Shown: positions 1-64,000 of the stretch, one piece after another | Numbering within the stretch: position 1 is the first letter of the stretch | Layout of the letters: every line of letters starts with the position of its first letter | Translations under genes and position numbers: made by a program | Notes under the pieces: model-generated | What the model saw: only the letters and a program-made list of their open reading frames with translations | What the model was told of the DNA's origin: nothing | Databases searched by the model: none | NCBI GenBank assembly: GCA_031379885.1 | Contig: JANNFN010000181.1 | Location: forward strand, 1,605 to 65,604 | DNA length: 64,000 nucleotides | Source: Methylotenera sp. | Lineage (GTDB): Bacteria > Pseudomonadota > Gammaproteobacteria > Burkholderiales > Methylophilaceae | Direction: 5' to 3'

Positions 1-138
1 ATCTTCTACTGCGTTAATGAAAAAGTAATCTTCTTTACTCATTTCATTTAGTTTGGCTACTTCTTCTTTAGCCACTTCGAAGTTAAGAAATGCATACTCT
101 AGTTCGTTTTGTTTGTTGATCACTTGGTAAATAGTCAT
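1..138 (-). CDS. small acidic protein, paralog P1 of an unannotated ~50-aa family (3' end runs off the window)
   Basis: Hand translation MTIYQVINKQNELEYAFLNFEVAKEEVAKLNEMSKEDYFFINAVED...; SD AAGGAG 6 nt before ATG; ungapped alignment with the ORFs at 1130, 6143 and 7083. Confidence 0.85.
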   Translation of the reverse strand, partial: MTIYQVINKQNELEYAFLNFEVAKEEVAKLNEMSKEDYFFINAVED

Positions 139-185
139 TTTGTCGCTCCTTAAATATTTAATTTAATTACCTACAGTAAATATTT

Positions 186-201
186 AGCAATTAGCAGACC
201 A
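186..201 (-). promoter_or_regulatory. putative sigma54 (-24/-12) promoter for P1
   Basis: Minus strand TGGTCTGCTAATTGCT (GG-N10-GC), 48 nt upstream of ATG; the adjacent TATTTAGCAA is identical to that upstream of P3. Confidence 0.55.
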
Positions 202-375
202 GCAATATGATTATTTAAATTTAGTGTTATATTTCAATAAGTTAAAATAAATTAATAGGTTTTTTGATGATAGTTTTGGGTGGGTTTTAGTTAAGTTTTG
301 TTCGAGAGTTCGACAGGACTGTGCAAATTTAGACAATTTGTACTAAATGCATACACAATTAACGTATATTCAGGC

Positions 376-412
376 TGCCCTGCAACCCAATATCCATGTG
401 GCTTGCAGGGCA
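376..412. repeat. 37-bp imperfect palindrome, copy 1 of a dispersed REP-like element; may also act as a terminator
   Basis: Reverse complement TGCCCTGCAAGCCACATGGATATTGGGTTGCAGGGCA matches 6559-6595 at 31/37 positions. Confidence 0.7.
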
Positions 413-468
413 GCCGTTTTTAGCTATTTAAACCCAAACGTGTTGTTTAAACTATTTGCGCTTGTGCA

Positions 469-885
469 TTAAGCTTTAGCTGCACTGAATAAGCGTGTAA
501 ATTCCATCTGATTTTTGCTAGAAGTGGAGCGGAATTTGGTTTTTAATAATTCTTGTGCGTATTCTTCATTGCCAATTTGGTGCTGCGTTAGTACCTCACC
601 CGCGCACAAATGTAGCTCTGCATGCACCTTACGCGCGGTTTCATATTCTGGTAGGTGACCATATAAATTTTTGCCTTCGTCATAAAGCCATTTGCCTATC
701 GCACATAAATTATCCTGTGATAGTTCCGTGATATCTAAATTCTCACGGCTCGTGCCATCCATCTCTTTTAGCAGTTTTTTCTTTAAAGCATGGTGCGTAT
801 CAAGTACGTATTTAAGATTAATGCCAGATAAAGCCTCTGGCTTTGGTTTGGTTACTTTTTTATCAAACCAATCTAATAATGCCAT
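469..885 (-). CDS. stand-alone CZB (chemoreceptor zinc-binding) domain protein
   Basis: 3His/1Cys pattern DTHH...LCAIGKWLY...VHAELH; start moved to ATG 885, which follows SD-like AAAGGA. Confidence 0.8.
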   Translation of the reverse strand: MALLDWFDKKVTKPKPEALSGINLKYVLDTHHALKKKLLKEMDGTSRENLDITELSQDNLCAIGKWLYDEGKNLYGHLPEYETARKVHAELHLCAGEVLTQHQIGNEEYAQELLKTKFRSTSSKNQMEFTRLFSAAKA

Positions 886-924
886 TTTAATTTCCTTTAA
901 CATGCTGAACTTTAGAAAGGTCAT

Positions 925-940
925 AGCAAAGGCTGTGCCA
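925..940 (-). promoter_or_regulatory. sigma54 promoter for the CZB gene
   Basis: Minus strand TGGCACAGCCTTTGCT, full match to TGGCAC-N5-TTGCW. Confidence 0.8.
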
Positions 941-1026
941 CGCGCGAATTAATTAGATAACTAATTGAATTTTAAAGATTAAATATTTATTTGTTGCTAA
1001 GAGCTGATGCTTAATAAAATTGAATG

Positions 1027-1043
1027 TGCACATATATGGTGCG
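1027..1043. promoter_or_regulatory. NtrC-like enhancer (UAS) candidate
   Basis: TGCACATATATGGTGCG, 14/17 to TGCACCAwwwTGGTGCA, ~90 bp upstream of the sigma54 site. Confidence 0.5.
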
Positions 1044-1129
1044 CGTGCACTGAGCCATGCTCAGATTATATTGGGATTAGCCCATTCCAGCTGTTCTTGC
1101 GTGGGTGAATTGCAGAACTAAAAGCTAGA

Positions 1130-1282
1130 TTAGTTAGCTTCTTTCGGTTCAACTTCTTCTACATGGTAAAAGTGTTTGTTATCCAACGCGCTTAAGTCTT
1201 GTGCGGCGCGCATAGCTTGCTCTATCTCTGCAAATTCGCAGTAGAGTTGGTTATCTTCATTTAATACTTGGTATATGTTCAT
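1130..1282 (-). CDS. 50-aa small protein, paralog P2
   Basis: MNIYQVLNEDNQLYCEFAEIEQAMRAAQDLSALDNKHFYHVEEVEPKEAN*; homologous to P1, P3 and P4. Confidence 0.85.
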   Translation of the reverse strand: MNIYQVLNEDNQLYCEFAEIEQAMRAAQDLSALDNKHFYHVEEVEPKEAN

Positions 1283-1319
1283 TTCACAGCCTTTTATGCA
1301 CTTTGCAGTGCTTAGTGCT

Positions 1320-1346
1320 ACATCGGCATGTTTTTTATAATCTTTA
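1320..1346 (-). promoter_or_regulatory. sigma28 (FliA)-type promoter for P2
   Basis: Minus strand TAAA-N15-GCCGATGT versus consensus TAAA-N15-GCCGATAA; 38 nt upstream of ATG. Confidence 0.75.
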
Positions 1347-1425
1347 GATAAAAAGCAGATTTATGGTGTAACCTTATTTAAAGCGGTTGATTAAAAAGTT
1401 AACGATTGAAAATGGGCACTAAAAA

Positions 1426-1608
1426 ATGATGAATAAAGAAACCAGCGATAGCGCAATCACCACGCTAACGCAGTTAGTTGAAAATACTTGCTTTTGTAAG
1501 CTGAGAGAAGCTTGTAGCGATAAAAATAGCAGTGAATGTATGCGACATAGAAATATTTATGCGGAATTTATGCAGCAAAAACGCGAAGAGCGTTCTCGCA
1601 AAGCCTAA
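1426..1608 (+). CDS. hypothetical 60-aa protein with four Cys
   Basis: ORF track; CFC...C...C cluster; no family recognised. Confidence 0.5.
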   Translation: MMNKETSDSAITTLTQLVENTCFCKLREACSDKNSSECMRHRNIYAEFMQQKREERSRKA

Positions 1609-1612
1609 CAAA

Positions 1613-1810
1613 TTAAGGGATACCAATGACTTTAAGGTATTCCTCCAGCGTGAGGGTTAGCTTTTCTATCGAGCTAGTGACTTCATCTAGATGCGTGTTT
1701 GAATCAAGATGCAGTTTCTCTAACAAGGCTTTGTGTTTTTCAATCGCTTCTGCATGCTCTTGAAACTTAGCGTTTTTTAAATCTTGTTTAGTCATTGCTG
1801 GTTTCTCCAT
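1613..1810 (-). CDS. hypothetical helical small protein
   Basis: ORF track; amphipathic helical composition; follows DUF3617 on the same strand. Confidence 0.55.
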   Translation of the reverse strand: MEKPAMTKQDLKNAKFQEHAEAIEKHKALLEKLHLDSNTHLDEVTSSIEKLTLTLEEYLKVIGIP

Positions 1811-1823
1811 AAGTAAGTGATCA

Positions 1824-2348
1824 CTATAACGGTTTTACCGTTCCACAGCTTGCATTAATCCACTTACCATTGATATCTGCCCGCTCGTTCACTGGGTTGC
1901 CTTGCGCCTCACCTTTGAAATTGGTTTGGCCAGAGAAACTTTCTGGGCTTGTAACGGCGCCTTCTGCGGTTCCATTGCCTTTCAGCTCTGCACTGTTACA
2001 AACAAAGTCCACTTTGTAGTTGTTACCGTTGCGGGTTGCATTTTGAGAAGTACAGCCTAATTCGGTTTGGTAAAAATTGGGTAGCGTTTTTTGATTGGCC
2101 ATTTCTTGCGTAATACAAGCATTGGATATGGCGGCGCCATTTTCAATTTGTGGCATATCTAGTCCGTAATCTTTGGCTAAATCTTTTATGTTTTTCATTT
2201 GATCTGGTGGTATATGCGGCGCTAATAGCAACAAATCGGATGTGGTTGTAATTTGCCATAACCCAGGTCGCATGTTGAGTTCTGCTGCGTTTGCAGCAGA
2301 GGCTAACAGTGAGAATAATAAAGTAACAACCATAAAGATTTTGCGCAT
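1824..2348 (-). CDS. DUF3617-family exported protein
   Basis: Signal peptide, MRPGLWQITT motif, Cys spacing CIT...C...C...C typical of DUF3617. Confidence 0.75.
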   Translation of the reverse strand: MRKIFMVVTLLFSLLASAANAAELNMRPGLWQITTTSDLLLLAPHIPPDQMKNIKDLAKDYGLDMPQIENGAAISNACITQEMANQKTLPNFYQTELGCTSQNATRNGNNYKVDFVCNSAELKGNGTAEGAVTSPESFSGQTNFKGEAQGNPVNERADINGKWINASCGTVKPL

Positions 2349-2827
2349 TGAAGCTCCTAGCAAATGTGTGACGTACTAATTTTTAGAGGGCGTTTTAGCC
2401 AGTTAAGTTCAGCAAGACTAAGTTTCGCACCATTGCTGTGCGCTTTGCTAGCACTTTGAGTTGTAATTTTTGAATACCAAAAGTGTAAATAATTCGGCTA
2501 TATGCCATCACTTACTTTTGCTTAAAAGTAAACTTTATTGTATGGCGTAAATTTGTAGCTTATCGCCTACTTATTATATTTAATAAACCAAACACACTAG
2601 AAACCATATGCGCCAAGTCTTATAAAGCCTTGTTCACAGCCATTTTACGGGCACCGAATAAATAATTTTTATTTATCATTGAGTGCGTTAACGCACAGAT
2701 ACCTTTCTATTCTTGCATTTAAATTGCAGCTGTCACTTGTAAAATATCTATCATAAGTTAATTTTTTACCTGAATTATCCGATATATAAGTAGGTTCTAA
2801 ATATTTGTTCAATAGCGCAGAACGACT

Positions 2828-2843
2828 TGGAACGGTAATTGCT
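2828..2843 (+). promoter_or_regulatory. putative sigma54 promoter for the trypsin-TPR protease cluster
   Basis: TGGAACGGTAATTGCT (GG-N10-GC); palindromes at 2683-2696 (GTGCGTTAACGCAC) and 2714-2728 (TGCATTTAAATTGCA) lie at enhancer distance. Confidence 0.6.
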
Positions 2844-2959
2844 TAATAGAATTACATAGTCGCATTTTTTGATTTAATTTTTAGTGTTAGTTTTAATTTT
2901 TTTGTGAGGTGTATCAAACTTAATATGTAGATTGGCGACAATCTAAATTGGAGGCCATC

Positions 2960-3985
2960 ATGACAAAGCTCTGCTTTACGTTTTATTCGGCTTTATTTTA
3001 TTTGTGTTTTGCAACTTCAACGTTGGCAGCGCCAACCGATGAACTGGTGCATCAACTCAATGCTCAAGTACTGCGTGTGCAGGTTGGGCTTGCAAATGGT
3101 AGCTACGGGCTTGGTTCTGCCGTGGTGATTGCAAAAGATCAAGTCGTTACTAATTGTCATGTTGTGGCTAATGCTAATAGTATTAATGTTGTTAACAACG
3201 GTGCGCCACTGGCTGTAACTGCCATCAAGCCAGATTGGCATCACGATTTATGTATTTTAAAAGTAGAAAACCTAGATGCGCCAGTTGCAAAAATTGGCTC
3301 GAGCAAAAATCTTAAGTACGAGCAATCTGTTTTTACCATCGGTTATCCCCATTTTCAGGCTGTGCCCAGTAGCACTTATGGCGTTGTAAAAGGCCTTTAC
3401 CCAATGGATGATAGCGTGATTATTCGCGCTACTAGCACTTTTGGGCTTGGTGCCAGCGGCGGCGGTGTGTTTGATGACGAAGGTAATTTGGTAGGGGTTA
3501 TTACGCTAAAAAGCCCAGGTAGCAATGCTTATTACTACAACATGCCGGTAGAGTGGGTGCAGGCGCTATTAAATAAGCCAGAACAGGCCGTTACCGCTAA
3601 AAGTGAACAACCTTTTTGGGCGGTATCATATGATAAATGGCCGTATTTCATGCAGGTTGTTCAACCATTTATCACCGAAAATTGGGATTCGTTATTACAA
3701 ATCGCGACTAAATGGACGGAGCAAGAGCCAAATACTTTGGAGTCTTGGTTCTACTTGGCAACGGCTGAATATGCTGCAAAGGATTTTGATCATGCAGAAG
3801 TGCATATGCAAAAAGTGGTGGCAATGAATCATCAGCATAGCCAAGCAATCTATTATTTAGGCTTGATGGCAGAAGCAAGCGGCAAGCATACTTTAGCTTT
3901 AACGAATGTTGCGCTGCTGAATAATTTAGATGAAACAGTCGCAACCCAACTTAAAGTTGCGATGGGAATGACAACAGCAGAGTAA
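2960..3985 (+). CDS. exported trypsin-like serine protease with C-terminal TPR (paralog 1)
   Basis: Catalytic triad TNCHV / HDLC / GASGG; TPR-like helices; signal peptide; SD GGAGG before ATG 2960. Confidence 0.85.
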   Translation: MTKLCFTFYSALFYLCFATSTLAAPTDELVHQLNAQVLRVQVGLANGSYGLGSAVVIAKDQVVTNCHVVANANSINVVNNGAPLAVTAIKPDWHHDLCILKVENLDAPVAKIGSSKNLKYEQSVFTIGYPHFQAVPSSTYGVVKGLYPMDDSVIIRATSTFGLGASGGGVFDDEGNLVGVITLKSPGSNAYYYNMPVEWVQALLNKPEQAVTAKSEQPFWAVSYDKWPYFMQVVQPFITENWDSLLQIATKWTEQEPNTLESWFYLATAEYAAKDFDHAEVHMQKVVAMNHQHSQAIYYLGLMAEASGKHTLALTNVALLNNLDETVATQLKVAMGMTTAE

Positions 3986-4053
3986 CTATGCGCACATTCG
4001 GAACTTAAGTTATTTGACTTACTCATACGGTAGTCAATAATTTAGGAACGACT

Positions 4054-4587
4054 ATGCGTGTACTAGCTGGAGTAATTTTAATGTTGTTATCCCCACTTTC
4101 TGCTTTAGCCGACGAATGCCCCGCGCTACTTAATCATCAGTTTAAAACTTTGCAGGGTGAGTCTATTAACCTGTGCGATTATCGCGATAAGCCGATTTTA
4201 GTTGTGAATACCGCCAGCAAATGTGGATTTACCCCGCAATTTGAAAAACTGGAAGGCATGTACAGCCAATATAAAGACAAAGGCTTACTGGTGATTGGAT
4301 TTCCTTCCAACGATTTTCGCCAAGAGTTAAAAAACGATTCCGAAATTGGTAGTTTCTGTAAACTCACGTATGGCGTGAAGTTCCCCATGGTGACAAAAAG
4401 CTCAGTCAGCGGCCCAAACACTAATCCATTTTATAAAGAGTTAATTGCTGCAAGCGGACAGGCGCCAAAATGGAACTTTTATAAATATGTGATTACCCCA
4501 GGCGGCAAATCAGTGCAGAGTTTTGCTAGCACTACGCAACCAGATGACCCTGCTATTATGAAATTGATTGAGCCGTATCTTAAATAA
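4054..4587 (+). CDS. exported Cys-type glutathione peroxidase family protein
   Basis: VNTASKCGFTPQ, FPSNDF and KWNFYKY motifs; signal peptide. Confidence 0.9.
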   Translation: MRVLAGVILMLLSPLSALADECPALLNHQFKTLQGESINLCDYRDKPILVVNTASKCGFTPQFEKLEGMYSQYKDKGLLVIGFPSNDFRQELKNDSEIGSFCKLTYGVKFPMVTKSSVSGPNTNPFYKELIAASGQAPKWNFYKYVITPGGKSVQSFASTTQPDDPAIMKLIEPYLK

Positions 4588-4618
4588 ACTAGAAACACAA
4601 AATAGAAATGTGAATGCG

Positions 4619-5677
4619 ATGAATATAAATAAGTTTTCTTTGTGCTTTTTGTTGCTGAATACGATTGCAAGTGCTGGCGCCCAGGCTACCGTTTTGGTGG
4701 AGCCAACGGATGAGTTTTTACATAACTTAAAACAATCGATGGTAAAAATTGGTACTACCACTAAATCTGGTGGGCATGGTTTTGGTACTGGCATTGCAAT
4801 TAGTAAAGATCAGGTCGTAACTAACTGTCATGTGGTAAGTAACGCTAACGGGATTTCTATCAGCAAGTGGGGTACGGAATATCCTGTGGATTCTTTACAA
4901 GCAGATTGGAAACACGATTTGTGTATTCTTAAGGTGGAATATGCAGATTTGAAGCCAGTGACGATGGGCGACTCTTCAAAACTCAGTTATGAGCAGCCTA
5001 TTATCTCAATCTCTATGCCTAACGATTCACCTGCGCCTTATGTAGCGTTGAGCACCATTAAAGCGCTTTATCCATTAGACTATGTAGAAGTGATTCGTAC
5101 CCAAGCGGCATTTTCAATAGGCGCGAGCGGTAGCCCAATATTTGACTACGATGGCAAATTAATAGGCGTAAGTACGTTTAAAAGTCCAGGCAAAAAAGCC
5201 TATTTTTATAATATGCCAGTTAATTTGGTGAAAGCAGTCATGCAAACTCCGCTGGTGAAGTTAAATTCACAACATGATTTGCCATTTTGGGATGCGCCCG
5301 ATGAAGCCCGACCATTTTTTATGCAGATTGTGTTGCCCTTTCAAAATAATCGCTGGCAAGATGTTCAAAAAGTGGCCAGTCATTGGGTAGAAAAAGAGCC
5401 TAGCAATGCAGAAGCTTGGTATTACATGGGTGAAGCTGCGCAACATCTGGGGAACGGGCAAGCAGCAGCAATGCATTATCAAAAAGCATTAAGTTTGCAC
5501 CCAAACCACCCTGCCACATTGCAAGCTACTGCGTTACTGGCGCAAAAAGAGGGTAAGCAAGCAGAGACAAACAAAATTCGTTTAACACTAAAAGAAATTA
5601 ACCCAGAGCTTTTGGAAGATTTGGACAGCGCCGCGCAGGCGGAGTGCCTAGCATCCAGTAAAAGCGCTGAATGTTAA
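4619..5677 (+). CDS. exported trypsin-like serine protease with TPR (paralog 2)
   Basis: TNCHV / HDLC / GASGS triad; TPR region EAWYYMG...ALSLHPNH. Confidence 0.85.
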   Translation: MNINKFSLCFLLLNTIASAGAQATVLVEPTDEFLHNLKQSMVKIGTTTKSGGHGFGTGIAISKDQVVTNCHVVSNANGISISKWGTEYPVDSLQADWKHDLCILKVEYADLKPVTMGDSSKLSYEQPIISISMPNDSPAPYVALSTIKALYPLDYVEVIRTQAAFSIGASGSPIFDYDGKLIGVSTFKSPGKKAYFYNMPVNLVKAVMQTPLVKLNSQHDLPFWDAPDEARPFFMQIVLPFQNNRWQDVQKVASHWVEKEPSNAEAWYYMGEAAQHLGNGQAAAMHYQKALSLHPNHPATLQATALLAQKEGKQAETNKIRLTLKEINPELLEDLDSAAQAECLASSKSAEC

Positions 5678-5686
5678 GAACTCCAC

Positions 5687-6106
5687 ATGAAACGGCTGCT
5701 AACATTTGGCTTACCAATATTGGCAATTATTACCATGGCTATATATCGGTATGAGGATATGGGCGCTGAAAATCTATCGCAACAAATTTCGAAGCTAGAA
5801 AAAATTGGTGATGAATGTGATCTGATTGCAGAAAAGGCTGCGATGCACTTGCCCGAAGCGTTGCCATTTCAAAAATTAGAAAAGGCTGGAAGGCGAGCAA
5901 GGGTGCTAGAAGATTGTATGCATGATAGAGCTTACTTAGAAAACCCTGCTTGGACTAAGTTTGCAAAGCCAGAGGCACAAAAAAATGCGCAAACTCAGCA
6001 CATATCTTACGATGAGGCATATGAAGCCTTAAGGCGCATGAGCATGCTAGCGTTTAAGACGACTAAAGGTGAGCCGTTATATTGGGTTCAGGCTAAAGCT
6101 AATTAG
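5687..6106 (+). CDS. hypothetical membrane-anchored protein
   Basis: N-terminal hydrophobic segment, two Cys; 9 nt after the protease stop. Confidence 0.65.
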   Translation: MKRLLTFGLPILAIITMAIYRYEDMGAENLSQQISKLEKIGDECDLIAEKAAMHLPEALPFQKLEKAGRRARVLEDCMHDRAYLENPAWTKFAKPEAQKNAQTQHISYDEAYEALRRMSMLAFKTTKGEPLYWVQAKAN

Positions 6107-6142
6107 TTAAAGCGGCTGGTGCAATATTAAACCAGAAATACA

Positions 6143-6292
6143 CTACTTATCTTCGAACTCTACTGCCTCAACGTAAAAATAATGATCTTCTTGGCTCTCG
6201 TTGAGCATTTCAACTTCCTGTGTAGCATTTTGTAAGGTGAGAAATGCATAAATCGGACGATTTTGCTCATTCATTATTTGATAAATGGTCAT
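6143..6292 (-). CDS. 49-aa small protein, paralog P3
   Basis: MTIYQIMNEQNRPIYAFLTLQNATQEVEMLNESQEDHYFYVEAVEFEDK*; SD AAGGAG; closest to P1. Confidence 0.85.
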   Translation of the reverse strand: MTIYQIMNEQNRPIYAFLTLQNATQEVEMLNESQEDHYFYVEAVEFEDK

Positions 6293-6345
6293 ATTGCGCT
6301 CCTTAAATCTTCATTAATAATCTCGTACTATACTTAAACTTATTT

Positions 6346-6361
6346 AGCAAAAATCAAGCCA
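6346..6361 (-). promoter_or_regulatory. putative sigma54 promoter for P3
   Basis: Minus strand TGGCTTGATTTTTGCT (GG-N10-GC), 54 nt upstream of ATG. Confidence 0.65.
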
Positions 6362-6468
6362 AAAAATTCAATTGATTCAATAACTTATTTAAAATATATA
6401 ACTCAATTATTATTCATTGGGTTACTTATTACATTTAAGGTAAATTCTAGAAATGTACCAGGTACTTA

Positions 6469-6485
6469 TGCATCAAATTTGTGCA
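6469..6485. promoter_or_regulatory. NtrC-like enhancer candidate for P3
   Basis: TGCATCAAATTTGTGCA, 15/17 to TGCACCAwwwTGGTGCA, ~110 bp upstream of the sigma54 site. Confidence 0.55.
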
Positions 6486-6558
6486 GGCTTGCGAATATTG
6501 CAATCAATTGATGACATTTCTATGTATTTTTAGGCGATATAAAAACTTAATATATAGA

Positions 6559-6595
6559 TGCCTTGTAAGCCTCATGGATACTGCCTTGCAGGGCA
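6559..6595. repeat. 37-bp REP-like palindrome, copy 2
   Basis: TGCCTTGTAAGCCTCATGGATACTGCCTTGCAGGGCA, 5 nt after the stop of the 6601 gene. Confidence 0.7.
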
Positions 6596-6600
6596 TCCAT

Positions 6601-6993
6601 TTAGATAGCCTTAATCTCACTTTTAATCACGTTGATAACACCGGCAAAAATCATGATGTATTCCACAATTAAAAGCATAAAAAGTTTATCTTCTGGGGCG
6701 CCTGTAAGCGTGGTTAATGTCAGCGAGAGTGCATTGATGACAACGCTAATTAAAATAATGAGACCTATTAATTTGTTTCTTAAGCCAAAAAGATAAAATG
6801 GGGCTATAAAACTCAAGCCAAAAAGTGTTTGAACATCAATGCCACCGTTGATGTTTTTATTGGCGAGATTGAGCGCAATATACAAGATAATCAGTAAGCA
6901 AGCGGCAGGTAGCTTTGTTGGCATGCCTGCGCCATTATGTTTTAATCCAAGCGCAAGCCAAGCATGAGTCAATATTGCAGCAATCAGTTTCAT
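6601..6993 (-). CDS. hypothetical integral membrane protein (~4 TM)
   Basis: Hydrophobic segments; start moved to ATG 6993 after SD GGAGG. Confidence 0.7.
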   Translation of the reverse strand: MKLIAAILTHAWLALGLKHNGAGMPTKLPAACLLIILYIALNLANKNINGGIDVQTLFGLSFIAPFYLFGLRNKLIGLIILISVVINALSLTLTTLTGAPEDKLFMLLIVEYIMIFAGVINVIKSEIKAI

Positions 6994-7082
6994 TTCAGCC
7001 TCCGAATACACTTGTAAAGCGCATTTAGCGCGCATTAATCTACACAAATACCTTGAGGATGCTTATTCTGAAATCTTACAAA

Positions 7083-7232
7083 TTAGGCCAATTCCAGTGC
7101 CAGCTCTTCTACATGGTAGTAGTGTTCATCATCCCAAACGGTAAGATCTAGCGCGCAATCCAAGGCGTGATCTAAATCTGAATATTCACGATACAGTTTG
7201 TTTTCTTCATTAAGTACTTGGTAGATTTTCAT
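7083..7232 (-). CDS. 49-aa small protein, paralog P4
   Basis: MKIYQVLNEENKLYREYSDLDHALDCALDLTVWDDEHYYHVEELALELA*; SD GGAGG; closest to P2. Confidence 0.85.
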   Translation of the reverse strand: MKIYQVLNEENKLYREYSDLDHALDCALDLTVWDDEHYYHVEELALELA

Positions 7233-7271
7233 CTGACACCTCCTTAATAATCTTAAGTAGCGTTAAGTATT

Positions 7272-7298
7272 ACATCGGCATGTTTGAAATAAACTTTA
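7272..7298 (-). promoter_or_regulatory. sigma28 (FliA)-type promoter for P4
   Basis: Minus strand TAAAGTTT-N11-GCCGATGT, 40 nt upstream of ATG; same motif as upstream of P2. Confidence 0.8.
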
Positions 7299-7593
7299 GA
7301 TTAAAAGCAAAAATGATGCTTATTTATTAGTTTGGTTTATATGGCTTTCAACTTGTGTAAGTAGGGTGTAACGATAAGCTGACATTATTTTTAATTCATA
7401 TTTGTTGCTACATTCAGACAATGTTCACAACTCACAATATATAAACGCCCTATGTTATTGACGCAAAGAGGCATTTTGTGCGAGTATGAAAAACCTAGGC
7501 AATGTACGGACAGTGCGTATATGGAATTATTTGTCTTCGCCCAAGCGCGACTGAATGAATGATGATCGTTTACAAGGAGAACAGAACTTGAAA

Positions 7594-7683
7594 ATGACGA
7601 TACAACAGTATATTGAGGGGTTTAATCGCCCTGTGTGCCTGAGAGGTTATCAGGCCTTGGAATTTAAGCTTGAGTCTGCTTAA
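7594..7683 (+). CDS. possible 29-aa ORF directly upstream of the AsmA-like gene
   Basis: MTIQQYIEGFNRPVCLRGYQALEFKLESA*; AAGGAG upstream, spaced best for an in-frame TTG at 7588. Confidence 0.35.
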   Translation: MTIQQYIEGFNRPVCLRGYQALEFKLESA

Positions 7684-7701
7684 AGCTTAAACCACATAAA
7701 G

Positions 7702-10700
7702 ATGGATTTATCAGTCGTTTACAGTAAAACTGCTAAAGGGTTGCGCGCGCGCGCTTCTCTCCTCGGCGGCTTGCCCTCACATTTGATGAAGGTGCTTACG
7801 CACGTTGATGGCATATCAAAAGCCGAATCAATTCTCATTAAATTTGACGAAATTACCGAACACAAATTGATTGTAGCTTTGAATCTGCTTGAAAGGGAAG
7901 GCTACATCAAGCCAGTCATGGTGACTGTGCCTAGTGAAAATGATTGGGCACCAGCCACAATTTTCGCTCCCATGGAAGTTGAGGAGTTTGAAAATGTAGA
8001 AGAAGTTGAAGTCAAAGCCAAAGAAAACGCACAGCTACAAGCTGAGCGTAAAGCGCAGGCAGAAGAAGAAGCACGTCAGCAGGCCGAAATTAAGGCAAGA
8101 GAGAAAGAAGAACAGGCACTCGAAAAAGCGAAAATTAAAGAAAAGCTAAGAGCCGAAGCGAAAGTGAAGGCGCAGTTAGAGGCTGATCGCATCACTCGCG
8201 AAAAAGAAGAGGCGCGAAAAAAAGCGGAGGCAGTAGCTCATGCTAAAGCCGAAGAAGAGGCGCGAATCCAAGCAGAACAAAAAGCTAAAGCTGCAGAAGA
8301 AGCGCGACTGAAGGCTGAGGCAGAAGCAAAGGCTAAAGCAGAAGAAAAAGAGCATGTGCGCCGTGAAATAGAGCGTATCTCACGCGAAGCAGAAGCAGAG
8401 CATAAAAAAGCTGAAGACGAAGCGCATGCCAAGGCAGCTCTTAAAGCGCGTGAGGAACTAGAACAGGCGCATGCCAAAGCGATGGAAGAAGCACGATTAC
8501 AGGCAGAACGCGAAGCTAAAGAGATTGAGGAAGCGCGTTTGCAGGCCGAACTTAAGGCGCGAGACGAAGCAGAAAAGGCACATGCCAAGGCAGAAGCGGA
8601 AGCAAAAGAGAATGCGCGTCGTGAATTAGAACGCATTGGTCGAGAAGCTGAAGAAGCGCAAAGAAAAGCAGAGGCCGAAGCTATCGCTAAGGCAGAAGCA
8701 GAAGCGAAACTAGAAGCCGAACGCAAAGCTAAGGCAGAAGAGAAGGCGCGACTGAAGGCGGAAGCTGAAGAAAAAGCTGAAGCAGCAGAACAAGCAAAAA
8801 TAGAAGAGAAGGAAAAGGCAAGACTTGAAATAGCACGTATTGTTCGTGAAGCAGAGGAAGCACGCAAAAAATCTGAAGCTAAGGCTAAAGAAACTCGTTT
8901 GGAAACTAAGCGCAAAGCGAAAGCAGAGCAAGAGGCGCGCCTGAAGGTAGAGCGCAAGCCAAAAGCTGAGGTAAAGCAAGCAATTACAAAGACAGCGCTA
9001 GAGGAAGAAGCTAGCGTAGATGCAAATTTAAATGCTCGCCTTGAAATGGAGCGCTTTGCTCTTGAGGCTGAAGAGGGGCGAAAAAAATCTAAAGCTGAAG
9101 TCCGCGCCAAAGCCGAAGAGGCAGAAAGTAAAGCACAGGCAGAAGCAGCGCTGATTCGTGCTAAAGCTGAAGAACAGGCTAAAGCAGATGCGAAAGAGAC
9201 TTCGCGCTTAGAAATGGAACGTATCAGCCGTGAAGCAGATGAAGTGCGGAAAAAACAAAAAACTGAAGCCCACACTAACATTGAAGTAGCACTAATCAGT
9301 GAAACCAAAGGGCGATCATGGGAAGAAATTGAAGAAGAGGAAGAAAGAGCCTTTAAAGAAGAAGAAAGAGCTTTCGAAGAGGAAGGGCATGCCACAAAGG
9401 AAGATGATGTAGAGCGTGTGATTGAGAAAATAACCCGGCAAGAAGCAGAAAGGCTGGAGCGTGAGGAAATTAAACTCCAAGCGAAGGAAGAGGCCGAGAC
9501 TCTTGCCAAAGTTCAAGCCAAAATATTACTAAGAAGCATCAACTACAGGAAGTGGCTTTCAAGAGCTGGCAAGGCTATTAAGCCAATATTGGTTTATCTG
9601 CCGCTAGTGATTATATTGCTAATTGGGGTGCTGCATCTGATTAACCTAAGTATGTTGGTTGCACCTATCGAAAAGCTTGCCTCCGAGAGTGTAGGTGAGC
9701 AAGTAACCATCGAAAAAGTTTATGCATCGCTATGGCCTCAACCGCATCTTGAGTTAGGGAATGTGAGGATAGGTGTCAACTCTAGCTTAAAAATTGAGAC
9801 AGTAAATATTTCCCCAGTTACTTCAACGCTATTCCAAGAAGTCAAAATGTTGAACTCGCTTGAGCTCGAAGGAATGAAATTCACTCAGGACAATTTTGGG
9901 CAGCCTTTGCAATGGATAAATAGTTTAGGTAAGGCTGAGCATTTGAAGGTTGATCAGATAAATTTGAAAAAAGCTGTTATCCAGATTCGTGATCTCGAGT
10001 TTGGCACTTTTAGCGGTAAAGTCGAACTTACTGAAGCACGAGAACTTAAAAATATCGATTTGATTAGTGCAGAGCAAACACTTTCAGTTCAGGTAACGCC
10101 ACAAGGTAGCAATTTTGATGTTATGTTGACTGGTACAGATTGGCACTTGCCGGTAAATCCAAAATTTGTGTTTAATGAACTTAAAGCTAAGGGAACATTA
10201 AGTCAAAACCAGATTATTTTCAGCCAAATCGAGGGCAGTATTTATGGAGGAACAATCAAGGGCAAGGCGGCCGTCGATTGGTCAAGTGAATGGTCGACTG
10301 CAGGCAATTTTGAGCTATTTAATGCCACATTGCCGCAAATGCTCAACGCCTTTGGCAGCAGCGCTTCTATTGATGGTAAGCTTGCACTGACTGGGATTTT
10401 TTCTTGCAGATCACCACAAGCTATTAATTTGGTAGATTCTCCAGAAATTACAGCAAATTTCGAGCTGCATGATGGCAAAATAAATGATATTGATTTGGCG
10501 CGAGCCGTGCTATTTAAAGGTAGTCAGTCACTGGTTGGTGGCGCAACGCATTTTGACAAATTTACTGGCGGCTTACAGCTTAAGAGTGGATATTATCAGT
10601 ATAAGCAGCTAGTGCTGGAAACTAATCAATTTCACGCTAAGGGAAATTTGGATATTCTTCCGAATCAGGAGGTTTCTGGAAAGATTAGTGCCAATCTAAC

Positions 10701-10770
10701 AGCACAATCACGTCGCTTATATGCTAACTTTAATTTAGCTGGCAAGGCTGGGGACATTAAGCGGCAGTAA
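7702..10770 (+). CDS. large membrane protein: small N-terminal domain, Ala/Glu/Lys-rich coiled coil, TM helix, AsmA-like C-terminal region
   Basis: Long TolA-like EAKAKAE repeats; one hydrophobic segment (ILVYLPLVIILLIGVLHLI); C-terminus with G.I.GIDL...T.F..L.G pattern typical of AsmA-like proteins. Confidence 0.75.
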   Translation: MDLSVVYSKTAKGLRARASLLGGLPSHLMKVLTHVDGISKAESILIKFDEITEHKLIVALNLLEREGYIKPVMVTVPSENDWAPATIFAPMEVEEFENVEEVEVKAKENAQLQAERKAQAEEEARQQAEIKAREKEEQALEKAKIKEKLRAEAKVKAQLEADRITREKEEARKKAEAVAHAKAEEEARIQAEQKAKAAEEARLKAEAEAKAKAEEKEHVRREIERISREAEAEHKKAEDEAHAKAALKAREELEQAHAKAMEEARLQAEREAKEIEEARLQAELKARDEAEKAHAKAEAEAKENARRELERIGREAEEAQRKAEAEAIAKAEAEAKLEAERKAKAEEKARLKAEAEEKAEAAEQAKIEEKEKARLEIARIVREAEEARKKSEAKAKETRLETKRKAKAEQEARLKVERKPKAEVKQAITKTALEEEASVDANLNARLEMERFALEAEEGRKKSKAEVRAKAEEAESKAQAEAALIRAKAEEQAKADAKETSRLEMERISREADEVRKKQKTEAHTNIEVALISETKGRSWEEIEEEEERAFKEEERAFEEEGHATKEDDVERVIEKITRQEAERLEREEIKLQAKEEAETLAKVQAKILLRSINYRKWLSRAGKAIKPILVYLPLVIILLIGVLHLINLSMLVAPIEKLASESVGEQVTIEKVYASLWPQPHLELGNVRIGVNSSLKIETVNISPVTSTLFQEVKMLNSLELEGMKFTQDNFGQPLQWINSLGKAEHLKVDQINLKKAVIQIRDLEFGTFSGKVELTEARELKNIDLISAEQTLSVQVTPQGSNFDVMLTGTDWHLPVNPKFVFNELKAKGTLSQNQIIFSQIEGSIYGGTIKGKAAVDWSSEWSTAGNFELFNATLPQMLNAFGSSASIDGKLALTGIFSCRSPQAINLVDSPEITANFELHDGKINDIDLARAVLFKGSQSLVGGATHFDKFTGGLQLKSGYYQYKQLVLETNQFHAKGNLDILPNQEVSGKISANLTAQSRRLYANFNLAGKAGDIKRQ

Positions 10771-10786
10771 TGTGAACGAATATAAG

Positions 10787-11293
10787 CTAATTCCTAGGGC
10801 CTAGAAAATCTGACTTGCCAAGCTCAACACCGTTATGGCGCAGTATGTTGTAAGCAGTGGTCACGTGAAAATACACATTCGGATTCACCCATGACAGCAG
10901 GTAAGTTTGACCTGTAAATTTTAATTCCATTTTACGCACGGTAATAGTGATGTCGCGGGATTCACTGCCTACCATCTGTTCAGGTTTAACACTATCTATG
11001 AAAGCGATAGTTTTAGCGATGCGTGCCTGTAGCTCAGCAAAAGTGGTTTCGTCATCATCATACTTGGGGATTTCCAAGCCTGCCAATCGTGCAGCCGCAC
11101 CTTTACTCATATCTGTGGCAATTTGTACTTGTCGTGTAAGCGGGTACATATCAGGAAAAAGTCGCCCGTTTAACAAAACTGCATGCTCAATTTTTTTCGC
11201 ATCAGCGTGCTCTTCACCTTTTTTTAAAATATGCGATAAGTTTGATAAAGCACGTTTTAAAGGTGAAATTGTTGCATCGTACATAGATAGCAT
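10787..11293 (-). CDS. DUF1993 family protein
   Basis: RLFPDMYPLTRQVQIA and PNVYFHVTTAYNILRHNGVELGKSDF motifs. Confidence 0.9.
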   Translation of the reverse strand: MLSMYDATISPLKRALSNLSHILKKGEEHADAKKIEHAVLLNGRLFPDMYPLTRQVQIATDMSKGAAARLAGLEIPKYDDDETTFAELQARIAKTIAFIDSVKPEQMVGSESRDITITVRKMELKFTGQTYLLSWVNPNVYFHVTTAYNILRHNGVELGKSDFLGPRN

Positions 11294-11371
11294 CGCTGAA
11301 TCCTAACAATAATTAATGGAATTAATAACAAAAATCATACTCTAATTTGAAGTTAAAAAGGAAACCGTCGC

Positions 11372-12001
11372 ATGTTATTTCGTCTAGCGTTACTATGTAT
11401 TTTATCAATTCTATTTATTCCGGGAATCGCCATGGCCATTGAAGAGCCAAAGTTCGACCTGATTGAAAAATCAGATTCGTTTGAATTACGTGCTTATAAG
11501 CCAACAGTTGTGGCTGAGACATTTGTGGAGGGTAGCCTGAGCGAAGCTTCTAATAAGGGATTCCGGCTGATTGCAGATTATATTTTTGGCAATAATAAAT
11601 CCCAAGCAGGTGGTAGCGAAAAAATTAGTATGACAACGCCTGTCACAATGGAACCAAAGTCAGAGAAAATTAGCATGACTATGCCAGTAAGCATGCAAGA
11701 TAGTGCTGGAAAATGGCGTATGCATTTTGTGATGCCAAGTAAATACACACTACAAACTTTACCTGCGCCTAATAATCCAGAAGTGAAACTACGTGAGGTA
11801 GCAGCTAAAAAATTTGCAGTAATGCGGTTTTCTGGGTTGGCTGGTGAAGCAAAGACCGCGAAAAAAACTGAAGAATTACTTGCTTGGATGTCTGCAAAGC
11901 AACTTAAGCCCATAGGCACACCAGAGCTTGCGCGCTACAACCCGCCATGGACGCTGCCATTTTTAAGGCGTAACGAAGTGCTAATAGAGTATAAGTTGTA
12001 G
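11372..12001 (+). CDS. SOUL heme-binding family protein
   Basis: GFRLIADYIFG, KISMTTPV, YNPPWTLPFLRRNEV motifs; signal peptide. Confidence 0.9.
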   Translation: MLFRLALLCILSILFIPGIAMAIEEPKFDLIEKSDSFELRAYKPTVVAETFVEGSLSEASNKGFRLIADYIFGNNKSQAGGSEKISMTTPVTMEPKSEKISMTMPVSMQDSAGKWRMHFVMPSKYTLQTLPAPNNPEVKLREVAAKKFAVMRFSGLAGEAKTAKKTEELLAWMSAKQLKPIGTPELARYNPPWTLPFLRRNEVLIEYKL

Positions 12002-12067
12002 CTAAAATAATCACCCTATATTTACGCATCGGCCTATGATGATACGGTTATTCACTTAAGGAGAAAC

Positions 12068-12190
12068 ATGATGGCAAAAGGTCAAATTAAAAGTAACAAA
12101 GAAGTAAAAAAACCTAAGAAAAGTAAAGAAGTCGTTGTGCCGAATAGTTCGATTATCCCAATGAAATCAAGCTCTCAGACAAAAAAGTAG
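12068..12190 (+). CDS. 40-aa basic small protein
   Basis: MMAKGQIKSNKEVKKPKKSKEVVVPNSSIIPMKSSSQTKK*; SD AAGGAG; ends before a terminator. Confidence 0.65.
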   Translation: MMAKGQIKSNKEVKKPKKSKEVVVPNSSIIPMKSSSQTKK

Positions 12191-12215
12191 ATAGTAAGTA
12201 GCCTACGCGCTAAAT

Positions 12216-12247
12216 AAAAAATGCCTGCCGTACTACGGCAGGCATTT
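12216..12247. terminator. intrinsic terminator between convergent genes
   Basis: AAAAAATGCCTGCCGTACTACGGCAGGCATTT perfect hairpin, U-tract on the minus strand. Confidence 0.8.
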
Positions 12248-12273
12248 ACTTTTGACTAAAGCGTTGTCAAGGT

Positions 12274-13746
12274 TTAATCTTTAATGGCGGGTGGGCCTTT
12301 AAAGCGTTTGCTCTCACCAAACACAAACCAGAATATCGCCATTACTGCTAGCATTGCGATTGTGACATACAATACTTTTTCATTGGGTGGTTGCACACCA
12401 ACTACCACCAAGAAGCCACCACCAATCACAGCTAATACGCCAATGAGTTTTGACATACCACCTAAATCAAATGGGCCTTTGTGATTCCAAGTTTTGCCTT
12501 CTGCCAATATGCCAGCAGCAATTGGCATGATGTAAGAAATATACAAAAATACCGCACAACCCACAGCCAATACGCTAAAGGCGCCTGCGTACAAGGTGGA
12601 AGCAATTGCTAAAACGGCTGAAACCCAAACTGCAGCAACTGGTGTTTTTAAGGTTGTATGCACAGTTTTTAACATGTTAGAAGCTGGCAAACCACCATCA
12701 CGTGCAAACGCATACATCATGCGCGAAGTAGAAGTTAAGCAAGCCAAGCCACATAGATAATTAACTAAGAAAATAGACAAACCTAATATGGTTTGCAGTG
12801 CGGGCGGTAATGTTTTCAACAGCTCAGCAAAAAAGCCAAAGCCATTTTTAACACCTGTAGGAATATCTGGCAATACCAAAACAAAAGTACATATTAAGAT
12901 ATAACCAAAAATAACAGAGTAAACCACAGAACTGACAATGCCTTTAGGTACTGTTTTTGCTGCATCGCGAGTTTCTTCAGAGGTGTGTGCAGAAGCATCA
13001 AAACCTGTAATGGTATAAACCGCAAGCAAAAGGCCAAGCAAGAACGGGAACACCATACCTTCAGAAGCTGGCCATGGACTACCTTCTGTACCCGTGTAGT
13101 TAGTAAAGGTAAACAAGCGTGAAAACTCTAAAGGGCCTTGATGGTAAGCCAGCAAAGATAAAACTAGCACAATCGTAATGGCGAAAATAAGATAGCCAGA
13201 GACGTCAGTGATTTTGGTGGTAAATTTAGGAAAGCGATAAATTAATATGGCCTGCGAAATAGTAAACAGCGCAATGTAGAAAATTTGGTGCGAATAGCCA
13301 AACCCAGATACATCAACCCCTAACAGCGGCAGGGCTAAGCCTTTAAAAAAGAAGTCATATACGCCAAAATTAACCGAGGCCACCACAAAGATGAGACCCA
13401 GCAAATTAAACCAAGCAGTGCACCAACCATAGCCTTTGCCGCCCAGTATAGAGCCCCAGTGATACAAGCCGCCTGCTGTTGGGTAACTGGATGAAATTTG
13501 CGCCATAGCGAGTGCAACAATGGCTGCAAACAGGCCGCCCACTAACCAGCCGATACCAATAGAAGCGCCTCCTGCCCCACCCAATGCCAATGGGAACGCA
13601 CTAATGCCACCAGCTAAAATACAAATAATAGAAAAAGAAATGGCAAAGTTAGAAAACCCACCCATGTGCCGGTGAAGCTCCTGGTCATACCCCATTTTTT
13701 TCAGTTCTGCGGCATCATGATCCAACGCCTGATTCGTCTCGCTCAT
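12274..13746 (-). CDS. APC-superfamily amino acid/amine permease (paralog 2)
   Basis: MGY.QEL.R.MGGFSNFAISFSIICIL and GFDASAHTSEET motifs; ~12 TM. Confidence 0.9.
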   Translation of the reverse strand: MSETNQALDHDAAELKKMGYDQELHRHMGGFSNFAISFSIICILAGGISAFPLALGGAGGASIGIGWLVGGLFAAIVALAMAQISSSYPTAGGLYHWGSILGGKGYGWCTAWFNLLGLIFVVASVNFGVYDFFFKGLALPLLGVDVSGFGYSHQIFYIALFTISQAILIYRFPKFTTKITDVSGYLIFAITIVLVLSLLAYHQGPLEFSRLFTFTNYTGTEGSPWPASEGMVFPFLLGLLLAVYTITGFDASAHTSEETRDAAKTVPKGIVSSVVYSVIFGYILICTFVLVLPDIPTGVKNGFGFFAELLKTLPPALQTILGLSIFLVNYLCGLACLTSTSRMMYAFARDGGLPASNMLKTVHTTLKTPVAAVWVSAVLAIASTLYAGAFSVLAVGCAVFLYISYIMPIAAGILAEGKTWNHKGPFDLGGMSKLIGVLAVIGGGFLVVVGVQPPNEKVLYVTIAMLAVMAIFWFVFGESKRFKGPPAIKD

Positions 13747-13862
13747 TTTTTACCCCTTTAAAAGATTAACTACAAATAGTTGCTACTAGATAATAATTTT
13801 TAAAATTTAAAAACATGAAGCTCAGATGCTATTTTTATTGTAAACAGCTAACGCATAATTCT

Positions 13863-13890
13863 AGTATAGATTTAAAATGAACAATTGCAA
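13863..13890 (-). promoter_or_regulatory. possible sigma70 promoter for permease paralog 2
   Basis: TTGCAA-N16-TATACT on the minus strand. Confidence 0.4.
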
Positions 13891-13996
13891 GTACCAGTTA
13901 ACGACACTCAAGCATACCAATTGCGACATTTTTGATTTAAGTTGAGATAAATTGCAGTAAACTGAAACTACTTATGAATAATAGCGTTATATGGAT

Positions 13997-14031
13997 AAAA
14001 AAAGCCCAACTTACGCAAACGTATGCTGGGC
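13997..14031 (-). terminator. intrinsic terminator ending the riboswitch-led operon
   Basis: GCCCAGC...GTTGGGC stem followed by a 7-nt U-tract on the minus strand, after the MBL gene. Confidence 0.75.
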
Positions 14032-14093
14032 ATTAATTGTATTGAATTAATAGAACTATATTAATAAACTAACTGTAATCTATGACTTTTGCT

Positions 14094-15101
14094 CTAATTC
14101 TTAACAACTGGTAACGGTTTTTTCTTCCAGTAATCTTGCACCAATTTTAGGTTTTGCGTGTGTACATCGCGATAAGGCTCGAACACATGAATCGTGCCTT
14201 TGGCCACAAAGTCACCAATATAATCTTCCATTTTGGCATTTAAAAAATCTTTATCATGCGAATGCTTTAACATTTGTGTAATGTATGAAATGGTCGCATC
14301 GATAAACGTTTTGTCGTAACCGCCATTCATTACTACGCTTGGGTCGCCATGATTGGGGTAAATTTTAGCCACATCCCAAATGCGCATTTTTTTAAGATTA
14401 TTGATGTGCGTTGGTAAACCTTCCACTTCTACCATGTAGGTCAGCGTATCTTCTAAAGTATCTCCTGAGAGCAAAATTTTATCTTTAGGAAAGTAAATGA
14501 CGCACTGATCTTTACTATGAATGTTTATTTGCCGTAATTCAAATGGTATATCGCCTACCTTCATGGCCTTTTTACCAATAAAAGTCACATTGGGGATTCT
14601 GGTTGGTTTTATTGGCGGTAAACCCCACAATTTGCCAGATTCAATATCGTTTTTTTGCTTAAATAGCGCATCACGCGTGGCTTTAGTGGTAATCACGTCG
14701 CTATCGTCATACACCGCATCGCCCGCTATATGGTCTAAGTGCCAATGGCTATGCACCACACTAAATTTCTTAACGCCCATTTTCTCCATATAATTGCGCA
14801 CCCACTTGGCTTGTGCCACGCTGGTAAAGGTATCGTAAACCACTGCTTGGTCGCCTTGGTGAATCACATAAGTGCCCACGCCCAGCTTCATCGCCGCATC
14901 GTCGTACCAGTTCCAATCTTTGGCGTAGCGCTCGGCTGGGCGCCTGCCATCAAAAAAGTAAATCAGGTAATCGTTAAGCGCTTTTACTTGAATGGGTGGC
15001 TCGGCGACAGCGGTGGCAGCTTGCAAATTACCACTAACCAAAAACCCAAACAGCAAAACAGAAGCTGATAATAGGGACAAAAAACGCGTTAAAATATACA
15101 T
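14094..15101 (-). CDS. exported metallo-beta-lactamase-fold hydrolase
   Basis: Signal peptide; HWHLDH (HxHxDH), downstream IHS, SGDT and PNHG metal-ligand motifs. Confidence 0.85.
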   Translation of the reverse strand: MYILTRFLSLLSASVLLFGFLVSGNLQAATAVAEPPIQVKALNDYLIYFFDGRRPAERYAKDWNWYDDAAMKLGVGTYVIHQGDQAVVYDTFTSVAQAKWVRNYMEKMGVKKFSVVHSHWHLDHIAGDAVYDDSDVITTKATRDALFKQKNDIESGKLWGLPPIKPTRIPNVTFIGKKAMKVGDIPFELRQINIHSKDQCVIYFPKDKILLSGDTLEDTLTYMVEVEGLPTHINNLKKMRIWDVAKIYPNHGDPSVVMNGGYDKTFIDATISYITQMLKHSHDKDFLNAKMEDYIGDFVAKGTIHVFEPYRDVHTQNLKLVQDYWKKKPLPVVKN

Positions 15102-15157
15102 GACATTGACCTTTCTTAATGTTTGTTTGTAAAATTAGAAGCATCTACTAAAAGGCG

Positions 15158-16639
15158 CTATTCTTTAACTGCTGGCGGCCCTTTAAAACGTTTGTTCTCA
15201 CCCAATACAAACCAAAATATCGCCATTACAAGCAACATTGCAATCATCAAATAAAACACTTTTTCGTTGGGTGGTTTCATGCCAATAAATTGTACAAATG
15301 CACCACCAATCACCGCCAGCACAGCCAGTATCTTGGAAAATCCGCCTAAACTAAATGGACCTTTATGCTTCCATGTTTTGCCCTCTGCTAATAAGCCTGC
15401 CGCAATTGGCATGGTGTAAGAAAGATGTAAAAACACCGCACTACCTGCAGCCAACACAAAAAACGCATCGCCATATAAAGTAGCTGCAACAGCAAGCGCG
15501 CCTGAAACCCACACAGCAGCAACAGGTGTTTTAAGCGTGGGGTGAATTTTGCGCAAAAAACCTGAAGCTGGCAAACCGCCGTCGCGCGCAAAGGCAAACA
15601 TCATGCGTGAACAAGAGGTTAGGCAAGCCAAGCCGCATAAAAAGTTAAGAATAAATATCGTAATACCTAATATCGTTCTTAAGCCTGTTGGCAGTGAACT
15701 CATCAGCGCATCAAAAAAGCCCAAGCCTTGTTTAACGCCTTCTGCCAAGTTTGGCATGACCAATACAAACGTACACACCATGATATAGCCAAAAATCGCC
15801 GAATAAACTACTGCGTTAATGATTCCTTTTGGCACGGTTTTGGCAGCATCGTGCGTTTCTTCAGCGGTATGGGCAGAGCCATCAAAACCAGTAATGGTGT
15901 AAATGCTCAGCAATAAACCCGTTATAAATGGCAAGAACATGCCCTCCATTCTTGGCCAAATACTACCTTCTGCACCAGTGAAGTTTGTAAAAGTAAACAG
16001 GCGCGAAAAGTCTAATTTAATTGGGCTGTAAACCAATAAAGATGCTGTAAGTACCACTGCAGTAATGAAAATAAAGTAGCCCGATAAATCGGTAATCTTA
16101 GTGGTGAATTTAGGAAAGCGATAAATCATAGTGGCTTGAATAGCCGTTATTGCGGCTAAAAACGTGGTTTGAAAGGCATAATTCATGCTATCAGGGTTAA
16201 TGCCTAACAACGGCGCAATCAGCGTTTTAAACATCGGGTCATACACCCCAAAATTAACCGATGCCACCACAAAAATAATGCCCAGCAAATTAAACCAAGC
16301 GGTACACCAACCATAACCTTTGCCACCTAAAATGCTGCCCCAATGATACAAGCCACCGGCAGTGGGGTAGCTGGATGCTATTTGCGCCATGCAAAGTGAA
16401 ACAATGACCGTAAAAGATGCACCAACCAACCAGCCAATGCCAATTGATGCGCCACCGCCCGCACCCAATGCTTGAGGGAAAGCAGTAATACAACCTGCCA
16501 AAATACATATGATGGAGAAGGAAATAGCAAAATTAGAAAACCCGCCCATGTGTCGGTTTAACTCTTGCTCGTAACCCATTTTTTTCAATTCTGCGGCATC
16601 GCTATCTAATGCCGAGCTTGCACTTCTTGCATCATTCAT
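15158..16639 (-). CDS. APC-superfamily amino acid/amine permease (paralog 1)
   Basis: Same family motifs as the 12274 gene; long identical peptide blocks shared between the two. Confidence 0.9.
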   Translation of the reverse strand: MNDARSASSALDSDAAELKKMGYEQELNRHMGGFSNFAISFSIICILAGCITAFPQALGAGGGASIGIGWLVGASFTVIVSLCMAQIASSYPTAGGLYHWGSILGGKGYGWCTAWFNLLGIIFVVASVNFGVYDPMFKTLIAPLLGINPDSMNYAFQTTFLAAITAIQATMIYRFPKFTTKITDLSGYFIFITAVVLTASLLVYSPIKLDFSRLFTFTNFTGAEGSIWPRMEGMFLPFITGLLLSIYTITGFDGSAHTAEETHDAAKTVPKGIINAVVYSAIFGYIMVCTFVLVMPNLAEGVKQGLGFFDALMSSLPTGLRTILGITIFILNFLCGLACLTSCSRMMFAFARDGGLPASGFLRKIHPTLKTPVAAVWVSGALAVAATLYGDAFFVLAAGSAVFLHLSYTMPIAAGLLAEGKTWKHKGPFSLGGFSKILAVLAVIGGAFVQFIGMKPPNEKVFYLMIAMLLVMAIFWFVLGENKRFKGPPAVKE

Positions 16640-16694
16640 ATTGCTCCCCCTATTTTTTACTACTGTTAATTAGAATGTTACTTTTTTGGCAAAT

Positions 16695-17438
16695 CTATTT
16701 TGGTAATTCGACGATTTGGTTTTCTCTAAATGGCAAAGTGGAATGCTTAATCTGCCAATGATTGGTATCTACTATTTCACCAAAGGATATTTCCATGTCC
16801 AACCAGCTCAGCAACAGTTCACGTGTTGGTTTTTGAGTTTCTATGGCCTGCATTAATGAAGGCGCTTTAGGCAATGTGACTCGCCGTGGTCTGGCATAGG
16901 CCACGTGGTTGCCAGTCATCATTAAATAGGCAGGCACTTTCAGGCCTTTACTATTCATACCAGAGGTCATCTCAAAAATGAAAGGTTCTTGGCTATTATT
17001 GAGTCGCCGCCAGACCTCAAGATAAGTGTCTTCAGTACCCGTTTCAATCACCGTATCAGCATCGGTAAATACCATTTTGCCAATATCGCGCGCATCTGTG
17101 GGTGCTTGAAAATCGATTTCGCGCACCCATTGGCATACTTCTGATGATTGTGTTGTGCTTGGCGTTACAATGGTTAAACCAGCAAACCCTTGTTGAGTGG
17201 CTAATAGCAATAATTCATCTTGAGTATAATCGGCAAGCATGCTCGCAGATCCAATACCAGTGCGGCTTGCAGGCAAGCGAATATCAATGTGGTAATATGC
17301 TGTTTGCATCCATAACACTAAAGATGTGTCGTCTTTAATGCTGTCAGTTTCTAACAAATGGCGTTGCCAAACACCCATATAATTGGTGGGTACGGCATTG
17401 CTAGACGGTATTTTGGTTGGGTTTGTTGCAGATTGCAT
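16695..17438 (-). CDS. hypothetical cytoplasmic beta-rich protein (loosely resembles the fungal Hri1 family)
   Basis: GVWQR...LWMQT...IDIR...GFAG...CQW.REIDFQ...DIG...IETG...YLEVWRRL pattern; the Hri1 resemblance is from memory only. Confidence 0.6.
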   Translation of the reverse strand: MQSATNPTKIPSSNAVPTNYMGVWQRHLLETDSIKDDTSLVLWMQTAYYHIDIRLPASRTGIGSASMLADYTQDELLLLATQQGFAGLTIVTPSTTQSSEVCQWVREIDFQAPTDARDIGKMVFTDADTVIETGTEDTYLEVWRRLNNSQEPFIFEMTSGMNSKGLKVPAYLMMTGNHVAYARPRRVTLPKAPSLMQAIETQKPTRELLLSWLDMEISFGEIVDTNHWQIKHSTLPFRENQIVELPK

Positions 17439-17489
17439 GTTGACTCCATTTCAGCATAAAAGTTAGTTTAGCAGCATTTTAAAAACGCG

Positions 17490-17602
17490 CCTCCCGGGCT
17501 TTTATCCCTCCGTGTAGCCAAAACTGTGTGCATATTGCGTATTTGGCCGAGAACTCTTGGACCAGACGCTTTAATAAAATTAAAGCCGGAACCCTAGTTA
17601 TC
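17490..17602 (-). ncRNA. ykkC-yxkD: guanidine-I riboswitch (ykkC-yxkD leader)
   Basis: Minus strand GATAACTAGGGTTCCGGCTTTAATTTTATTAAAGCGTCTGGTCCAAGAGTTCTCGGCCAAA...TTTTGGCTACACGGAGGGATAAAAGCCCGGGAG carries the conserved UAGGGUUCCG, CUGGUCC.AGAG and UACACGG.GGGAUAAAAGCCCGGGAG blocks, with pairing stems (GCTTTAAT/ATTAAAGC; GCCAAA/TTTGGC). Confidence 0.92.
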
Positions 17603-17631
17603 TTTTTTGATACAATTGTGTTACAAATTGA

Positions 17632-17660
17632 ACTATAATCTTATTAAAAAATATTTACAA
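17632..17660 (-). promoter_or_regulatory. sigma70 promoter for the riboswitch transcript
   Basis: TTGTAA-N17-TATAGT on the minus strand, ~30 nt 5' of the aptamer. Confidence 0.5.
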
Positions 17661-17780
17661 CTACTTTTGTTTAAGTAATATTATTGTTTGTGGCGTTCAT
17701 TCCTTTTGGTTTTAAAAACAAGCTTGCCATACGCTTTCATTCAGTCGCATAATTAAGCTAAGTTTTTTCAAGGCTTAATA

Positions 17781-19196
17781 ATGAGTGCATATAGTTATAG
17801 TGTTGGTGTGCAGACTTTTCAGTTTGCTGATTTAAAGGGCGTGCTCGCCAAGGCAACGCCTGCGCGCTCTGGCGACTACTTATCAGGTGTTGCAGCTGAC
17901 ACTTATGCAGAACGCATGGCTGCTAGAATGTGTTTGGCGGAGATTCCGCTCAAGCGCTTTCTCGAAGAACTCATCATTCCCTATGAAACCGATGAAGTCA
18001 CGCGACTGATTGTTGATACGCATGATAAGGTAGCGTTTGCGGAGATAAGCCATTTAACTGTGGGTGATTTTCGTGATTGGTTGCTTTCAGATATTGCTGA
18101 TTCGGCTACTTTAAAGCGCGTTTCTACAGGCATTACGCCTGAAATGGCCGCGGCGGTGAGCAAGCTCATGCGTAACCAAGATTTGATTTTGGTCGCTAAA
18201 AAATGCCACGTCATTACATCGTTTCGCAATACTATCGGCCTGCCAGGCCATATTTCAGTGCGCTTACAACCTAATCATCCGACTGATGACATGCGCGGCA
18301 TAGCGGCCTCGATGCTCGATGGTTTACTGTATGGCGCGGGTGATGCGGTGATTGGCATTAACCCTGCAACTGATAGTTTGCCAGCGTTGATGGATTTGTA
18401 TTATTTGGTGGATGAAGTGATCAATCAATACGAAATCCCCACGCAGTCGTGCATTCTCACGCACGTTACCAACCAAATTCAGTTGATTGAAAAAGGTGCA
18501 CCAGTAGACTTAGTATTTCAATCGATTGCAGGCACCGAAAAAGCCAATAAAAGTTTCGGCATTGATATTGCTTTACTTAGAGAGGCGCAATCAGCCGCGC
18601 TTTCATTAAACCGGGGAACAGTTAAGAATGAATCAGGTGAGCATAACGTGATGTATTTCGAGACTGGTCAAGGTTCTGCACTTTCCGCGAATGCCAACTT
18701 TGGGGTGGATCAACAAACCTGCGAAGCGCGTGCTTACGCGGTTGCGCGGCATTTATCGCCGCTATTAACAAATACAGTCGTTGGTTTTATTGGGCCTGAA
18801 TATTTGTATGATGGTAAACAGATTATACGTGCTGGGCTAGAAGACCACTTTTGCGGCAAACTATTAGGCGTTCCGCTAGGTTGTGATGTTTGTTACACCA
18901 ACCACGCCGAAGCTGACCAAGATGACATGGACACCTTGATGACGCTACTCGCTACGGCAGGGCTGACATTTATTATGGGAATCCCTGGTGCGGATGACAT
19001 TATGCTTAATTACCAAACCACTTCGTTTCACGATGCGTTATATTTGCGCAAGGTGCTTGGCCTGAAGGCTGCGCCAGAGTTTGAAGTGTGGCTTAAAAAA
19101 ATGCATATTATGGATGCTAATGGACAAGTACAACCAATCACTAATGTGCATCACATGTTGCAGAATATGCCGAAACATTTATTAAGCGCTGCATAA
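17781..19196 (+). CDS. eutB: ethanolamine ammonia-lyase large subunit
   Basis: RSGDYLSGVAA, RLQPNHPTDD, YFETGQGSALS and GCDVCYTNH motifs. Confidence 0.95.
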   Translation: MSAYSYSVGVQTFQFADLKGVLAKATPARSGDYLSGVAADTYAERMAARMCLAEIPLKRFLEELIIPYETDEVTRLIVDTHDKVAFAEISHLTVGDFRDWLLSDIADSATLKRVSTGITPEMAAAVSKLMRNQDLILVAKKCHVITSFRNTIGLPGHISVRLQPNHPTDDMRGIAASMLDGLLYGAGDAVIGINPATDSLPALMDLYYLVDEVINQYEIPTQSCILTHVTNQIQLIEKGAPVDLVFQSIAGTEKANKSFGIDIALLREAQSAALSLNRGTVKNESGEHNVMYFETGQGSALSANANFGVDQQTCEARAYAVARHLSPLLTNTVVGFIGPEYLYDGKQIIRAGLEDHFCGKLLGVPLGCDVCYTNHAEADQDDMDTLMTLLATAGLTFIMGIPGADDIMLNYQTTSFHDALYLRKVLGLKAAPEFEVWLKKMHIMDANGQVQPITNVHHMLQNMPKHLLSAA

Positions 19197-19199
19197 ATT

Positions 19200-19985
19200 A
19201 TGGCTGATAAACCAAACGACATTACTAAAATTGACCCATGGCAACAGCTAAAAAGCTTCACGCGCGCGCGCATCGCCATTGGCCGCGTTGGCAGCAGTTT
19301 GCCAACTAAAGAAGTGCTGGATTTTGGTTTAAGCCACGCTATGGCACGCGATGCGGTGCACTTGGCGCTAGATATAGAGGCATTGGAAGTGGACATCAAA
19401 AACCATGATTTTTCTACCATGCGCGCCAAAAGCATGGCGCCAGACCGTGCCAGCTATCTATTGCGTCCCGATTGGGGACGTCGGCTACATGAACAAAGTC
19501 TGTCGAATTTACAAAATCTACATCAAGCTAAACCTATTGATTTTTTAATTGTAGTTGGCGATGGCTTATCGTCACTTGCTGTTGCTCGACATGTAGCGCC
19601 ACTGCTGGCAGAGATGCGTAACCACTTACCTAGTGATTGGCACACAGGCCACGTGGTTATTGCCTCGCACGCGCGCCTGGCGATAGGGGATGAAATAGGA
19701 CAAGCCTTGAATGCACGTATGGTTGCCATGCTTATCGGCGAGCGTCCTGGTTTGAGTTCGCCCGATAGTTTGGGCATTTATCTTACTTATAATCCTAAAG
19801 CGGGTTTAAGTGATGCAGATCGTAATTGCATCTCCAACGTGCGCCCAGAAGGTTTGAAGTACGCGGCTGCAGCAAAAAAATTAGTTTGGTTGGCGAAAGA
19901 AGCTATGCGCTTAAAAGTAACAGGTGTTGCGCTAAAAGATGAAAGTGATGTACAGGAAATTGGCGCGCAAACCAAGCTAACTTAG
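19200..19985 (+). CDS. eutC: ethanolamine ammonia-lyase small subunit
   Basis: TRARIAIGRVG, YLLRPDWGRRL, LIGERPGLSSPDSLG and RNCISN motifs. Confidence 0.95.
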   Translation: MADKPNDITKIDPWQQLKSFTRARIAIGRVGSSLPTKEVLDFGLSHAMARDAVHLALDIEALEVDIKNHDFSTMRAKSMAPDRASYLLRPDWGRRLHEQSLSNLQNLHQAKPIDFLIVVGDGLSSLAVARHVAPLLAEMRNHLPSDWHTGHVVIASHARLAIGDEIGQALNARMVAMLIGERPGLSSPDSLGIYLTYNPKAGLSDADRNCISNVRPEGLKYAAAAKKLVWLAKEAMRLKVTGVALKDESDVQEIGAQTKLT

Positions 19986-21205
19986 TGTAATTGATGTAAT
20001 TCCAAATTTCGTAATTTTGGTGCCAGTTTAGCGGTAATCCCCACTACAGTCAGCGTCATTAATCCGCCAAATATTACCGATGGCACCAATCCCATTATGC
20101 GTGCAGTTAAGCCAGATTCAAACGCACCCAACTCATTCGACGAACCGATGAAAACGCCGTTAATGGCCGTTATTCGCCCGCGCATGGCATCTGGTGTGGC
20201 GAGTTGTAAGATGGTTTGCCGCAATACTACAGATATACCGTCGCAAATTCCAGAAAGAAATAACAAGACTGCAGCCAGCCAAAAATAGGTGGTGAGTGCA
20301 AAACCGATGATACAAATTCCAAACCCAGCAACAGCACACATTAGCCAACGGCCAGCATTTAAATTGATGGGGTGATGTGTGAGCCATAAGCCAGTAATAA
20401 TCGCGCCTGTACCCGGTGTTGCGCGTAAAATGCCTAAGCCTTCAGGGCCATAATGGTAAACATCTTGAATAAACGCAGGCAACATAGAAACGGCGCCGCC
20501 AAATAACACAGCAAACATATCTAAAGACAGTGCGCCCAGCACGATTTGGTTACTAAAAACAAAGTGTAAGCCCTGTGCAATGCCAGTAAATACTGAGGTT
20601 TTTTCTGATACTTTAGGTTCTTTTATCTTAATTGAAAACATGATAAGTGCAGCTCCCAAACATAGCAAAGTTGCAATTTCGTAAGCAATCACTTTGCTGG
20701 CAAACCCCACCAGCAATCCCCCTAAAACGGGCCCAAGCACTAAACCTACCTGAAAAACAGAGCTGCCAATGCCTGTCGCTTTGGCAAAATGCTCTCGCGG
20801 AATAATGATGGCAAACAGCGTGGTGTAACTAGGCGCTATAAAGGCACGGGCAATACCTGTGAAAGCGATAGAGCCATAAATCCATAAACTCGCATTGCCC
20901 TCTACCCAACCCATAGCAATTGCGCTAAGGGTGATGGCGTTAATCAACAAAAGTATAGCGGCTAGTATGCCAAAAAAGCGGCGCGAGCAATAATGATCTA
21001 CAGCATGGCCAGCAAACAGCGCACATGCAAAATACGGAATTACTTCTGCTAAGCCGATTAAGCCAAGTGCAAGGGTATCGTGGGTAATCTCATAAATATG
21101 CCAGCCAACGGTCACCGCCATGATTTGATAAGCCAACACAATTTGGACGCGGAATGCCAATAACCTTAGAAAAGCGCGGTTGTGATAAGTAAAAATTTGG
21201 TTCAT
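19982..21205 (-). CDS. MFS transporter (EntS/DHA3-like)
   Basis: 12-TM pattern; LDMFAVLFGG and TPDAMRGR motifs. Confidence 0.85.
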   Translation of the reverse strand: MNQIFTYHNRAFLRLLAFRVQIVLAYQIMAVTVGWHIYEITHDTLALGLIGLAEVIPYFACALFAGHAVDHYCSRRFFGILAAILLLINAITLSAIAMGWVEGNASLWIYGSIAFTGIARAFIAPSYTTLFAIIIPREHFAKATGIGSSVFQVGLVLGPVLGGLLVGFASKVIAYEIATLLCLGAALIMFSIKIKEPKVSEKTSVFTGIAQGLHFVFSNQIVLGALSLDMFAVLFGGAVSMLPAFIQDVYHYGPEGLGILRATPGTGAIITGLWLTHHPINLNAGRWLMCAVAGFGICIIGFALTTYFWLAAVLLFLSGICDGISVVLRQTILQLATPDAMRGRITAINGVFIGSSNELGAFESGLTARIMGLVPSVIFGGLMTLTVVGITAKLAPKLRNLELHQLH

Positions 21206-21208
21206 AAA

Positions 21209-21823
21209 CTATTTTGGCACACGCCACAGGTACCAACTAGCAACGGTGCGGTGCGGCGACCATAATTGACCGATTTCAGCCATTTGTTTGCGGCTTGGCG
21301 CAATTTCTAGTTTTTTAAGGCGCTTGTAGCCTTCTACTACGGCAAAATCATCAACAGGCAAAATATCCATGCGCTCTAGAGTAAACATCAGCATCATTTC
21401 CACCGTCCACTGACCAATCCCTTTAAGAGTGACCAAGCGTTTAATAAGCTCAGTGTCGCTCATGCTTTCTGAATCAGTGCGCGATGGTACTAGTCCAGTA
21501 ATAGCACCATTCGCAAGGCCTTGAATGGTCTCGATTTTTCTGCCAGAAAATCCGCAAGCGCGTAAATCGTCAAACTGTGCGTGTATTAAAGCTTCTGGCG
21601 CTGGGAATCCGCCAAAATGGTTTTTGAATCTAGCAAAAATTGCATCACCTGCTTTGCCGTGCAATTGCTGATAAGCCACCGCCTGCACTAAAGCTTGATA
21701 AGGGTTAAGTGTAGGTTCGGCTTCTAACGCCAGCGTGCAGGCGCCCACCGTGTTAATTAGTTGTGCCCAATCGCTATCAATTCTGCTTAAAAACTTGGTA
21801 GCTTGCTCATATTTCGTATTCAT
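21209..21823 (-). CDS. alkA: DNA-3-methyladenine glycosylase II (AlkA family)
   Basis: HhH-GPD: LKGIGQWTVEM...LPVDD; W.PHRTVASWYLW. Confidence 0.85.
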   Translation of the reverse strand: MNTKYEQATKFLSRIDSDWAQLINTVGACTLALEAEPTLNPYQALVQAVAYQQLHGKAGDAIFARFKNHFGGFPAPEALIHAQFDDLRACGFSGRKIETIQGLANGAITGLVPSRTDSESMSDTELIKRLVTLKGIGQWTVEMMLMFTLERMDILPVDDFAVVEGYKRLKKLEIAPSRKQMAEIGQLWSPHRTVASWYLWRVPK

Positions 21824-21863
21824 TGGTTTGATTATAAACAAAAGATCTTAAAATCAAAGTACG

Positions 21864-21876
21864 AATTCAAAAGCAA
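21864..21876 (+). promoter_or_regulatory. Ada box candidate
   Basis: AAT-N6-GCAA (AATTCAAAAGCAA) in the alkA/ada divergent intergenic region. Confidence 0.55.
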
Positions 21877-21938
21877 GAGTCGGAGTGTGCGATATCGTAA
21901 ACGCGAGTAAATTGCTATTATTCACATAGGAAATCGCA

Positions 21939-23015
21939 ATGAGCATTCAAGTTAAAAGCGTTAAAGCATCAGCAATCGAAAACGATCCGCGTTGGGCACA
22001 GGTACGAGCGCGCGATAAGTCGCAAGCTAGCATATTTTATTATTCCGTGAACACCACGGGCGTGTATTGCAAGCCATCTTGTGCTGCACGTCTTGCACGA
22101 CCAGAGCATGTGGCATTTTATAGCAGTTGTGAAGAGGCTGAACGTGCAGGATTTCGCCCTTGTAAACGCTGTAAGCCAGGACAGCCAGATTTGGCAGAAA
22201 CACACTCAAAAATGGTGATAGAAATTTGTCATTTAATTGAAAATTCGGATCAAATAATTAACTTGGAAACTTTGGCGAATAAGGCAGGACTAAGTGTCTA
22301 TCATTTTCATCGTGTGTTCAAAGCTATTACTGGGCTTACGCCTAAAGCTTATTCAGTTGCGCATCAAGCAAAAAAAGTACGTAACGAATTGAGTAAAAAT
22401 ACAACAGTGACAGAGGCTATTTTTGAGGCTGGGTATAATTCTAATAGTCGTTTTTATGAGAAATCAACGCAGTTGTTGGGCATGACACCTTCGAGTTACA
22501 AGGCTGGTGGCGCTAATGCCCTTATACGCTTTGCAATTGGTGAATGCTCGCTAGGTGCAATTTTAGTGGCAAACAGTGAGCGTGGCGTTTGCGCAATATT
22601 TTTAGGCGAAAATCCTGAAAAATTAGTGCAAGATTTACAAGATATGTTTCCACGCGCGCAGCTAATAGGTGCTGATCGTGATTATGAAGCGCTCATTGCC
22701 AAGGTTATAGGTTTTATCGAAGCGCCTTCTTTAGGTTTAGATTTACCTTTGGATGTGCGTGGAACGGCCTTTCAACAACGCATATGGAAAGCGTTGCAAA
22801 AAATTCCAGCAGGCACTACTGTAAGCTATACCGATATTGCGCAGCTTATTGGTTCGCCCAAATCATCTCGTGCTGTTGCGAGTGCTTGTGCGGCGAATAA
22901 AATTGCTGTTGCAATTCCGTGTCATCGAGTGGTACGTAATGATGGCGCTCTTTCAGGTTATCGCTGGGGCGTAGATCGAAAACGGATGCTATTGGAAATG
23001 GAAGCTAAAACCTAA
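21939..23015 (+). CDS. ada: bifunctional Ada regulator / O6-methylguanine methyltransferase
   Basis: Zn site YCKPSC...RPCKRC, AraC HTH, active-site PCHRV. Confidence 0.95.
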   Translation: MSIQVKSVKASAIENDPRWAQVRARDKSQASIFYYSVNTTGVYCKPSCAARLARPEHVAFYSSCEEAERAGFRPCKRCKPGQPDLAETHSKMVIEICHLIENSDQIINLETLANKAGLSVYHFHRVFKAITGLTPKAYSVAHQAKKVRNELSKNTTVTEAIFEAGYNSNSRFYEKSTQLLGMTPSSYKAGGANALIRFAIGECSLGAILVANSERGVCAIFLGENPEKLVQDLQDMFPRAQLIGADRDYEALIAKVIGFIEAPSLGLDLPLDVRGTAFQQRIWKALQKIPAGTTVSYTDIAQLIGSPKSSRAVASACAANKIAVAIPCHRVVRNDGALSGYRWGVDRKRMLLEMEAKT

Positions 23016-23654
23016 ATGGATTTGTTTGAGAATATTCAACCTAACAAGTTAGAAATTGATAAAGATGCTTACTTTCTGTCAGGTTATGCACTAATCAATG
23101 AAAAAGCACTCATGATTGGTTTGCAGGAGATTTTAAATCAAGCGCCGCCGCGCCATATGATGACAAAAATGGGTTTTTACACTTCAGCCGAGATGACTAA
23201 TTGTGGTCAGCTGGGTTGGATTTCAGACAGCAAAGGCTATCGTTATGATGCATTAGATCCACAAACGGGAAAGCTTTGGCCTACAATGCCAATCAGTTTT
23301 TTAAAGCTAGCACAGAATGCGGCGATTGAAGCTGGTTTTGGTGATTTTAAGCCCGATGCTTGCTTAGTTAATCAATACAAAGTGGGTGCGAGTATGGGTT
23401 TGCACCAAGATAAAAACGAGCTAGATTTTACCCAGCCCATAGTCAGTGTTTCGCTCGGCATTCCCGCCACTTTTCAGTTTGGCGGCTTAAGTCGTAGCGA
23501 TAAACCGATCAAAATCCAGTTAACGCATGGCGATATTGTGGTTTGGGGCAAAGAAGCGCGCTTAAAATATCACGGAATCATGCCTCTGAAGCCCAATATC
23601 CATGCGGTGCTCGGACCATATCGTTATAACCTGACTTTTAGAAAAGCGGGTTAG
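23016..23654 (+). CDS. alkB: alkylated-DNA repair dioxygenase AlkB
   Basis: HQD (HxD), YHG and RYNLTFR motifs; MTNCG.LGW.SD..GYRY. Confidence 0.95.
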   Translation: MDLFENIQPNKLEIDKDAYFLSGYALINEKALMIGLQEILNQAPPRHMMTKMGFYTSAEMTNCGQLGWISDSKGYRYDALDPQTGKLWPTMPISFLKLAQNAAIEAGFGDFKPDACLVNQYKVGASMGLHQDKNELDFTQPIVSVSLGIPATFQFGGLSRSDKPIKIQLTHGDIVVWGKEARLKYHGIMPLKPNIHAVLGPYRYNLTFRKAG

Positions 23655-23669
23655 AAATTGTGCGTAAAG

Positions 23670-23993
23670 TTAGCCTTTAAACTTTGCAATAATTCGCCTG
23701 TACGCTTGGCTTAAGGCGTTGCCATCTAGCTGATAATGTTTATGTAGCGCTTGTTTTACTTCCCAGTTCGCAGTCATGCCTGCAGGAAAAGTCAATAAAT
23801 CTCCTTTGCCAAAACTAATAGGCGCGCCACCTATGGGTGTAATGACGCATTCACCTTCTAAAATATAAGCGACTTCTTGCTCATGAAAAGTCCAAGGGAA
23901 AACGGAAACTTCTTTTTGCCAGGTAGGCCATTTACTCACGCCTAACGACTCGAGATGACTTTGAGTGGGATTCTTTTCGATGGTGATTTGCAT
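23670..23993 (-). CDS. cupin (DUF861/cupin_3 type)
   Basis: WPTW.KE.S.FPW...E..YILEG...GKGDL..FPAG. Confidence 0.85.
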   Translation of the reverse strand: MQITIEKNPTQSHLESLGVSKWPTWQKEVSVFPWTFHEQEVAYILEGECVITPIGGAPISFGKGDLLTFPAGMTANWEVKQALHKHYQLDGNALSQAYRRIIAKFKG

Positions 23994-24074
23994 GTGTGTC
24001 CTTTAATAAAGCGTGTATTTTAGCTTATGGCAGCCTTCGGTAGTAAAATGTCATTTTGTGTTAAAAAGTAAACG

Positions 24075-25010
24075 ATGCGCGTTAACATACAACAGGCGAT
24101 TGCCAAATTAAAAAATGGTGAAGTGGTGGCGATTCCCACAGAAACGGTTTATGGCTTGGCGGCGGATGCGACTAATGACGAAGCTTTGCGTCAAATTTAT
24201 GCGATTAAACAACGCCCTGCCGATAATCCATTGATTGTGCATATTGCCGATTTAACTCAAGTGAATGATTGGGCGGCTGATTTTTCACCGCTTGCGCAAA
24301 AACTAGCGCAAACGTTTTGGCCAGGGCCTTTTACGCTGGTACTGCCAGCTAAGGAGAGTGTTTCAACAATTGTGCGCGGCAATCAGCCAACTGTGGCGTT
24401 GCGTATACCACGTCACGCTTTAACTTTGCAGTTGCTTAGAGAGAGTGGCTTGGCACTAGCCGCGCCATCTGCCAACAAGTTTACGCAATTAAGCCCTACC
24501 ACTGCGGCCCATGTTGAAGCGGGTTTGGGTAAAGACATTGCTGTGCTAGACGGCGGCGCATGCAAAGTGGGTATCGAGTCAACGATTGTGAGTGTTCAAG
24601 GCGATGATTGGCAGTTGCTGCGTTTAGGAATGGTCTCAGAGGCTAGTATTGAAGCGATTGCTGGCAGGCCTGCTTTAAAAAATCAACTCAACTTACCAAA
24701 AGCGCCTGGCCAGCATTTGCTACATTATTCACCTAAAACGCCTATTAAGTTATTTGCGACGCGTAGTGCACTGGTTAATTTTGCTAAAACTTCACAAAAA
24801 AGCAGTGTAGCGTTGTTGATTGGTGAGGGCTCTGCGCCAGTATGTAAGTCTATAAATCTGCCTAATCAGGCAGCACATGTGGCTGAACAGCTATATAGCG
24901 CCCTACATACTATGGATGCCTTTAATGTAGAGCAGTTACTAGTAGAAACGCCACCAAATGCGCCAGAGTGGCTAGCGATTTTGGATAGATTAGCGCGTGC
25001 CGCGCACTAA
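24075..25010 (+). CDS. tsaC: threonylcarbamoyl-AMP synthase (Sua5 type)
   Basis: PTETVYGL, K.RP.DNPLIVH, APSAN motifs and a Sua5 C-terminal domain. Confidence 0.92.
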   Translation: MRVNIQQAIAKLKNGEVVAIPTETVYGLAADATNDEALRQIYAIKQRPADNPLIVHIADLTQVNDWAADFSPLAQKLAQTFWPGPFTLVLPAKESVSTIVRGNQPTVALRIPRHALTLQLLRESGLALAAPSANKFTQLSPTTAAHVEAGLGKDIAVLDGGACKVGIESTIVSVQGDDWQLLRLGMVSEASIEAIAGRPALKNQLNLPKAPGQHLLHYSPKTPIKLFATRSALVNFAKTSQKSSVALLIGEGSAPVCKSINLPNQAAHVAEQLYSALHTMDAFNVEQLLVETPPNAPEWLAILDRLARAAH

Positions 25011-25093
25011 AAAGAGCACTTGTTTTTATGCTAAAAAAGGCGTAGTTTAATCGTTCCTGCTTAGCAGTATTAAGTGGCAAAAATGGGTAAATT

Positions 25094-25315
25094 ATGCCAG
25101 ACAATAAATACGGATTAGGAAGCGCCAAAGTAGCAACTGAGCATCATGAGTCGCATCATAAAACTGCGGCCACACAGCCTATTCATTGCAAGTTTTGCAA
25201 TAGTACCAATTTGACTTTAAGTCCAACCATGCATGACCATCGTTGTAATGATTGTGGCGAGTGGCAAAACGACGTTCCGCAGGGTTATTCAACAGGCAGA
25301 AGTAGCGACTACTAA
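25094..25315 (+). CDS. small His-rich zinc-ribbon protein
   Basis: CKFC-x15-CNDC and HHESHH; overlaps the convergent protease stop by 27 nt. Confidence 0.5.
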   Translation: MPDNKYGLGSAKVATEHHESHHKTAATQPIHCKFCNSTNLTLSPTMHDHRCNDCGEWQNDVPQGYSTGRSSDY

Positions 25316-26329
25316 GTCGCAACCAGTTTTGCTTAGTTTTAGCGCTTCGTTGAACTCCTCATCCAGCTCGCTATCAATGGCTTTTAGTGCGACACGTGTT
25401 TTTTCTACGTCATCAGTTTTACCTGCACGATTTGCTACAAGCCCCAACTCAATTAGCGTTGCAACATGCTGAGGATGTAGGCTTAACACTTTTTGAAAGT
25501 ATTGATTGGCTTTTGTTAAATCACCTAGTTTCTCTTCGGCTACTCCCGCATAAAATAAGGCTTCTGGGCTAGTTGACTCTTTAGCAATCCATTCCTGCGC
25601 CACTATCTTTAGATCAACCCACTTCTCGTTTTGATATGGCAGTACTACACGCATAAAAAATGGTCGTAGTAGCTCTGGTGCATCCCAAAATGGAACTTCA
25701 TCGGTTTTAAGTGATGCTGTCTCTGGCGCGTCTAATAGTGCTTTTACCCACTTCACTGGCACATTATAAAAAAACGCGCCGTGTCCAGGGCTTTTGAAAG
25801 TGCTAATAGCAATTAGCTTGCCTTCAGAATCAAACACTGGGCTACCACTAGCACCCATTACGAATGAGGCATCGGTACGTACTACTTGGCTGTCATCCAG
25901 TGAATATAAGGCTTTAATTTTACCTGTTGTAGATTGCGGTTTGGGTGGTCCACCAGGAAAACCGATTGAAAATATCGCTTGCTCGTATTTTAAATTTTCA
26001 GAATCACCTAAGTCTACTGGTTTTAAGTCTAAATATTGAAAGCGTAAAACACACAGATCATGCTTCCAATCGGCTTTCATGGCATCGGGTATAAAACTTT
26101 CGCCAAATTTGGTAATTTTAACGCCAGTAGCGTTAGCGAGCACATGGCAATTTGTTGCAACTAAATCCTTACCTACCACCACGCCCGTACCCACACCATG
26201 GCCGCCAGATTTAGTTGCCACATGCACCTTGACGACAGAAGCTTTAAGTTTGTAAGCAAGCTCGGTCACAGTTTCAGCCGTTGAGCCATGAGCAAATATG
26301 AGCCCTAGGATGGTCAGTAATATACGCAT
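25289..26329 (-). CDS. exported trypsin-like serine protease with TPR (paralog 3)
   Basis: TNCHV / HDLC / GASGS triad; TPR; signal peptide from ATG 26329. Confidence 0.85.
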   Translation of the reverse strand: MRILLTILGLIFAHGSTAETVTELAYKLKASVVKVHVATKSGGHGVGTGVVVGKDLVATNCHVLANATGVKITKFGESFIPDAMKADWKHDLCVLRFQYLDLKPVDLGDSENLKYEQAIFSIGFPGGPPKPQSTTGKIKALYSLDDSQVVRTDASFVMGASGSPVFDSEGKLIAISTFKSPGHGAFFYNVPVKWVKALLDAPETASLKTDEVPFWDAPELLRPFFMRVVLPYQNEKWVDLKIVAQEWIAKESTSPEALFYAGVAEEKLGDLTKANQYFQKVLSLHPQHVATLIELGLVANRAGKTDDVEKTRVALKAIDSELDEEFNEALKLSKTGCDLVVATSAC

Positions 26330-26480
26330 ATAAAGGCTCTCTTTGTTTAAAGTGCGAAAACTCAATATAAAATAGTTATTTCAACCAAATAGTATACTGC
26401 CAAAATTAATTGATATTGTGTGTGACAACGCTCACAAAGCTAGTAAAATAACGTTTTTAAAATAAAAATTTCTTGTCTTT

Positions 26481-27215
26481 ATGCTAGTTCAATCACACAT
26501 TGCAGATTTGCCCACACCTACTGGGGTTATGCGCACTTATGTGCACCGCCCTACACATGGTAAGCAAGTGCCAGCCATTTTGTTTTATTCTGAAATTTTT
26601 CAGCAAACGGGGCCAATTGAGCGCGCGGCACGTTTTATGGCGGGTCAGGGCTATGCAGTGCTAGTGCCTGAGGTGTTTCACGAGCTCAACCCAATCGGCA
26701 CGGTGTTAGGCTATGATAATGCTGGTCGCGATAAAGGTAATGCCGATAAAGCAGCGAAAGACGTGCAAGCTTATGATAGCGATAACCAAGCGATGATAAC
26801 GTATTTAGGCAAGCAAGATTGGTACAATGGTAATGTGGGCGCCATGGGTTTTTGTATTGGTGGCCATCTGGCATTTCGTGCAGCGCTGCAGCCAGAAGTA
26901 AAAGCTAGCGCGTGTTTTTATGCGACAGATTTACACAATAATAATATTCCCAACAAACCAAATCAACATAGTATGGATAGATTGGCCGACATCAAGGGCG
27001 AGCTGATGATGATTTGGGGTAAGCAAGATAATCATGTGCCCACGGAATGCCGCGTGTTGGTGTACCAAAAATTATTAGCATCTAATGTAAATTTCACCTG
27101 GCATGAATTCAATGGCCAGCATGCGTTTATGCGTGATGAAGATGAGCGTTATGACGCACAACTTGAGCTGATTACTTATCAATTGGCTTTGCAAATGTTT
27201 AGCAGAACATTGTAG
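26481..27215 (+). CDS. dienelactone hydrolase family protein
   Basis: GFCIGG nucleophile elbow; HAFMRDE. Confidence 0.9.
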   Translation: MLVQSHIADLPTPTGVMRTYVHRPTHGKQVPAILFYSEIFQQTGPIERAARFMAGQGYAVLVPEVFHELNPIGTVLGYDNAGRDKGNADKAAKDVQAYDSDNQAMITYLGKQDWYNGNVGAMGFCIGGHLAFRAALQPEVKASACFYATDLHNNNIPNKPNQHSMDRLADIKGELMMIWGKQDNHVPTECRVLVYQKLLASNVNFTWHEFNGQHAFMRDEDERYDAQLELITYQLALQMFSRTL

Positions 27216-27325
27216 ATTTCTTACGATTCAACTGTAAATTAAGCCTTATTATTGTGCTTTATCATCCATTTGTAATTTGATTCACAACTGTAGTATTGCA
27301 ATTACTTATTTAAAAGAGAGCTGTT

Positions 27326-28843
27326 ATGACCACGAAAAATGCTGATATTGGCCTAGTTGGCCTTGCTGTGATGGGGCAAAATCTAGCCCTAAACATTGCC
27401 GATCATGGCTATACCATTGCGGTATACAACCGTGACCCTAAAAAAATGACTAACTTCATTAAGGAGTGCAAAGCTAATGAGCCGTCACATGCTAATGTGG
27501 TGGGGCATGCTGATTTAGCATCATTTGTATTGAGCATTAAGCGTCCGCGCAAGATCGTGTTGCTTGTTAAAGCTGGTAGCGCAACTGATGTAACGATTAA
27601 CGCATTGCTACCTTTCTTAGAGCAAGGCGACATTATTATTGACGGTGGTAATTCATTGTGGACGGATACAATTCGTCGCGAAAAAGAGCTGGCAGTGAAG
27701 GGCATCGATTTTATCGGTTCTGGCGTATCTGGTGGCGAAACTGGCGCACGTTTTGGCCCAAGCTTAATGCCTTCAGGTACACGCAAAGCATGGGCCAGTT
27801 TAGAGCCTATTTGGCGCGATATCGCTGCAAAAGTGAATAACGAGACAGGCGAACCTATGGAGGGTGGCAAGCCAGGCAAGCCAGTTGTGGGTGGTTTCTC
27901 TTGTGCAGAATATATTGGTCCGGATGGTTCAGGCCATTACGTAAAAATGGTGCATAACGGTATTGAATATATCGATATGCAATTGATCTGCGAAGCTTAC
28001 TGGCTTATGAAAAACTTGCTTGGTATGCCTGCAGATGAAATTGGTAAGGTGTTTGCTGAGTGGAACAAAGGGGCGCTGTCTAGCTTCTTAATTGAAATTA
28101 CCGCCGATATTCTGAAACAAAAAGATCCGATGACTAAAGGCTTCTTGGTGGATCAAATTTTAGATACTGCAGGCCAAAAAGGCACAGGTCAGTGGACAGC
28201 GGCAAATGCGCTTGAGTTGGGCGCACCAGCCAATGCGATTGCGGCAGCAGTTTATGCACGTGCACTTTCAAGCTTAAAAGAAGAGCGTGTAGAAGCCAGC
28301 AAAATCTTAAAAGGCCCAGAAGTAACCAAAGTGACGGGCGACAAAAAAGAAATTATCGAAGCGATTAAAAATGCGTTATATTGCTCAAAAATTTGTGCCT
28401 ATGCGCAAGGCTTCCAATTGATTGATAAGGCACAAGTGGCTTATAACTGGAAATTAAACTTTGGTGAGATTGCCCAAATTTGGCGCGGCGGCTGTATTAT
28501 CCGTGCTCGTTTCTTGCAAAAAATCACCAACGCTTATGCACTTAACTCGCGTTTGAAAAACTTGATGCTAGATCCATATTTTACTAACGCAATGAACGAA
28601 GGCCAAGCTGGTTGGCGCAAGGTTATTGCCTTGGCAGTAACTAACGGTATACCAGCGCAGGGTTTTAGTGCTGCACTTGCTTATTATGATGGGTATCGCA
28701 GTGCTGATTTGCCAGCTAATTTATTGCAAGGCCAGCGTGATTACTTTGGTGCGCATACCTATGAGCGTAAAGATCAGCCGCGTGGTCAGTTCTACCACTT
28801 GGATTGGCCAGAAGCAAAGCGCCCACAGCTGTTAATTGAATAA
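27326..28843 (+). CDS. gnd: NADP-dependent 6-phosphogluconate dehydrogenase
   Basis: [29 protein letters not shown] motifs. Confidence 0.95.
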
Positions 28844-28865
28844 CCGATTAAATAACTGAACAAAC

Positions 28866-28895
28866 GTGGGCTGGCGATGTTGTCGCCCACTTTTT
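28866..28895 (+). terminator. intrinsic terminator after gnd
   Basis: GTGGGC...GCCCAC followed by TTTTT. Confidence 0.7.
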
Positions 28896-28930
28896 ATTAA
28901 GAAGTATTAATTAACTGTTTTAAGTCAAAC

Positions 28931-29122
28931 TTAAACACAGTCGCTATAAGCTTCCAGCGTAAGATTAAAGTTTTTGTGTTTTTGCAAATCTACAACGTTG
29001 GATTGTTTTACATCGACTTTATCAGACTTTTGGTTCAGCGTTGAGTTATAAACTTCGCTCACTAGTTCTGGTTTTGCTATTTGTTTTACACTGTTACTAT
29101 TTAAATTTAAAGCTTGCATCAT
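28931..29122 (-). CDS. hypothetical 63-aa protein
   Basis: ORF track; AAAGGA upstream of ATG; ends NLTLEAYSDCV. Confidence 0.55.
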   Translation of the reverse strand: MMQALNLNSNSVKQIAKPELVSEVYNSTLNQKSDKVDVKQSNVVDLQKHKNFNLTLEAYSDCV

Positions 29123-29421
29123 ATTTTCCTTTTGGGAGTTAAAATCTACAGGAATTGTGTTCCTGTAGCATGTGAGTTTAATTTATCAAATAAATTCATT
29201 ACCTTTACAGCATTAGTCGATAAATCATTAAAATCATTACATTTCTACCTATAACGCAGATAACCTGTTGCGGAATACATAAAATAACAATTATTTATTG
29301 CATGGTTAGCTATAAGCAATAGTTATACCAAAATAAACTGTGACAAAAAATAAGTTTTTAAAATTACGCATAATCTTCGCAATGGCCGTAGAATATGGTT
29401 CTTTCATGTAATTAAGAAGAT

Positions 29422-29625
29422 ATGATAATTTTTATTAATGGCAATGTTAAGCAGTTCGATAACGAGAAAATGACAATCTCTGCGCTGGTTGTGACACTTA
29501 ATTTAACTGAGAAGCGCCTTGCAATTGAAAAAAATGGAGAAATTGTCCCGCGTAGTCAGTTTTCAGAAGCGAAATTGCAAGATGGTGATAAATTAGAAAT
29601 TGTTGGCGCTGTTGGTGGTGGATAA
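29422..29625 (+). CDS. thiS: sulfur carrier protein ThiS
   Basis: Ubiquitin-like protein with C-terminal VGGG; precedes thiG. Confidence 0.95.
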
Positions 29626-29629
29626 CTTA

Positions 29630-30424
29630 ATGAGTAAGAATAAACAATTAAATATTGCGGGCAAAGATTACCACTCGCGTTTGCTGGTGGGTACAGGAAA
29701 ATATAAAGATTTTGCTGAAACGCGTGCCGCGATTGACGCGAGTGGTGCGCAGATAATCACTGTGGCCATAAGGCGTACAAATATTGGCCAAACTGCGGGC
29801 GAGCCTTCGTTACTAGAGTTTTTACCACCAGAAGAATTTACTTATTTGCCCAATACCGCAGGCTGTTATTCGGCCGATGACGCTGTGCGCACATTACGCT
29901 TGGCGCGTGAATTGTTAGATGGCCATAATCTTGTGAAGTTAGAAGTGTTGGGCGACCCAAGAACCTTGTATCCGAATGTGATTGAAACAATTGCTGCAGC
30001 AAAAGTGCTGGTGAAAGATGGCTTTGATGTGATGGTGTATACCTCTGACGACCCCATTATTGCTAAGCAGTTGGAAGATATTGGTTGTTGTGCGGTGATG
30101 CCTCTAGCCTCGCTCATCGGCTCTGGCATGGGCATTTTAAATCCATGGAATTTGCAAATTATTATCGAAAATGCAAAAATTCCCGTGTTGGTTGATGCAG
30201 GCGTCGGCTGCGCGGGTGATGCGGCGATTGCCATGGAGCTTGGTTGTGATGGTGTTTTGATGAACACCGCCATTGCATCTGCAAGCGATCCAATTATGAT
30301 GGCAGGTGCGATGAGGAAGGCCATAGAAGCCGGTCGCGAATCTTTTCTTGCAGGGCGAATGCCTAAAAAACTATATTCAGCCAGCCCTAGTTCGCCAACC
30401 TCTGGTTTAATAACATCAGGTTGA
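29630..30424 (+). CDS. thiG: thiazole synthase
   Basis: [22 protein letters not shown] and [11 protein letters not shown] motifs. Confidence 0.95.
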
Positions 30425-30432
30425 TAAGTTGA

Positions 30433-30819
30433 ATGACAGCTATAAGTAAAAAGTATGCATTTTCTGTCAGTGTTGAAACTGCTTATTTGCCAGACCAATC
30501 CAATCCTGATGAAAATAAATATGCCTTTGCTTACAAGGTAATGATTAGCAATGTCGGTAGTGTTGTAGCCCAGTTAATAAGCAGACATTGGATAATTACT
30601 GATGCGAATAATCATGTTCAAGAGGTGAAAGGTTTGGGTGTAGTGGGCGCGCAACCCTTGTTACAGCCAGGTCAACAGTTTGAATATACCAGTGGCACAT
30701 TATTAGCGACTCCAATCGGCTCAATGTGCGGTACTTATAAAATTGTGGCTGAGGATGGCACCATGTTTGATGCAGTGATTGAGTCATTTACCTTGGCCGT
30801 GCCAAAGATGTTGAATTAG
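30433..30819 (+). CDS. apaG: ApaG protein
   Basis: QLISRHWIITD, GVVG.QP and FEYTSG motifs. Confidence 0.92.
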   Translation: MTAISKKYAFSVSVETAYLPDQSNPDENKYAFAYKVMISNVGSVVAQLISRHWIITDANNHVQEVKGLGVVGAQPLLQPGQQFEYTSGTLLATPIGSMCGTYKIVAEDGTMFDAVIESFTLAVPKMLN

Positions 30820-30839
30820 GATTGAATGAATTAAGTTAA

Positions 30840-32108
30840 ATGAAAAAGTATCTAATTTTAATTTGCTTGGTTTTTCTTACACCTTCATGCGCTAAACAAA
30901 ATGTAAAGCCTGTGCAAATTGGCGCACAAAAATGTGATTGCGGGCAACCAAGTAAACCCATTGATGCACCATCAGTCCAATTGCCAGATACGTCGAAATC
31001 CAATGTGGATATCAAGCCTATTCCGTCTGTAATCATGCCTGATTATGCATTTTTAAAATCAGCTAATTGGAGCGATATTGAAGGTTTTACCGATGATGAT
31101 TTGGAATCGGCTTGGCCAGCTTGGCTTAAGAGTTGCAGTACCTTAGTTAACAAGCCGCAGTGGCAAGTCGCATGTGCTGCTACGAAAGTGCTTGATAAGC
31201 CAAACAAACAAGCAATTCAAACTTATTTTGCGCAATATTTTAATGTGTATAGTGCTACGAATTCGGATGGATCAGATACGGGCCTAATTACTGGTTATTA
31301 CGAACCTTTACTTAAAGGCAGTCGTACAAAGTCTAGCCAATATCCAAACCCAATATACAAGCAGCCCATAGATTTAATTACGGTTGAGCTAAGTGAGATA
31401 TACCCAGAACTGAAAAATAAGCGCGTGCGCGGTAAGTTGGTGAGTAATAAGCAGGGTGCTCAAAAGTTAGTACCTTATATGTCACGAGCAGAAATAGAGG
31501 CAATTCCCTCGCCACTAACAGGTAATGAGTTAGTGTGGATTAACGATATCATTGATGTGTTTTTCTTACAAATTCAAGGCTCTGGATTAGTAAAACTGGA
31601 TAATGGTGAGGAGGTTCATGTGGGTTATGCTGACCAAAATGGCCAAGCATATAACTCTATCGGCCGTATTTTAATTGAACGTGGTGAATTAACTGCTGAT
31701 CAAGCATCAATGCAAGGCATTAAAAATTGGGCGCGTAACAATTTAGCTAAATTACGTGACTTACTGAATAGTAATCCTAGTTATGTATTTTTTAGAGAAC
31801 TGCCCGCAGGTCTTCCAGGGCCACTTGGAGCGCTTGGCGTACCAATCACCGCACAACGTAGCGTTGCAATAGATCCAAAATACATTCCATTAGGCGCGCC
31901 AATATTTCTATCAACGACGCAACCTAATAGCACTGACCCTCTTAAACGCCTGATGCTAGCTCAAGACACAGGAGGCGCCATTAAAGGCGGGGTGCGGGCA
32001 GATTTCTTTTGGGGCGCGGGTGATAGCGCAGGAAAACAAGCAGGTGCCATGAAGCAAATTGGAAAGATTTGGGTGTTATTGCCAAAAGACTTTCAGTTCC
32101 CCAAATAA
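30840..32108 (+). CDS. mltA: membrane-bound lytic murein transglycosylase A
   Basis: Lipobox-like TPSC; TGYYEP, FFLQIQGSG, QDTGGAIKG..RADFFWG motifs. Confidence 0.93.
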   Translation: MKKYLILICLVFLTPSCAKQNVKPVQIGAQKCDCGQPSKPIDAPSVQLPDTSKSNVDIKPIPSVIMPDYAFLKSANWSDIEGFTDDDLESAWPAWLKSCSTLVNKPQWQVACAATKVLDKPNKQAIQTYFAQYFNVYSATNSDGSDTGLITGYYEPLLKGSRTKSSQYPNPIYKQPIDLITVELSEIYPELKNKRVRGKLVSNKQGAQKLVPYMSRAEIEAIPSPLTGNELVWINDIIDVFFLQIQGSGLVKLDNGEEVHVGYADQNGQAYNSIGRILIERGELTADQASMQGIKNWARNNLAKLRDLLNSNPSYVFFRELPAGLPGPLGALGVPITAQRSVAIDPKYIPLGAPIFLSTTQPNSTDPLKRLMLAQDTGGAIKGGVRADFFWGAGDSAGKQAGAMKQIGKIWVLLPKDFQFPK

Positions 32109-32120
32109 TTTTAAGCAAAT

Positions 32121-32147
32121 AAAAAGGGCACATAGAGTGCCCTTTTT
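32121..32147. terminator. bidirectional terminator between mltA and pqqA
   Basis: AAAAAGGGCACATAGAGTGCCCTTTTT. Confidence 0.85.
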
Positions 32148-32164
32148 AATGAATAAGAATTAAC

Positions 32165-32236
32165 TTATTTATTCATAACGTACATTGTAACTTCGAAACC
32201 GAAACGCATTTCAGTAGCAGCTGGCTTTGTCCACAT
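32165..32236 (-). CDS. pqqA: PQQ precursor peptide
   Basis: Hand translation MWTKPAATEMRFGFEVTMYVMNK* with the E-x-x-x-Y core; SD AAGGAG. Confidence 0.95.
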   Translation of the reverse strand: MWTKPAATEMRFGFEVTMYVMNK

Positions 32237-32366
32237 AATAATTCTCCTTGGTTTAAAATTCGCTAGGACTGCTTTCACAAACCCATAACGTAAAATGAAT
32301 AATACGCGCGACCAAAATTTGTATACTATTAAAACTACTTAAATAAGCCTCATGATTTTCATTAGA

Positions 32367-34613
32367 TTATTTTTTGGCATTAAATTTTTTAAACAATTTC
32401 TTAAGTCCTTTTCTACCAATGCGACGTTTTAGCCATACTTTACTATCGTATAGATAAAATAATAGACGGTATTGCCAAACGAATTTGCGTCCAGTAAGCC
32501 CTAAATAAATTTGCATAAAACGCTCGCGACCCAGCCAATCTAACTTGTGACAGGCGCGAGTGAGGTCGGCAACTCTATAGATTACAGGGAAAGGGGTATG
32601 GTTTACCGTGCGAAGTCGAGCAGTGTCAATTAATGAAAACTCCAGCTTATTTTCTTTTAGATTAACTAAAATATTACCACCCGAAAAATCTCTAAAGTAA
32701 ATTAGGCGACTGTGCATGTTATTACAAAATAATGCAAACTGCCTATAAATCTCTTCAGCATCCATTCCTAAATAGGTAGTCTGGCCAGCAGTAAATGCAG
32801 AAAAAATCTGACCAATATTGGTATCGGCCTGCACAAATTCACAAATATAAAAATTCTGCTTCAATGTATGATCATTAATTTTTTCAAAATAAGCGATAGG
32901 TCGGGCAGTACTAATGCCACGCCGCATTAGTTCCATCGCACCATTCCAACTACGTTTTGCCTTGCTATGCTTGTAACGGTCTAAAAAAGCCTTATGCGCA
33001 TACATTTTTATAGGTTGTTTGACTGTTAGCTGGTGGGTATTATTGCGTGGATCCTCTATCGCCCAAATCGCGTTGCGCGCATGACGTAAAGCGCTATCTT
33101 TAGTTGGGCTATTTAGCTGGTTCGGATGTAGTCTTTGAGCGATTATTTTTGCTTCATCTGCATCTTTAGCGAGTATCAAACCTTGCCAACCATCTTCAGA
33201 AAAAATGAAATATTGCGCATTTTTAATATGGGCATGAATAGTAAATTTTTGCGCAGAATCAATTGATTGCTGAATCAAGTTTTTATCTATTTGATCCCAG
33301 ATCAAATAGATAGGAGATTCAGTAATAAAATCTAGATTAGTTGTTAAAGTAGCACCGCTGCGGCCCAGTATCTGCGCGGTCCGTAGAGCATGATTTTGGT
33401 AAATATCATTTAATAATATAGCTTTTCCATTAATCGACCAGGCTGCATAAATATGTTTTGCACCTTGCATAAAGTGGTGAATTTCTAGGCCATTACTACT
33501 AGCGATTGCACCAATATATTGTGCACCTTGAATCATTTTTGCTACTGTTTTAACTGCATTAAAACTTGGATATGGCTGGTAGTTTGCTAGTGCGCCATCT
33601 GCACTTTTGTAGTGAGCAACGCGTTCTAAATCGGGATAATCTGATTCGCTTATTCCATCGTCGATCAAGCCTTCACGTTGGCATATTAATGCTCCCCAAT
33701 TGACTTGCTGCAGTGCCCCCGAGGCAGCTAATAACAAAAAATAGCGCGCTGCATAGTCTGCTTGTTTTTCTGTACCATCGGGCAGTCGACGCTGAATACG
33801 GTAAATCGCCCAAAAAGCGACGGGTGAAATAAGTTTTTCTATGCCAAAATCTTTTCCAATTTTTTGTAAAATGCGTGCTTTTTTAATTAAATTATATTTA
33901 AAAATACTCGCCCAGCGATACTTAAAAACACGATGATCATAGCACTCTGGCTCGCTTACGCGCTCAGAAAATAAGTTGTTGCTATGAATATCTGGTAATA
34001 GATTTTTTTGTTTAAAAGTCTTGAGTAAGCTAATGTTATAGAACGGCTCAAAATCTTGAACATTAGGCCCAGCTAGAGGGATATTACGCGCTTTAATTTC
34101 GTTAAATGCAATATTCCAGGCGGCTAAAAAACCTTCGTAACTATAGCCAGCCCAGCGTTTCCGGTTAATGGTTGTGCCTATTTCAATGAGTTTAATTTTA
34201 TTACCAAAAGTATTTAATACGCTTTGTAAAAAATCTTGCCATATTGTTTGTTCTGCTTGGCTTTGCATGTTTTTTGCTGCAGTCACTGGTTGAATAATAT
34301 GCAAGGTTACCGCAAAATTATTTGCAATGAGCGCATGCAAAAACCGTGCATTAAAGCCAGCTAAATCACCATAGCTAAAGTCTAAACGCACCTGCTTTAT
34401 GCCAAGCGCGTTTAATTGTGAGATTATGTAAGCATCAGTTGCAGGGTCAGGTGCGGACGCTACGCATACGCCAATGAAATCGTTGGGAATCGTATGAGTA
34501 TTTGGCGGTAAATGCCCTTTTTTGATGAATAAGCCACCACGGAAAATATAGCTTAAACCATCGTAAACTACCTGTTTAGTGAGCATTGACGGCTGTTTAA
34601 TGACAGAGGTCAT
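32367..34613 (-). CDS. fusion of a glycoside-hydrolase-like TIM barrel and an LPS/sugar kinase (Kdo/WaaP/InaA-like)
   Basis: C-terminal KAKRSW...RDFSGGNIL...LIDT kinase motifs; N-terminal VRLD / IEIGTT / LAGP barrel pattern; ATGA overlap with the upstream gene. Confidence 0.7.
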   Translation of the reverse strand: MTSVIKQPSMLTKQVVYDGLSYIFRGGLFIKKGHLPPNTHTIPNDFIGVCVASAPDPATDAYIISQLNALGIKQVRLDFSYGDLAGFNARFLHALIANNFAVTLHIIQPVTAAKNMQSQAEQTIWQDFLQSVLNTFGNKIKLIEIGTTINRKRWAGYSYEGFLAAWNIAFNEIKARNIPLAGPNVQDFEPFYNISLLKTFKQKNLLPDIHSNNLFSERVSEPECYDHRVFKYRWASIFKYNLIKKARILQKIGKDFGIEKLISPVAFWAIYRIQRRLPDGTEKQADYAARYFLLLAASGALQQVNWGALICQREGLIDDGISESDYPDLERVAHYKSADGALANYQPYPSFNAVKTVAKMIQGAQYIGAIASSNGLEIHHFMQGAKHIYAAWSINGKAILLNDIYQNHALRTAQILGRSGATLTTNLDFITESPIYLIWDQIDKNLIQQSIDSAQKFTIHAHIKNAQYFIFSEDGWQGLILAKDADEAKIIAQRLHPNQLNSPTKDSALRHARNAIWAIEDPRNNTHQLTVKQPIKMYAHKAFLDRYKHSKAKRSWNGAMELMRRGISTARPIAYFEKINDHTLKQNFYICEFVQADTNIGQIFSAFTAGQTTYLGMDAEEIYRQFALFCNNMHSRLIYFRDFSGGNILVNLKENKLEFSLIDTARLRTVNHTPFPVIYRVADLTRACHKLDWLGRERFMQIYLGLTGRKFVWQYRLLFYLYDSKVWLKRRIGRKGLKKLFKKFNAKK

Positions 34614-36586
34614 TGTGGAAGACGGTAGCGTTGCTCACTATAAAGCAAAGCTGGTAAAAGTGAATTTGCAAGCGAGCGTTGCTCAAGTTGTTTAGCATTT
34701 TCTGGAGGTGCGGCTTCGTTGAGATGCTTATTTTTCTGGTCATAAATGCCAAAAGCTGCAGGTTTACCTTCTCGCAAAATAACGACATTATTGCTGTTAG
34801 CTGTTTGTTCCATCCACGCAAAATTAGCGTTATATTGCATCATGGCTCGACCATAATAATCTGCAGGTTCGTTCGATAAGTCACGCCCCGTCATTGGGTG
34901 CTGCGCACTAATGCCCATTAGCGATAACAGCGTAACGGGCAAATCAATTTGGCTCACAATTGTGGTTAATTTTCTAGGCTTGATATCTGCGCCTAAAATG
35001 AGGCCAGGAATATGAAAATGTTCAATTGGCACTAGGCTATCACCACGTACTCGAATATCATGATCGGCCACAATTAAGAATAGGGTGTCTTTCCAATAAG
35101 GACTTTTTTGCGCCTTTTCAAAAAACTTGCCAATGGCATAATCGGCATATTTTACCGCGTTGTTATCAGTCGCTTTGGGTTGCTCATAAAGATCAATACG
35201 TCCATCGGGAAACTCAAATGGTGCATGATTAGATGAAGAAAAAGCTAATGTAAAAAATGGTTTACCGCTGGCATGATGTTTCAACAGTTGTTCATGAGTT
35301 TTGTTGAGTAAGTCTTCATCTGATGCGCCCCAGCTACCAACAAATATTGGGTTTTTAAAATCTTTTTCATCGGTAATTTGATTGAAGCCATTACCTAGAA
35401 AAAATCCACGCATATTGTCAAAATGTGACTCTCCTCCGTAAATAAATTCGGAGTTATAGCCTCGTTTAGATAGCAAAGCAGCAAGGGTAAAAAAGTTTTT
35501 TTGACTTAATGAAAGCTTAACCGTACTTTCAGAAGGTGTGGGTTGAAAACCTGCAGTTACAGCCTCTATGCCACGCACTGAGCGTGTTCCAGTTGCATAG
35601 AGTTGCTCTAGCCAAATACCTTGTTCTTTGAGTTTTTCTAAGTTGGGTGTTACAGGAACGCCACCAAGAGATTCTACAAAAGTTGCGCCTAAACTTTCCT
35701 GCAGAATAATCACTAAATTAAGTGGCTTGTCGCGTTTGGCGCTAGGGATAAGCGTTTTAAGTGTAGGAATGTCGGTGTCTTTTGCACCTGTGAGCTTAAA
35801 TATTTCAGCTCTATCCATTTTGCCGTAAATTTGGCTTGATTTGCTTTCGTGCTGCAGCTCATAAATGGCGTAAAAAACTGAATAGCTAGAATTAAGTACC
35901 AGACTATTCACCATGCTATCCTGCGTGAGGGCAAATAAGGCAGGGTTCGCTGGCCTGTGACCAGTAGTAGAGCGAATACCGAAAGCAATTAGCACTAAAA
36001 TTAGCGGCCAAATAAGGCTTAATTTTTTGTTAGACCAAGTGGGTGAACTCATTAGCCATGGTTGCATAAACTGGCGCATTGTCCAAATAGCCAATAGTGT
36101 AAAGCCGATGCTGGCAAAAATATCGACCTTAAAGCCGCGCCAAAGCATTCCCAATACCTCATTGGGATATTTTAAATACTCTATAAAAATGCGATTGGGT
36201 CTTACATCATATTCGGCTATAAAGCCAGGCGTGGCCGCCTCTAAAAACACCAGTAATACAATTGCCGAAATAACCCAAATGTAAGTGAACTTTCTCCATG
36301 CATTAAAAAAGTGCTTAGTAGCTAAAATTGGCGCTAACAACACTGGGATGATGCTGAGTAAACAGAGTTGAATAATATCGACGCGAATGCCTTGTAACAA
36401 AATTTCTGCTAATTTCCCTGTGGCGTTCACACGGTCTAGTTTCCATAACACTAGCCCTAGTCGTGAGGCCGAGAGTATAACTAAGCCTAGAAAAATCATG
36501 GCAACCAATGGCGCGTAGGGGCCAAATTTTTTGCTCACCTGCCAAAAAGTTTGGTGCCATTTTTTAAATAGACTTGAAAAAAGCAT
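34610..36586 (-). CDS. LTA-synthase-family membrane sulfatase/phosphotransferase
   Basis: 5 N-terminal TMs; ILQES, GTRSVRG (catalytic Thr), SNHAPF and VADH motifs. Confidence 0.9.
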   Translation of the reverse strand: MLFSSLFKKWHQTFWQVSKKFGPYAPLVAMIFLGLVILSASRLGLVLWKLDRVNATGKLAEILLQGIRVDIIQLCLLSIIPVLLAPILATKHFFNAWRKFTYIWVISAIVLLVFLEAATPGFIAEYDVRPNRIFIEYLKYPNEVLGMLWRGFKVDIFASIGFTLLAIWTMRQFMQPWLMSSPTWSNKKLSLIWPLILVLIAFGIRSTTGHRPANPALFALTQDSMVNSLVLNSSYSVFYAIYELQHESKSSQIYGKMDRAEIFKLTGAKDTDIPTLKTLIPSAKRDKPLNLVIILQESLGATFVESLGGVPVTPNLEKLKEQGIWLEQLYATGTRSVRGIEAVTAGFQPTPSESTVKLSLSQKNFFTLAALLSKRGYNSEFIYGGESHFDNMRGFFLGNGFNQITDEKDFKNPIFVGSWGASDEDLLNKTHEQLLKHHASGKPFFTLAFSSSNHAPFEFPDGRIDLYEQPKATDNNAVKYADYAIGKFFEKAQKSPYWKDTLFLIVADHDIRVRGDSLVPIEHFHIPGLILGADIKPRKLTTIVSQIDLPVTLLSLMGISAQHPMTGRDLSNEPADYYGRAMMQYNANFAWMEQTANSNNVVILREGKPAAFGIYDQKNKHLNEAAPPENAKQLEQRSLANSLLPALLYSEQRYRLPQ

Positions 36587-36644
36587 GAAGTAATGACTTT
36601 AGAAAACAAAACGCTATTATAAAGGTAACGAGCTAGCTTTTGGC

Positions 36645-37829
36645 CTAGTTTTGTTTGAGTCGCTTCGCTGCCAAAATAACGATAGAGATTAAAATAATGT
36701 TTCCAAAAACAAAAGCAGTGGTAATAGCAGGCACATTATTTTTTTCCATTAAAACATAAAGCCCGACTAAAACCATCATACAAAAGTTTTCAAAAAAGTT
36801 TTGCACCGCTACTGCATTGCCAGCACCTACAGTTTCGTGCCCACGTTCTTGTAATAGTGCGTTAAGCGGAACAACGTAAAAGCCACCAGCCATACCAATC
36901 AATACCAGCAAGGCAGTAGCGATGTATAAATTGGCGGTATGGGCGAAGAGCATAATGAATACTCCGATTAACAGCCCAGCAGGTAGTACGCGATTGATGT
37001 TTTTGAGGGTAATAAATTTTGCGGCTAGCACGGCACCAACGGCGATACCGATTGCGAGTGTACCGCTTAGGTTGGCAGGCATGCTTATGTCTGAAATGCT
37101 TAAGGCAACTGGCACCCAAGCAACTAATAGCAAACGTAAGGTCGAACCTGTACCCCAAAATATGCTGGAACCAATGAGTGAAAAACGTGCATCTTTGTTT
37201 AACGATAAAACTTTAAGCGCGTCAAAAAATTCTTTGGCGAGTTTGATAGGTTGTAGTTTTGTATCTGGCCTTGCCACGGCTAGGCGTGGGATGAAGGTGT
37301 TGGCAATAGCTGCTAAAAAGTAACATCCGCAAACGGCCAATAAAGCGATTTGTACAGAGATGCTTGCCAGTTTTCCGCCCAATATAGCCCCAATCAATAT
37401 TGCCACAATTGTCGAGCCTTCAATCAAGCTATTGGCTTTTACTAACTTATCCACGCTAACCAATTCACTTAAAATTCCATATTTAGCTGGTGAATAAGCT
37501 GCAGCTCCTATTCCAACTAAGCCATAAGCGATGAGTGGATTGAGCCCCATCAGCATGGTGATTGCACCAAGTAATTTAATGCTGTTAGCAATTAACATCA
37601 CGCGACCTTTAGGAAAACCATCCGCAAATGGCCCAACAAAAGGTGCAAGTAAAATAAATGCCAGCACAAAAAATTCTTGTAGCATGGGGATTTGCCAATC
37701 AGCTGCTTGTTGCGATTTTAACAACGCAATCGCGGCAAAAAGTAATGCGTTATCGGCCAATGCTGATATGAACTGAGCGATTGATACTGCAAGCATGCCG
37801 CGCGAAAGTAGGTTTTGCTTATTGTGCAA
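36645..37829 (-). CDS. lplT: lysophospholipid transporter
   Basis: AQFISALADNALLF, PAKYGIL and VPLNALLQERG motifs. Confidence 0.92.
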   Translation of the reverse strand: MHNKQNLLSRGMLAVSIAQFISALADNALLFAAIALLKSQQAADWQIPMLQEFFVLAFILLAPFVGPFADGFPKGRVMLIANSIKLLGAITMLMGLNPLIAYGLVGIGAAAYSPAKYGILSELVSVDKLVKANSLIEGSTIVAILIGAILGGKLASISVQIALLAVCGCYFLAAIANTFIPRLAVARPDTKLQPIKLAKEFFDALKVLSLNKDARFSLIGSSIFWGTGSTLRLLLVAWVPVALSISDISMPANLSGTLAIGIAVGAVLAAKFITLKNINRVLPAGLLIGVFIMLFAHTANLYIATALLVLIGMAGGFYVVPLNALLQERGHETVGAGNAVAVQNFFENFCMMVLVGLYVLMEKNNVPAITTAFVFGNIILISIVILAAKRLKQN

Positions 37830-38652
37830 TCGGCGCTCTATCTTGTGCTAAATGGCGTCGCATCCAGTTGTTGCGATAGACAAACAAATTGTCATCCACA
37901 TGACCCACATTGGGCACCCATTCAATATCTGTGTTTATATTAGCTTTGTTAAAAAGTGCTTTTGCGCGACTAGGTCGAATCAATGTATCGTTTAAGCCAT
38001 GCATCATGTGAACATGACCTTTTATTTTTTTTATCCATTGGTAGGCGGGTAACGGGTAACGCATGATAAAGCTTACGGGTAAGAGATTTGAAATATTCTC
38101 TTTTGCAACATTGAGTAAACTGTCATAAGCAGCGACTAGGTACACATCATGTTGCGGGTGCTGGCTAGCAGTATAAATGGCAAGCCCAGACCCAATTGAG
38201 TAGCCAAAAATAACGATTTTTTCAGGGCTCTCTTTTTTGCTAAGCCACAGGTAGGCAGCTTCAGAGTCAGCTAATAAATCAGTTTGGCTAAATAGACATG
38301 AGCTAGAACGTCCATAGCTTGGGTAATCCCAGGTCATTAGGTTGTAACCTAAATTGTGAAAGGCATAAGCATAGTCATTTATACTGGCAATACTTTCGCC
38401 ATTGCCATGGAACATCATAATGGTACCTTTGGCTTGTTTAATCTTCCAAATTACTACGTGAATTTTGCCACAACTGCTGTCCACAAGGCCTTCTAAAGCG
38501 CTATCCCCTGCAGTGGGCTGCCAATTTAAAGGTACAGCTTGAGTTAAATAGGAAGGAAATAGCATACGAGTTTGTAAAAAATATAATGCTAGACAGCCAA
38601 TGCAATAAATTATTAGTGCTAAAAATGCAAATTTTTTAATGGGTAACAGCAA
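37819..38652 (-). CDS. membrane-anchored alpha/beta hydrolase
   Basis: FHGNGE, DYPSYG.S, GYSIG nucleophile motif, HG..D and H. Confidence 0.85.
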   Translation of the reverse strand: MLLPIKKFAFLALIIYCIGCLALYFLQTRMLFPSYLTQAVPLNWQPTAGDSALEGLVDSSCGKIHVVIWKIKQAKGTIMMFHGNGESIASINDYAYAFHNLGYNLMTWDYPSYGRSSSCLFSQTDLLADSEAAYLWLSKKESPEKIVIFGYSIGSGLAIYTASQHPQHDVYLVAAYDSLLNVAKENISNLLPVSFIMRYPLPAYQWIKKIKGHVHMMHGLNDTLIRPSRAKALFNKANINTDIEWVPNVGHVDDNLFVYRNNWMRRHLAQDRAPIAQ

Positions 38653-38655
38653 ATT

Positions 38656-40788
38656 TTAGGCCGCTTCGGCCATTTGCTTCAAGGTAACATAATCTGTTTT
38701 CCCTGAGCCTAATAGCGGAATTTCTTCAATGACAATAATTTTTCTGGCCACTGCAAGTTCTGGAAGGCCGAGGTTTTTAGCAACAATTTGTAGATCTTCC
38801 CGCTTAAGTTTTTTATCGCAGGTGAATAAAATAATACTTTCACCACGTTGCGCATTGCTAATGGAGCTAGCAGCATGCAGGTGATCTGGGGCAGCTGTGT
38901 TGGCAATATGCTCTACTACTTCTAGTGACACCATTTCGCCAGCCACTTTAGCGAAGCGTTTTACCCGACCTTTAATGTGAATATAGTTTTGCGCATCAAC
39001 TTCAACAATATCACCCGTGTTGTACCAACCTTCTATTGGTGGATTTAGTTTGCCAGGGTTATCAAATAGAAAGTAGCCAAGCATCACGTTTTCACCGCGG
39101 ACATGCAATAAGCCGCCATTTGTAATGCCAGGAACTGCTTCCAGTTTGTGTTCCATGCCCGATACTAATTGGCCTACGCTTCCAATTAAATTGGCTGTAG
39201 GCGAGTTGATGGCAACCGCAGGTGCGCACTCAGTGGTGCCGTAGCCCTCTAAAATTTGGATACCAAATTTATCGGAATAGATTTTGCGCACTTCATCATT
39301 CAATTTTTCGGCGCCAGCAACAACGATTCTGAGCTTATTAAAATCGTGCGGATGCGCAAATTTGGCGTAATTTCCTAAGAAAGTGCTAGTAGCAAAAAAC
39401 ACGGTGCAGCCTTTGTTATAGATGAGTTCAGGAATTACTTTATATTGCAGTGGCGAAGGGAATATATTGATTTTTATGCCATTCAGTATTGGTACGAGCG
39501 ATCCAGTAAATCCAAAGGAGTGAAAGACGGGTAATACCATCATGAATTTATCTGTGGAATTAAAATCAATAACCGACATAATTTGCGCTACATTGGCCAA
39601 AATACTTTTATGTGAATGCACCACGCCTTTGGGTTTGCCTTCCGAGCCAGAAGTAAACAACACCACCGCTGGTTGTTCAGGCGAATTTGTTTCCATCGCT
39701 AAGCGCGGATAGTGCAAGGCATAGCCCATCAGCCAAGCGCGATCCAGCATACCAAATTGAGCACGTAAATCTTCCAAGTAAACAACGTTAAGATTTTGTA
39801 AACTGGCAACTACATTTTCAAGTTCTGCGGCTTCTATAAATTTGTGTGATGTGATAATGGTTTTTATATTGGCGGCGATACAGGCATTTTGCATGCCTGC
39901 CGTACCAGAGGTGTAATTAAGCATGGCTGGTACACGGTTAAATGCACTCATACCCAAAATAAGCGCTAGTGTATTGGTAATGTTGGGCATCAACACGCCA
40001 ACTACTTCGTTTTGGAGGCTGACTTTAGAGGCTATTCGACCTAACGCAAGGCTCTTTTTTAACAAGTCGTGATAGGTTTCTTCGACTTCGTTCATATCCT
40101 CAATGAGTTTATAGTCGCCACCATATTTATCCACTGCATCTAAAAAAGCTTCGAATAGGGTGCGACTTTTTTGTGCTTGAAACAACATTTTTTGCATGAC
40201 ACTGCGCATGCCTTCGCCAGCGATACGGCGGCGTTGCTTGCCAGTAGGAAAGCTACGATTCGTCGCTTTTGGCATCACAATATTAGTGGTGGGTAATACA
40301 GTAAGCGTGACTCGTGGAAATAAGCGCTTAAGCTGGTGACGCGATATGCGTCCAAAATATGACTCTCCTGCACCATCAATACGCACAGGTAAAACAGTTG
40401 CACCTGTCTTGCCCGCAATAAACCCAGGGCCGTCATACACTTTTTGTATTTCTCCCGTTGCGGTGGCGCGCCCTTCTGGGAAAACCACGACATTTTCGCC
40501 AGATTCAAGCAATTTAATCACTTTTTTCATGGCGATTGGATTAGCAGTATCTACTTCTACATGGCGCGTTAAACGTAAAGCTTGCCTAAATGACCATTTT
40601 TTAAGGGTAGAAGTGTGTACAACAAAGGTGGCTTTTTTAGGTAAAAATATGCAGAGCAATAAACCATCTAAAAATGATTCGTGATTGGCGACAATCAATA
40701 GCCCGTCTTCGGCAGGTACGTTTTCTAAGCCGCGCACTTCAACGCGAAATAGTATTTTACTAATAAAACGTAGGATGCTTGTGAACAT
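38656..40788 (-). CDS. aas: bifunctional 2-acyl-GPE acyltransferase / acyl-ACP synthetase
   Basis: PlsC motifs NHESFLD and FPEGR; AMP-binding FTSGSEGKPKG and GYGTTE. Confidence 0.93.
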   Translation of the reverse strand: MFTSILRFISKILFRVEVRGLENVPAEDGLLIVANHESFLDGLLLCIFLPKKATFVVHTSTLKKWSFRQALRLTRHVEVDTANPIAMKKVIKLLESGENVVVFPEGRATATGEIQKVYDGPGFIAGKTGATVLPVRIDGAGESYFGRISRHQLKRLFPRVTLTVLPTTNIVMPKATNRSFPTGKQRRRIAGEGMRSVMQKMLFQAQKSRTLFEAFLDAVDKYGGDYKLIEDMNEVEETYHDLLKKSLALGRIASKVSLQNEVVGVLMPNITNTLALILGMSAFNRVPAMLNYTSGTAGMQNACIAANIKTIITSHKFIEAAELENVVASLQNLNVVYLEDLRAQFGMLDRAWLMGYALHYPRLAMETNSPEQPAVVLFTSGSEGKPKGVVHSHKSILANVAQIMSVIDFNSTDKFMMVLPVFHSFGFTGSLVPILNGIKINIFPSPLQYKVIPELIYNKGCTVFFATSTFLGNYAKFAHPHDFNKLRIVVAGAEKLNDEVRKIYSDKFGIQILEGYGTTECAPAVAINSPTANLIGSVGQLVSGMEHKLEAVPGITNGGLLHVRGENVMLGYFLFDNPGKLNPPIEGWYNTGDIVEVDAQNYIHIKGRVKRFAKVAGEMVSLEVVEHIANTAAPDHLHAASSISNAQRGESIILFTCDKKLKREDLQIVAKNLGLPELAVARKIIVIEEIPLLGSGKTDYVTLKQMAEAA

Positions 40789-41008
40789 AGTTACTCCCCT
40801 AGATTTCGTTTTTATTTAGATATTATTTTTTATATTATTGTTCATATTTTATATATGCTAATAGTACACGCTGACACTGCTCGCCGCCTAGAGTAACGAT
40901 AAAATCAATGATATTTGTCCGTTCGTTAGGAGTGCTATTTATATAATTTTACGCCTTGTGAGGTAATATCCATGCGGCTTAAAGGACATATAAAATCACG
41001 CTACAAAT

Positions 41009-41037
41009 AAAAACGGACGCCAAAGCGTCCGTTTTTA
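41009..41037. terminator. terminator after amtB
   Basis: AAAAACGGACGCCAAAGCGTCCGTTTTT. Confidence 0.8.
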
Positions 41038-41055
41038 TTACTGCTAACTTACTGA

Positions 41056-42582
41056 TTACATATGATAAGCACGTTCGCCATGCTCTGTAGTATCTAAACC
41101 TTCGCGTTCAACTTCTTCACTTACGCGTAGACCAATTAATACATCTACAATTTTGTAAGCAAGGAAAGCCACAACGCCAGACCATACTAGTGTTGTACCT
41201 ACACCCCACGCTTGAGCAGTCATTTGCGCAGCCATATCATAAGGTGCAACCGCGTTTGCAACATAGTCGTAAACACCTGTTCCACCTAGAGCTGGATTCA
41301 CTAAAATACCCGTACTTAGCGCACCAAAAATACCACCAATGCAGTGCACACCAAATACGTCTAGTGAGTCATCGTAACCGATCATAGACTTAACTTTGGT
41401 TACAAAAGTGAAGCAAAGTGGCGAAACAAGCAAGCCTAGTACGATAGCACCCATAGGGCCGATGTAACCACAAGCCGGTGTAACAGCAACTAAACCAGCA
41501 ATGGCACCAGAAGCTGCACCTAACATGGAAGGCTTACCTTTGAAGAACCATTCAGTAAACATCCAAGCTGTGGCAGCAGCACAAGTTGCAAGTAAAGTAT
41601 TCGCGAATACCAAAGCTGCAAAACCAGTCGCTTCAAGGTTAGAACCTACGTTAAAACCAAACCAACCCACCCATAGTAAAGCAGCACCAACCATTGTAAG
41701 CGTTACGCTGTGTGGTGCCATTGCTTCTTTACCAAAGCCTATACGTTTGCCTAATACTAATGCACCTACTAAGCCCGCAATACCTGCATTAATATGCACT
41801 ACAGTGCCACCAGCAAAGTCTAATGCACCTTTTTGCCAAATGAAACCGGCTGTTGCAGAAGCGGCTGTTGCAGCATCAGCAGTAGTATAAGCATCTGGAC
41901 CTGCCCAGTACCAAACCATATGTGCGATTGGCAAATATGAAAACGTAAACCATAAAATCATAAAAAACAGAATGGCAGAAAATTTCATACGCTCGGCAAA
42001 AGCACCCACAATCAAAGCAGGAGTAATCACCGCAAAGGTAAGTTGGAAGCACATATAAATATATTCAGGGATGACAACGCCCTTGCTGAAAGTAGCAACA
42101 TTTGAATCAGGCGTAATTCCGCTTAAAAATGCACGACCAAATCCACCAAAAAACGCATTACCTTCGGTAAAGGCAATGCTGTAGCCATACAGCGCCCATA
42201 AAACCCCTAATACGCAGGTGATCATAAATGTTTGCATTAATATAGAGAGCATATTTTTTTGACGTGCCATACCACCATAAAATAAACCCAAGCCCGGTAC
42301 ACACATCATTAACACCAGTACTGTAGCAACGATCATCCAAGCGGTATCACCCTTATTTGGAACAGGCGCTGGAGCTGCGGCTGCCTCAGCAGGTGTAGCT
42401 TCTGCTGGCGCTGCGGTGGTAACAGCATCATCTACTGCCGTCGCTGCTTCTGCAACTGCTTCAACTGTCGCAGTTGCTGCTTCAGTAGTCGCGGTTGCCA
42501 TATCATCAGCAAAACTTAAATTACTAGTAAACCCAAAACCAACTAGGGCAACTAACGATAATACAGATAAAAATTTCTTCAT
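41056..42582 (-). CDS. amtB: ammonium transporter
   Basis: DFAGGTVVH, WFGFN and DDSLDVFGVH motifs. Confidence 0.97.
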   Translation of the reverse strand: MKKFLSVLSLVALVGFGFTSNLSFADDMATATTEAATATVEAVAEAATAVDDAVTTAAPAEATPAEAAAAPAPVPNKGDTAWMIVATVLVLMMCVPGLGLFYGGMARQKNMLSILMQTFMITCVLGVLWALYGYSIAFTEGNAFFGGFGRAFLSGITPDSNVATFSKGVVIPEYIYMCFQLTFAVITPALIVGAFAERMKFSAILFFMILWFTFSYLPIAHMVWYWAGPDAYTTADAATAASATAGFIWQKGALDFAGGTVVHINAGIAGLVGALVLGKRIGFGKEAMAPHSVTLTMVGAALLWVGWFGFNVGSNLEATGFAALVFANTLLATCAAATAWMFTEWFFKGKPSMLGAASGAIAGLVAVTPACGYIGPMGAIVLGLLVSPLCFTFVTKVKSMIGYDDSLDVFGVHCIGGIFGALSTGILVNPALGGTGVYDYVANAVAPYDMAAQMTAQAWGVGTTLVWSGVVAFLAYKIVDVLIGLRVSEEVEREGLDTTEHGERAYHM

Positions 42583-42593
42583 GTCATTACCCC

Positions 42594-42944
<351 letters not shown>

Positions 42945-42986
42945 TCAGTTTTAACTACAAAATAAACAAATGCCACATTTCACATA

Positions 42987-43002
42987 AGCAAAGCACGTGC
43001 CA
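42987..43002 (-). promoter_or_regulatory. sigma54 promoter of glnK-amtB
   Basis: Minus strand TGGCACGTGCTTTGCT, full consensus; NtrC-like site TGCACTAATTCGGGGCA at 43213-43229. Confidence 0.88.
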
Positions 43003-43120
43003 ACCAAAAATATGTTTATAATCAATAGTATAAATAATATATGAACAATTCTAAATTATAGTTTAGCTGCAAAAATCTGCTAAACTACAATTAAAAATCA
43101 ATAGATATTTAGGAATCGCC

Positions 43121-43363
43121 ATGTTAAATACAGAAAAAATTAATGAAATATCTAATAAAATCAATGAGATGATAAAATTAAGTCCATTGGCAGATGTCGA
43201 AAAAAACATAAATGCACTAATTCGGGGCACATTCACCAAAATGGAGCTTGTTTCGCGCGAAGAGTTTGATGTGCAAGCAGAAGTGTTGCGGAACACGCGT
43301 GAAATGCTTCATTTGTTAGAGGCAAAACTTGCCGCAATTGAAGCTCGGCTTAAGCAAAAGTAA
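43121..43363 (+). CDS. ubiK: ubiquinone biosynthesis accessory factor (BMFP/YqiC family)
   Basis: KMELVSREEFDVQAEVL..TR coiled coil; conserved position between glnK and yifB. Confidence 0.88.
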   Translation: MLNTEKINEISNKINEMIKLSPLADVEKNINALIRGTFTKMELVSREEFDVQAEVLRNTREMLHLLEAKLAAIEARLKQK

Positions 43364-44883
43364 TGAGTTTAGCCGTATTATATAGCCGCGCACTAAGTGG
43401 GATGGATGCACCAGAAGTAGTGGTGGAGGTGCATCTCGCTAATGGGTTGCCTAGCTTTACGATTGTTGGGCTTCCAGAAGCGGAAGTGAAAGAAAGTAAA
43501 GACCGCGTGCGTGCCGCGATACAAACTGCACAGTTTGAGTTCCCAGCGAGGCGCATTACTGTAAACCTAGCCCCTGCCGATTTACCGAAAGAAAGTGGGC
43601 GCTACGATTTGCCCATCGCATTGGGCATTTTGGCGGCAAGTGGCCAGATTCCAAAAGAGTCATTAAAAAATTATGAAATAGCAGGTGAATTGGCGCTGAC
43701 AGGCGAGTTGCGTCCAATCCGCGGTGCGCTGGCGATGACTTATCAAATGGTGCATGCAATTGGTATAGACAATAAACATGCACCAAATAAGCGCGCTTTT
43801 ATTTTGCCGCAATTAAGCGCACAAGAAGCGAGTTTGGTAAAAGATGCCATTATTTATCCCGCAAATTCATTACTTGAGGTTTGTGCGCATTTAAGTGGGC
43901 ATACAGCGCTTAAGCAATTTGAATCAATCACACAAAGCCAGCCCATTCATTACCCAGATTTTAATGAAGTCAAAGGTCAAAGTCAGGCCAAGCGAGCATT
44001 AGAAATAGCCGCGGCTGGTGGCCATAGCGTATTGATGAGTGGCCCACCAGGCACGGGCAAAAGTATGCTTGCCAGCCGCTTTGCGGGCATATTACCCAGT
44101 ATGACTGAAGCTGAAGCGCTAGAATCTGCCGCCATTCTATCATTAAATGGTGCCTATAAATTAGAAAATTGGAAGCGCAGACCTTTTAGAAGCCCGCACC
44201 ACACAGCATCAGGCGTAGCGTTGGTGGGCGGCGGCGGCATTCCTCGCCCTGGTGAAATTAGTTTGGCGCATCATGGCGTATTGTTTTTAGATGAACTGCC
44301 CGAGTTCGATAGAAAAGTGCTAGAAGTCTTGCGTGAGCCATTAGAAAGCGGCCACATCACCATCAGCCGCGCGGCGCGGCAGGCAGATTTCCCCGCATCG
44401 TTTCAGTTGTTCGCTGCTATGAACCCTTGCCCGTGCGGTTATTTAGGGCATTTCAACAACAAGTGCAGATGCACGCCCGATAATGTGGCGCGCTACCGCG
44501 GTAAAATCTCAGGTCCCTTGTTAGACCGAATTGACTTGCTCATTGAAGTGCCAGCCTTAAAAGAAGAGGAAATGACTTCTGCAACATTGGCCGAAAACAG
44601 TACAGTAATTCGAGCACGGGTAGAAAAAGCCCGCGAATTACAGCTAAAACGCCAAGGCAAAGCCAATTTTGCACTAGGTAGCTTGGAGATTGATGAATTT
44701 TGCCAACCTGACGATGTAGGTTTAACGCTACTTAAAACCGCCATTTCACGGCTTAATTTATCTGCGCGCGCTTATCATCGTATTTTAAAAGTCGCCAGAA
44801 CCATCGCCGATTTGGCAGGTGAAGTGGCTATTAAACCCGTGCATATTGCTGAAGCGGTGCAATACAGACGTGGTGAAATTTAA
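43363..44883 (+). CDS. yifB: YifB/ComM Mg-chelatase-like AAA+ ATPase
   Basis: GPPGTGKS, RSPHH, LFLDELPEF and NPCPCG motifs. Confidence 0.92.
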   Translation: MSLAVLYSRALSGMDAPEVVVEVHLANGLPSFTIVGLPEAEVKESKDRVRAAIQTAQFEFPARRITVNLAPADLPKESGRYDLPIALGILAASGQIPKESLKNYEIAGELALTGELRPIRGALAMTYQMVHAIGIDNKHAPNKRAFILPQLSAQEASLVKDAIIYPANSLLEVCAHLSGHTALKQFESITQSQPIHYPDFNEVKGQSQAKRALEIAAAGGHSVLMSGPPGTGKSMLASRFAGILPSMTEAEALESAAILSLNGAYKLENWKRRPFRSPHHTASGVALVGGGGIPRPGEISLAHHGVLFLDELPEFDRKVLEVLREPLESGHITISRAARQADFPASFQLFAAMNPCPCGYLGHFNNKCRCTPDNVARYRGKISGPLLDRIDLLIEVPALKEEEMTSATLAENSTVIRARVEKARELQLKRQGKANFALGSLEIDEFCQPDDVGLTLLKTAISRLNLSARAYHRILKVARTIADLAGEVAIKPVHIAEAVQYRRGEI

Positions 44884-44915
44884 AGATATAAGGCGCTTGA
44901 AACCGAAAAAATATG

Positions 44916-44952
44916 TGCCCTGCGACCCTCATGGGTACTGCCTCTGAGGGCA
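44916..44952. repeat. 37-bp REP-like palindrome, copy 3
   Basis: TGCCCTGCGACCCTCATGGGTACTGCCTCTGAGGGCA, 29/37 identical to 6559-6595. Confidence 0.65.
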
Positions 44953-45039
44953 GGTATATTATGTTAATTCATGTTTAAATTTTTGCTAGTCACCTACATC
45001 GATACCCTGCATTTGCTTTTATTCTTCTATGCTGATGCC

Positions 45040-46044
45040 TTAGACCAAAATTTTTGATAGTGCTGTAATAATGGCTTTATCGCCAAATTCATTTTGTATA
45101 GTTTCAGTGCTGTTTATTGCATTAGCATTTAAAAAAACATCACTAATCAAACTACAAAGCGCATTGACGTTTTGAGCCAAAAAAAGCAATTCTGGCAAAA
45201 TTCTAGGCTTAATCCATTTTAAAAATTTAGTTTCAACCGCAAAAACAGGCTTGCCCAATGTCATCGCGTAGAAAAAAGTACCACTCACCACGATATCTTT
45301 GTCTGAATGCGAAATAATGACAGCCTTGGCGCCAGCAACCAACTTTTGCGCTTCAGTTTCAGAAAGGTAGCCAGGCAGAAAAATAAAATTGTCTTGTTTA
45401 ATATGGCTTAAGCTGGCCGCATAATTTTTATCGCCTACCGCACCAGCAACAACAAGCACCTTATTGGCTGGAAAGTTTTTAATCAAGGATTCAATTTTTT
45501 TATAGGGTAAAATACGCCCAAAAACAATAAAGTATTCAGTAGGCAGTTTTGGCAATAATACATTCCCACTATCGGCATTATCTGCCAAGGTATATAGCGG
45601 GTGCGGACAATAAACTTTATCATTTGTAGTCTCTGCGCCAGAATGGGTGACTACCACGTCAAACAAGAGCTCATAAACGTTGACTATCATGGTTATTAAC
45701 GCAACGCGTTTAGGGTGAGTAGCATGTGGATAATGGTTATGCCGAACAAAAACAGATTGTTTAGCCAGCAAGACCATAATAGCTGTTCTCGTAAATAATC
45801 TCACAAGATTCAATAAACTCAAGCGACCAGTAGAGTTTAACAATTCATTATCGATAAAATTTACCCAAACAATGTCGTAACTTTTTAGGTTGCCTTTTAA
45901 CAGTTCAATAAGTGCTTCTTTTGGGCTGATGGCTGGTTCTATTTCGCCGAAGTTTGATAATAAAAACTGCATCCTAGCAATGTAACCATTGGTAGAATCT
46001 TTAAATGGAATGAACGCAATCCTTCGGTTATCAAGCTTGGTCAT
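45040..46044 (-). CDS. GT-B (family 4-like) glycosyltransferase
   Basis: FGRILPYKKIE nucleotide-sugar-binding motif; SGTFFYAMTLGKPV. Confidence 0.7.
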   Translation of the reverse strand: MTKLDNRRIAFIPFKDSTNGYIARMQFLLSNFGEIEPAISPKEALIELLKGNLKSYDIVWVNFIDNELLNSTGRLSLLNLVRLFTRTAIMVLLAKQSVFVRHNHYPHATHPKRVALITMIVNVYELLFDVVVTHSGAETTNDKVYCPHPLYTLADNADSGNVLLPKLPTEYFIVFGRILPYKKIESLIKNFPANKVLVVAGAVGDKNYAASLSHIKQDNFIFLPGYLSETEAQKLVAGAKAVIISHSDKDIVVSGTFFYAMTLGKPVFAVETKFLKWIKPRILPELLFLAQNVNALCSLISDVFLNANAINSTETIQNEFGDKAIITALSKILV

Positions 46045-46168
46045 AATTTGGTTCTAAAGATAAATTCAGAATCCTAAAATAGTTAAATGCTAATCACGCC
46101 TTTTGATTGCTCTTGCGATACACACCTTGCTTTAGCGTTTTAGTAGTGTAACCGTTAATGCTTAAGTC

Positions 46169-47578
46169 TCAGTAAGGAAAATATACTTCAAACTGCGCGC
46201 CTCTACCTTCACCAGCGCTCTTCACAGAAACGGAAGCATGATGTCTTTCAGCAATTTCTTGCACAATATTCAACCCCAAGCCACAACCTTCTTGTTGAGT
46301 GCCAAGCACACGATAAAACCGTTCAAATATTAGAGATTGATATTCGCTAGAAATGCCCATGCCGTTGTCTTGCACATAAAAAACTAGCTTCGCATTATCT
46401 AACCGAAATCCCACTGTAATTTTGCCATTAGTAGGTGTGTAGCGTATTGCATTATCAATTAGGTTGTTCATTAGCTCGCGCAATAGCATTGCATTGCCTT
46501 GAATTAAAGCAGTTTGTAACTCGCAAGAAAAACCTAAATCGATACTTTTTTTTAATGCTACAGACACCCAGTCACTCGTTACTTCTTGGGCTAATTTTCG
46601 CAAATCAATAGATTTAATTTCTATAAAAACTGCACCGTCAGGTTCGGCCTTGGTAAGTGTGAGCAACTGATTAACCAAATGCGATAAATTACCGCTGGCT
46701 TGGTTAATCTGATTGAGAGCATGCGATATTTTGCTCGGATTTTTTTCGCGTAAAGCCAATTCCGCTTGAGTTTTAAGGCCAGCAAGTGGTGTTTTGAGTT
46801 GATGCGAGGCTTCAGCAATAAAACGTTGTTGCTTAGCAATAGTGCCACTTACTCTAGCCAATAAATCGTTAAAAGCACTTAGCAAGGGCTGTAATTCTGC
46901 TGGCGCTTTTGTGTTGTCAACAGGACTTAAATCGTTAATATCACGGTGACCCAATTCAGATTTCAGTTTTTCTAATGGCTTTAAGCCATGTCGAATACCA
47001 AAAAACAATAACGCGCCAATCAGCAAAATAATCAGCAATTGAGGCAGCAACATACTCAATATAATTTTGTCAGCCATAAGGGTGCGTTTTTTAAGTGTTT
47101 CACCCACAAGAACATATACATTTTGATTGTTAGTATTGACTATGGAATCAGTAGAAATTGCTAGCGTATAAACAATGACGCGTATTTTTTCTGAGTTGCG
47201 CATCGTGTCGTAATAAAGAAATTTATCTGCAGCAGGATAAGTTTTAGGTAAAGGTAAAGCGGTGTGTGTGGAAATTAGATCTCCCTTTGGACCAAGGATG
47301 CGAAAATATACGTCATCTTCCTCATCGAACTCTAATAAATCTTTGGCAATCTGTGGAAGGTTGACCTGAACCCCTAATTCTTCAAGGCTTACTTGATCTG
47401 CCAACGCGAGGGCGGTGCGGTATAAAGATTTATCATAGGTTAGATTAATGTAATGATTAGTTAAAAAATAGCCTGCCACGGTCGAAATAAAAATAAGTGG
47501 TAAAAGTAGAATGAGCAGCCAACTAAAAAGTTGGTTTTTTAATGATGCCTGAGGTAAAAATTGCTTAAGTTTTAACAA
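46169..47578 (-). CDS. sensor histidine kinase (TctE/QseC-like)
   Basis: H-box ASHQLKTPL; N, G1 and G2 boxes NLIDNAIRY, DNGMGI, GCGLGL; two TMs. Confidence 0.92.
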   Translation of the reverse strand: MLKLKQFLPQASLKNQLFSWLLILLLPLIFISTVAGYFLTNHYINLTYDKSLYRTALALADQVSLEELGVQVNLPQIAKDLLEFDEEDDVYFRILGPKGDLISTHTALPLPKTYPAADKFLYYDTMRNSEKIRVIVYTLAISTDSIVNTNNQNVYVLVGETLKKRTLMADKIILSMLLPQLLIILLIGALLFFGIRHGLKPLEKLKSELGHRDINDLSPVDNTKAPAELQPLLSAFNDLLARVSGTIAKQQRFIAEASHQLKTPLAGLKTQAELALREKNPSKISHALNQINQASGNLSHLVNQLLTLTKAEPDGAVFIEIKSIDLRKLAQEVTSDWVSVALKKSIDLGFSCELQTALIQGNAMLLRELMNNLIDNAIRYTPTNGKITVGFRLDNAKLVFYVQDNGMGISSEYQSLIFERFYRVLGTQQEGCGLGLNIVQEIAERHHASVSVKSAGEGRGAQFEVYFPY

Positions 47579-48245
47579 GTGATTTTGTTTCTAGTAAATA
47601 ACCAAGGCCGCGGATAGTAAGTATATTAATGTCAGAATGATTTAATTTTTTTCGTAAGCGATGCAAGTAGACCTCCAGCGCGTTATCGCTAATATCTTCA
47701 TCAAAGTTGCACAATTTCTCTAACATTTGTTCTTTATTGACCACTTTCCCAGTTTTTAGCATTAAAATTTCTAGCACAGCTAGTTCTCTGGCAGATAAAT
47801 TTAGGCTAGCTTTATTGTATGTGGCGATGCGACTAGCGGTATCTAATTGCAGTTTACCAACCGTAACAAGCGCGCTTCCACCTGCTTGGCCGCGTCGTAT
47901 CAACGCCCGCACACGCGCCTCTAGTTCAGCCAAATTAAATGGCTTGCTTAAATAATCATCTGCGCCTAAATCTAAACCTTTTACACGGTCATCTAAGTTG
48001 TCGTTAGCCGTTAAAATTAGTACAGGAATTTTGCTACCGCGTGAACGCAAGCGCTTCAACACCTCGAAGCCGCTTAGCTTAGGTAGATCTAGATCTAACA
48101 GCACCAAATCAAATGGCTGATAGATCAGCACACCATCAGCGTCAGCACCGTTAGTAACCAAATCGATAGCATAACCAGATTGCATCAGCGAATTTTTGAG
48201 GCCATCGGCTAATACTAAATCATCTTCTACTATAAATATACGCAT
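47565..48245 (-). CDS. OmpR-family response regulator (TctD/QseB-like)
   Basis: IVEDD, LLDLDLP, GADDYL.KPF and IRGLGY motifs. Confidence 0.93.
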   Translation of the reverse strand: MRIFIVEDDLVLADGLKNSLMQSGYAIDLVTNGADADGVLIYQPFDLVLLDLDLPKLSGFEVLKRLRSRGSKIPVLILTANDNLDDRVKGLDLGADDYLSKPFNLAELEARVRALIRRGQAGGSALVTVGKLQLDTASRIATYNKASLNLSARELAVLEILMLKTGKVVNKEQMLEKLCNFDEDISDNALEVYLHRLRKKLNHSDINILTIRGLGYLLETKSLVKT

Positions 48246-48279
48246 GGGTTGAATGGTGGAGTCAAAAGAATTGGACATT

Positions 48280-48295
48280 GTAAGGTTGCAGTAAG
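48280..48295. promoter_or_regulatory. OmpR-family direct-repeat operator candidate
   Basis: GTAAG-N6-GTAAG (11-bp period) in the divergent promoter region. Confidence 0.45.
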
Positions 48296-48396
48296 TTTGG
48301 CTGCGTATAGTTTATCTCACAGGCAGCAATTAAGAGGTTGCCTTTGATGTGAACTAAGTTAAACAGGGTTAATTTTATATTGATTAGGAGTTTTAA

Positions 48397-48636
48397 ATGA
48401 ATAAATATTTATCAGTTTTAGTAACAGGATTATTTTTAGGCAGTTTGAGTGTTAGTGCTTTTGCAGTAGATACAGCAAAACCAGTCGTGGCAACAACAGC
48501 ATCAGCGTCTAAAGCAGCACCAACAGCCAAAGTTGCAACAAGTAAAGTTGTAGCCAAGAAAGATACTGGTATAAAAGCAACTGTTAAAAAACTATTTGCA
48601 CCAGACGCAAAAAAAACAGACTTAAAACTTAAGTAA
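48397..48636 (+). CDS. small exported Ala/Lys/Thr-rich protein
   Basis: Signal peptide ending SVSAFA; SD AGGAG. Confidence 0.75.
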   Translation: MNKYLSVLVTGLFLGSLSVSAFAVDTAKPVVATTASASKAAPTAKVATSKVVAKKDTGIKATVKKLFAPDAKKTDLKLK

Positions 48637-48692
48637 GCAGACATAACTAATACAAACCAATCAAATTTATTATTTATTAAAGGAAATTTATC

Positions 48693-48911
48693 ATGAACAA
48701 ATTATTGTCAGCATTATTTGCAGGTGTTTTTGCAGCAACAGTTTCAGTAAGTGCTTTTGCAGTTGAACCAGCCGCGGCGACTGATGCAACTAAAGTTGAA
48801 AAAGCTACATCAGCGGCACCAATGAAACACAAACATATGCATAAAGCGCATAAATCACACAAAGCGGAAAAAGCAGAAGCTGCGCCAGCAGCTCCAGAAG
48901 CAGCTAAGTAA
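48693..48911 (+). CDS. small exported Ala/Lys/His-rich protein, paralog of the preceding gene
   Basis: Signal peptide ending SVSAFA; KHKHMHKAHKSHK tract. Confidence 0.75.
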   Translation: MNKLLSALFAGVFAATVSVSAFAVEPAAATDATKVEKATSAAPMKHKHMHKAHKSHKAEKAEAAPAAPEAAK

Positions 48912-48925
48912 GTAGTCCTATTTTG

Positions 48926-48965
48926 AAAAGCGATGCTCCTAGCGATCCTAGGGCATCGCTTTTTT
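48926..48965 (+). terminator. terminator after the small exported pair
   Basis: AAAAGCGATGC...GCATCGCTTTTTT. Confidence 0.8.
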
Positions 48966-48978
48966 ACTAGCTATACTA

Positions 48979-49017
48979 AGATTGAAGTCACAGATTGAAA
49001 TGGCAGATTGAAATGGT
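48979..49017. repeat. three tandem 13-bp units upstream of metH
   Basis: AGATTGAAGTCAC / AGATTGAAATGGC / AGATTGAAATGGT. Confidence 0.7.
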
Positions 49018-49091
49018 TACAACATGATAAAATAAGGCTTTAGGTCACGGTCTTGATGCACTAAATCAGGGTTAAATGAACCATAAGCCAC

Positions 49092-52000
49092 ATGAACTCA
49101 AAAAATTTAGCTAACAATCACTTAGGCATTGAAGCGCAATTACGTGCTTTATTGCAAACGCGCATCCTCATTTTAGATGGTGCGATGGGTACCATGATTC
49201 AGCAATATAAGCTGACTGAAGCAGATTATCGTGGCGATCGCTTTGTAGATTTTAAAGCGCCGGCTGGTCAGCGCGAGCTGTTTGTTAAGGGCAATAACGA
49301 GCTGCTTAGCCTTACCCAGCCGCAAATCATTCAAGAAATTCACGAGCAATATTTGGCCGCAGGTGCGGATATTATTGAAACTAATACCTTTGGTGCAACC
49401 ACTGTGGCGCAAGACGATTACCACATGGCGCATTTGGTTTATGAAATGAATGTGCAAGCGGCCAAACTGGCAAAAGCGGCTTGTTTAAAGTACAGCACGC
49501 CTGATAAGCCTCGCTTCGTCGCGGGTGCATTAGGCCCAACGCCCAAAACTGCGAGCATTTCACCCGACGTAAACAACCCCGCGGCGCGCAATGTGAATTT
49601 TGATCAGTTAGTGAATGCTTACTTAGAGCAAACGCGAGCATTGGTAGAAGGTGGTGCAGATATTTTAATGGTCGAAACTATCTTCGATACACTCAATTGC
49701 AAAGCCGCGTTGTTTGCCATTGATACATTTTTTGAAGAACTTGGCTATAAATTGCCGATTATGATTTCAGGCACTGTGACCGATGCATCAGGCCGTATTT
49801 TGTCAGGCCAAACCGTGACAGCATTTTGGCATTCTGTGCGGCATGCTAAACCGCTTACAGTGGGATTAAATTGCGCATTGGGGGCGACTTTAATGCGTCC
49901 ATATGCTGAAGAAATATCCAAAATTGCCAATACTTTCGTGTGTATTTACCCTAACGCGGGACTACCAAATCCTATGTCCGATACGGGGTTTGATGAAACG
50001 CCAAATGTGACTTCTAGCTTAGTGAAAGAGTTTGCTGAAAGCGGCTTTATCAATATCGCGGGTGGTTGCTGCGGTACTACGCCAGCGCATATTAATGCGA
50101 TTTACGAACAAGTTAAAAACATTTCGCCTAGAAAGGTGCTCCAGCAGCCAATATCCATGCGCCTTGCAGGGCTAGAGCCTTTTATCATTAATGATGAGTC
50201 TTTATTCGTTAATGTCGGCGAGCGCACTAACGTCACCGGCAGTAAAGCCTTCGCACGCATGATCATTAACGAACAATATGAAGAAGCGCTTTCGGTAGCG
50301 CGACAACAGGTAGAGAATGGCGCGCAAGTCATCGATATCAACATGGATGAAGGCATGTTGGACGCCGTAAAAGCCATGACGCACTTTTTGAATTTAATCG
50401 CCAGCGAGCCTGATATTGCGCGCGTCCCCGTGATGATTGACTCATCCAAATGGAGTGTGATCGAAGCTGGTTTAAAATGCGTGCAAGGCAAATCGATTGT
50501 AAACTCGATTTCGATGAAAGAAGGCGAAAGCGAGTTTTTGCGCCAAGCCAAGCTGTGTCGCCGTTATGGCGCGGCAGTGATTGTGATGGCGTTTGATGAA
50601 AAAGGTCAGGCGGATACGTTCGCACGTAAAACTGAAATTTGTAAACGCGCTTACGATTTATTAGTTGCGCAAGGTTTTCCGCCAGAAGACATTATTTTCG
50701 ACCCGAATATTTTTGCCATTGCCACGGGCATTGAAGAGCATAACAACTATGCAGTGGATTTTATTAATGCCACGCGCTGGATTAAGCAAAACCTGCCGCA
50801 CGCCAAAATATCAGGCGGGGTGTCAAATGTGAGCTTTAGTTTCCGCGGAAATGATCCTGCGCGAGAGGCGATTCATACTGTGTTTTTATATCACGCCATC
50901 AAGGCAGGTATGACCATGGGCATCGTCAATGCGGGCATGATGGGCATTTATGATGACCTTGCGCCTGAGTTAAAAGAACGCGTAGAAGACGTGGTGCTGA
51001 ACAGGTGTGATGATGCCACCGAACGCATGATTGAAATCGCGGGCACGCTGGTGGCAGGTGGCAAAAAAGAGGCTGCAACGCTAGAATGGCGCGGCACAGT
51101 AGATAGTCCTGTGAGCGTGAATAAACGCTTAGAGCACGCCATGGTACACGGGATCACTGATTTTATAGTAGAAGATACCGAAGAAGCGCGTGCGGCGGTT
51201 GAAAAATCGGGTGGCAGGCCAATTCACGTCATCGAAGGACCGTTGATGGATGGCATGAACGTGGTCGGTGATTTGTTTGGTCAAGGCAAAATGTTTTTGC
51301 CGCAAGTAGTTAAATCTGCCCGCGTCATGAAATCAGCAGTTGCGCATTTAATCCCGTTTATCGAGGCCGAAAAGTTGCTAGAGCAAGAACGCACGGGTGT
51401 GGTCGCTAAACCTAAAGGAAAAGTGGTGATTGCTACCGTAAAGGGCGATGTGCATGATATCGGCAAAAATATCGTGTCTGTCGTCTTGCAATGTAATAAC
51501 TTCGAGGTCGTCAATATGGGTGTAATGGTGCCAGTGGCGGAGATTTTAGCCATGGCCAAAGCCGAGAATGCTGACATTATTGGCTTGAGCGGCCTGATTA
51601 CGCCAAGCTTAGAAGAAATGGCGCACGTGGCAAAAGAAATGCAGCGCGACCCGTATTTTCAAGGTCAACAAATGCCCTTGCTGATTGGTGGCGCAACCAC
51701 TTCACGTGCGCATACCGCTGTAAAAATCGCTCCAAATTATGATGGCCCGGTGATTTACGTGCCAGATGCCTCGCGCTCGGTTTCGGTGATGCAAAATCTA
51801 CTAACACCAGAAACGCGTGGCGCGTATTTGGCCGAGATTCAGGCCGATTATCAAAAAGCGCGCACGCAACATGCCAATAAAAAAGGCGTGCCAATGCTCA
51901 CAATTGCTAACGCACGTAAAAACAAAATGAAGCTCAGTTTTGATGGTGAAAACACGCCTGTGAAGCCTAAGTTTATTGGTCGACGTGTGTTTAAGAATAT

Positions 52001-52874
52001 TGATTTAAGCTTAATTGCGCAATATATCGATTGGGGTCCGTTTTTTCAAACTTGGGATTTAGCTGGCGCGTACCCTGCAATTTTGAGCGACAAAGTGGTG
52101 GGTGAAGCGGCGACGAAAGTGTTTGCAGAAGCGCAAACCATGTTGAAGAAAATCATCGATGGTCGCTGGCTTACCGCCAATGGCATAATTGCGCTAATGC
52201 CAGCAAATACAGCGAATGATGACGACATTGAAATCTACACCGATGAAAGCCGCAGCCAAGTCGCGTTTACCTATTTCGGGTTGCGCCAACAAAGCGTTAA
52301 GCCAGTCATCGATGGCGTAGCCAGACCAAACCAATGTTTAAGCGACTTTATTGCGCCTAGAGGAACTGACGATTACATTGGTCTATTTGCTGTGACTGCG
52401 GGCTTAGGCATTGAAAAAATCGAAAAACGGTTTATTGATACCAATGACGACTACAGCGGTATCATGTTCAAATCGCTGGCAGATAGGCTTGCCGAAGCCT
52501 TTGCAGAATACATGCACGAACGCATCCGCACCGATTTATGGGGCTACGCAAGCGATGAAAAACTATCAGTAGAAGAGCAAATAAAAGAACAATACCGTGG
52601 CATCCGCCCTGCGCCTGGCTACCCCGCATGCCCAGACCATACGGTTAAAGCGGATGTGTTTAATTTGCTGCAATGCGACGAAATCGGCATGACGCTTACA
52701 GAATCGTTTGCCATGCTGCCCGCTGCCGCGGTGTCAGGCTTCTACTTTGCACACAAAGAGGCTAAATATTTCAGCGTGGATAAAATCGGCACAGACCAAT
52801 TGGAAGATATGGCAAAACGTAGAAATTTGCCGAAAGACTATTTAGAGCGCTGGCTGGCACCTAATTTGGGTTAA
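49092..52874 (+). CDS. metH: cobalamin-dependent methionine synthase
   Basis: GLNCALG, GGCCGT, pterin domain, B12 motif DVHDIGKN, activation domain [10 protein letters not shown]. Confidence 0.97.
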
Positions 52875-52881
52875 CTTAATT

Positions 52882-54261
52882 ATGCATATTCACATTTTAG
52901 GTATTTGCGGCACATTTATGGGCGGTATTGCGGTGCTGGCGAAGCAGGCGGGGCATCGCGTGACGGGTTGCGATGCGAATGTATATCCGCCCATGAGTAC
53001 ACAACTTGAGGCACAAGGCATCGAGTTGATTGAAGGTTTTTCGCCTGAGCAAACCAAGCTAAACCCCGATATTTATGTGATTGGTAACGTGGTGACGCGC
53101 GGCAATCCGTTGATGGAGGAAATACTCAATCAAGGTTTGCCATATATCTCAGGTCCACAATGGCTGGCGGAGAATGTGCTGCAAGGCAAGTGGGTGCTTG
53201 CTGTGGCAGGTACACATGGTAAAACTACAACAGCTTCAATGTTGGCGTGGATATTAGAATACGCTGGTTTAGCACCTGGCTTTTTGATTGGCGGTGTGCC
53301 AGAAAACTTTGGTATTTCTGCGCGCTTGCCTCAGGTTCCAAAACAAGATGCAAAAAGCATTTCGCCATTTTTTGTGATTGAGGCGGATGAATACGATACC
53401 GCGTTTTTTGATAAACGTTCCAAGTTCGTGCACTATCGTCCGCGCACGGCGATTTTGAACAACTTGGAATTCGACCACGCGGATATTTTTGATGATTTAG
53501 CGGCAATTGAAAAACAGTTTTACCATTTGGTACGCACCGTTCCACAAAATGGCTTGATTGTGAGTAATGGTAAAGAAGCGAGTTTAAAAAGAGTTATCGA
53601 AAAAGGTTGTTGGACTCCAGTAGAGCAGTTTGGCACAGATGCTGATTGGCAAGCGGCCAATGCACATGGTGATGGAAGTTTTGATGTGCTGTTTAAAGAC
53701 AAGTTACAAGGGCGCGTGACGTGGGATTTGCTGGGTGAGCATAACCGCATGAATGCGCTTGCCAGCATTGCCGCGGCGCGCCATGTAGGTGTTTCGGTAG
53801 AAATGAGTATAGCTGCGTTGGGTGAGTTTAAAAATGTAAAACGCCGCATGGAAACCAAAGGCGTGGTGAATAACATTACCGTGTACGATGATTTTGCACA
53901 TCATCCCACTGCGATTGAAACCACTATAGCTGGCCTGCGCGCTAAGGTAGGCAAGGCACGAATTTTGGCGGTGCTAGAACCTCGTTCAAACACCATGAAG
54001 TTGGGTGTGATGAAAAATGCCTTACCTGCAAGTTTAAAAGAGGCTGATTTAGTGTTTTGCTATGAGGCGAATTTAGGCTGGGATGCAGCCGAAGCATTAA
54101 AACCTATTGCAAATAAAGCCAAAACGTTTGATGATTTGACTATGCTAGTAAATGAAATTTGCAAAGTTGCCAAATTTGGCGACCATATTTTAGTAATGAG
54201 CAATGGCGGCTTTGGTGGCGTACATCAAAAAATTCTTGATGGGCTTTTAGGAAAAATATAA
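52882..54261 (+). CDS. mpl: murein peptide ligase
   Basis: HILGICGTFMGG, GTHGKTTT, EADEYDTAFFDKRSKF and DDFAHHPTAI motifs. Confidence 0.95.
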   Translation: MHIHILGICGTFMGGIAVLAKQAGHRVTGCDANVYPPMSTQLEAQGIELIEGFSPEQTKLNPDIYVIGNVVTRGNPLMEEILNQGLPYISGPQWLAENVLQGKWVLAVAGTHGKTTTASMLAWILEYAGLAPGFLIGGVPENFGISARLPQVPKQDAKSISPFFVIEADEYDTAFFDKRSKFVHYRPRTAILNNLEFDHADIFDDLAAIEKQFYHLVRTVPQNGLIVSNGKEASLKRVIEKGCWTPVEQFGTDADWQAANAHGDGSFDVLFKDKLQGRVTWDLLGEHNRMNALASIAAARHVGVSVEMSIAALGEFKNVKRRMETKGVVNNITVYDDFAHHPTAIETTIAGLRAKVGKARILAVLEPRSNTMKLGVMKNALPASLKEADLVFCYEANLGWDAAEALKPIANKAKTFDDLTMLVNEICKVAKFGDHILVMSNGGFGGVHQKILDGLLGKI

Positions 54262-54263
54262 GT

Positions 54264-55250
54264 TTGAACGCTACGGTTCAAAAGGCAAATAAAGTGACAT
54301 CGGCGGCGCAAGTCAGCCATAAAACGATGGATGCAATGAAAATTGCCATCGTGATATCTGTGTTTGTTCACGCAATCATATTAACTATCAAATTTCAGCC
54401 AGAACTTAAAAGGCTTGCTGACCATTTACCTTCATTGGATGTTGTTCTTGTTAATTCGAAAACAAAAAATGCGCCAGATAAAGCGGAATTGTTAGCGCAG
54501 GCTAATTTAGACCGCGGCGGCAATACCGATGCTAACCGCAAAATGAAAACGGCGCTGCCAGCACCCAAAGAAAAAACCGCCGAAGTCATATTAAAACCCA
54601 ATGCCAAAGCCCAAAGTGCGGCTAAATCGGCCAAATTAAAGGCGCAAGAAGCGCGCGAACAAAAGCGCGTAGATGAGTTGGAAAAACAAGCGCAAGAGTT
54701 ACTCACACAGATTAAAGCCAGCAAACCAATTGAGTCGAACCCTACACAAAACGCAGCTTCTGCTGATCCCGAACAAGGTGAGCAAAAAGCGAAAGCAAAA
54801 TCGTTAGATCGTACGGAGTTGATTGCCGCAAGTTTAGAAATGGATAGGCTACAGGCGCAAATCGCAAAACAACAGGATGAATATCAAAAGCGGCCTAAAA
54901 GAAAGTTTATTGGCGCGCGCACCAAAGAGTATCGCTTTGCTTTGTATGTAGAATCGTGGCGACAAAAAGTGGAACGTATCGGCAATATGAATTACCCTGA
55001 GGCGGCAAAAGCGCAAAAACTATATGGTCAACTTCGCATGACGGTATCAATTAAAGCCGATGGAAGCCTAGAAAGCGTGATTATTGATCAAAAATCAAAT
55101 TATCCTGTGTTAGATGAAGCCGCTAAACGCATTGTAGAATTGGCTGCGCCGTATGCGGTTTTTCCTGAAGATATTAAGAAAGATACTGATATTTTAAGCA
55201 TCACCCGCACATGGACTTTTACCCAAGAAGATTCCTTAGAAACACAATGA
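54264..55250 (+). CDS. TonB-family energy transducer / TonB_C protein
   Basis: N-terminal TM with a His (SVFVHAII); C-terminal NYP...G.LR..V.I..DG...LDEAA TonB_C pattern. Confidence 0.8.
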   Translation: MNATVQKANKVTSAAQVSHKTMDAMKIAIVISVFVHAIILTIKFQPELKRLADHLPSLDVVLVNSKTKNAPDKAELLAQANLDRGGNTDANRKMKTALPAPKEKTAEVILKPNAKAQSAAKSAKLKAQEAREQKRVDELEKQAQELLTQIKASKPIESNPTQNAASADPEQGEQKAKAKSLDRTELIAASLEMDRLQAQIAKQQDEYQKRPKRKFIGARTKEYRFALYVESWRQKVERIGNMNYPEAAKAQKLYGQLRMTVSIKADGSLESVIIDQKSNYPVLDEAAKRIVELAAPYAVFPEDIKKDTDILSITRTWTFTQEDSLETQ

Positions 55251-55561
55251 CTAATTTTTATAAATACCACGTATTTTTCTGCTTAAATCAACGCGATAAC
55301 GGCGAGGCTTGTTGTGCAGACAAAGGTGCAGAAGCGGCGTTTGATTACATGAAAGCACAGGTGAAAAAGCTGGGTTTAAATGGCGAAGGCAAAGTGCGTA
55401 TTAATCGCTCAGGTTGTTTGGATAGATGTGGCCTTGGGCCAATTATGGTGGTTTATCCGCAAGCCGTTTGGTACACCTTTGTTGATAATGAAGATATCGA
55501 TGAAATTATCTCTAATCATTTACAGAGCGGAAAAGTGGTGGAACGATTGGCGGTAGATTAA
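55247..55561 (+). CDS. thioredoxin-like [2Fe-2S] ferredoxin
   Basis: HVFFC...CC...SGCLDRC..GP..VVYP..VWY; ATGA overlap with the upstream gene. Confidence 0.9.
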   Translation: MTNFYKYHVFFCLNQRDNGEACCADKGAEAAFDYMKAQVKKLGLNGEGKVRINRSGCLDRCGLGPIMVVYPQAVWYTFVDNEDIDEIISNHLQSGKVVERLAVD

Positions 55562-55675
55562 AGCTAATGCCTTAAGACCGCAAGCCAGTCCTTGGCTTCC
55601 CCAATTTGTTAAGCCACTAAAGTGGAAAGCAAAGTGTGAAGGGTCTTCCCAATGGAATATATGCGTTAAAGCGCA

Positions 55676-56101
55676 TTATTCACATGTGATATGCGCTTTT
55701 ATTTTGTCTTTTAGCGATAAAATTGATGCTCTGGAAGGCGCATGGATATTGGGCCGCAGGGTGTCATTTCTAGCCACTCCCCAGTGTGAATTGGGAAAAT
55801 GTTTGTCGTTTTCAAAGCGTGGAATGATATGCCAATGCAGATGCGGTGTTTTGTTGCCCAAACTGGCTAAATTGATTTTATCAGGCTGAATGATTTCACG
55901 CATGGCGGTCTCAACCGCAAACACCGTTTTCATCATACGCGCGCGCTGTGGCGGCGCTAAATCGGTCATTTCTTTGATATGTTCAATCAGCTCAACGCGG
56001 CAATAGGCTGGGTAATCCGCATCATTTAATAACACGACACGGCAAAAATCATCTTGCCATAATACTTCGTGCGGCGTTGGCTTGCATAAATCACAAGTCA
56101 T
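55676..56101 (-). CDS. HIT family protein
   Basis: HLHWH histidine triad; CDLC. Confidence 0.9.
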   Translation of the reverse strand: MTCDLCKPTPHEVLWQDDFCRVVLLNDADYPAYCRVELIEHIKEMTDLAPPQRARMMKTVFAVETAMREIIQPDKINLASLGNKTPHLHWHIIPRFENDKHFPNSHWGVARNDTLRPNIHAPSRASILSLKDKIKAHITCE

Positions 56102-57210
56102 TACGATGCAGCAAGCATGCGGTCTAACGTGAGTTTTGCTAATTTAGCATCGTGCGCTGGTACTTTGATTTGATTCACAATATTACCTTCGGCCAAGTTT
56201 TCTAGCGTCCAAGCCAAATGTTGTGGGTCAATGCGCGCCATGGTCGAGCATTCGCACACTACATGGCTCATAAATTGTACAAGTTTGCCTTCTGATTTCA
56301 TTTGCTCGGCTAAGCGATTTACCAAATTAAGCTCTGTGCCAACTAGCCATTTGGTGTTGGGGGCGGCCTCACTCACGGTGCGCAAAATATACTCGGTAGA
56401 ACCCACATAATCAGAATTTAAACACACTTCAAATGGCGCTTCTGGGTGCGAAATCACGATACCATCAGGATGATCAGCGCGAAATTTGGTGATATTTTGC
56501 AGACGGAACATTTGATGCACCGCGCAATGGCCTTTCCATAACAAAATTTTGGCGTTTTTAATTTCTTCAACCGTCAAGCCGCCTTGTGGTTGATCTGGAT
56601 CCCAAATTGGCATTTGCTCTAGAGGAATGCCCATTTTATGGCCACTCCAGCGACCTAAGTTTTGGTCCGGGAAGAACAATACTTTTTCGCGTTGCTTAAA
56701 GCTCCATTCTAAAACCTTTGGCGCGTTAGTGCTGGTGCACACAATACCGCCATGCTCACCGCAAAAAGCTTTTAAATCGGCGGCTGAGTTAATGTAGGTA
56801 ACAGGCGTGATGGTCTCATCAAAATTTAGCACTTTGCTCAGTTCACGATAGCTACGCTCGACTTTGGCTAAATTAGCCATATCGGCCATAGAGCAGCCTG
56901 CAGCAAGGTCTGGCAACACAACGATTTGTTCTGGGCGACTTAAAATATCCGCTACTTCAGCCATAAAATGCACGCCCAAAAACACGATAAATTCAGCATC
57001 TAAGTTTTCAGTATAGCGTGAGAGTTTAAGTGAGTCACCCGTGAAATCAGCGTGGCGGTAGACACCCTCATTTTGATAATGGTGGCCTAAAATCACCAAG
57101 CGCTTGCCGAGCTTAGCACGCGCAGCGATGATGCGACGCTGGCAATCGGCATCGTCAACGGCTTGGAATTTCTCAAATTTAATCGGTATTGATTGTAGAG
57201 TTGTTTGCAT
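56101..57210 (-). CDS. nadA: quinolinate synthase
   Basis: LGHHYQ, GVHFMAE, AGCSMAD, YINS and W.GHC.VH motifs. Confidence 0.95.
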   Translation of the reverse strand: MQTTLQSIPIKFEKFQAVDDADCQRRIIAARAKLGKRLVILGHHYQNEGVYRHADFTGDSLKLSRYTENLDAEFIVFLGVHFMAEVADILSRPEQIVVLPDLAAGCSMADMANLAKVERSYRELSKVLNFDETITPVTYINSAADLKAFCGEHGGIVCTSTNAPKVLEWSFKQREKVLFFPDQNLGRWSGHKMGIPLEQMPIWDPDQPQGGLTVEEIKNAKILLWKGHCAVHQMFRLQNITKFRADHPDGIVISHPEAPFEVCLNSDYVGSTEYILRTVSEAAPNTKWLVGTELNLVNRLAEQMKSEGKLVQFMSHVVCECSTMARIDPQHLAWTLENLAEGNIVNQIKVPAHDAKLAKLTLDRMLAAS

Positions 57211-57220
57211 AATTTCTATT

Positions 57221-57670
57221 TTATAACGTTAATTGGTGCAATTCACCTAATCTTTTCAAAGCATCTACATTTGTCCAAGAAAACACGCGTGTAGCAGCCT
57301 CTCGCCAATCTACCCATTCGAAGTGAACATGCTCGTTTGGTGCTAATTTGATTGGTAATTGTGACGGTAGTTCTAAACCAAATAAATGTTCCGTATTTTC
57401 TACAATGCCTGGCGCATAACGGTGACGCCAATGCGGGTAAATTTCATACACATTCGATGCATGCCAATCTTGCAAATCGTACTTAGTTGCATCTAGTCCT
57501 GTTTCTTCAAAAACCTCGCGGATGGCGGCTTGCAGCGGCGTTTCATTGCCCTCAATACTGCCCGTAACTGATTGCCAAAAACCTGCTTTATCTGCACGCT
57601 CCATCATTAATACTTGTAAATCTGGCGTATAAATAAGCACCAGCGCGGAGATAGGTGTTTTATGTTTCAA
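57221..57670 (-). CDS. nudB: dihydroneopterin triphosphate diphosphatase
   Basis: FWQSVTGS, Nudix box [19 protein letters not shown]. Confidence 0.92.
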
Positions 57671-58629
57671 AGTGATGTTTTATTGGGTGCGGAAGTTAAA
57701 TTTTTAGGTAGTTGAAACACTACGCTTTCAACCACACCATGTAACTCTTGTACTTCGTTAGCACCAAGTTGCTGTAGTTTAGCAATGACTTCTTTCACTA
57801 AAATTTCGGGTGCAGAGGCACCAGCTGAAACGCCAATTTTCTTTTTAGCCACCAGCCATTCAGCTTTTAAGTGAGAAGCATTATCTACCATGTAAGCCTC
57901 GACACCCTGATTTTGTGCGACTTCGCGCAGTCTATTGGAGTTTGAACTATTGGGCGAGCCAACGATAATGACCAAATCGCAATCTTTTGCCATGATTTTT
58001 ACTGCATCTTGGCGGTTTTGCGTTGCGTAACAAATATCATCACTCTTTGGCGCGTGGATATTTGGGAAGCGCTGATGCAACGCATTAATCACCAAAGCCG
58101 CATCGTCCATAGATAGCGTAGTTTGCGTCACAAATGCAAGTTGTTCAGCATCTTTTACTGTCAGATGCGCCACATCTTCTGGTGTTTCCACTAAGTACAT
58201 GCCCTGTTCGCTTTGCCCCATAGTGCCTTCAACTTCAGGGTGGCCTTTATGACCTATCATCACAATTTCCATTCCCGCTTTACGCATTTTTGCGACTTCA
58301 ATATGTACCTTAGTAACAAGTGGGCATGTGGCGTCAAAAGCCGTTAATCCGCGCGATTCTGCCTCAATTCGCACCGCTTTAGAAACGCCGTGTGCACTAA
58401 AAATTACCGTGCTTCCAGTGGGGATTTTATCCAGTTCATCTACAAAAATGGCCCCTTTTGCACGTAGTTCATCCACCACAAATTTGTTGTGTACAACCTC
58501 GTTGCGCACATAAATCGGCGCACCAAATTTTTCTAAGGCTTGTTCAACAATAATAATGGCGCGATCTACCCCCGCGCAGAAGCCGCGTGGGTTAGCGAGT
58601 ACAATGTCTGTTTTCTCAATCGTATTCAA
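57667..58629 (-). CDS. ispH: HMBPP reductase
   Basis: [28 protein letters not shown] and SSNSNRL motifs. Confidence 0.96.
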
Positions 58630-58700
58630 ATCGTTATCTCAAATGATATAAGGGATAGCTTAATTAGGTATAATTGCACAAATTTTTAACAAATCATTTT

Positions 58701-59555
58701 ATGAAAAATACTGCAACTCTACTCATTACTTGTCCTGATACTAAAGGTCTTGTAGCGGCAATCGCTGATTTTTTGTATCAGCACAATGCCAATATTTTAC
58801 ACGCAGACCAACATCAAGATGCAGAAAATAATCTTTTTTTGATGCGTGTGGAGTGGGATGCCTCCGGCTTTAATTTAGATGAAGCAGGTTTCGACACAGC
58901 ATTTGCGCCTATTGCGAGCAAATTTAACATGGTTTGGCAGTTAAAACTCTCGCAACACAAAACGCGCGTCGCTATTATGGTTTCGCAATATGACCATTGT
59001 TTGGCAGATTTGTTGCAACGCTACAAAAGTGGAGAATTGGTTTGTGAAATTCCACTTATTATAAGCAACCACCGTAATACCGAAAGTTTAGTAAAATTTT
59101 ATGGCATTGATTTTCATTATATTGAGGTGAATAAGGACAATAAATCGCAAGCTGAGGCTGCACAGTTTAAATTGTTTGATGATTACAACATTGATTTAAT
59201 CGTGCTAGCGCGTTATATGCAGATTTTGTCGCCCGATTTTGTTGCGCGCTATCCGCAACGCATTATTAATATTCACCACTCATTTTTGCCAGCTTTTATT
59301 GGTGCGCGGCCATATCACCGGGCGTTCGAGCGTGGCGTAAAACTGATAGGTGCTACCAGTCATTATGTGACCGAGGTTTTAGATGAAGGCCCGATTATTG
59401 AGCAAGATATTGATAGAATTTCTCACCGTGACCAAGTGGAAGATTTGATTCAAAAAGGCCGAGATTTAGAGCGCGTGGTATTAAGTAAAGCGGTGCGTTG
59501 GCATATAGAAAACCGTATTTTACTTTATGCGAATAAAACTGTAATTTTTGATTAA
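58701..59555 (+). CDS. purU: formyltetrahydrofolate deformylase
   Basis: ACT domain; LARYMQIL, INIHHSFLP and GATSHYV motifs. Confidence 0.95.
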   Translation: MKNTATLLITCPDTKGLVAAIADFLYQHNANILHADQHQDAENNLFLMRVEWDASGFNLDEAGFDTAFAPIASKFNMVWQLKLSQHKTRVAIMVSQYDHCLADLLQRYKSGELVCEIPLIISNHRNTESLVKFYGIDFHYIEVNKDNKSQAEAAQFKLFDDYNIDLIVLARYMQILSPDFVARYPQRIINIHHSFLPAFIGARPYHRAFERGVKLIGATSHYVTEVLDEGPIIEQDIDRISHRDQVEDLIQKGRDLERVVLSKAVRWHIENRILLYANKTVIFD

Positions 59556-59571
59556 CGTATCATTTGGACGT

Positions 59572-59602
59572 AAAAAAAGCGAAGTGTAAACTTCGCTTTT
59601 TT
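59572..59602. terminator. bidirectional terminator
   Basis: AAAAAAAGCGAAGTGTAAACTTCGCTTTTTT. Confidence 0.85.
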
Positions 59603-59618
59603 ATTGAATGATACTTAA

Positions 59619-59795
59619 TTATTCTGCCGCGACCATATCAGGTAAGTCTTCTACAGCTTCATCATCATACGCAGCGATTTCTGGCAAACCCCCACCATCA
59701 CTAGCACCAGAACTAGCAGATGCCCCGCCTGTTGATGCGCAGCCGCTAATAAATAACATCATTACTGCTATCAAAGCAATTATAAACTTATTCAT
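59619..59795 (-). CDS. 58-aa predicted lipoprotein with an acidic tail
   Basis: MNKFIIALIAVMMLFISGCASTGGASASSGASDGGGLPEIAAYDDEAVEDLPDMVAAE*; lipobox ISGC; SD GGGGAG. Confidence 0.8.
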   Translation of the reverse strand: MNKFIIALIAVMMLFISGCASTGGASASSGASDGGGLPEIAAYDDEAVEDLPDMVAAE

Positions 59796-59833
59796 TTAAA
59801 CTCTCCCCCAAATAATCTAACAAATAATAATTT

Positions 59834-59974
59834 TTATTCTTCTGCAGGTGCGTCAATAGGTGGTACTGCCGGTTCATCAACTGGAGCAATTTCAGGCAGG
59901 GCATCATCAGCAAAAGCGATTGGTATAGCGTTAAAAGTAAGCATGGCAATAACTACAAATAAAAGTTTTTTCAT
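59834..59974 (-). CDS. 46-aa exported acidic peptide
   Basis: MKKLLFVVIAMLTFNAIPIAFADDALPEIAPVDEPAVPPIDAPAEE*; AFA cleavage site; SD GGGAG. Confidence 0.75.
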   Translation of the reverse strand: MKKLLFVVIAMLTFNAIPIAFADDALPEIAPVDEPAVPPIDAPAEE

Positions 59975-60096
59975 ATACTTCTCCCTAGACGTTTATAAAT
60001 ATAATTTTAAGAGCAATTCTTTATGATAGTAATCCTCTCAGGGATAATTTACGCTTAAGTGCTAAATTCTGCAACTATTTTTGTGGCTTTTGAGCG

Positions 60097-61359
60097 TTAC
60101 GGTAATGTTGTTTCTGATGAAAATAAATCAGCAATTTTTTCGCGTTGGCGGATGATATGAACTTTATCGCCATCTACCATAATTTCAGCCGCTCGTGGCC
60201 GTGTATTATAGTTGCTGGACATGCTCATGCCATAAGCGCCAGCAGATTTTATGGCAAGCAAATCACCTTCTTGCAGATTTAATTTTCTGTCGTGTCCTAA
60301 GAAATCACCACTCTCGCAAACTGGGCCAACAATTTCATAAATTGTAGCTTCACTAGCATGCGAATCTTTTCTGGGATTTACTGCCACAATGTCGTGATAA
60401 GCATCGTAAAGAGCGGGTCGCATCAGGTCATTCATGGCGGCATCCACAATCGCAAAATTTTTGCTTTCGGTATGTTTTAAATACTCCACTTTGCTCAGCA
60501 ATACACCCGCATTGCCCACCAGTGCGCGGCCTGGCTCAAATAGCAGTTTTACATTTTTATTGGTTAATTTAGCTAAAATGGCTTCTGCATAAACGCTAAA
60601 TTCAGGTGGTGTTTCATCTGCATAAGTAATGCCAATGCCACCACCCACGTCAATGTGTGAGATATGAATATCTTTGGCCTCAAGTGCATTTACTAAACCT
60701 AAAATTAAATCCAGTGCCTCAATAAATGGCGCAAGCTCGGTAATTTGGGAGCCAATATGGCAATCAACACCATGCACTGCAATATTAGGCATGTTGGCGG
60801 CTTGCTCGTATACCTGAATAGCGTCTTCAAACGCCACACCAAATTTATTGTTTTTTAAGCCAGTTGATATATACGGGTGCGTTTTGGCATCTACGTTGGG
60901 GTTAACGCGCAAAGATACAGGCGCGGTTTTACCCATTTCGCCTGCTACTTTGTTTAAGCGCACTAACTCGCTGGCAGATTCCACGTTAAAGCAAAATATA
61001 TTCGCATTTAAAGCAGCACGCATTTCATCTGCAGTTTTACCTACGCCAGAGAATACAATTTTTTGTGGGTCACCACCAGCGGCAAGTACGCGCGCCAGTT
61101 CGCCACCAGAAACGATATCAAAACCAGCACCTAACTTAGCAAATAAATTTAAAATTGCAATGTTTGGGTTAGCTTTTACTGCAAAACAAATCAAGTGATT
61201 TGCGCCAATTAAACCAGCCTGAAAGCTCTTAAAAGCTTGGGTGAGCGCACTTTTAGAATACACATAACAAGGGGTATTAAATTCTTTGGCTATTTGGCTA
61301 AGTGCAATATTTTCAGCGTGTAACTCGCCATTTTTTTGTGTAAAAGCATTCACAATCAA
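60097..61359 (-). CDS. lysA: diaminopimelate decarboxylase
   Basis: FAVKAN PLP lysine, HIGSQ, EPGR, GPVCESGD and GAYG motifs. Confidence 0.96.
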   Translation of the reverse strand: MIVNAFTQKNGELHAENIALSQIAKEFNTPCYVYSKSALTQAFKSFQAGLIGANHLICFAVKANPNIAILNLFAKLGAGFDIVSGGELARVLAAGGDPQKIVFSGVGKTADEMRAALNANIFCFNVESASELVRLNKVAGEMGKTAPVSLRVNPNVDAKTHPYISTGLKNNKFGVAFEDAIQVYEQAANMPNIAVHGVDCHIGSQITELAPFIEALDLILGLVNALEAKDIHISHIDVGGGIGITYADETPPEFSVYAEAILAKLTNKNVKLLFEPGRALVGNAGVLLSKVEYLKHTESKNFAIVDAAMNDLMRPALYDAYHDIVAVNPRKDSHASEATIYEIVGPVCESGDFLGHDRKLNLQEGDLLAIKSAGAYGMSMSSNYNTRPRAAEIMVDGDKVHIIRQREKIADLFSSETTLP

Positions 61360-61362
61360 TAA

Positions 61363-61536
61363 TTATTCTTTAACAGGTGTTTGAGGAGTAGGCTTGGAAG
61401 GCCCATCAGTATTGGCTTCTGGAGCCTTTTGTGGGTAGCGCTGCTCAGGAATATACAACGGCCCTTTAGTGCCGCAGCCGGCTAAAACGGCATATGCAAG
61501 GCATATCATCACAATACACATAATCGATTTAGACAT
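61363..61536 (-). CDS. lptM: small lipoprotein LptM/YifL
   Basis: Hand translation ...VLAGCGTKGPLYIP...; characteristic CG.KGPLY.P motif directly upstream of lysA. Confidence 0.85.
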   Translation of the reverse strand: MSKSIMCIVMICLAYAVLAGCGTKGPLYIPEQRYPQKAPEANTDGPSKPTPQTPVKE

Positions 61537-61708
61537 CACTATCTCGCAACAAAACTTAATTGCGATATTTTAGCATTGAATAGCGCGGAAGGCAGAATGC
61601 AAGACTTTTTAACCGCTCATGCTGCAAAAATATCCGAATATCGGATACTACTAGACAATCCACTAGGGGCTTTGGCATGATTCAATCAACCAAAAAAGGA
61701 ACGCAAAA

Positions 61709-62128
61709 ATGAATACATTAAAACAGGCGCAAAAAGGCTTTTCGTTGATTGAGTTGATGGTGGTGGTGGCGATTATCGGCATCTTGGCATCCATAGCAAT
61801 TCCAAGTTATTCAGATTACGTAAAACGCGGCAAAGCTGCTGAGGCTACATCTACATTAGCAGACTTGCGCATTAAGATGGAGCAATGTTACCAAGACAAC
61901 CGTGCTTACAATAATCCTGCGTGTTTATGTGCCCCAACCAGCGGTGCCCAGTACTTTGCTTATAGTTGCACAGTGCAAACAGCAAGTACATATACATTAA
62001 ATGCTCAAGGACAAGCAGATATGGCAGCCTTTCAGTTTGACGTAGACCAAGATAATAATAAATCGTCAAATTTTGATGGGACTTCTGGTAACACTTGTTG
62101 GTTATCTACTAAACACGGTTCTTGCTAA
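61709..62128 (+). CDS. pilE: type IV minor pilin PilE-like
   Basis: Class III signal [11 protein letters not shown]; K.EQ.YQDN. Confidence 0.85.
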
Positions 62129-62676
62129 TGACTACTAAGTCTAAACAAATAGGCTTCTCTCTAGTAGAGCTCATGATAGTTGTGGCGCTTATCGGCATAT
62201 TATCGGCTTTCGCAATACCAAGTTATCGTGATTGGATTCAAAATACGCGCATCCGTACAACTGCAGAATCGATTCAAAATGGCTTACAAAAAGCTAAAGC
62301 TGAAGCCTTACGTAAAAATGCACGTGTTATATTTACTCTGGCTAACAATGCCAGTTGGACAATAGGCTGCGTTACCCCTGTGGCTGCGGATAATAATGGG
62401 GATGGTTTGGCGGACTGCCCAGCAGTAATTGAGTCTGCTAATGCTGCTGAGGCGTCTGGCAATATATCAATTAGTACCGACTCTGGTAATTTGGCAATAA
62501 CTTTTACTAATTTAGGTATCCGTGTCCCTGCTTTGGCGGCAAATGAGTTTCAAATTGTTTCAGTTGATATGACAGGGATGACAAATAGTCGCAACTTAGA
62601 CATTAGAGTTGGTCCAGGCGGAAATGTAAAGATGTGCGACCCTAATGTGACTGCCCCTGACTTACGAGCTTGTTAA
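62128..62676 (+). CDS. FimT/FimU (GspH-like) minor pilin
   Basis: [11 protein letters not shown]; A..EA.R.N; TAATG overlap with pilE. Confidence 0.85.
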
Positions 62677-63101
62677 TGGAAATTAAATTGATGAAAAATT
62701 TTGCAAAAAATACCAGCTATAAATTAGTAAATATTCAGCCAGCAAAACAACAGGGGGTTGTTTTGCTAGAGGCGCTGATTGCTATTTTAATTTTTTCATT
62801 CGGGTTATTGGCAATTGCTGGCTTGCAGGGGGCGATGGTTAAAAATACTACCAATTCAAATTATCGTGCCGAGGCTAGTTATGTAGTACAACAGCTAGTT
62901 GGTAAAATGTGGGCAAACCCCAATAATATTAATACCATGATAGCAACGCCACCAAACATTGCTAACCGCTTACCAAATGGCGCGATTGCAATTACTAGAA
63001 CAATTAACAACCGCCTTAATTTTAGAGTGACATGGCAAACGCCAGGTGAGTCTGTTGTGCATAATTTTGAGACTAATGCCAGCATAGATGTAAACCAATA
63101 A
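62676..63101 (+). CDS. pilV: type IV minor pilin PilV-like
   Basis: GVVLLEALIAILIFSFGLLAIAGLQ; TAATG overlap. Confidence 0.8.
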   Translation: MEIKLMKNFAKNTSYKLVNIQPAKQQGVVLLEALIAILIFSFGLLAIAGLQGAMVKNTTNSNYRAEASYVVQQLVGKMWANPNNINTMIATPPNIANRLPNGAIAITRTINNRLNFRVTWQTPGESVVHNFETNASIDVNQ

Positions 63102-63126
63102 TCAAGCCACAGGTACATTAAATATA

Positions 63127-64000
63127 ATGAATTCTTTGATAAAAAATAGATTAGAAAAACAAGCTGGTTTTAGCTTGGTAGAGCTCATGGTGGGCCTAGT
63201 AATAGGCCTGCTTGCTACTTTAGTGATTATGCAAGTATTTTCTACGTTTGAAGCGCAAAAGCGTAGCACCACAGGCACTGCAGATGCGCAAACTAACGGT
63301 AGTCTAGGCTTGTATAGCATTCAGCGTGAGGTTCAAAAAGCAGGTTTTGGTATACCGATGTTTGATGGTGATTTAACTAGCCCTAGTGTGGATAATAATT
63401 CTGCGCTTAAATGCATTTCACCTACTCCTTTACTCACACCTGCGCTTGCAGTAGATCATGACCACCTTCCTGCTTCTTTGCCGATTGATGTTTTTCCAAT
63501 TGTAATTGGCGAGGGTGGTGTAGGTGCAAGCGATACCATCACTGTGCGCTATGCCAACCCAAATGCGCATGCAAATAGAGGGACAAACCCAATACCCACA
63601 TTAGTTGTAACTCCAGTTACTGGTACGGAATTACAAGTCGTCAATAACTTAGGTTGTAAATTTGATGATATTGCAATTTACGTACAGGGTACTTCTTGCC
63701 GGTCAACGCGTGTAACAAGTACCGATGCGCAATTAAATGCAAATCCTGAGCAGATTTTTTTGGCTAGTACAGCTGGCATGGTCAACTCTGGTAGGCTAAC
63801 TTGTATTGGTGAATTCTACTTTGAAGTGGGTTTTGATGTAGTTAACAATGAGCTTAGACGTAGTGGTGTTCCAGTACTATCTGAGATTGTGGATTTGCAA
63901 GCACAGTATGGCATTGCGGCCACGGCTAACAGTAATGAAATTACACAATGGATAGATGCAACCGCTTTAACTAATAGAAACAGAATCAGAGCTATTCGTG
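63127..64000 (+). CDS. pilW: type IV minor pilin PilW-like (truncated by window end)
   Basis: Hand translation [29 protein letters not shown]...IQREVQKAGFG; position after pilV. Confidence 0.8.
   Translation, partial: MNSLIKNRLEKQAGFSLVELMVGLVIGLLATLVIMQVFSTFEAQKRSTTGTADAQTNGSLGLYSIQREVQKAGFGIPMFDGDLTSPSVDNNSALKCISPTPLLTPALAVDHDHLPASLPIDVFPIVIGEGGVGASDTITVRYANPNAHANRGTNPIPTLVVTPVTGTELQVVNNLGCKFDDIAIYVQGTSCRSTRVTSTDAQLNANPEQIFLASTAGMVNSGRLTCIGEFYFEVGFDVVNNELRRSGVPVLSEIVDLQAQYGIAATANSNEITQWIDATALTNRNRIRAIR

What the first reader, a model, noticed from the sequence alone, without database searches (positions are those of the whole stretch)
1..7298. Unannotated family of four ~50-aa paralogous proteins, all below the ORF-track cutoff
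Seen: four minus-strand ORFs (1-138 partial, 1130-1282, 6143-6292, 7083-7232) align without gaps to the consensus MxIYQ[VI]xN[EK]xN-x5-[FY]-x5-A-x6-L-x6-[HD][FY][FY]x[VI]. Three have a clear SD. P1/P3 form one pair and P2/P4 another. They are scattered over 7 kb among unrelated genes, and more copies may lie left of the window. Inference: the beta-beta-alpha-beta hydrophobic pattern suggests a compact folded domain acting as an adaptor or modulator, not a disordered peptide. I do not recognise the family.
Basis: partly seen in the sequence, partly recalled or inferred. Interest (0 to 1): 0.85.

Follow-up and report, generated by a model that had tools for sequence, protein, structure and literature searches.

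The report
Methylophilaceae small acidic protein family
The four ~49-residue genes are real, selected members of an uncharacterised protein family found only in Methylophilaceae, and its two branches carry promoter motifs for two different alternative sigma factors (flagellar sigma-28 and sigma-54), although what the proteins do is still unknown.

Summary
Four minus-strand ORFs of 49-50 aa align without gaps, and the 2.35-Mb assembly holds no further copy.

They are real genes:
- 45 clusters at 90% identity and 32 at 50% identity exist in public data, nearly all 44-68 aa.
- No copy has an internal stop in 54 of 201 Methylophilaceae genomes. No genome from other families of the order has a copy.
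- dN/dS among orthologues is 0.0-0.3.

No Pfam, NCBIfam, PHROG, PADLOC or PDB family matches. The best fold neighbours are the anti-CRISPR AcrIC9 (not significant) and unnamed small phage proteins.

New findings:
- P1 and P4 each precede a paralogous 130-aa orphan membrane protein. This pairing holds for all M copies of the window's genus.
- The P2/P4 branch carries a textbook sigma-28 (FliA) promoter. The same motif precedes flgM, fliC and flhD in this genome.
- 26 of 27 genomes with such a copy encode FlhA, and the one exception holds a frameshifted copy.
- The P1/P3 branch carries a sigma-54 promoter, with an NtrC-like enhancer at a fixed distance.

Function is inferred only: probably small cytoplasmic binding modulators made under motility and nitrogen-type programmes.

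The parts
1..138 (-). P1, small acidic protein of the sigma-54 branch (type A). The full gene is 49 aa; its last 3 codons and stop lie just left of the window. It is followed, after about 165 nt outside the window, by the membrane-protein gene M1.
186..201 (-). Sigma-54 type -24/-12 promoter of P1: TGGTCTGCTAATTGCT (GG-N10-GC), 47 nt before the ATG.
   Evidence: conserved in all type A orthologues
309..325 (-). Conserved upstream element of P1, TGCACAGTCCTGTCGAA, 123 nt upstream of the -24 element. This is the same position as the NtrC-like palindrome of the P3 group, but only the left half fits that consensus.
1130..1282 (-). P2, 50-aa small acidic protein of the sigma-28 branch (type B), with a weak SD.
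1320..1346 (-). Sigma-28 (FliA) type promoter of P2: TAAAGATT-N11-GCCGATGT, 37 nt before the ATG.
6143..6292 (-). P3, 49-aa small acidic protein of the sigma-54 branch (type C). This is the copy whose structure was predicted.
6346..6361 (-). Sigma-54 type promoter of P3: TGGCTTGATTTTTGCT, 53 nt before the ATG.
6469..6485 (-). NtrC-like palindrome TGCACAAATTTGATGCA (9 of 10 matches to TGCAC-N7-GTGCA), 124 nt upstream of the -24 element of P3.
6601..6993 (-). M2, 130-aa orphan membrane protein with five predicted helices. It starts 89 nt downstream of P4 and is a paralogue (64% identity) of M1 downstream of P1.
7083..7232 (-). P4, 49-aa small acidic protein of the sigma-28 branch (type B), first gene of the P4-M2 pair.
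7272..7298 (-). Sigma-28 (FliA) type promoter of P4: TAAAGTTT-N11-GCCGATGT, 39 nt before the ATG.

Best explanation
P1-P4 are genuine, selected genes for a Methylophilaceae-restricted family of ~49-residue, strongly acidic (pI about 4.1), cytoplasmic single-domain beta-beta-alpha-beta proteins. An old duplication split the family into two branches that carry different alternative-sigma promoter motifs. The P2/P4 branch lies behind a FliA (sigma-28) late-flagellar promoter and is kept only in genomes that keep flagella. The P1/P3 branch lies behind a sigma-54 promoter with an NtrC-type enhancer about 123 nt upstream, and it persists without flagella. In the window's genus (Methylotenera-like) a copy of either branch heads a pair with a 130-aa orphan membrane protein. 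Inferred, not shown: the proteins have no catalytic features and are too small for anything but binding, so they most likely act as on-demand binding modulators of a cellular partner. One paralogue would be made during motility and another under nitrogen-type signals. The co-transcribed membrane protein is a candidate partner in Methylotenera.
For: Reality of the genes:
- The HMM finds four copies at E<=1e-24 and nothing else in the genome.
- 45 clusters at 90% identity and 32 at 50% identity, nearly all 44-68 aa.
- 97 hits in 54 of 201 family genomes, with no internal stops.
- Orthologue pairs show for example 10 synonymous against 1 non-synonymous change, 17 against 3 and 11 against 3, giving dN/dS 0.01-0.3.

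Fold and charge:
- pLDDT 93.9 with E-E-H-E topology.
- 10-13 acidic against 2-4 basic residues.

Sigma-28 motif:
- TAAAG(T/A)TT-N11-GCCGATGT lies 37-39 nt before P2 and P4.
- The same motif lies before flgM, fliC and flhD in this genome; those genes were confirmed by Pfam.
- fliA and rpoN are present.
- The motif is conserved at 33-67 nt before 30 copies in 27 genomes.
- 26 of those 27 genomes have FlhA (Fisher p 3e-8). The exception, G124, has a frameshifted copy.

Sigma-54 motif:
- GG-N10-GC elements lie before 32 copies.
- The motif is validated in this genome by glnK, amtB and pilin genes.
- A match of 8 or more of 10 to TGCAC-N7-GTGCA occurs in 14 of 32 upstream regions, 11 of them at -122 to -125. 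Shuffles give 0.6 on average.
- amtB has the same kind of site.

Tree: a sigma-54 clade (28 of 31 rows) against a sigma-28 clade, with 9 label changes against 32 in shuffles.

Pairing with the membrane protein: every M copy found in the window's genus (8 copies in 6 genomes) directly follows a small gene. The same pair occurs in L001 and L004 with 24-25 nt gaps.
Against: The promoters are motif matches. They are supported by conservation and phyletic pattern, not by mapped transcription starts.

The phyletic correlation is not corrected for shared ancestry. It does hold inside the window's genus: the small family is present in 6 of 7 FlhA-positive genomes and 2 of 11 FlhA-negative genomes.

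About a third of copies (31 of 93) show neither motif. These include Methylophilus-type copies and a genus-g16 group.

The enhancer of the P1 group fits the NtrC consensus only in its left half.

The membrane protein M is absent from 33 of the 54 genomes that hold the small family. It is unlinked to the small gene in the genomes of other genera sampled, so it cannot be the universal partner.

Nothing tested here bears directly on binding or on any partner.
Confidence: 0.6

Rival explanations
1. The P2/P4 branch has a dedicated flagellar or chemotaxis role, for example as a late-stage assembly factor, motor or stator modulator, or FliA/FlgM-circuit component. The sigma-54 copies would be a diverged offshoot with another role.
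For: The sigma-28 promoter is shared with flgM, fliC and flhD. Copies of this type are found almost only in FlhA-positive genomes, and one has decayed in a genome without FlhA. A CZB (chemoreceptor zinc-binding) domain gene lies between P2 and P1.
Against: No copy lies inside a flagellar or chemotaxis gene cluster in the loci examined. 74 of 100 FlhA-positive genomes lack a sigma-28-type copy, so it is not a core flagellar part. The sister branch persists in genomes without flagella. The family is absent from flagellated relatives outside the family.
Confidence: 0.2
2. The proteins are domesticated phage-type small acidic proteins that act as DNA mimics or anti-defence factors, like the anti-CRISPR AcrIC9.
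For: The best PDB fold neighbour is AcrIC9: TM 0.66-0.68 normalised to the query, 25-26% identity, Foldseek probability 0.57-0.84. Many unnamed small phage proteins share the fold at TM 0.8-0.9. The proteins are strongly acidic. The weakest relative, P0139, sits in a phage-like run of small genes beside a transposase.
Against: The Foldseek E-values are about 1 against PDB and at least 0.01 against the viral library, for a very simple fold. There is no sequence match to any PDB chain, PHROG or defence model. The copies sit in a conserved chromosomal neighbourhood (trypsin-like protease, GSHPx, DUF3617, DUF1993) across genera, with no integrase or tRNA context. Regulation by host sigma-28 and sigma-54 and vertical inheritance do not fit a mobile anti-defence gene.
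Confidence: 0.07
3. The small protein and the membrane protein M form an obligate two-component module, for example a regulator plus channel or a toxin-antitoxin-like pair. Unpaired copies would be spare or decaying.
For: Small-then-M pairs with gaps of 24-165 nt occur in every M-bearing genome of the window's genus and in L004. 21 of 22 genomes with M also have the small family. In three genomes the order is sigma-28 promoter, small, small, M.
Against: 33 of 54 genomes with the small family have no M. In the genomes of other genera sampled, M is unlinked to the small gene and lies in unrelated contexts. Unpaired copies are under the same purifying selection. M matches no toxin, holin or channel family or fold.
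Confidence: 0.12
4. The ORFs are not translated and the conservation belongs to an RNA or a regulatory DNA element.
Against: Substitutions between orthologues are mostly synonymous. The frame is intact in 97 hits. A conserved SD and ATG are present. Conservation follows the amino-acid pattern of a confidently predicted fold. There is no Rfam match.
Confidence: 0.02

Closest known systems
Anti-CRISPR AcrIC9 (PDB 8hjj, 8g9t)
   Same: It is a small, strongly acidic, single-domain protein. It is the best PDB fold neighbour: TM 0.66-0.68 on the query, 25-26% identity over 47-48 columns.
   Different: AcrIC9 is 70 aa and phage- or MGE-borne. The match is not significant (E about 1) and there is no sequence homology. 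The family here is chromosomal, vertically inherited, multi-copy and under host alternative-sigma control. It is not a member.
Unnamed ~50-60-aa phage proteins with the same fold in BFVD (e.g. Streptomyces phage Ibantik A0A2U8UNK8)
   Same: They share the beta-beta-alpha-beta topology and size, with TM 0.8-0.9.
   Different: Identity is 10-29%, E is at least 0.01, and all are uncharacterised. No PHROG matches. This is a resemblance of a very simple fold, not evidence of common descent or function.
Late (class III) flagellar regulon genes of unknown function under FliA, such as E. coli flxA (from general knowledge)
   Same: They have a sigma-28 consensus promoter and non-structural small products, and they are not needed to build a flagellum.
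   Different: There is no sequence or size similarity. The family here has a sister branch under sigma-54 and is confined to one bacterial family.
Condition-specific small protein modulators: the anti-adaptors IraP/IraM/IraD of E. coli, and the nitrogen-regulated small proteins sP26/sP36 of Methanosarcina mazei (from general knowledge)
   Same: The idea is the same: tiny soluble proteins, each made under a different regulon, act by binding a larger target.
   Different: This is analogy only. There is no homology, and no target is known here.

Membership tests
Any curated protein family (Pfam-A, NCBIfam, PHROGs, PADLOC) | Score above the family's cut-off, or at least a significant E-value | tested here: not met
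   The best Pfam hits are at E 0.007-0.09 and far below cut-off. NCBIfam and PADLOC give nothing. PHROG hits are at E of 0.06 or more.
AcrIC9 anti-CRISPR | Detectable sequence homology to AcrIC9 | tested here: not met
   A profile of 40 family members against all PDB chains gives no AcrIC9 hit at E<=10.
AcrIC9 anti-CRISPR | Significant structural match | tested here: inconclusive
   TM is 0.66-0.68 on the query but only 0.49-0.50 on the target, with Foldseek E 1.1-2.9.
AcrIC9 anti-CRISPR | Location in a phage, prophage or mobile element, often with an aca gene | tested here: not met
   The copies lie in a conserved chromosomal neighbourhood across genera, with no mobile-element genes in the window's first 12 kb or in the related loci.
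FliA (sigma-28) regulon, for P2 and P4 | TAAA-N15-GCCGATAA-type promoter at a suitable distance upstream | tested here: met
   TAAAGTTT-N11-GCCGATGT matches 14 of 16 positions, 39 nt before P4. TAAAGATT-N11-GCCGATGT matches 13 of 16, 37 nt before P2.
FliA (sigma-28) regulon, for P2 and P4 | The same motif precedes known late flagellar genes of the same genome, and fliA is present | tested here: met
   The motif precedes flgM, fliC and flhD. fliA is at C190:51489-52154.
FliA (sigma-28) regulon, for P2 and P4 | Promoter conserved in orthologues, and the gene lost together with flagella | tested here: met
   30 copies in 27 genomes carry the motif, and 26 of those 27 genomes have FlhA. The one without FlhA has a frameshifted copy.
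FliA (sigma-28) regulon, for P2 and P4 | Transcription depends on FliA | not testable with these tools
   This needs RNA from a fliA mutant.
Sigma-54 / NtrC-type regulon, for P1 and P3 | -24 GG and -12 GC elements with 10-nt spacing upstream of the gene | tested here: met
   TGGCTTGATTTTTGCT lies before P3 and TGGTCTGCTAATTGCT before P1. The element is conserved before 32 copies. The motif also precedes glnK, amtB and pilin genes in this genome, and rpoN is present.
Sigma-54 / NtrC-type regulon, for P1 and P3 | Upstream enhancer resembling the NtrC site TGCACC-N5-GGTGCA | tested here: inconclusive
   P3 and its orthologues match 8-10 of 10 positions at -122 to -125 (11 of the 14 regions that reach 8 of 10, against 0.6 in shuffles). 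P1-type copies keep only TGCACAG...TGTCGAA at the same position. Which enhancer-binding protein acts is not known.
Sigma-54 / NtrC-type regulon, for P1 and P3 | Induction under nitrogen limitation that depends on rpoN or ntrC | not testable with these tools
   No expression data were available.

The most novel reading that the evidence does not exclude
The two branches are condition-specific versions of one small binding module that act on a common, still unknown cellular target. One version would be issued by the flagellar programme (FliA) and the other by a nitrogen-type sigma-54 programme. The family would then couple motility and nutrient status in methylotrophs through a new class of micro-regulator, with the orphan membrane protein M as one receptor.
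Probability: 0.12. Interest if true: 0.7.

Novelty: new variant of a known kind. Interest (0 to 1): 0.5.

Why it matters
Small proteins below annotation cut-offs are a poorly charted part of bacterial genomes. This is a clean case: a folded 49-residue domain under purifying selection, confined to one family of environmentally important methylotrophs, with no model in any family library. The useful handle is regulatory. The two ancient branches carry promoter motifs for two different alternative sigma factors. That gives testable conditions (motile cells, nitrogen limitation) and mutants (fliA, rpoN, ntrC) in which to look for expression and phenotype. If they prove to be modulators, they would add a new lineage-specific layer to the flagellar and sigma-54 regulons. 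If not, the family still deserves a family model so that annotation pipelines stop missing or mislabelling it.

Tried and rejected
- Family libraries: Pfam, NCBIfam, PHROGs and PADLOC gave nothing significant for the small proteins or for M.
- PDB sequence search: a profile search found only a de novo design and a dynein fragment at chance level.
- Fold searches: against PDB, AcrIC9 came top at E about 1. Against the viral library there were many unnamed small proteins. For M there was no match with TM above 0.45.
- Exhaustive representative search: no fusion of the domain to a larger protein. The three long hits are unrelated repeat proteins.
- Rfam on 1-8000: only a sub-threshold SraB hit inside M2.
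- Gene neighbourhood as a functional clue: the recurrent neighbours are a trypsin-like/TPR protease, its 139-aa partner, DUF1993 and a QSregVF_b protein. They look like conserved local synteny among housekeeping genes. The proteases carry signal peptides whereas the small proteins do not, so no link was claimed.
- M near flagellar genes in other genera: rejected, because its neighbours there are PEP synthase, GSHPx and a sigma-54 response regulator.
- The JGI name 'Ni2+-binding GTPase' on two members: judged a misannotation, because the proteins are 47 and 49 aa, far too short to be a GTPase.
- Literature searches found nothing on the family.
- Earlier-findings look-ups returned nothing.


Full report
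**Observation**

They align without internal gaps, with M1, I3, Y4, Q5, N8, N11, A23 and L30 invariant.

The window is C66:1605-65604 of a 2.35-Mb, 194-contig assembly with 43% G+C. P1 is complete in the assembly: 49 aa, with three more codons left of the window.

An HMM of the four, run against every six-frame piece of the genome, recovers them at E 9e-25 to 3e-27. The next hit is at E 0.06. There are therefore exactly four copies, and none lies further left on the contig.

P1, P3 and P4 have AAGGAG before the ATG. P2 has only AAGG.

**They are real genes**

- A word-indexed search of 5.8 billion proteins finds 45 clusters, nearly all 46-53 aa. They are called 'hypothetical protein' where named, and one comes from a Methylotenera MAG.
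- An exhaustive HMMER pass over 1.84 billion representatives finds only 32 clusters. All are 44-65 aa except three unrelated repeat proteins.
- In whole genomes, 54 of 201 Methylophilaceae (12 of 41 genera) carry 1-5 copies. That is 97 hits, none with an internal stop.
- In a sample of 301 genomes of the order, nearly all from other families, the only matches were the window's own genome and one other Methylophilaceae genome. Named records are Methylotenera, Methylophilus and Methylophilaceae MAGs.
- Nei-Gojobori counts on orthologous pairs give mostly synonymous change: 10 against 1, 17 against 3 and 11 against 3. This corresponds to dN/dS of 0.01-0.3. Values near 0.7-0.9 appear only between branches, where synonymous sites are saturated.
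- There is no Rfam match.

**Fold**

AlphaFold2 on P3 alone gives mean pLDDT 93.9, with strands 2-7 and 13-17, helix 20-33 and strand 40-45.

The proteins are very acidic: 10-13 D+E against 2-4 K+R, with pI about 4.1-4.3. They have no signal peptide or hydrophobic segment.

Conserved hydrophobic residues fall on both faces of the strands (I3/Y4/V6, Y15/Y17, the HYYHV or FSINAV strand). Conserved polar residues (Q5, N8, N11, E45, E47) lie in the hairpin and tail. I read this, by inference, as a binding or oligomerisation surface.

Fold neighbours are uninformative. AcrIC9 heads the PDB list at TM 0.66-0.68 but E about 1. The viral library gives many unnamed 50-60-aa phage proteins at TM 0.8-0.9 and E of at least 0.01. 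No PDB chain, PHROG or defence model matches by sequence.

**Surroundings**

P4 is followed after 89 nt by a 130-aa membrane protein, M2 (6601-6993). P1 is followed, just outside the window, by its 64%-identical paralogue M1.

The same small-then-M pair, with gaps of 24-25 nt, occurs in a Methylotenera MAG that is syntenic with the window and in an ENA contig.

All M copies found in the window's genus (8 copies in 6 genomes) directly follow a small gene. In three of those genomes the order is promoter, small, small, M.

The link is lineage-specific:
- M occurs in only 22 of 201 genomes, and 21 of these also hold the small family.
- In the genomes of other genera sampled, M is unlinked to the small gene and sits in unrelated contexts.
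- 33 genomes have the small family without M.

M is itself an orphan. It has five predicted helices at pLDDT 90 and an invariant H..L....LKH.G.GMP...PA motif. It has no family or fold match.

Other recurrent neighbours (trypsin-like/TPR protease, its 139-aa partner, DUF1993, GSHPx, DUF3617) look like conserved local synteny.

**Promoters: the main new result**

Upstream regions of orthologues from many genera show two conserved architectures.

*P2/P4 branch.* These copies have TCTAAAG(T/A)TT-N11-GCCGATGTAAT 33-67 nt before the ATG. This is the textbook sigma-28/FliA consensus TAAAGTTT-N11-GCCGATAA (established knowledge).
- In this genome the same motif stands before flgM, the flagellin gene and flhD. 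All three genes were confirmed by Pfam.
- fliA lies beside flhA on contig C190.
- Across the 201 genomes, 30 copies in 27 genomes carry the motif, and 26 of those genomes encode FlhA (Fisher p 3e-8).
- The single exception, G124, holds a frameshifted copy.
- Inside the window's genus the small family is present in 6 of 7 FlhA-positive genomes and 2 of 11 FlhA-negative genomes. Those two carry only the other branch.

*P1/P3 branch.* These copies have a GG-N10-GC element (TGGCTTGATTTTTGCT, TGGTCTGCTAATTGCT) 41-65 nt before the ATG.
- The same motif precedes glnK, amtB and two pilin genes here, and rpoN is present.
- At a fixed position 122-125 nt upstream of the -24 element, 11 of the 32 upstream regions match TGCAC-N7-GTGCA in at least 8 of 10 positions. 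Counting any position, 14 of 32 do so, against 0.6 on average and at most 3 in shuffles.
- amtB and the neighbouring CZB gene have the same kind of site.
- P1-type copies keep only the left half of the palindrome at that position, so the identity of their activator is open.
- Sigma-54-type copies show no association with FlhA: 17 of 27 genomes, p 0.15. This fits a flagellar cascade headed by FlhDC rather than by sigma-54.

*Tree.* A maximum-likelihood tree of 70 distinct members splits into a clade of 31 rows (28 with the sigma-54 motif) and a clade of 39 rows (17 with sigma-28, 20 with no motif, 2 with sigma-54). Promoter class needs 9 changes on the tree, against 32 in shuffles. With only 50 columns, support is limited: the basal split has SH-aLRT 91.

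About a third of copies show neither motif. Some are second genes of an operon. Methylophilus-type copies share a different upstream palindrome, TGATGTCATCA, of unknown meaning.

**What it most likely is**

Shown: a real, selected, folded, acidic 49-residue protein family restricted to Methylophilaceae, with four copies here.

Well supported but indirect: the two branches are transcribed from sigma-28 and sigma-54 promoters respectively, and the sigma-28 branch is retained only with flagella.

Inferred:
- The proteins act by binding. They have no room for catalysis, and conserved residues lie on both sheet faces.
- They would be made on demand under the motility programme and under a nitrogen-type sigma-54 programme.
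- In Methylotenera the co-transcribed membrane protein M may be a partner.

Rivals considered:
- A dedicated flagellar role for the sigma-28 branch is the strongest rival.
- An obligate small+M module is contradicted by the many genomes without M.
- A phage-derived DNA mimic or anti-defence role rests only on a non-significant fold match and acidity. It fits neither the chromosomal, vertically inherited context nor the host-regulon control.
- A non-coding element is excluded by the substitution pattern.

**Comparison and novelty**

No defining feature of any known family is met except those of regulon membership by promoter. That says when the genes are likely expressed, not what the proteins do.

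Lineage-restricted small proteins of unknown function are common. The fold is simple and widespread among small phage proteins. I therefore rate this a new family of a familiar kind rather than something categorically new.

Its interest lies in the clean evidence for selection and fold. It also lies in the split of one tiny family between two alternative sigma factors, which makes the function directly approachable.

Literature and earlier-findings searches returned nothing relevant.

Noticed in passing
window 469-885 (-), promoter 925-940, palindrome 1028-1042: The gene between P2 and P1 encodes a stand-alone CZB (chemoreceptor zinc-binding) domain protein. It has its own sigma-54 promoter, TGGCACAGCCTTTGCT, and an NtrC-like site, GCACCATATATGTGC. 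The listed ORF start at 924 is probably too far upstream; MALLDW at 885 fits the promoter.
   Followed up: partly
window 7702-10770 (+): This is a 1022-aa protein whose first half is about 500 residues of highly charged EAKAKAEEEAR-type repeats. These are followed by a transmembrane segment and a large C-terminal domain. The gene is divergent from P4.
   Followed up: no
window 6601-6993 (-) and genome C66:1038-1427 (-): The M family is a 130-aa membrane protein restricted to Methylophilaceae (63 clusters). It has invariant H10, H19, G21, G23, P25, P29, R72, E111 and N121, a confident five-helix model, and no Pfam, PHROG, PADLOC or PDB-fold match. It is an orphan family in its own right.
   Followed up: partly
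genome contig C185, about 27516-27542 (-): A perfect sigma-28 consensus, TAAAGTTT-N11-GCCGATAA, lies about 480 nt upstream of flhD. This suggests FliA feedback on the flagellar master operon in this organism.
   Followed up: partly
loci L023-L025, L027, L037 (Methylophilus-type genomes): Copies beginning MTMYQVMDEENHCIATF lack both sigma motifs. They share a conserved palindrome, TGATGTCATCA, about 40 nt before the ATG. The regulator is unknown.
   Followed up: no
locus L098 (G124:C94:2800-4000): A sigma-28-type copy is split by a frameshift: the N-terminal 24 residues are in one frame and ...WYTDHYYHVQE in another. The genome is 98% complete and has no FlhA.
   Followed up: yes
window 2948-3985 (+), 4054-4587 (+), 4568-5677 (+), 5687-6106 (+): Two paralogous secreted trypsin-like proteases with C-terminal TPR repeats flank a glutathione peroxidase gene. 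They are followed by a 139-aa membrane-anchored protein. The protease plus 139-aa pair recurs next to small-family genes in several genera.
   Followed up: partly
proteins P0004 and P0044: JGI names these two family members (49 and 47 aa) 'Ni2+-binding GTPase involved in maturation of urease and hydrogenase'. This cannot be right for proteins of this size and looks like annotation spill-over.
   Followed up: no
protein P0139, JGI metagenome contig: The most distant relative (E 9e-4, 56 aa) lies in a run of overlapping small genes beside a DDE transposase. This hints that the fold, or even the family, also circulates on mobile or phage-like DNA.
   Followed up: no
window 42987-43002 (-): A canonical sigma-54 promoter, TGGCACGTGCTTTGCT, lies 54 nt before a PII (GlnB/GlnK-type) gene. 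It served here as an internal control for the motif.
   Followed up: partly

What the first reader, a model, noticed from the sequence alone, without database searches (positions are those of the whole stretch)
186..7298. The four paralogs split between two sigma factors: P2/P4 have sigma28 promoters, P1/P3 have sigma54 promoters
Seen: P2 and P4 both have TAAA-N15-GCCGATGT 38-40 nt upstream (1320-1346, 7272-7298). P1 and P3 both have GG-N10-GC boxes 48-54 nt upstream (186-201, 6346-6361) with the same adjacent TATTTAGCAA, and P3 has a 15/17 NtrC-like site at 6469-6485. The promoter class matches the protein subgroup. Established: TAAA-N15-GCCGATAA is the FliA (late flagellar/chemotaxis) consensus and TGGCAC-N5-TTGC the RpoN consensus. 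Inference: one small domain has been duplicated and placed under both a motility regulon and a sigma54 (possibly nitrogen) regulon, which would make it a candidate small-protein regulatory system linking the two.
Basis: partly seen in the sequence, partly recalled or inferred. Interest (0 to 1): 0.8.

Follow-up and report, generated by a model that had tools for sequence, protein, structure and literature searches.

The report
Small paralogs under two sigma factors
Four copies of an uncharacterised 49-residue protein, found only in methylotrophs of the family Methylophilaceae, form two lineages: one has flagellar (FliA/sigma-28) promoters and the other has sigma-54 promoters that look nitrogen-controlled, a wiring conserved across genera, though the protein's function is unknown.

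Summary
P2 and P4 carry TAAAG-N14-GCCGATGT 37 and 39 nt before the ATG. P1 and P3 carry TGG-N9-TTGCTAAATA 47 and 53 nt before it. Each pattern occurs twice in the window, against 0.01-0.03 expected by chance.

The pattern holds in relatives. The 49-aa proteins (no Pfam family, no PDB fold match, Methylophilaceae only) split 99/93 into two clades.
- Clade A (P1, P3): 20 of 21 genes keep a sigma-54 box and none has a sigma-28 box.
- Clade B (P2, P4): 12 of 33 keep the sigma-28 box. Another 32 of 80 named Methylotenera/Methylophilus loci also have it.

Nine non-flagellate genomes keep sigma-54 copies but have no intact sigma-28 copy.

P3 and 11 other clade A promoters carry an NtrC-type dyad about 124 nt upstream. 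In this genome the same dyad precedes amtB and glnK. P1 has only a half-site.

The flagellar cluster has no sigma-54 promoters, and FlhC is present. The sigma-54 arm is therefore not a flagellar tier.

P4 forms a conserved pair with a 4-TM protein that is found only in flagellate genomes.

The dual-regulon reading is supported. A functional link between the two regulons is untested, and no expression data could be obtained.

The parts
1..138 (-). P1, clade A small protein. It is 49 aa in full; the last 3 codons and the stop lie just left of the window, at genome C66:1593-1742.
   Evidence: ORF with an AAGGAG ribosome-binding site. It has orthologues in three genomes of the same genus.
186..201 (-). 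Sigma-54 promoter of P1: TGGTCTGCTAATTGCT (GG-N10-GC).
   Evidence: Orthologues keep TGGTCT/TGGCCT-N5-T(T/A)TGCT at the same distance.
309..325 (-). Conserved half-dyad TGCACAGTCCTGTCGAA, 124 nt upstream of the P1 -24 box. Possible activator site, not a full NtrC dyad.
   Evidence: It matches 7 of 10 positions. The block ATATTTGCACAGTnnTGnCGAA is conserved in 3-4 genomes of the same genus.
469..885 (-). Stand-alone CZB (chemoreceptor zinc-binding) domain protein, lying between P1 and P2.
   Evidence: Pfam PF13682, E 3.4e-9.
925..940 (-). Near-consensus sigma-54 promoter of the CZB gene: TGGCACAGCCTTTGCT.
   Evidence: PWM score 16.9.
1027..1043 (.). NtrC-type dyad TGCACATATATGGTGCG, 103 nt upstream of the CZB sigma-54 box.
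1130..1282 (-). P2, a divergent clade B small protein (50 aa).
1320..1346 (-). Sigma-28 (FliA) promoter of P2: TAAAG-N14-GCCGATGT.
2828..2843 (+). Sigma-54-like box TGGAACGGTAATTGCT upstream of the operon encoding trypsin-like protease/TPR, glutathione peroxidase, a second protease and orf139 (2960-6106).
   Evidence: score 15.2. TGGAAT-N5-TTTGCT is conserved before the orthologous operon in Methylophilus loci.
6143..6292 (-). P3, clade A small protein (49 aa).
6346..6361 (-). Sigma-54 promoter of P3: TGGCTTGATTTTTGCT.
6469..6485 (.). NtrC-type upstream activator dyad of P3: TGCATCAAATTTGTGCA, 124 nt from the -24 TGG.
6601..6993 (-). memB, a 130-aa predicted 4-5-helix membrane protein. It starts 89 nt downstream of P4 and is probably co-transcribed with it.
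   Evidence: The P4-like-then-mem order is conserved in at least 12 Methylotenera loci.
7083..7232 (-). P4, clade B small protein (49 aa).
   Evidence: AlphaFold2 gives a beta-beta-alpha-beta model with mean pLDDT 90.9.
7272..7298 (-). Sigma-28 (FliA) promoter of P4(-memB): TAAAGTTT-N11-GCCGATGT.

Best explanation
The window comes from a Methylotenera-like genome (family Methylophilaceae). It carries four paralogues of a family-restricted, stand-alone, cytoplasmic, acidic 49-aa protein with a beta-beta-alpha-beta fold. The family has two ancient clades with different transcriptional wiring.

Clade B (P2, P4):
- It is transcribed by FliA/sigma-28 RNA polymerase as part of the late flagellar regulon of an FlhDC-to-FliA hierarchy.
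- P4 is probably co-transcribed with a small membrane protein (memB). That protein is itself confined to flagellate genomes and preceded by sigma-28-type boxes elsewhere.

Clade A (P1, P3):
- It is transcribed by sigma-54 RNA polymerase from -24/-12 promoters that need an enhancer-binding activator.
- For P3 the activator is most likely NtrC, binding a dyad 124 nt upstream, so P3 would be induced on nitrogen limitation.
- For P1 the activator is unresolved.

Shown here: the motifs, their conservation, their clade specificity and the phyletic patterns.
Inferred: actual use of the promoters, NtrC as the activator, and P4-memB co-transcription.
Speculative: that the small protein acts by binding a partner such as the mem protein.
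For: Motifs and chance:
- Motif positions and chance expectations.
- The genome encodes RpoN and FliA.
- The same sigma-28 box precedes flgM. One-mismatch versions precede fliC and flgA.

Clade specificity:
- The tree splits at 99/93 support. Clade A: 20 of 21 genes with a sigma-54 box, 0 with a sigma-28 box. Clade B: 12 sigma-28, 2 sigma-54-like, 19 neither. Fisher p = 1.7e-7.
- An independent named sample gave 32 of 80 clade B loci with TAAAG-N14-GCCGATgt, 39-47 nt from the ATG in most.

Phyletic pattern:
- FliA is present in 77 of 151 family genomes.
- Nine genomes lack both FliA and FlhA. Two of them are in the same genus. Seven of the nine keep clade A sigma-54 copies, and none has an intact sigma-28 copy.

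Activator site:
- An NtrC-type dyad (at least 8 of 10 positions) lies 105-140 nt upstream in 12 of 22 clade A promoters. There are 0 such hits at the 3696 other upstream positions.
- This genome has only 18 non-coding dyads matching 9 of 10 or better. Nine of them sit upstream of sigma-54 boxes, covering amtB (two dyads), glnK, a NasT-like regulator and P3.
- A bona fide NtrC is encoded next to glnA.

Not a flagellar sigma-54 tier:
- No sigma-54 box scores above 10 before any flagellar operon. FlhC is present.

Real genes:
- Synonymous changes greatly exceed non-synonymous ones. There are 272 homologue clusters. Mean pLDDT is 90.9.

mem pairing and distribution.
Against: - There are no transcript or TSS data.
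- The P1 and P3 sigma-54 boxes are only mid-ranking by PWM.
- P1 lacks a full dyad.
- Ten of 22 clade A promoters have no dyad matching at least 8 of 10 positions in the expected window.
- Other enhancer-binding proteins could recognise the dyad. The genome has six besides NtrC.
- 19 of 33 clade B genes lack a sigma-28 box, so the wiring is lineage-dependent.
- Related promoters share ancestry, so the counts are not independent events.
Confidence: 0.7

Rival explanations
1. The sigma-54 promoters are real, but the activator is not NtrC and the signal is not nitrogen. One of the other response-regulator enhancer-binding proteins drives P1, P3 or both, responding for example to an envelope, metal or redox signal. 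The neighbouring sigma-54-linked CZB gene and the protease/glutathione-peroxidase operon would be co-regulated with them.
For: - The genome has seven enhancer-binding proteins, four of them uncharacterised response-regulator types.
- P1-type promoters have only a half-site with a different right arm.
- The neighbouring protease operon has a conserved sigma-54 box but no NtrC dyad.
- glnA itself shows no dyad matching at least 8 of 10 positions within 260 nt.
Against: - The P3-type dyad matches the classical NtrC consensus.
- In this genome that dyad is otherwise concentrated in front of amtB, glnK and a NasT-like gene.
- The neighbouring CZB promoter, unlike the protease operon, has the dyad.
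- The dyad's position is fixed across genera.
Confidence: 0.3
2. All four genes are flagellar. The sigma-54 copies would belong to an early or middle flagellar tier (FleQ/FleR-type), as with flagellin paralogues in Helicobacter or Vibrio, so there is no second regulon.
For: - The flagellar cluster encodes FlhF and a FleN/FlhG-like protein. Such proteins often accompany sigma-54-dependent hierarchies (own knowledge).
- Both clades sit in one locus.
Against: - No sigma-54 box scores above 10 before any of 21 flagellar genes or operons.
- FlhC is present, and no FleQ-like activator was found.
- Clade A sigma-54 copies persist in 7 of the 9 genomes that lack both FliA and FlhA.
- The upstream dyad is NtrC-type.
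Confidence: 0.05
3. The boxes are chance matches or inherited relics, and the genes are transcribed by the housekeeping sigma factor.
For: - The region is AT-rich, and sigma-70-like hexamers are as common as in shuffles.
- Some clade B lineages seem to use extended -10-like promoters instead.
- There are no expression data.
Against: - Chance expectation is 0.01-0.03 per window.
- The boxes are retained at a fixed distance across 13 genera while the flanks have diverged beyond alignment.
- The boxes are clade-exclusive.
- The sigma-28 boxes decay or disappear where FliA is absent.
Confidence: 0.05

Closest known systems
Flagellin paralogues split between sigma-28 and sigma-54 (Helicobacter pylori and Campylobacter jejuni flaA/flaB; Vibrio cholerae flaA versus flaB-E). 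From own knowledge, not tested here.
   Same: Paralogous genes of one family are partitioned between a FliA promoter and an RpoN promoter.
   Different: In those cases both promoters belong to the flagellar hierarchy and the proteins are flagellins. Here the sigma-54 arm is not flagellar: no sigma-54 boxes precede flagellar operons, an FlhDC-type system is present, and the copies are retained in non-flagellates. It carries an NtrC-type enhancer, and the protein is an unknown 49-aa cytoplasmic domain.
Class 3 (FliA-dependent) flagellar regulon genes of enteric bacteria, including small or poorly understood members such as flgM, flxA and ycgR (own knowledge).
   Same: A TAAAGTTT-N11-GCCGATAA-type promoter with a short leader. 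The same box occurs at flgM in this genome.
   Different: There is no sequence or fold relationship to any of them. The -10 element ends in GT rather than AA in nearly all orthologues.
NtrC/sigma-54 nitrogen regulon promoters (glnK-amtB, glnAp2, nas genes).
   Same: A -24/-12 promoter with a TGCAC-N7-GTGCA dyad about 70-230 nt upstream. The same architecture occurs at amtB, glnK and a NasT-like gene in this genome.
   Different: The P3 type has a single dyad at a fixed ~124 nt rather than tandem sites. P1 has only a half-site. The product has no known role in nitrogen metabolism.

Membership tests
FliA (sigma-28) dependent promoter | -35 TAAA(G) and -10 GCCGATAA elements spaced as TAAA-N15-GCCGAT | tested here: met
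   P2 and P4 match TAAAG-N14-GCCGAT exactly. P4 also matches TAAAGTTT.
FliA (sigma-28) dependent promoter | The sigma factor is encoded in the genome and the same box is used at canonical targets | tested here: met
   fliA lies on C190. The box is exact at flgM and has one mismatch at fliC and flgA.
FliA (sigma-28) dependent promoter | Conserved in orthologues and lost where FliA is lost | tested here: met
   12 of 33 clade B genes and 32 of 80 named loci keep the box. Nine genomes lacking FliA and FlhA have no intact boxed copy. 19 of 33 clade B genes use another promoter.
FliA (sigma-28) dependent promoter | TSS about 7-10 nt downstream of the -10 element and loss of transcript in a fliA mutant | not testable with these tools
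RpoN (sigma-54) dependent promoter | GG-N10-GC within TGGCAC-N5-TTGCW | tested here: met
   P1 TGGTCT-N5-TTGCT scores 13.0. P3 TGGCTT-N5-TTGCT scores 14.6. For comparison, glnK scores 18.6.
RpoN (sigma-54) dependent promoter | rpoN and enhancer-binding activators are encoded | tested here: met
   RpoN is present. Seven enhancer-binding proteins are present.
RpoN (sigma-54) dependent promoter | Upstream activator site about 80-150 nt from the promoter | tested here: inconclusive
   P3 has a 9-of-10 dyad at 124 nt. P1 has only a conserved half-site.
RpoN (sigma-54) dependent promoter | Conservation in orthologues | tested here: met
   20 of 21 clade A genes keep the box, against 2 of 33 clade B genes.
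NtrC regulon | TGCACC-N5-GGTGCA dyad that also marks canonical nitrogen genes of the same genome | tested here: met
   Met for P3 (and CZB), together with amtB, glnK and a NasT-like gene. Not met for P1 (7 of 10 positions).
NtrC regulon | Induction on nitrogen limitation and dependence on ntrC | not testable with these tools
   No expression data could be obtained.
Sigma-54-dependent flagellar tier (FleQ/FlrA type) | Sigma-54 promoters before flagellar operons, a FleQ-like master regulator, and co-occurrence with flagella | tested here: not met
   The best sigma-54 score before any flagellar gene is 10.0. FlhC is present. No FleQ-like protein was found. Clade A copies occur in non-flagellates.
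Any described protein family or fold | Significant match in Pfam, to a solved structure, or to a domain of a larger protein | tested here: not met
   Pfam gave nothing. The best Foldseek hit against PDB had E 0.54. A profile search of 1.84 billion representatives gave 43 hits; all but two marginal long proteins (E ~5e-4) are stand-alone proteins of 35-68 aa. Every name given by a source is 'hypothetical protein'.

The most novel reading that the evidence does not exclude
The two clades are alternative versions of one small cytoplasmic binding module that act on a common partner. That partner could be the co-encoded 4-TM 'mem' protein or a motility or chemosensory component. Under this reading, completion of the flagellum (FliA) and nitrogen starvation (NtrC/sigma-54) converge on the same cellular output. 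This would be a small-protein switch coupling nitrogen status to motility behaviour in methylotrophs. In this genome the whole two-gene module (small protein plus mem) appears once behind each sigma factor: P4-memB behind sigma-28 and P1-memA behind sigma-54.
Probability: 0.12. Interest if true: 0.75.

Novelty: new member of a known kind. Interest (0 to 1): 0.45.

Why it matters
- It adds an unannotated, lineage-restricted small-protein family to the predicted FliA and NtrC/sigma-54 regulons of Methylophilaceae. These are abundant freshwater and sediment methylotrophs whose flagellar genes are among their most highly and differentially expressed functions in situ (PMC3728764).
- It is a clean example of regulatory subfunctionalisation of paralogues between two alternative sigma factors. 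Here the sigma-54 arm lies outside the flagellar hierarchy.
- It gives a testable entry point: promoters, candidate activator site, a candidate membrane partner, and cultured strains carrying the genes.
- The mechanism of transcription is textbook and the protein's role is unknown, so the immediate significance is moderate.

Tried and rejected
- Pfam on the four proteins and their neighbours gave nothing for the small proteins.
- Foldseek against PDB with a confident model gave no hit below E 0.5.
- An exhaustive profile search looking for fusions to larger proteins found none.
- AlphaFold2 of the mem protein gave mean pLDDT 55, too poor to use for a fold search.
- I tested whether the neighbouring trypsin-like protease/TPR gene shares the small protein's distribution. 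It does not: it is present in 139 of 151 genomes.
- Rfam on 1-8000 gave no matches.
- Earlier findings of the scan gave nothing.
- Two literature searches found nothing on this family.
- The first labelling of sigma-28 boxes on the tree had a script error. It was redone.
- A search for an internal sigma-28 promoter or terminator between P4 and memB, and between P1 and memA, found neither.

Full report
**What is there**

The left 7.3 kb of the window holds four small ORFs on the minus strand:
- P1, <1-138
- P2, 1130-1282
- P3, 6143-6292
- P4, 7083-7232

All encode 49-50 aa proteins that begin M-x-I-Y-Q-V/I and sit behind good Shine-Dalgarno sequences. P1 runs 9 nt plus its stop codon off the left edge. 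In the genome it is complete, at C66:1593-1742. These four are the only copies in the 2.35-Mb, 194-contig assembly.

**Check of the observation**

- P2: TAAAGATTATAAAAAACATGCCGATGT at 1346-1320 (-), 37 nt before the ATG.
- P4: TAAAGTTTATTTCAAACATGCCGATGT at 7298-7272 (-), 39 nt before the ATG. This matches the enteric FliA consensus TAAAGTTT-N11-GCCGATAA except for the last two bases.
- P1: TGGTCTGCTAATTGCT at 201-186 (-).
- P3: TGGCTTGATTTTTGCT at 6361-6346 (-).

The P1 and P3 boxes have the obligatory GG-N10-GC spacing and a TTGCT -12 element. Both are followed by the same AAATA, and they lie 47 and 53 nt before the ATG.

Chance expectations:
- TAAAG-N14-GCCGAT occurs twice in the window against 0.03 expected.
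- TGGY-N7-TTGCTAAATA occurs twice against 0.01 expected.
- Genome-wide, only five exact TAAAG-N14-GCCGAT boxes lie in non-coding DNA. They are P2, P4, flgM, one upstream of flhDC, and one other.
- The sigma-54 boxes are mid-ranking on their own. A rough PWM built from remembered consensus frequencies gives P3 14.6 and P1 13.0, against 18.6 for glnK. There are 117 non-coding hits at 11.5 or above.

**The genome can use both promoter types**

It encodes RpoN and FliA. It also encodes seven sigma-54 activators, one of which is a bona fide NtrC scoring above the NCBIfam cut-off and lying beside glnA.

**The protein family**

- The proteins have no Pfam family.
- A profile search found 272 clusters at 90% identity. 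All are 'hypothetical protein', and the only organism names are Methylophilus and Methylophilaceae.
- A scan of one genome per species returned only Methylophilaceae: Methylotenera, Methylophilus and unnamed members. The closest relatives of P4 are Methylotenera MAGs.
- An exhaustive profile search of 1.84 billion representatives gave 43 hits. All but two are stand-alone proteins of 35-68 aa, so the domain is not fused to anything informative. The two exceptions are marginal matches to long proteins (E about 5e-4), probably spurious.
- AlphaFold2 on a 48-sequence alignment gives a confident beta-beta-alpha-beta mini-domain, with mean pLDDT 90.9. The best Foldseek match in PDB has E 0.54.
- The genes are under purifying selection. 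Within close groups, synonymous differences (10-14 per gene) far exceed non-synonymous ones (1-3.4).

**Promoter class tracks protein clade across genera**

In 151 genomes of the same family, 36 carry the family, often as clustered copies. I collected 54 intact genes with their upstream DNA.

A maximum-likelihood tree splits them, with 99/93 support, into two clades.
- Clade A contains P1 and P3 and has the signature ...LN-x-S...HYFFVE.
- Clade B contains P2 and P4 and has the signature ...T-x-W...HYYHVEEL.

| Clade | Genes | Sigma-54 box (25-95 nt before the ATG) | Sigma-28 box | Neither |
|---|---|---|---|---|
| A | 21 | 20 | 0 | 1 (a mutated box) |
| B | 33 | 2 (both from one genome) | 12 | 19 |

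The sigma-54 pattern scored was TGG-N8-(T/A)TGC. The sigma-28 pattern was TAAAG-N13-15-GCCGAT with at most one mismatch. Fisher p is 1.7e-7.

An independent sample of 80 named clade B loci gave 32 with TAAAG-N14-GCCGATgt, in most of them 39-47 nt from the ATG.

The flanks are not alignable between genera, yet the boxes persist. This is what selection on function predicts.

The clade B genes without a box fall in two groups:
- Methylophilus (the MSMYQ/MTMYQ group)
- an 'LDYALH' group

Both appear to use other promoters, some of them extended -10-like. The wiring is therefore lineage-dependent, not universal.

**Phyletic evidence for FliA dependence**

FliA is present in 77 of the 151 genomes. 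Ten carrier genomes scored FliA-negative. One of these (G006, 88% complete) has FlhA and is therefore flagellate. The other nine lack both proteins.

Of those nine non-flagellates, seven keep clade A sigma-54 copies. Two of the seven, G057 and G145, are in the same genus as the window and have exactly a P1-like and a P3-like gene. None of the nine has an intact sigma-28-boxed copy. What remains of clade B in them is boxless, frameshifted or startless, or carries a decayed box such as GCCGAA.

**The sigma-54 arm is not a flagellar tier**

- The flagellar cluster on C190 has no sigma-54 box scoring above 10 before any of 21 genes or operons. Sigma-28 boxes precede flgM, fliC, flgA and flgK.
- FlhC is encoded, and no FleQ-like activator was seen.

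This points to an FlhDC-to-FliA hierarchy.

**The activator**

Anchoring 22 clade A promoters on the -24 TGG shows the following.
- 12 have a match of at least 8 of 10 positions to TGCAC-N7-GTGCA, the NtrC dyad, at 105-140 nt upstream. Most lie at 122-125 nt.
- No match of that quality occurs at any of the 3696 other positions in the same upstream regions.
- P3's site at 6469-6485 matches 9 of 10 positions and lies at 124 nt.

In this genome only 18 dyads matching 9 of 10 or better lie in non-coding DNA. Nine of them sit 60-260 nt upstream of a sigma-54 box. Two precede amtB, and the other seven precede:
- glnK
- a NasT-like response regulator
- two small ORFs
- a weak sigma-54-like box on C122
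- the CZB gene between P1 and P2
- P3

NtrC is therefore the best candidate for P3. The four P1-type promoters, all within one genus, instead share ATATTTGCACAGTnnTGnCGAA at the same distance. This is a half-site, so P1's activator is open.

**Surroundings**

The locus is rich in alternative-sigma promoters.
- The stand-alone CZB-domain gene (469-885) has a near-consensus sigma-54 promoter at 925-940 and an NtrC dyad at 1027-1043.
- The plus-strand operon for a trypsin-like protease/TPR protein, glutathione peroxidase, a second protease and orf139 has a sigma-54-like box at 2828-2843. That box is conserved as TGGAAT-N5-TTTGCT in Methylophilus.
- The small genes are syntenic with these genes and with a DUF3617 lipoprotein gene across genera. 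The protease family is almost universal, however, and so says nothing about co-distribution.

A more telling neighbour is a 130-aa predicted 4-5-helix membrane protein.
- memB (6601-6993) starts 89 nt after P4, with no terminator or internal promoter between them.
- The order 'sigma-28 box, P4-like gene, mem' recurs in at least 12 Methylotenera loci with gaps of 24-136 nt.
- The mem family is Methylophilaceae-only.
- It occurs in 13 of 151 genomes, all of them FliA-positive and all carrying the small-protein family.
- Where mem stands alone, it is preceded by TAAA-N15-GCCG(T/A)(T/A)A-type boxes, the same -10 variant seen at flgA in this genome.
- A paralogue, memA, follows P1 just outside the window.

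In this genome, then, a small-protein-plus-mem pair sits behind each sigma factor.

**How it most likely works**

Clade B genes are late flagellar (FliA) genes. P4-memB is one such operon.

Clade A genes are sigma-54 genes activated from a site about 124 nt upstream, by NtrC in the case of P3. They would therefore be expressed on nitrogen limitation, independently of flagella.

The protein is probably a small cytoplasmic binding module. The mem protein is a candidate partner, but this is inference only.

Retention of clade A alone in non-flagellates argues that the two lineages can work separately.

**Comparison with known systems**

The nearest precedent, from my own knowledge, is the split of flagellin paralogues between sigma-28 and sigma-54 in Helicobacter, Campylobacter and Vibrio. 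There both arms are flagellar. Here the sigma-54 arm is not.

The promoters themselves are ordinary members of the FliA and RpoN/NtrC classes. The protein family is undescribed.

**Limits**

- Counts across orthologues are not independent events.
- The sigma-54 PWM rests on remembered frequencies.
- Activator identity and operon structure are inferred.

**Verdict**

This is a new member of known kinds and of moderate interest.

Noticed in passing
window 925-940 (-) and 1027-1043: The stand-alone CZB (chemoreceptor zinc-binding) domain gene at 469-885 has a near-consensus sigma-54 promoter (TGGCACAGCCTTTGCT) and an NtrC-type dyad 103 nt upstream. It is therefore a predicted nitrogen-regulon member.
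   Followed up: partly
window 2828-2843 (+): A sigma-54-like box (TGGAACGGTAATTGCT) lies before the trypsin-like protease/TPR, glutathione peroxidase, protease and orf139 operon. It is conserved as TGGAAT-N5-TTTGCT in Methylophilus orthologues, and no NtrC dyad accompanies it.
   Followed up: partly
window 6601-6993 (-); genome C66:1038-1427 (-): A Methylophilaceae-only 130-aa multi-helix membrane protein family (memB, memA) is present in 13 of 151 family genomes. All 13 are flagellate and all carry the small-protein family. Solo copies are preceded by TAAA-N15-GCCG(T/A)(T/A)A boxes.
   Followed up: partly
window 375-417 and about 6561-6600: Two look-alike long inverted repeats (…CCTGCAA…TTGCAGGGCA…) lie just upstream of the P1 and P3 enhancer regions. 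Similar hairpins occur at the same place in relatives. They may be terminators of the preceding genes or a REP-like element.
   Followed up: no
genome C185:27542 (-), upstream of FlhC at C185:26248-26769: A perfect sigma-28 box (TAAAGTTTTATAAAGTGCTGCCGATAA) lies several hundred bases upstream of the flhDC region, which suggests FliA feedback on the master operon.
   Followed up: no
loci L047, L048, L051, L142-L149: Further, more divergent subfamilies of the small protein (MNIYELLKEENQKFWDF… and …VYELLDEEDQAYNDF…) lie next to DUF3617 lipoprotein genes. The second group carries TAAAGATTG…GCCGATgt boxes.
   Followed up: partly
window 7702-10770 (+): A 1022-aa protein has a long Glu/Lys/Ala-rich repeat region and a C-terminal membrane-associated domain. 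It is divergently placed from P4, and this arrangement is conserved in Methylotenera loci.
   Followed up: no
window 41056-42932 (-), promoter at 42987-43002 (-): A glnK-amtB operon has a consensus sigma-54 promoter (TGGCACGTGCTTTGCT) and an NtrC-type dyad 227 nt upstream. It was used here as an internal yardstick.
   Followed up: partly
upstream of clade A genes in loci L011-L053 and window 6362-6460: Conserved AT-rich blocks lie between the dyad and the -24 box: TTAATTGAATTTT immediately 5' of the TGG, a TACTTTAA block about 70-80 nt upstream and an AATGATAA block about 45-55 nt upstream. They may be an IHF or DNA-bending site.
   Followed up: no

What the first reader, a model, noticed from the sequence alone, without database searches (positions are those of the whole stretch)
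14094..17602. Guanidine-I riboswitch leading an operon with no known guanidine enzyme: unknown protein + APC permease + exported MBL hydrolase
Seen: a clear ykkC-yxkD aptamer at 17490-17602, ~50 nt upstream of a three-gene minus-strand unit (gaps of 55 and 56 nt) that ends at a terminator at 13997-14031. The CUGGUCC.AGAG and GGGAUAAAAGCCCGGGAG blocks fit the guanidine subtype better than the ppGpp/PRPP variants. Established: guanidine-I switches are ON switches, typically controlling Gdx/SugE exporters, guanidine carboxylase with CgdAB and allophanate hydrolase, arginase-family guanidine hydrolase, or importers. None of those enzymes or exporters is here. Inference: a new route for uptake and breakdown of guanidine or a guanidino compound as a nitrogen source, with the MBL-fold protein and the unknown protein as candidate novel enzymes.
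Basis: partly seen in the sequence, partly recalled or inferred. Interest (0 to 1): 0.88.

Follow-up and report, generated by a model that had tools for sequence, protein, structure and literature searches.

The report
Guanidine riboswitch controlling an MgdL-type lyase
A genuine guanidine-sensing RNA switch in a methylotroph controls a relative of the recently described hydroxymethylguanidine lyase MgdL plus a transporter, yet the genome has none of the enzymes that normally act before or after that lyase.

Summary
A Guanidine-I aptamer (RF00442, 89.3 bits, cut-off 63) lies at 17489-17608 (-), 50 nt before a three-gene unit that ends in a good terminator.

The "unknown protein" (16695-17438) is a homologue of MgdL, the N-(hydroxymethyl)guanidine lyase of Vreelandella boliviensis (Sinn et al. 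2025). hhalign gives 99.9% probability. Catalytic Asp/Arg and the guanidine-binding Asp/Glu are conserved, and the model is a beta-barrel.

MgdL releases guanidine; it does not degrade it. APC permeases behind Guanidine-I switches are already known. The exported MBL hydrolase has no guanidine link in other taxa and arrived recently together with the permease.

What is unusual:
- The assembly (94% complete) has no MgdH hydroxylase, no desaturase-like substitute, no guanidine carboxylase pathway, no guanidinase and no urease.
- It is the only one of 15 MgdL-positive Methylophilaceae genomes without CgdAB.
- The block is an insertion between eutBC and its permease, and the riboswitch-controlled permease is a paralogue of that permease.

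Most likely this is a guanidine-induced uptake-and-cleavage module for hydroxymethylguanidine-type compounds or formaldehyde-guanidine adducts. It is a new variant of a known kind.

The parts
17632..17660 (-). Promoter-like site, TTGTAA-17 nt-TATAGT
   Evidence: Consensus scan, 9 of 12 matches. The TATAGT box is conserved in L001 and L015. Function is inferred.
17489..17608 (-). Guanidine-I riboswitch aptamer (ykkC subtype 1)
   Evidence: RF00442, 89.3 bits against a cut-off of 63. No competing ykkC-variant family at E<=10. It is the only copy in the genome. Orthologous aptamers sit at the same place in L001/L016 and L015.
17439..17488 (-). Expression platform. It holds an invariant GGCGCGUUUUU..AAAUGCUGC hairpin and the Shine-Dalgarno GGAG at 17444-17447, which can pair with the 3' half of the aptamer (UUGGCUACACGG).
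   Evidence: Alternative folds. The free fold and the aptamer-enforced fold are nearly isoenergetic (-38.5 vs -37.2 kcal/mol), and the SD is more accessible when the aptamer is enforced. The SD-flanking bases differ between the window (GGAGUCAA) and L001/L015 (GGAGCUAA), yet both still pair with UUGGCU. The mechanism is inferred; the statistics are weak for the window itself (z = -0.55).
16695..17438 (-). MgdL-family protein (putative N-(hydroxymethyl)guanidine lyase), 247 aa, cytoplasmic, matching Pfam HRI1 just below threshold
   Evidence: BLASTP against V. boliviensis MgdL: 25% identity over 236 aa, E 5e-18. hhalign of the family profile against MgdL: probability 99.9%, E 3.5e-34. D52/R54 align with the catalytic D49/R51, and D118/E132 align with the guanidine-binding D112/E126. 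The AF2 model has pLDDT 89.5 and pTM 0.86 and is a beta-barrel. dN/dS is 0.09-0.25.
15158..16639 (-). APC-superfamily permease 'perm1', 493 aa; probable transporter of guanidine or a guanidine derivative; paralogue of the eut-linked permease
   Evidence: PF13520, E 7e-44. TIGR00907 243 bits and TIGR03428 (urea/guanidine-carboxylase permease) 140 bits, both far below their cut-offs. 72% identical to perm2. The nearest solved structures are cationic amino acid transporters.
14094..15101 (-). Exported MBL-fold metallohydrolase, 335 aa, with a Sec signal peptide and an HWHLDH metal motif; role unknown
   Evidence: PF00753, E 1e-10. Signal peptide MYILTRFLSLLSASVLLFGFLVSGNLQA|AT read directly from the sequence. 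Homologues elsewhere sit in unrelated contexts. Absent from L016 and L019. Unrelated to the MBL of the carboxylase operons.
13997..14031 (-). Intrinsic terminator that ends the riboswitch-controlled unit
   Evidence: -16.6 kcal/mol, z = -3.8, followed by a run of seven U.
12274..13746 (-). APC permease 'perm2', 490 aa, outside the riboswitch unit; the ancestral permease of the eut locus
   Evidence: In same-genus genomes without MgdL, its orthologue lies directly divergent from eutB (L127, L130, L131, L132; L136 has the same layout with a more distant, perm1/perm2-like permease).
17781..19985 (+). eutB and eutC (ethanolamine ammonia-lyase), transcribed divergently; these are context genes, not part of the unit
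   Evidence: PF06751, E 5e-219, and PF05985, E 3e-91.

Best explanation
A guanidine-specific ON riboswitch controls a three-gene transcript in a Methylotenera-like methylotroph.

Gene 1 is a member of the MgdL family. It most likely splits N-(hydroxymethyl)guanidine, or a close hemiaminal, into guanidine and formaldehyde by Asp/Arg acid-base catalysis.

Gene 2 is an APC cation permease. It was duplicated from the ethanolamine-locus permease and most likely carries guanidine or hydroxymethyl-/methyl-guanidine across the inner membrane.

Gene 3 is a periplasmic di-metal MBL hydrolase of unknown substrate. It arrived recently together with the permease and may be a passenger.

The block was inserted between eutBC and its permease. 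The genome has no methylguanidine hydroxylase and no guanidine-assimilating pathway. The module is therefore best read as a stand-alone system that takes up and cleaves hydroxymethylguanidine or resolves formaldehyde-guanidine adducts. The useful product for this methylotroph would be formaldehyde, and the released guanidine would keep the switch on. It is not a new guanidine-degradation route.

Shown: the aptamer, the homology and conserved active site of gene 1, the gene families, the absence of partner pathways from the assembly, and the insertion history. Inferred: ligand response, direction of transport, the actual substrate and the physiological role.
For: Aptamer.

MgdL homology and residues: and PMC12508155. 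Fold.

The family's guanidine link is independent of this locus:
- It is the last gene of CgdA-CgdB-carboxylase-allophanate hydrolase operons in about 15 Methylophilaceae loci.
- It is the first gene after a Guanidine-I aptamer in L042, L106, L107, L116, L118, L122 and in G001, G003, G042, G054, G092.
- 20 of 29 metagenome loci with at least 8 kb of flank carry a Guanidine-I aptamer or carboxylase genes.

Absence of partners in the own genome: CgdAB, carboxylase, arginase family (58), urease, MgdH, the desaturase-like protein and MBL258. 14 of 15 MgdL-positive family genomes have CgdAB, and only this one does not. A second MAG with the identical four-gene layout (L015/G121) also lacks CgdAB.

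Purifying selection acts on all three genes. Insertion into the eut/permease locus and paralogy of perm1.
Against: - Identity to the characterised MgdL is only 25%, so the substrate may differ.
- No hydroxylase is present, so the source of the substrate is unexplained.
- The assembly is a 194-contig MAG at 94% completeness, so a 15-kb catabolic operon could be missing.
- Three of five related MAGs with this locus type (L016, L017, L019) and a fourth with the full layout (L018) do carry a carboxylase operon elsewhere.
- The direction of transport is unknown.
- The switching fold is statistically weak for the window's own sequence.
- Two relatives (L019, L129) have MgdL-perm2 with no aptamer.
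Confidence: 0.6

Rival explanations
1. This is an ordinary accessory of the known pathway. The organism does have a guanidine carboxylase operon, with a desaturase-like or MgdH hydroxylase, in the unassembled 6% of the genome. The window's unit is only an extra uptake-plus-lyase module that feeds it.
For: 14 of 15 MgdL-positive Methylophilaceae genomes have CgdAB. The MAGs behind L016, L017, L018 and L019 have both locus types. The assembly has 194 contigs and is 93.9% complete.
Against: No trace of any of about eight pathway genes by tblastn or HMM. An independent MAG with the same complete layout (G121) also lacks CgdAB. Six of seven sampled genomes of the same genus, most of them 99-100% complete, lack CgdAB too.
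Confidence: 0.2
2. One reading: a new route for uptake and breakdown of guanidine or a guanidino compound as a nitrogen source, with the unknown protein and the MBL hydrolase as novel guanidine-degrading enzymes.
For: There is a guanidine-specific switch, a permease, and no known degrading enzyme in the genome. The MBL has an intact metal motif and is under purifying selection.
Against: Gene 1 is an MgdL homologue with that enzyme's active site, and its known reaction releases guanidine. MBL335 homologues elsewhere sit in neighbourhoods without guanidine-linked genes. MBL335 is periplasmic whereas the permease would deliver substrate to the cytoplasm. It is absent from L016 and L019.
Confidence: 0.07
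3. Detoxification. The APC permease exports guanidine, and MgdL only frees guanidine trapped as the stable formaldehyde hemiaminal so that it can be expelled.
For: The genome has no way to use guanidine. Most guanidine riboswitches control exporters (PMC12186494). The hemiaminal has a half-life above 1 h (PMC12508155). The host is a formaldehyde-producing methylotroph; this is inferred from the Methylotenera and Methylophilaceae relatives.
Against: Riboswitch-linked APC permeases described so far are thought to be importers (PMC11410670). perm1 derives from a permease paired with ethanolamine ammonia-lyase, that is, an uptake system. An SMR-family gene exists elsewhere in the genome.
Confidence: 0.13

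Closest known systems
MgdH/MgdL methylguanidine demethylation module of Vreelandella boliviensis (Sinn et al., Nat Commun 2025, PMC12508155)
   Same: Gene 1 is homologous to MgdL and keeps D49/R51 and D112/E126 (as D52/R54 and D118/E132). The predicted fold is a beta-barrel. A guanidine-specific Guanidine-I riboswitch heads the unit.
   Different: There is no MgdH 2-OG dioxygenase, ABC importer, CgdAB, carboxylase or allophanate hydrolase in the operon or in the assembly. Identity is only 25%. The partners are an APC permease and an exported MBL hydrolase instead. The host is a methylotroph, not a halophile.
Guanidine-I riboswitch - APC permease - guanidinase operon of comammox Nitrospira (Palatinszky et al., Nature 2024, PMC11410670)
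   Same: A Guanidine-I aptamer controls an APC-superfamily permease in a short operon with an enzyme.
   Different: In Nitrospira the permease comes first and the enzyme is an arginase-family guanidinase. This genome has no arginase-family gene at all. The permease here belongs to a different APC subfamily and derives from an ethanolamine-locus permease.
Guanidine carboxylase operons of Methylophilaceae with a desaturase-like protein, MBL and MgdL at the end (L002, L022, L027 and others)
   Same: Same bacterial family, and the MgdL paralogues are 60-66% identical.
   Different: Those operons carry CgdAB, carboxylase, allophanate hydrolase, a membrane di-iron desaturase-like protein and a lactonase-like MBL that is unrelated to the window's MBL.

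Membership tests
Guanidine-I riboswitch (RF00442, ykkC subtype 1) | Covariance-model score above the curated gathering threshold over the full aptamer | tested here: met
   89.3 bits against 63, model positions 1-107
Guanidine-I riboswitch (RF00442, ykkC subtype 1) | Not a subtype-2 variant (ppGpp, PRPP, ADP/CDP) | tested here: met
   No other riboswitch family matches 17400-17700 at E<=10
Guanidine-I riboswitch (RF00442, ykkC subtype 1) | Binds guanidine and switches expression on | not testable with these tools
   Only in-silico alternative folds are available. SD masking by the 3' half of the aptamer is plausible but weak for the window.
MgdL, N-(hydroxymethyl)guanidine lyase | Sequence homology to the characterised V. 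boliviensis enzyme | tested here: met
   BLASTP E 5e-18 over 236 aa; hhalign probability 99.9%, E 3.5e-34. P0370 appears in both hit lists.
MgdL, N-(hydroxymethyl)guanidine lyase | Catalytic Asp49 and Arg51, whose mutation abolishes activity | tested here: met
   D52 and R54 in the motif HIDIRLP are invariant across 38 diverse homologues
MgdL, N-(hydroxymethyl)guanidine lyase | Guanidine-binding Asp112 and Glu126 in the barrel | tested here: met
   They align with D118 (at least 90% conserved) and E132 (invariant)
MgdL, N-(hydroxymethyl)guanidine lyase | Beta-barrel core with a second sheet and short helices | tested here: met
   AF2 model with pLDDT 89.5, about 15 strands and 4 helices. Foldseek gives only weak lipocalin-like matches and none at E<0.001.
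MgdL, N-(hydroxymethyl)guanidine lyase | Works with a methylguanidine hydroxylase (MgdH) encoded alongside | tested here: not met
   No MgdH homologue in the genome at E<=0.01 and no desaturase-like homologue
MgdL, N-(hydroxymethyl)guanidine lyase | Lyase activity on N-(hydroxymethyl)guanidine | not testable with these tools
   Needs an enzyme assay
Guanidine carboxylase pathway (CgdAB, carboxylase, allophanate hydrolase) | The genes are present in the operon or genome | tested here: not met
   PF09347: none. TIGR02712: only biotin-carboxylase domains. tblastn with the L002 proteins: none.
GdmH-type guanidinase (arginase family) | Arginase-family gene present | tested here: not met
   PF00491: no match in the genome. 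Urease is also absent.
Riboswitch-controlled APC guanidine permease | APC fold, encoded directly in a Guanidine-I unit | tested here: met
   PF13520, E 7e-44. It is the second gene of the unit.
Riboswitch-controlled APC guanidine permease | Orthology to the permease of urea/guanidine carboxylase systems (TIGR03428) | tested here: not met
   140 bits against a cut-off of 740. The closest paralogue is the eut-locus permease. None of 29 other MgdL loci has an APC permease.
Guanidine-linked MBL hydrolase | Homologues are recurrently associated with guanidine riboswitches or genes | tested here: not met
   Contexts of P0159, P0175 and P0151 are unrelated. It is unrelated to the MBL258 of the carboxylase operons.

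The most novel reading that the evidence does not exclude
A stand-alone MgdL in a methylotroph that can neither make its substrate enzymatically nor use guanidine. One reading is that it repairs the spontaneous, long-lived formaldehyde-guanidine hemiaminal. The other is that it harvests formaldehyde as a C1 substrate from hydroxymethylguanidine imported by a repurposed ethanolamine-type permease. Guanidine would then act only as the inducing by-product. Either reading would be a new physiological role for the lyase, and the first would be a new kind of metabolite-damage control tied to a riboswitch.
Probability: 0.2. Interest if true: 0.7.

Novelty: new variant of a known kind. Interest (0 to 1): 0.5.

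Why it matters
MgdL was described only in 2025, in halophiles, and always beside its 2-OG dioxygenase and the guanidine carboxylase pathway. Neither NCBIfam nor Pfam has a model that names it: the family profile-matches only the fungal HRI1 family, so genes like this one are still annotated as hypothetical.

This work shows three things:
- The family is widespread. It has 660 clusters at 50% identity.
- It is tightly tied to Guanidine-I riboswitches in many lineages.
- It is usually partnered with a membrane desaturase-like protein rather than with MgdH.

The window offers the minimal case: switch, lyase and permease, with no hydroxylase and no guanidine sink. That makes it a clean system in which to ask what the natural substrate of these lyases is, and whether formaldehyde-guanidine chemistry matters in methylotrophs.

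It also corrects the tempting reading that the operon encodes a new guanidine-degrading pathway.

Tried and rejected
- A PDB sequence search with the family profile gave only a chance-level hit to a GTPase.
- Foldseek against the PDB gave no match at E<0.001, only weak lipocalin and FABP barrels, so the fold alone did not name the protein.
- Literature searches linking HRI1, MBL or desaturase to guanidine riboswitches found nothing.
- The idea that the window's MBL is the same as the MBL of the carboxylase operons was rejected; they share only the HxHxDH motif.
- A metagenome scan with the 38-sequence alignment failed because it had no conserved stretch. It was repeated with 11 sequences.
- A classical terminator overlapping the aptamer was not found. 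The expression platform remains unresolved between SD masking and a weak, GU-rich hairpin followed by a U-tract.
- The AlkB-type 2-OG oxygenase at 23016-23654 was considered as a possible hydroxylase. It was rejected because it sits in an ada-alkB DNA-repair operon and is not similar to MgdH.
Full report
**Observation.** The window contains exactly one Rfam family above its gathering score. It is a full-length Guanidine-I aptamer at 17489-17608 on the minus strand (89.3 bits, cut-off 63). A permissive rescan of 17400-17700 brings up no ppGpp, PRPP or other ykkC-variant family even at E<=10, so the guanidine subtype stands. It is the only Guanidine-I aptamer in the 2.35-Mb, 194-contig, 93.9%-complete assembly, and there is no Guanidine-II aptamer.

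Downstream lie three ORFs: 16695-17438, 15158-16639 and 14094-15101. The unit ends in a hairpin followed by a run of seven U at 13997-14031 (-16.6 kcal/mol, z = -3.8). A TTGTAA-17-TATAGT promoter-like site sits at 17660-17632.

**The three proteins.** Pfam and NCBIfam give three results:
- Gene 1 has a just-sub-threshold HRI1 match (26 bits against 27).
- Gene 2 is an APC permease. It scores 243 bits on TIGR00907 and 140 bits on the urea-carboxylase permease model, both far below their cut-offs.
- Gene 3 is an MBL-fold hydrolase.

Gene 3 has a Sec signal peptide and an HWHLDH metal motif. Flanking genes are a second APC permease (12274-13746, after the terminator) and, divergently, eutBC.

**Gene 1 is the informative one.** Its close relatives are all "hypothetical" proteins from Methylotenera and Methylophilaceae. 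They occur in two contexts.
- Context A is the window's own: eutBC, then divergently the riboswitch, gene 1, perm1, MBL335 and perm2. It is complete in L015 and L018. L016 keeps the aptamer but has a frameshifted perm1 and no MBL. L017 has a decayed aptamer. L019 and L129 have neither aptamer, perm1 nor MBL.
- In context B, found in about 15 loci, gene 1 is the last gene of CgdA-CgdB-(Guanidine-II)-guanidine carboxylase-allophanate hydrolase-desaturase-like protein-MBL258-gene 1.

A full HMMER scan finds 660 clusters at 50% identity. More distant members (36-46% identity) again lie in Guanidine-I units (L042, L043). Among 80 metagenome loci, 18 carry a Guanidine-I aptamer. Of the 29 loci with at least 8 kb of flank, 20 carry the aptamer or carboxylase genes, and none carries an APC permease or the window's MBL. 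In a sample of 121 Methylophilaceae genomes, the aptamer sits directly upstream of the gene in G001, G003, G014, G042, G054 and G092.

**Identity of gene 1.** Sinn et al. 2025 (PMC12508155) showed two steps in Vreelandella boliviensis. A 2-OG dioxygenase, MgdH, hydroxylates methylguanidine. [quoted passage not shown] D49 and R51 are essential, and D112 and E126 bind the guanidine moiety inside a beta-barrel.

I took the MgdL sequence from their Supplementary Data 1 and confirmed it in the genome locus L125. The comparison gives:
- The window protein aligns over 236 residues (25% identity, E 5e-18).
- The family profile matches MgdL with 99.9% probability (E 3.5e-34).
- D49/R51 correspond to D52/R54 in the invariant HIDIRLP motif. 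D112/E126 correspond to D118/E132.
- The AlphaFold model (pLDDT 89.5, pTM 0.86) is a beta-barrel with a second sheet and short helices, as described for MgdL.
- dN/dS of 0.09-0.25 shows the gene is maintained.

Gene 1 is therefore a member of the MgdL family. Its activity is inferred, not shown.

**What is missing.** The assembly lacks all of the following:
- an MgdH homologue;
- the desaturase-like protein and MBL258;
- CgdAB;
- guanidine carboxylase and allophanate hydrolase;
- any arginase-family gene;
- urease.

It has one SMR-family gene, with no riboswitch. Across the 121 Methylophilaceae genomes, 15 have MgdL and 34 have CgdAB. Fourteen of the 15 MgdL-positive genomes also have CgdAB, and the exception is this genome. 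That could be a gap in the MAG. However, the independent MAG behind L015, which has the identical four-gene layout, also lacks CgdAB, and six of seven sampled genomes of the same genus lack it too.

**History of the locus.** In same-genus genomes without MgdL, the perm2 orthologue lies directly divergent from eutB (L127, L130, L131, L132; L136 shows the same layout with a more distant permease). perm2 is therefore the ancestral, probably ethanolamine-related, permease of the eut locus. The riboswitch-MgdL-perm1-MBL335 block is an insertion. perm1 is a 72% paralogue of perm2.

Synonymous divergence of perm1 and MBL335 between the window, L015 and L018 is 0.4-0.6. For the flanking MgdL and eutB it is 1.3-2.3. 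The perm1-MBL335 pair therefore spread recently among these lineages. Homologues of MBL335 in Hyphomicrobium and other taxa sit in unrelated neighbourhoods. PDB searches give only remote beta-lactamase similarity.

**How it probably works.** Guanidine binding to the aptamer should turn expression on. The free fold pairs the Shine-Dalgarno region (GGAG, 17444-17447) with the 3' half of the aptamer (UUGGCUACACGG). Enforcing the aptamer frees the SD at almost no energy cost: -38.5 vs -37.2 kcal/mol in the window and -45.8 vs -45.2 in L001. The SD-flanking bases differ between the window and its relatives yet keep the pairing. The statistics are good for L001 (z = -3.4) but not for the window (z = -0.55). 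A conserved GU-rich hairpin with a U-tract could also act as a terminator. The platform therefore remains inferred.

Once the switch is on, the cell makes a cytoplasmic MgdL-type lyase and an APC cation permease. There is no hydroxylase and no guanidine sink. The most economical reading is therefore uptake and cleavage of N-(hydroxymethyl)guanidine-type hemiaminals, or resolution of formaldehyde-guanidine adducts formed in a formaldehyde-rich methylotroph. Formaldehyde would be the useful product, and guanidine would sustain induction.

The rivals, set out in the Rival explanations section of this report, are:
- a missing carboxylase operon;
- guanidine export;

**Verdict.** The RNA and the operon are real. 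The "unknown protein" is now a known kind, and the permease class is known. The MBL is probably incidental. The unusual point is a stand-alone, riboswitch-controlled MgdL without its partners, inserted in an ethanolamine locus of a methylotroph. This is a new variant of a known kind, of moderate interest.

Noticed in passing
L043 2126-9699; L045 954-10786; also L046, L056, L075, L099 and others: A widespread operon headed by a Guanidine-I aptamer: NMT1-type binding protein, fatty-acid-desaturase-like membrane protein, (SDR, SDR), EamA transporter, creatininase-like protein, BiuH-like isochorismatase, lactonase-like MBL, MgdL. It is often next to GS-III, NikR, CgdAB and the carboxylase. MgdH-type dioxygenases occur in only 2 of the 80 metagenome loci (L107, L076). 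The desaturase-like protein may therefore be a non-homologous hydroxylase partner of MgdL.
   Followed up: partly
L107 1815 and 6046; L122 6504 and 9650; G001, G003, G014, G042, G054: Two Guanidine-I aptamers lie a few kb apart in the same cluster. One precedes desaturase-like protein-MBL-EamA. The second lies directly before MgdL-ABC importer-CgdAB-carboxylase.
   Followed up: no
L032 2708-2752, L034 2729-2773, L029 8201-8245: A Guanidine-II (mini-ykkC) aptamer lies between cgdB and the carboxylase gene inside Methylophilaceae operons. This is the same internal position as described for V. boliviensis.
   Followed up: no
L017 372-490: A decaying copy of the riboswitch, with AGAG changed to AAAU and CCCGGGAG changed to CCCAAGAU. 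It falls below the Rfam threshold and scores 59 bits with the home-made model. The MAG carries three carboxylase operons.
   Followed up: partly
window 14094-16639 compared with L015 and L018: perm1 and MBL335 have dS of 0.4-0.6 between genomes, whereas the flanking MgdL and eutB have dS of 1.3-2.3. This indicates recent recombination or transfer of the two-gene cassette.
   Followed up: partly
L016 10781-12261; G014 C2:160573-161237: Broken copies: perm1 is split by a frameshift in L016, and MgdL is split into three pieces behind an intact aptamer in G014.
   Followed up: no
window 7702-10770 (+): A 1022-aa ORF with no Pfam match at E<=1e-5.
   Followed up: no
window 21939-23654 (+): An ada-alkB alkylation-repair operon (Ada methyltransferase/regulator followed by an AlkB 2-OG dioxygenase). 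It is unrelated to MgdH.
   Followed up: partly
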